The position numbers were made by a program, and so were the translations under genes. A DNA stretch of 32,910 bases from Octopus sinensis (lineage: Eukaryota), in assembly GCF_006345805.1 (NCBI RefSeq), contig NW_021834063.1, forward strand, positions 1-32,910. The letters run 5' to 3'. Position 1 is the first letter of the stretch. Each line of letters begins with the position of its first letter. The notes beneath the pieces are model-generated. The model worked only from the letters and a program-made list of their open reading frames with translations. It searched no databases and had not been told where the DNA came from. This document shows positions 1-32,910 of the stretch, piece by piece.

Positions 1-12545: not shown

Positions 12546-13026
12546 AGATAGATAGCTAGATAGATAGACAGACAGACGACGAAATAGTGTGCCCCGGGTG
12601 ACGCTTTTATGGAGTTCACATTTTTTTGGTTAACTGGGCTGCAATTGGTGACACAGGCACATGCTCTGGCTACGCCGTTGAGGAAGCTTCTAGGAATCTT
12701 GTGATATGATAGAAATTGTAGCTACATCTTCATCGAATTTTGCGTTACGATCTTAAGGGCACATTGAATAAAGTAGTTTGAGACATCCTCCTACTCTGGC
12801 GCGATAGTCGTGGATGGAATTCCTTTGAGCACGTTGCTGGGCGTTTATAAAATTGTACAACACTCAACAAGCTGGGAAATGCAATCAGCAGAAGGTTAGA
12901 ATTTGCATCTTGTTGGGGATAGTTACTGAAGATTAAATCAATTCCAGGTTATGGTCCCCTGCTGTTGAATCGTCCCCGGAAGCATGTCGTTGCGATAGTA
13001 ACCTCCTCAACCACACGGCTATTACT

Positions 13027-13350
13027 AGCAGCTCAAAATCTCTCGTGGAAGCGTCATCCAACCAAAGTACAAATATATGGGAAACTACCACCTGTATCAT
13101 CTCTTGTGAAAGGTAGGAGAGTCCAGTGCTGGACATTGTTGTAGAGCTGAAAACGAGGTAATTTCTACTCTTTTTCCTCTGGAAGCCATCTGCTCGCGAT
13201 ACCAGAGGCCGCACACTCTCCTACCCTGATGTAATCTCCAGGGATACAGGCATCCAGCAACAGGACCTCCGTAATGCCATGATGGACCGTGAAGTCTGGC
13301 ATAACATGGTAAATTCCATTGTCTCGATCACGGTCGAACAATAATGATGT
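13027..13350 (+). mobile_element. RTE-clade LINE 3' fragment
   Basis: With frameshifts: QNLSWKRHPTKVQIYGKLPPVSSLVKGRR/AGHCCRAENEVISTL/WKPSARDTRGRTLSYPDVISRDTG...MMDREVW; short ATG-like tail. Confidence 0.75.
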
Positions 13351-13724
13351 TGATACTAGCATCCATTAAATAGGGCTATTGAACGTTCGCTGGTTTGATT
13401 TTGTTATATTCTATGCGGTCAGGCGGCCATCCGGATCTTGCATTTATTAAAAAATGAGACAACATCAGTCTTTCTCACAAACAACATGCCACAACGGTCT
13501 TCAGCAAAGACAAACATATATTACTTCGTTACAAGTTAAATAGAGCTAGTACGTGTGCTTATTATTTCCGCGATACGACAAAATATCTTTCAACGCACGA
13601 GTTCACATCAAGAATCATGCAAACCAAACAGAAAAGGAATTATTTATTGATTTGTAGTCAGCTGACTTTGACCAGTTTAGGAATTATCGATTACTTCCAG
13701 AAAAAAATAATGGAGACTCTACAT

Positions 13725-13871
13725 CAGTGGTTCTCAAACGGGATCCATATTTTTTCACGGACCCGCTAAATACTAACGTTGATCCCTGGTTTACTATTTT
13801 CCCTGCGTGGACCCCCAAAAATCTTATATGGACCCTCTGGAGTCATGTGGATCCCGGTTGAGAACTAACTA
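13725..13871. mobile_element. hAT-like MITE
   Basis: TIR-like ends CAGTGGTTCTCAA and TTGAGAACTAACT. A related copy lies at 26159-26396. Confidence 0.6.
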
Positions 13872-14193
13872 GTGGGTTGAATACCTCACCAATTGACTAA
13901 TAGTATTAAAAAAGAAAAATGAAATAGAACCAGTGCGAGTGTTTACTTTGGCATAATGACCCCTCCTGAGATACAACAACCTAAACAAATAGATTATTTA
14001 ATAGGTCTAAGATAAAATTAGCAGTTTTACAATCTAACAATTTAGCCTTACTGGAGAATAGTAACATTCCACCAGATATAGTTTCTTTTTGAGGTCAATC
14101 ACGAAACTACCTTATCAGTTTTCAACCTAAATAAGAAAAAAAAACAACAGGAAATTAAATCTTACGGATATACGAACGTGTGAAAGCAATACC

Positions 14194-14246
<53 letters not shown>

Positions 14247-14265
14247 ACGTGTTTTATATTTTTTT

Positions 14266-14590
14266 TCTTTCAGTTATTTGACTGCGGCCATATTGGTGCA
14301 TATTGACTTTTTTTAAAGTTTGGTATTTATTCTACTAGTTTCTCTTTCACCGAATTAACAAGTTACGATTTCATAAAACAACCAACACAACCAAACATTG
14401 ACCACACACATGTATGGAAACTGTCGTATATATATATATATATATAATATTATATATATATATATATACACGACAGTTTCCATACAGGTGCGTCACACAA
14501 CTTGGTCGGCTTTGGGCTATAGTAGAAGATACCTGCCTAAGGTACCGCGTAGTGAGACTGAATTGGTTGCAAAACGAGAGTCTTCACAAC
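14266..14590 (-). mobile_element. Family C SINE, degenerate
   Basis: TTTCAGTTATTTGACTGCGGCCAT and GGCTATAGTAGAAGATAC blocks. Confidence 0.6.
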
Positions 14591-14648
14591 AGAGGTATGC
14601 CTTGAGAAACAGAGGTATGCCTTGAGAAACAGAGGTATGCCTTGAGAT
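14589..14648 (+). repeat. 20-bp tandem repeat, three copies
   Basis: ACAGAGGTATGCCTTGAGAA repeated three times. Confidence 0.9.
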
Positions 14649-15183
14649 AGAACTATTGTACACACTGGGCTATTTATAATCTCACATTCCTTTGTAGCTT
14701 TATAGATAACGATCAACCAAAATTTGAAATCAACATTAAACCTATCTGTTAAGGGCGCATCCTTGACGTGGTAAGAGAGCTTCCACGCGTGGATGGAGCT
14801 GAGTCGGAAAGGTACAATCACGCCGAAGTGGTCCATACACAATGGGTTACCGAAAGCGTCCGGGATTTCTCGAAGCGCGCTACCGTACCACGATGAGAGA
14901 CCACGCTCACTACTGGGGCGATATGACAGGGCCGTTACTGCAGCGCAGTGTCTTCCACACGCGTGGCTGGCGCTGCCTGCACATCCGATAATACAAGGCG
15001 TTTTAAGACAAACAATTCATTCGTATGCCTTTTTAATAGTTTCATGACTTCTATGAGACAAGTAAATTAAGCTCAGTTGCTACTCTGCGCAGGGTAAACA
15101 TTTACAGAATTGATTTAATTGTTGCAAGACATTCTATGCACACGACTTATGAAAACTAAACAACGAACTTTATTATTTCTTTA

Positions 15184-15295
15184 AGGAGTGGCTGTGTGGT
15201 AAGTAGCTTGCTAACGAACCACATGGTTTCAGATTCAGTCCCACTGCGTGGTACCTTGGGCAAGTGTCTTCTACTATAGCCTCGGGCTGACCAAA
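15184..15295 (+). mobile_element. Family C SINE 5' part abutting the foldback
   Basis: Matches 20419-20530. Confidence 0.8.
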
Positions 15296-15700
15296 TATAG
15301 GACGAAAGCTGCCGTTAATAAACTCCAAGAGGCCATCGCCTCTAGCTTGCTATATGACACACGAACCTTTGTTCATTATAACCTTCGAACAGGGGTGGTC
15401 AGCCGCTTCCCCTTGCTGGTCAGGCATCTGCAGACATGTTTCAGGGTATTTGCCCTTTATCGGCTACTCTGCATTGATAAAGGACAGACATCTTCAGACA
15501 TGTTTCAGGGCATTTGCCCTTTATTCGGTTACTCTGCATTGATAAAGGGCAAATACCATGAAACATGTCTGCAGATGCCCGGGAAGCGGCTGACCTCACC
15601 TGTTCGAAGGTTATAATGGACACAGGTTCGTGTGTCATATAGTTAGCTAGAGGCGATGGCCTGTTGGAGCTAATCAATGGCAGCTTTCGTCCTATATTTG
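15292..15700. mobile_element. ~410-bp foldback with ~170-bp arms and internal tandem duplication, probably an inverted Penelope-like terminal repeat
   Basis: CAAATATAGGACGAAAGCTGCC... at 15292 is the reverse complement of ...GGCAGCTTTCGTCCTATATTTG ending at 15700. Central ~55-nt unit is duplicated (15431-15483, 15495-15548). Confidence 0.75.
15533..15575 (+). ncRNA. Hammerhead-like motif with U3-A8 core variant
   Basis: TCTGCA-TTGATAA-AGGG(CAAATA)CCAT-GAA-ACATGT-C-TGCAGA: 6-bp stem I, palindromic ACATGT stem III, GUC site. The inverted copy has a perfect AGGG/CCCT stem II. Confidence 0.6.
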
Positions 15701-15776
15701 TGGACTGCCATATTAGCTTAGCGATAACTATTAATATCCAGTACCGCTGCCATAGTCTCCTTTAGAGAGACTCAGA

Positions 15777-15820
<44 letters not shown>

Positions 15821-15844
15821 TAATAATAATAATAATAATAATAG

Positions 15845-15910
<66 letters not shown>

Positions 15911-15949
15911 GCGTACATATACGCAAACATGACTGGCTAGCTAGCTAGG

Positions 15950-16017
<68 letters not shown>

Positions 16018-16335
16018 CAGACATAAAGACAGATAGACAGACAGACAGACAGATAGATAGATAGAACTATTGTACACACTGGGCTATTTATAATCTCACA
16101 TTCCTTTGTAGCTTTATAGATAACGATCAACAAGAGGAGGGTATCTGCATGTTGATACCCTCCCCACCTTCCAAATTTCCTTCTAATTACTCATTATCGT
16201 TTTAAAAGAAGAAGGATTCACTGGTCTATTTAATCTTGTTGAAAATAAAGACGGGTTGGTCATGTGTGTGGACTATGAGACGGATCAGTCAGCGTTAATA
16301 ACAACAGAAACCGCAGAAATTCTGAAGCAACTGCA

Positions 16336-16445
16336 GTGGAGGAGCAATGGCCCAGTGGTTAGGGCAGCGGACTCGCGGTCGTAAGTACGCGGTTTCGATT
16401 CCCAGATCGGGCATTTTGAGTGTTTATTGAGCAAAAGCACCTAAG
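16336..16445 (+). mobile_element. 5' fragment of family A SINE
   Basis: tRNA-like head only. Confidence 0.75.
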
Positions 16446-16671
16446 CAATGCGAATCCGCTGTACACCAGGATGGTTCAGCTCTCCACCCGTTAGAAAAAG
16501 CCACCGTTTACGGAATGAGGATAACAACGTAGCTTTCGCGCCCGTGCAACAACCGCCAGTCTATCGCGTGTGGTGGGTGGATCTTCGAGTTGCCACACGC
16601 ACTCTTAGTAGCTTAGAGTAGGCTCGAATTAGAGATTATTATCTGTGGCTAATGGCATGAGTCCTGATTGG

Positions 16672-16760
16672 AAGAAGAAGAAGAAGAAGAAGAAGAAGGG
16701 GAAGGGGAAGAAGAAAGAGGAGGGGAAGAAGAAGAAGAAGAAGAAGAAGAACGAGGAGGA

Positions 16761-16795
<35 letters not shown>

Positions 16796-16987
16796 AGGAG
16801 GAGGAGGAGAAGAAGAAGGAGAGGGAGAAGGAGAAGGAGGAGAAGAAGAAGAAGAAGAAGAAGAAGGAGGAGAAGAAGAAGAAGAAGGAGGAGGAGGAGA
16901 AGAAGAAGAAGGAGAAGAAGAAGAAGAAGAAGAAGAAGGAGGAGAAGAAGACAGCAACAGCAGCAACTGCAACAACAGCGACAACAA
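16672..16987. repeat. (GAA/GGA)n polypurine tract followed by (CAA/CAG)n
   Basis: Direct reading. Confidence 0.95.
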
Positions 16988-17119
16988 TAGCAAAAAAATA
17001 ACACCAACAAAAATAACAGCAACCTTGAAAATGAGCCACATGTTGCTACATTCCACCTCGCCCCCCCCCCCCCAGTAGAAGATCCTGCAAAAAAAAATCA
17101 TTCTGGGCCCAAATGCCCT

Positions 17120-17960
17120 TGAGGTCATCTTCGCCTTTCATCTTTTCAAGGTTGATAAAATAAATACCAGTCAAGTACTAGGGAAGATGTAAATGACTTC
17201 CCCTCCCCTCAAAGTTGCTGGCGTTGTGCCAAAATTAGAAAGTGATGAAGACGGTCAGCTGGCAGAGTCGTAGAGTGCCGGAAGAAAAGCTGCATCGTGG
17301 TATTTGTTCCGGCACTTTACATTTTGAGTTCAAATCCAACCGTGGTCAACATTTTCTTATATTTCTTTCGGGCTCGATAAAGTGAAGCAACAGTCCTGTA
17401 CTGGAATGAATGGTATCTACAAAACCCTACCCCTCAAAAACTGTCGGCCATGTACCCTAATGAGAAGCCATTATTTAACCCCTTAGTTACTATATTTGTA
17501 TTTTAAATAATGATTTCAAATTTTGGCACAATGCCAGCAATTTCGGGGGAAGAGGTTAAGTCGATTACATCAACCCCAGTGCTCAGTTGCTGCTTATTCT
17601 ATTGACCCCGAAAGGACGAAAAGTAAAATCTACCCCGGCGGAATTTGAACTCAGAACGTCAAGACTGACGAAATGCCGCTTAGCATTTCGTCCGGCGTGC
17701 CAAAGATCGTGGCATCTCGCCGCCTTGTTTAGGTTAAAATAATATTTTTTGTGGGTAGTAAAAAAATAGGTAATTTGTCTGCCGTTGCATTCTGAGTTCA
17801 AATTCCGCCGAGGTCGACTTTGCCTTTCATCCTTTTGGGGTCGATAAATTAAGTATCAGTTACGCACTGGGGTCGATGTAATCGACTTAATTAATCCCTT
17901 TGTCTGTCCTTGTTTGTCCCCTCTATGTTTAGCCCCTGGTAGGCAAGAAAGAAATAGGAA
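17120..17960. mobile_element. Cluster of about four family D SINE copies in mixed orientation
   Basis: Recurrent GAGTTCAAATTCCGCCGAGGTCGACTTTGCCTTTCATCCTTT.GGGGTCGATAAA..AAGTACCAG module. The 17515-17725 copy is on the minus strand. Confidence 0.75.
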
Positions 17961-18367
17961 GTATTACTGAGAGAGAGAAGGAGAGAGAGATATAATTTTG
18001 TGCCAGGTGGTGAGAATTTAACAAAATCACTTGATCCTTACTCTTAACCTGCTGTCCGAGATATAAATAAATTAACATGACATTTTGATGGAAGATTTTA
18101 ATTAAGTTTAAATCACTTTAAATGAGAATGTTTGTGGCATAGAATCAGGAAGCGGTCTTAGACGAGCTGGTGACAGCTTCGTTCCTAACATACCAACTAC
18201 TCCTTGTGTTAACAAATGTTGTATATGGTTAGCGAAACGACAAACAAACTTTCTTTAGTTCAACAGCGGCTGACAGGATGAATAGACGTGAAAAATGACG
18301 ATCTGTCCAGTAAGGTCATTTGTGGTTAATATTCCATATTTTATGTATATTATATGTATAAGTGAGA

Positions 18368-18758
18368 AGTGGAGGCGCAATGGCCCAGTGGTTAGGGCAG
18401 CGGACTCGCGGTCATAGGATCGCGGTTTCGATTCCCAGACAGGGCGTTGTGAGTGTTTATTGAGCGAAAACACCTAAAGCTCCACGAGGCTCCGGCAGGG
18501 GATGGTGGTGATCCCTGCTGTACTCTTTCACCACAACTTTCTCTCACTCTTACTTCCTGTTTCTGTTGTACCTGTATTTCAAAGGGCCGGCCTTGTCACT
18601 CTCTGTGTCACGCTGAATATCCCCGAGAACTACGTTAAGGGTACACGTGTCTGTGGAGTGCTCAGCCACTTACACGTTAATTTCACGAGCAGGCTGTTCC
18701 GTTGATTCGGATCAACCGGAACCCTCGTCGTCGTAACCGGCGGAGTGCTTCCATTAAA
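18368..18758 (+). mobile_element. tRNA-derived SINE, family A, with 12-bp TSD
   Basis: GTATAAGTGAGA at 18356-18367 and 18759-18770. Confidence 0.92.
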
Positions 18759-18912
18759 GTATAAGTGAGAGCCATTGTTTCTGATTGTCTTGTTTATAAC
18801 CAAGTGTTGAACACTCAGTGTTTAAAGTATCCGCTTAGAGGAGCTTATATTATATTTGCTTTGTTCACGTGTGCATCCGTATACCAGGTATGTTGGTGGG
18901 TCTGTGTCTGCA

Positions 18913-19116
18913 TAATCATCATCATCGTCATCGGCTTCATCATCATCATCATCATCGTCGTCATCATCATCATCATCGTCATCGGCTTCATCATCATCAT
19001 CATCGTTTAACGCCCGCTTTCCATGCTAGCATGGGTTGGACGATTTTGACTGGGGACTGGCGAACCAGATGGCTTGCACCAGGCCCCAATCTTGATCTGG
19101 CAGAGTTTCTAAAGCT
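18913..19116 (-). mobile_element. Retroposon 3' end with (ATG)n tail
   Basis: Minus strand ...GCATGGAAAGCGGGCGTTAAACGATGATGATG resembles RTE-mobilised SINE tails. Confidence 0.5.
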
Positions 19117-19190
19117 GTGTGTATGCATATAAATTTCTATATGTATATGAGTGTATATATATATATATGTGTGTCTGTGTGCGCGCGTGA

Positions 19191-19221
<31 letters not shown>

Positions 19222-19388
19222 CGTGTGTGTGTTGTTCACAGATAAAAATCCAAAGATTCTCCGCATAGGGGACAGTAGTACAGGGAGCATTCCGCAGGGT
19301 ACAGAAAGCCTATAAAAGGGGTCAAGTTTTGCGGATATAGAGGCAATTATGCAGATAAACAAATACATCAAATACATTAAATATTTTG

Positions 19389-19616
19389 TTTACTCTTTTA
19401 TTACTCCTTTATTTGTTTCAGTCATTTGACTGCGGCCATGCTGGAGCACCGCCTTTAGTCGAGCAAATCGACCCCGGGACTTATTCTTTTGTAAGCCCAG
19501 CACTTATTCTATCGGTCTCTTTTGCCGAACCGCTAAGTGACGGGGACATAAACACACCAGCATCGGTTGTAAAGCAATGCTAGGGGGACAAACACAGACA
19601 CACACACATACATACA

Positions 19617-19650
<34 letters not shown>

Positions 19651-19815
19651 CGACGGGCTTCTTTCAGTTTTCCGTCTACCAAATCCACTCACAAGGCTTT
19701 GGTCAGCCCGAGGCTATAGTACAAGACACTTGCCCAAGGTGCCACGCAGTGGGACTGAACCCGGAACCATGTGGTTGGTAAGCAAGCTACTTACCACACA
19801 GCCCCTCCTACGCCT
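19389..19815 (-). mobile_element. tRNA-derived SINE, family C (internal microsatellite), full length
   Basis: Reverse complement of 20413-20906. Confidence 0.88.
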
Positions 19816-19953
19816 TTGTTCCGCGCTTTAAATTTCTCTGTCGTTTGTACCCTGTGTAAGTTGGACCTATTAATAACCATTTGAAAGTCCCCACCTTTTG
19901 CATTCTCGAGCTTTGCATGTATACTTATTTATCATATGGTATAATTATAAACA

Positions 19954-20345
19954 GTGGAGGCGCAATGGCCCAGTGGTTAAGGCAGAGGACTCGCAGTCAT
20001 AGGATCGCGGTTTCGATTCCCAGACCGGGCGTTGTGAGTGTTTATTGAGCGCAAACACCTAAAAGCTCAACAAGGCTCCAGTAGGGGATGGTGGTGATCC
20101 CTCTGTACTCCTTCACCACAACTTTCTCTCACTCTTACTTCCTGTTTCTGTTGTACCTGTATTTCAAAGGGTCGGCCTTGTCACTCTCTGTGTCACGTTG
20201 AATATCTCCGAGAACTACGTTAAGGGTGCACGTGTCTGTGGAGTGCTCAGCCACTTACACGTTAATTTCACGAGCTGGCTGTTCCGTTGATTCGGATCAA
20301 CCGGAACCCTCATCGTCGTAACCGACGGAGTGCTTCAATCCATCC
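19954..20345 (+). mobile_element. tRNA-derived SINE, family A
   Basis: Full-length copy; TSD AATTATAAA at 19943-19951 and 20346-20354. Confidence 0.9.
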
Positions 20346-20412
20346 AATTATAAATAGGACAAATATTAGACATTTCTCCGCAGACTGGAAAAAATGATGA
20401 ACAATGAATAAT

Positions 20413-20576
20413 AGGTGTAGGAGTGGCTGTGTGGTAAGTAGCTTGCTTACAAACCACATGGTTCCGAGTTCAGTCCCACTGCGTGGCATCTCAGGCAAGT
20501 GTCTTCTACTATAGCCGTGGCCCGACCAAAGCCTTGTGAGTGGATTTGGTAGACGGAAACTGAAAGAAGCCCGTCG

Positions 20577-20672
<96 letters not shown>

Positions 20673-20906
20673 GTATCTATGTGTGTGTATATGTTTGTGT
20701 GTCTGTGAATGTCTCCCCGCCCCTCAACATCGCTTGACAACCGATGCTGGTGTGTTTACGTTTCTGTAACTTAGCGGTTCGGGAAAAGAGAACCGATAGA
20801 ATAAGTACTAGGTTTACAAAGAATAAGTCCTGGGGGGCGATTTACACGACTAAAGGCGGTGCTCCAGCATGACCACTGTCAAATGACTGAAACAAGTTAA
20901 AGAGTA
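20413..20906 (+). mobile_element. tRNA-derived SINE, family C, full length
   Basis: AGGAGTGGCTGTGTGGTAAG head, GTTCAGTCCC B-box-like, central (TA)n/(TG)n, and ...ATGACTGAAACAAG tail. Confidence 0.88.
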
Positions 20907-20955
20907 GCCCTAATCGATTTTCGAATCTTTTTGGGTCCTCATCAGAGGCGTCTAC
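20904..20955 (-). ncRNA. Minimal type-I hammerhead ribozyme motif, canonical core
   Basis: Minus strand reads GCCT-CTGATGA-GGACC(CAAAAA)GATTC-GAA-AATCGATT-A-GGGC: intact CUGAUGA and GAAA cores, stems I and II, palindromic stem III AATCGATT, UH cleavage site. Confidence 0.75.
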
Positions 20956-21188
20956 ATCATTCTGACAGTCTCCAGAGAAACCAGCAGCCAAATTGTGTGT
21001 ATATACTCAACAAATGCAGCAGTTAATCTATGAAGGGGTCCCTAATTTGCATACCGAAAGACTTTAACACTCTATAAATACGGCCGCCTGTCATCGGGGA
21101 CCTATATATATTTTGTATTTCATACCGAAGCTAATGAATTGAATATTTTTAATGTAATTGATGTATCTAATTTATCTGCATAATTGCC

Positions 21189-21194
21189 TGTATG

Positions 21195-21228
<34 letters not shown>

Positions 21229-21588
21229 TGTATGTATGTATGTAGTATGTATGTATGTATGTATGTATGTATGTATGTATGTATGCATGCATGCATGTAT
21301 GTATGTATGTATGCATGTATGCATGCATGCATGTATGTATGTATGTATGTATGTATGTATGTATGAATGAATGAATGAATGAATGTATGTATGTATGTAT
21401 GTATGTATGTATGAATGTATGTATGTATGTATGTACGTATGCATTTATGTATGTGTGTGTATGTATGTATGTATGAATGAATGTATGCATGCGTACATGT
21501 AAGCATGTATGTATGTATATGTATACATGTATGAGTGTTTAAATATATATGGACGGATACATATATATGTGCGTATATAGTGTATATA

Positions 21589-21651
<63 letters not shown>

Positions 21652-21678
21652 ATGTGTGTGTGTGTGTGTATATATATA
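21189..21678. repeat. Compound (TATG)n/(GAAT)n/(TA)n microsatellite
   Basis: Direct reading. Confidence 0.95.
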
Positions 21679-21695
21679 ACAAAAACTAGCAAAAA

Positions 21696-21733
21696 CTGTC
21701 CGATGAACGGCAACGGGAAACTCAGAGTAACAG
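21696..21733 (+). ncRNA. Hammerhead-like motif with U4C core
   Basis: CTGT-CCGATGA-ACG(GCAA)CGG-GAA-ACTCAGAGT-A-ACAG: stem I CTGT/ACAG, GNRA-capped stem II, near-palindromic stem III. A homologous degenerate copy lies at 5789-5830. Confidence 0.6.
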
Positions 21734-22130
21734 GTTTTGTTGAATTTTCTGCTGCTTTAAATAAAGTATATATATATATAGATCAATAAATGGTAGGATT
21801 GTGTTGACCGCACGTGGAGAAATGATAAGCAAGGAAAAATTGTAAAAAGGCAGAATGCTAAATTGAAAGAAAATTTTTATGAAAATGGGTGTATGGAAAA
21901 AGTTTTTGAAAAATTGATAAAATATATATATATATATATATATTAATTCAAACGGTTTTCGTCATAATGTGACTTTTCAAGAATTGTAAAGAGAAAAATA
22001 TTTTTTTAAATATGAGCAGGTGGGAAAAACGAAAATTACATTGTATTTTGCAAAAAAATAATAATAAATATATACAAAAATTAAAAAAATAGGTACTCCG
22101 ATGCATTGTAAAGTCTTTGTGTACCTTTGT

Positions 22131-22723
22131 GTATTGTGAAAAAATTATATGGTTAATGGACAATATGTCCAATTTTTCGGCATATTTGGCATTAGAATTT
22201 TTTCCTTTGCCCTCATTTATGAATTGTTTATAAATTTAACCGTTAAAGGTATTTTTTAATATGCTGGCCATTGATAACATTTTTTTCGAGAAAATATTTT
22301 TTTTCGAAAAGAATTTTATCCTCACATTTGATATAAATTTAAGCATTCACTTCCGAGCTAACTAACTCACTCTGTGACAGCCTCAGTTCAAATCGCACGT
22401 GCCTCGAATGGGCTGGAGTATTTCTATTTTAGATGTATTTGGGGTACTTAGTTGTGCCCATGACTTAGTGTTTGCTTCTTCCATGGGTGCGAGTAAGTAT
22501 CTCATTTATTTCTTTTGCCACATGTATCACTGACGAAGAGAGGGCTCTTAGTAGCTAACTCTGAAATTGGTCCGATATGGTAATAATGGAATTTTTTAGA
22601 AATTTCTGTCAGCCTTTTTTCGAGTAGCGTGCGTATTGTGAAAAAATTATATGGTTGATGGACAATATGTCCAATTTTTCGGCATATTTGGCATTAGAAT
22701 TTTTTCCTTTGCCCTCATTTATG

Positions 22724-22727
<4 letters not shown>
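22131..22727 (+). repeat. 95-bp direct repeat pair with a 502-bp period enclosing a hammerhead motif
   Basis: 22131-22225 and 22633-22727 differ at one position. The second copy runs into (TA)n. Confidence 0.85.
22524..22578 (+). ncRNA. Type-I hammerhead ribozyme motif with extended stem II
   Basis: GTATCA-CTGACGA-AGAG(AG GGCT CTTAGT AGCT AA)CTCT-GAA-ATTGGT-C-CGATAT. Canonical core and GUC site; one mismatch at the base of stem I; stem III is a degenerate palindrome. Confidence 0.7.
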
Positions 22728-22799
<72 letters not shown>

Positions 22800-22966
22800 T
22801 ATATATCGATGCATACATACATGCATGCATTACATACAAACATACATATACGCAGTGAAACTTTTTAGAGGAGTATAAATGTATATATGTCTATAGTGTG
22901 TGTGTACGTGCCTGTGTGTGTGTGTGTGTGTGTTTGTGTGTGCGTCTATATGCTCGCGCATATATA

Positions 22967-23479
22967 AAATAATAAATAAATGCGCCCTTTTAAAGCCTAG
23001 CCAGGCTCATGGGCCCGATTTTCCGGTTTCTATTGCGTATGTGTTCCCCCCAACTGGACGGGACGCCAGTCCATTGCAGCGTTACTCATTTTTGCCAGCT
23101 GAGTGGACAGGAAGCAACGGGAAATGAAGTGTTTTGCTCAAGAACACAACGCATCGCCCGGTCCAGGAATCGAAACCACAATCTTACGATCATGGTGCTG
23201 ACACCCTTGCCACTAAACCACGCGCCTCCACAAAATAAATGCGCCCTTTTAACGCCTAGCCAGGCTCATGAACCCGGTTTCTATGGCGTATGTGTTTCCC
23301 ACCTGGACGGGACGCCAGTCCATTGCAGCGTTACTCATTTTTGCCAGCTGAGTGGACTGGAGCAACGGGAAATGAAGTGTCTTGCTCAAGAACACAACGC
23401 ATCGCCCGGTCTAGGAATCGAAACCACAATCTTACGATCATGATGCTGACACCCTAACCACTAAGCCACGCGCCTCCAC
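22967..23479 (-). mobile_element. Two head-to-tail tRNA-derived SINEs, family B (22967-23231 and 23232-23479)
   Basis: Each starts GTGGAGGCGCGTGG(C/T)TTAGTGG on the minus strand and ends in TTTA-type tails. The pair begins ~30 nt after the exon-1 donor. Confidence 0.88.
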
Positions 23480-23510
23480 TTTAAGCATCCAAATAAACGG
23501 AATTACTTAC

Positions 23511-32910: not shown

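Follow-up and report, generated by a model that had tools for sequence, protein, structure and literature searches.

A 502-nt terminally redundant unit around a single hammerhead motif in the genome of Octopus sinensis raises the question of what kind of element it is and which machinery placed it there. The unit lies at 22131-22727 of the window, which is the whole stretch of DNA analysed here (32,910 nt, contig NW_021834063.1), and a sequence-only reading had taken it for either a retrozyme or a Penelope pseudo-LTR. The two labels were found to describe one thing, while the random circular permutation and the 22572/22573 cut proposed with them did not hold. Very probably, the 600-bp stretch is a 5'-truncated copy of a non-LTR retrozyme, likely inserted into an (AT)n tract by a Neptune-type reverse transcriptase (RT)/GIY-YIG endonuclease. 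Animal retrozymes were defined by Cervera and de la Pena 2020 (PMC7229834) and in the preprint of Li, Clavereau and Pollet, and in the available text of both their mobilisation by Penelope-like elements (PLEs) is so far proposed from co-occurrence and pseudo-LTR similarity. The retrozyme class is already known; what this locus adds is a revised position for the predicted cut and a junction with a PLE family that can be named.

The retrozyme arm and its dispersed family

The window copy is a plus-strand arm of 1.2 units (22128-22727) that is truncated at its 5' end. Positions 22131-22225 and 22633-22727 share 94 of their 95 bases (A at 22155 against G at 22657) with a period of 502, in agreement with the direct repeat reported earlier, and the match reaches back to 22128 at the cost of one further mismatch. 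The first repeat copy (22128-22225) is a partial upstream unit, and the second (22633-22727) terminates at the shorter of two fixed 3' ends. These ends are separated by a ~108-nt "tail", an internal copy of which occupies 22226-22335 and folds into a 16-bp hairpin at about 22278-22313; the long end of other copies falls at about 22331-22335 on window coordinates. An (AT)n tract at 22727-22797, to the right of the arm, is the putative priming target. GC content is 0.305 across 22001-23000. The absence of an ORF was confirmed, the longest stop-to-stop frame being 63 aa and the longest Met-started frame 41 aa, and no RT and GIY-YIG ORF was present when the unit was examined for frames. With one hammerhead, the window copy falls outside the two-hammerhead definition of an active copy given in a 2026 preprint (bioRxiv 10.64898/2026.07.22.740005). 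Since a single hammerhead could not release unit-length RNA, this copy is likely a dead product.

The window arm is one 5'-truncated member of a dispersed, protein-free repeat family. The stretch yielded 3169 first-look candidates in genome G000 (2.7 Gb), and the best scored copies were ~91-97% identical. Hundreds of copies fall into at least four subfamilies (A-D), with ~80% identity for subfamilies B and C. Exact-pattern counts in G000 were 475, 378, 206 and 148 (the last for subfamily D), as compared with 0 in controls. Seamless tandem periods of ~440-505 nt are found in the family, including multi-unit arrays at L010, L011 and L016. The redundancy is therefore not unique to this locus, the outcome that had been named as telling against the original proposal; it recurs at many loci. 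It is extremely improbable that the 95-bp repeat arose by tandem duplication at this locus or reflects an assembly artefact. Although a few loci (L141, L148 and L165) were duplicated locally along with their flanks, redundancy with varied 5' breakpoints and constant 3' ends was found at dozens of unrelated loci, and this recurrence rules out local duplication as the source of the redundancy in the family.

Arm ends were mapped in 60 loci picked solely by a 23-mer near the end of the repeat; out of its 378 matches, the loci taken were the first on contigs C1-C3 that are unique. Of 107 arms, 50 ended at the short site, where the window copy ends, 48 ended at a long site ~108 nt beyond it and 9 ended elsewhere, while the 5' ends of the mapped arms were scattered evenly. 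Nine of the 107 arms were longer than 502 nt, and 98 were shorter than one unit. By a strict test, (AT)n came next in 44 of the 50 arms with a short end and in 36 of the 48 with a long end; the long-end alignments already extend into the tract. The random circular permutation that had been expected from reverse transcription round a circular RNA was not borne out, as 98 of the 107 arms stop at either of two fixed sites; tandem forms (arrays and arms longer than one unit) were found, but not random permutation. Given two fixed 3' ends and even 5' ends, the permutation is one-sided, and the 95-bp repeat therefore marks the point at which copying stopped, 98 nt into the second unit. Inverted head-to-head pairs numbered 37, of which 7 had one unclassified end, and 28 of the 30 classifiable pairs united ends of different kinds, one short and one long (p=8.7e-7). 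The idea that an arm stalls at the start site used by its partner was considered and rejected, since 9 of 100 arms halt no more than 11 nt from the long site, which is roughly the background level.

Fixed two-site 3' ends, (AT)n targets, variable 5' ends and short-long pairing constitute a PLE footprint, and this footprint supports assignment of the family to the metazoan non-LTR retrozymes with a Penelope-type partial-tandem architecture. In the mechanism that we propose, a Neptune-type enzyme would nick both strands of the (AT)n tract, and reverse transcription would start at two internal sites of the retrozyme RNA. The template would hold more than one unit seamlessly, either as a hammerhead-made circle or as an uncleaved homogeneous multimer, and copying beyond one unit would generate the 95-bp redundancy. 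The autonomous PLEs of the genome carry the same end footprint, which points to Neptune-type machinery as the likely mobiliser.

As described for metazoan non-LTR retrozymes, the family consists of non-coding tandem units of a few hundred bases with low GC, each with a predicted type I hammerhead, ranges from monomers to multimers and co-occurs with PLEs. The unit of ~500 nt compares with 150-450 bp in PMC7229834 and lies within the 51-972 bp of the preprint. Two-site ends, twin arms and a PLE-arm fusion were seen here and are not described for retrozymes in the available text of these two sources. Circles are known for related retrozymes (PMC7229834); for the present family a circular template is plausible. 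Partial tandems, an inverted truncated arm, a one-ended tail of 30-40 bp and a (TA)n bias are reported for PLEs in PMC8557442, and two internal RT start sites with extension of both target strands are reported for Poseidon PAc in PMC11167929. The family shares with EN+ PLEs of the Neptune/Nematis type the partial tandems, the inverted 5'-truncated arm and the one-ended tail (PMC8557442), as well as two internal start sites, AT-rich or (TA)n targets and a hammerhead upstream of the start sites (PMC11167929, PMC4209133); it differs from them in having no ORF and in a tail of ~108 nt rather than 30-40. Chlamys PLEs such as MRC1 are likewise non-autonomous, with pseudo-LTRs and head-to-tail multimers, but resemble their autonomous partner at the 3' end, unlike the retrozyme, and the clade is described as being without canonical hammerheads, whereas one is predicted here (PMC8557442). 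Plant LTR retrozymes are also non-coding, hammerhead-bearing and terminally redundant, but are described with a type III hammerhead, true LTRs, PBS/PPT, 4-bp target duplications and a Gypsy partner (preprint, PMC7229834). That architecture is absent here, where the topology is type I and repeat length differs from copy to copy.

Cut register of the predicted hammerhead

A type I hammerhead is predicted on the plus strand at 22525-22582 from motif and covariation. Its stem I pairs 22525-22529 with 22578-22582, followed by the core CUGACGA (22530-22536), stem II with an A10.1-U11.1 closing pair (22537-22562), the GAAA strand (22563-22566) and a 4-bp stem III that pairs 22566-22569 with 22573-22576; the predicted cut falls between A22577 and U22578. 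In the window copy, T22568 results in a G-U pair in stem III, where 57 of 59 copies have C. A degenerate hammerhead pattern matched G000 exactly at 475 places and the reversed control at none. No hammerhead was among the 98 Rfam matches at E<=1 across the window, and thus the ribozyme call rests on motif and covariation.

Both core strands noted in the sequence-only reading, CUGACGA and GAAA, are present, but its GUC cleavage triplet and 22572/22573 junction were not upheld. With the cut at 22572/22573, 67.9% of the stem I cells of 27 distinct natural copies are paired, as are 74.1% of those in stem III; the A15.1-U16.1 pair of this register fails in 14 of the 27. The register cutting after A22577 pairs 95.1% and 99.1% of these cells, respectively, for an overall 97.1% as compared with 83.6%. 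Four pairs of the 22577/22578 register were double-changed across the 27 copies, with examples in both stems I and III: the first stem I pair is A-U in 13 and G-C in 10, and a stem III pair is U-A in 14 and C-G in 10, counts that reflect few inherited changes rather than many independent events. The GUC triplet is missing from subfamily D, while the 22577/22578 register fits all four subfamilies. On subfamilies A-C alone the GUC register fitted 98.4% (2.1-1.1 pair omitted), and only subfamily D separated the registers; a dead ribozyme in subfamily D was discarded as an explanation because the second register fits that subfamily. The cut is accordingly predicted to lie at 22577/22578, five bases beyond the earlier proposal, in a hammerhead that has been maintained across ~20% subfamily divergence.

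The predicted 4-bp stem III sets the family apart from other metazoan non-LTR retrozymes and is unlike the 1-2-bp, dimer-dependent type in PMC4209133; the retrozyme monomer may therefore cleave by itself. In the 2026 preprint (bioRxiv 10.64898/2026.07.22.740005), 8 of 9 predicted Xenopus dimers failed to cleave. Stem II closes with A10.1-U11.1 or G-U across copies; G-C is usual at 10.1-11.1 (PMC4209133). The unit folds better than its shuffles (z -6.6), and free folding favours pairings other than the hammerhead. An intron around the ribozyme (GT at 22494, AG at 22612) was rejected, as the AG belongs to a minority haplotype (16 of 77 loci) and the splice joint was not seen in four contig sets.

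Template of the insertion

Redundant segments within an insertion shared minor alleles in 60/8299 (tandem) and 88/12016 (inverted) comparisons, as compared with 0.067% and 0.062% between loci, an approximately 11-fold difference. Sequence difference was 3.0% within an insertion and 4.1-4.2% between loci. At five common haplotype sites, picked after the minor-allele result was known and with CpG-type sites excluded, discordance was seen in none of 24 comparisons between tandem segments and in none of 71 between inverted ones, where 7.6 and 22.3 were expected; this test left out 8 loci that carry local duplications or long arrays. There was thus one template lineage per insertion. In the first 100 of 206 places with unit positions 110-129, 60 of the 100 arms holding these positions continue into the adjoining unit, and copying is not blocked at any position. 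A shared haplotype with free crossing of the unit boundary fits a circle and also fits a homogeneous multimeric transcript.

On balance, we lean slightly towards a hammerhead-made circle as the template, a plausible inference from the small number of long arrays and from the circular form of relatives elsewhere. It is quite possible instead that the template was an uncleaved linear multimer transcribed from a homogeneous tandem locus, with the hammerhead merely freeing the transcript or dispensable. The multi-unit arrays at L010, L011 and L016 are compatible with such a source, as are same-strand hammerhead pairs one unit apart (2/100 and 3/100 among the matches listed), and unprocessed RNA was the main substrate in PMC11167929, where cleavage was not required for insertion. 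Arm ends are also not concentrated at the cut: 6 of 224 arms begin at unit positions 352-358, with 4.1 expected (p=0.23), and neither candidate cut shows a 5'-end pile-up among these arms, so the DNA holds no sign of cleaved templates. However, new copies mostly fall short of a full unit (98 of 107), which would make it difficult to replenish long masters. The ribozyme has moreover been kept, with compensatory changes and a stem III predicted to be monomer-competent, and related retrozymes accumulate as circles (PMC7229834), both of which argue against the multimer. Family sequence was present in assembled contigs of X1, X5, X8 and X9, runs not on record as RNA, which are uninformative on strand, ends and circularity.

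Several individual loci displayed further features. The arm at L039 (1081-1777) is subfamily A-like in its upstream part and closer to B in its 3' part, possibly a template switch or an intermediate subfamily. At L158, L203 and L026, a deletion of 15-21 nt (15-16 nt at L158 and L203), lying between short direct repeats, distinguishes the internal tail of an insertion from its terminal one. This suggests slippage while copying and is a point against the mechanism proposed above. Insertions and their flanks are duplicated locally at L141, L148, L165, L002 and L023 with 0.4-1.3 kb spacing, several of them difference-free; these are recent events or assembly artefacts.

Penelope-like elements and the fusion at 22127/22128

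The earlier reader overlooked the 5' neighbour of the retrozyme arm, at 21780-22127, where another, autonomous element with the opposite orientation has its end. Repeat search, tblastn and alignment identify this minus-strand segment as the 5'-truncated 3' end (pseudo-LTR, long "tail" end) of a Neptune-type PLE. Its 348 bp are fused 5'-to-5' with the retrozyme arm, the alignment reaching the junction with 0 gap, and its 3' end meets the left (TA)n tract (21767-21780). The neighbour repeat yielded 1747 first-look candidates in G000, of which 40 were scored, and the family marker 71 exact matches. A Neptune-type ORF remnant lies upstream of the repeat in 18 of 29 other loci by tblastn, mostly 50-60% like L092. 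At L287, a C-terminal GIY-YIG follows a CX2-5CxxC linker and the pseudo-LTR carries a predicted hammerhead; the RVT_1 match of the family (E 1.3e-6) is just under the curated cut-off. The family is thus designated "Neptune-type" by domain order and motif, a putative assignment in that the CX2-5CxxC linker also occurs in Nematis. Other copies likewise end in (AT)n, and long and short ends are paired in 12 of 13 classifiable inverted pairs. A motif scan predicted a variant type I hammerhead with a U3/A8 core, a 5-bp stem I and a 4-bp stem II on the minus strand at 21945-21985, where the window copy is missing one G in loop III. This motif has 40 identical matches in family loci, some of them overlapping, and is not favoured by free folding (z 0.51).

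Autonomous PLEs of the genome include family N1 (L092), with an ORF of RT, CX4CX2C and GIY-YIG in 3979-bp tandem units. Copies related to L092 have two alternative ends, separated by ~42 nt and both leading into (AT)n, and the cleavage triplet of N1 is variable. Three autonomous Neptune-type families, seen in the window neighbour and in L092, L252, L272-L274 and relatives, have hammerheads with a U3/A8 core, except for one U3/G8 lineage; the retrozyme core is C3/G8, whereas these three local families are mostly U3/A8. Neptune-type pseudo-LTRs are more variable (77-98%) than the ORF (95-97%). L092 (G000:C1665:152500-162400) and L097 belong to a young Neptune-type family with 8504 candidates and frames of 811-923 codons, in which an overlapping upstream frame of ~490 codons suggests a two-ORF or frameshifted layout. 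A second young family, with frames of ~781 codons, is found at L258, L259 and L271-L281; its 3' UTR contains repeated CCAAT- and TGACGTC-like motifs, which we presume may be a pseudo-LTR promoter.

No DNA similarity was detected between the retrozyme unit and the sampled autonomous pseudo-LTRs (150 of 8504 and 150 of 5029 PLE candidates scored), and the local alignment scores were reached by 41 and 75 of 200 shuffles. PLE descent and partner identity are therefore without homology support. Pseudo-LTR homology to a host PLE is reported for a minority of preprint families; here it was found to none of the families in an incomplete PLE sample. That the unit is the solo pseudo-LTR of an unsampled autonomous PLE is nonetheless quite improbable. 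Its end architecture is that of PLE pseudo-LTRs, and the scored candidates are a small part of the total, but what lies upstream of the unit is another unit, an inverted arm or host DNA, and seamless 500-nt tandems have no space for an ORF. Among the retrozyme loci searched by tblastn, 3 gave ORF remnants, which may not be fused co-linearly; at L047 the remnant is at least 500 nt off.

The fusion unit lies between two (TA)n tracts, with the Neptune-type arm at its long end and the retrozyme arm at its short end. Among 87 retrozyme 5' ends without a retrozyme partner, the window's alone abuts an inverted pseudo-LTR of the sampled PLE families. A second fusion with the same PLE family was found at L366, 1 of 59 other loci (60 loci cover the 71 marker matches), where at 1945-2125 (G000:C3721) a 1.7-kb Neptune-type arm at its short end meets head-to-head a subfamily D retrozyme arm that is 91-96% like its 39 nearest scored relatives. 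This junction combines two short ends and is scrambled, with a 9-nt microhomology and a small inversion. No allelic copy and no empty site for the window fusion were found in the assembly, and no retrozyme-PLE fusion is described in the titles or abstracts listed by a largely open-access literature search.

Both arms could derive from one double-primed insertion in which the PLE's own RNA was copied at one active site and a retrozyme RNA at the other, a possibility that we take seriously without thinking it probable. The 5'-to-5' contact of the arms with zero gap argues for it, as do the (TA)n that borders each outer end, the long-short pairing known from homologous pairs (28 of 30 for the retrozyme, 12 of 13 for the PLE family), the similar private-allele loads of the two arms (6/298 and 6/494, Fisher p=0.38), the recurrence with the same PLE family at L366, and the fact that 0 of the 87 unpaired ends abut another sampled PLE family in this manner. 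Judged roughly from the density of (AT)n tracts, the probability that each case arose by chance is a few per cent, but PLEs cluster in common (AT)n tracts (L283, L254), which makes this figure too low. The chances are about even that the arms were inserted separately into a single (TA)n tract and that the second arrival joined its 5' end to the element already there. Homologous twin arms are always haplotype-concordant (0 of 71 discordant), so RNA mixing is not the rule, just 1 of 87 unpaired ends shows a fusion, and L366 violates the long-short rule with a microhomology-type junction. Further, 16 of the 87 unpaired 5' ends pass the strict (AT)n-flank test, which indicates that tract loss at the 5' side is common. 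Separate insertions, however, presuppose that an unlikely event took place two times and on both occasions involved one small PLE family (71 exact marker matches), and the arm ages are not detectably different. An assembly mis-join at the junction is unlikely; both fusions are on small contigs, and the window junction is seen at assembly level only.

As a more specific and rather doubtful form of the joint insertion, one Penelope-type complex may have copied its own Neptune-type transcript and a retrozyme circle, one per target strand, and joined them head-to-head. If true, this reading would prove directly from the genome which retrotransposon moves an animal retrozyme with which it has no sequence in common, and PLE insertion arms would be primed independently, at one long and one short start site. 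One such insertion would name the mobilising enzyme family, and the fusion may record the enzyme that likely pasted the retrozyme into the genome. Start sites are mapped for the family, its predicted cut site is revised and a candidate enzyme family that includes young copies has been named, which makes the idea accessible to the existing in vitro PLE assay.

The likely site of the composite insertion is the intron following a claudin-like coding exon, which occupies 23511-23733 on the minus strand, ends at a GT donor (Pfam Claudin_2, E 5.8e-7) and is single copy in G000. Between them, 22974-23479 contain two tandem 248-bp copies of a common interspersed repeat that we take to be probably a SINE. 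Elsewhere in the window are what we assume to be decayed LINE-type ORF fragments, at 30961-32363 and 11082-11703 on the minus strand and at 4870-5126 on the plus strand.
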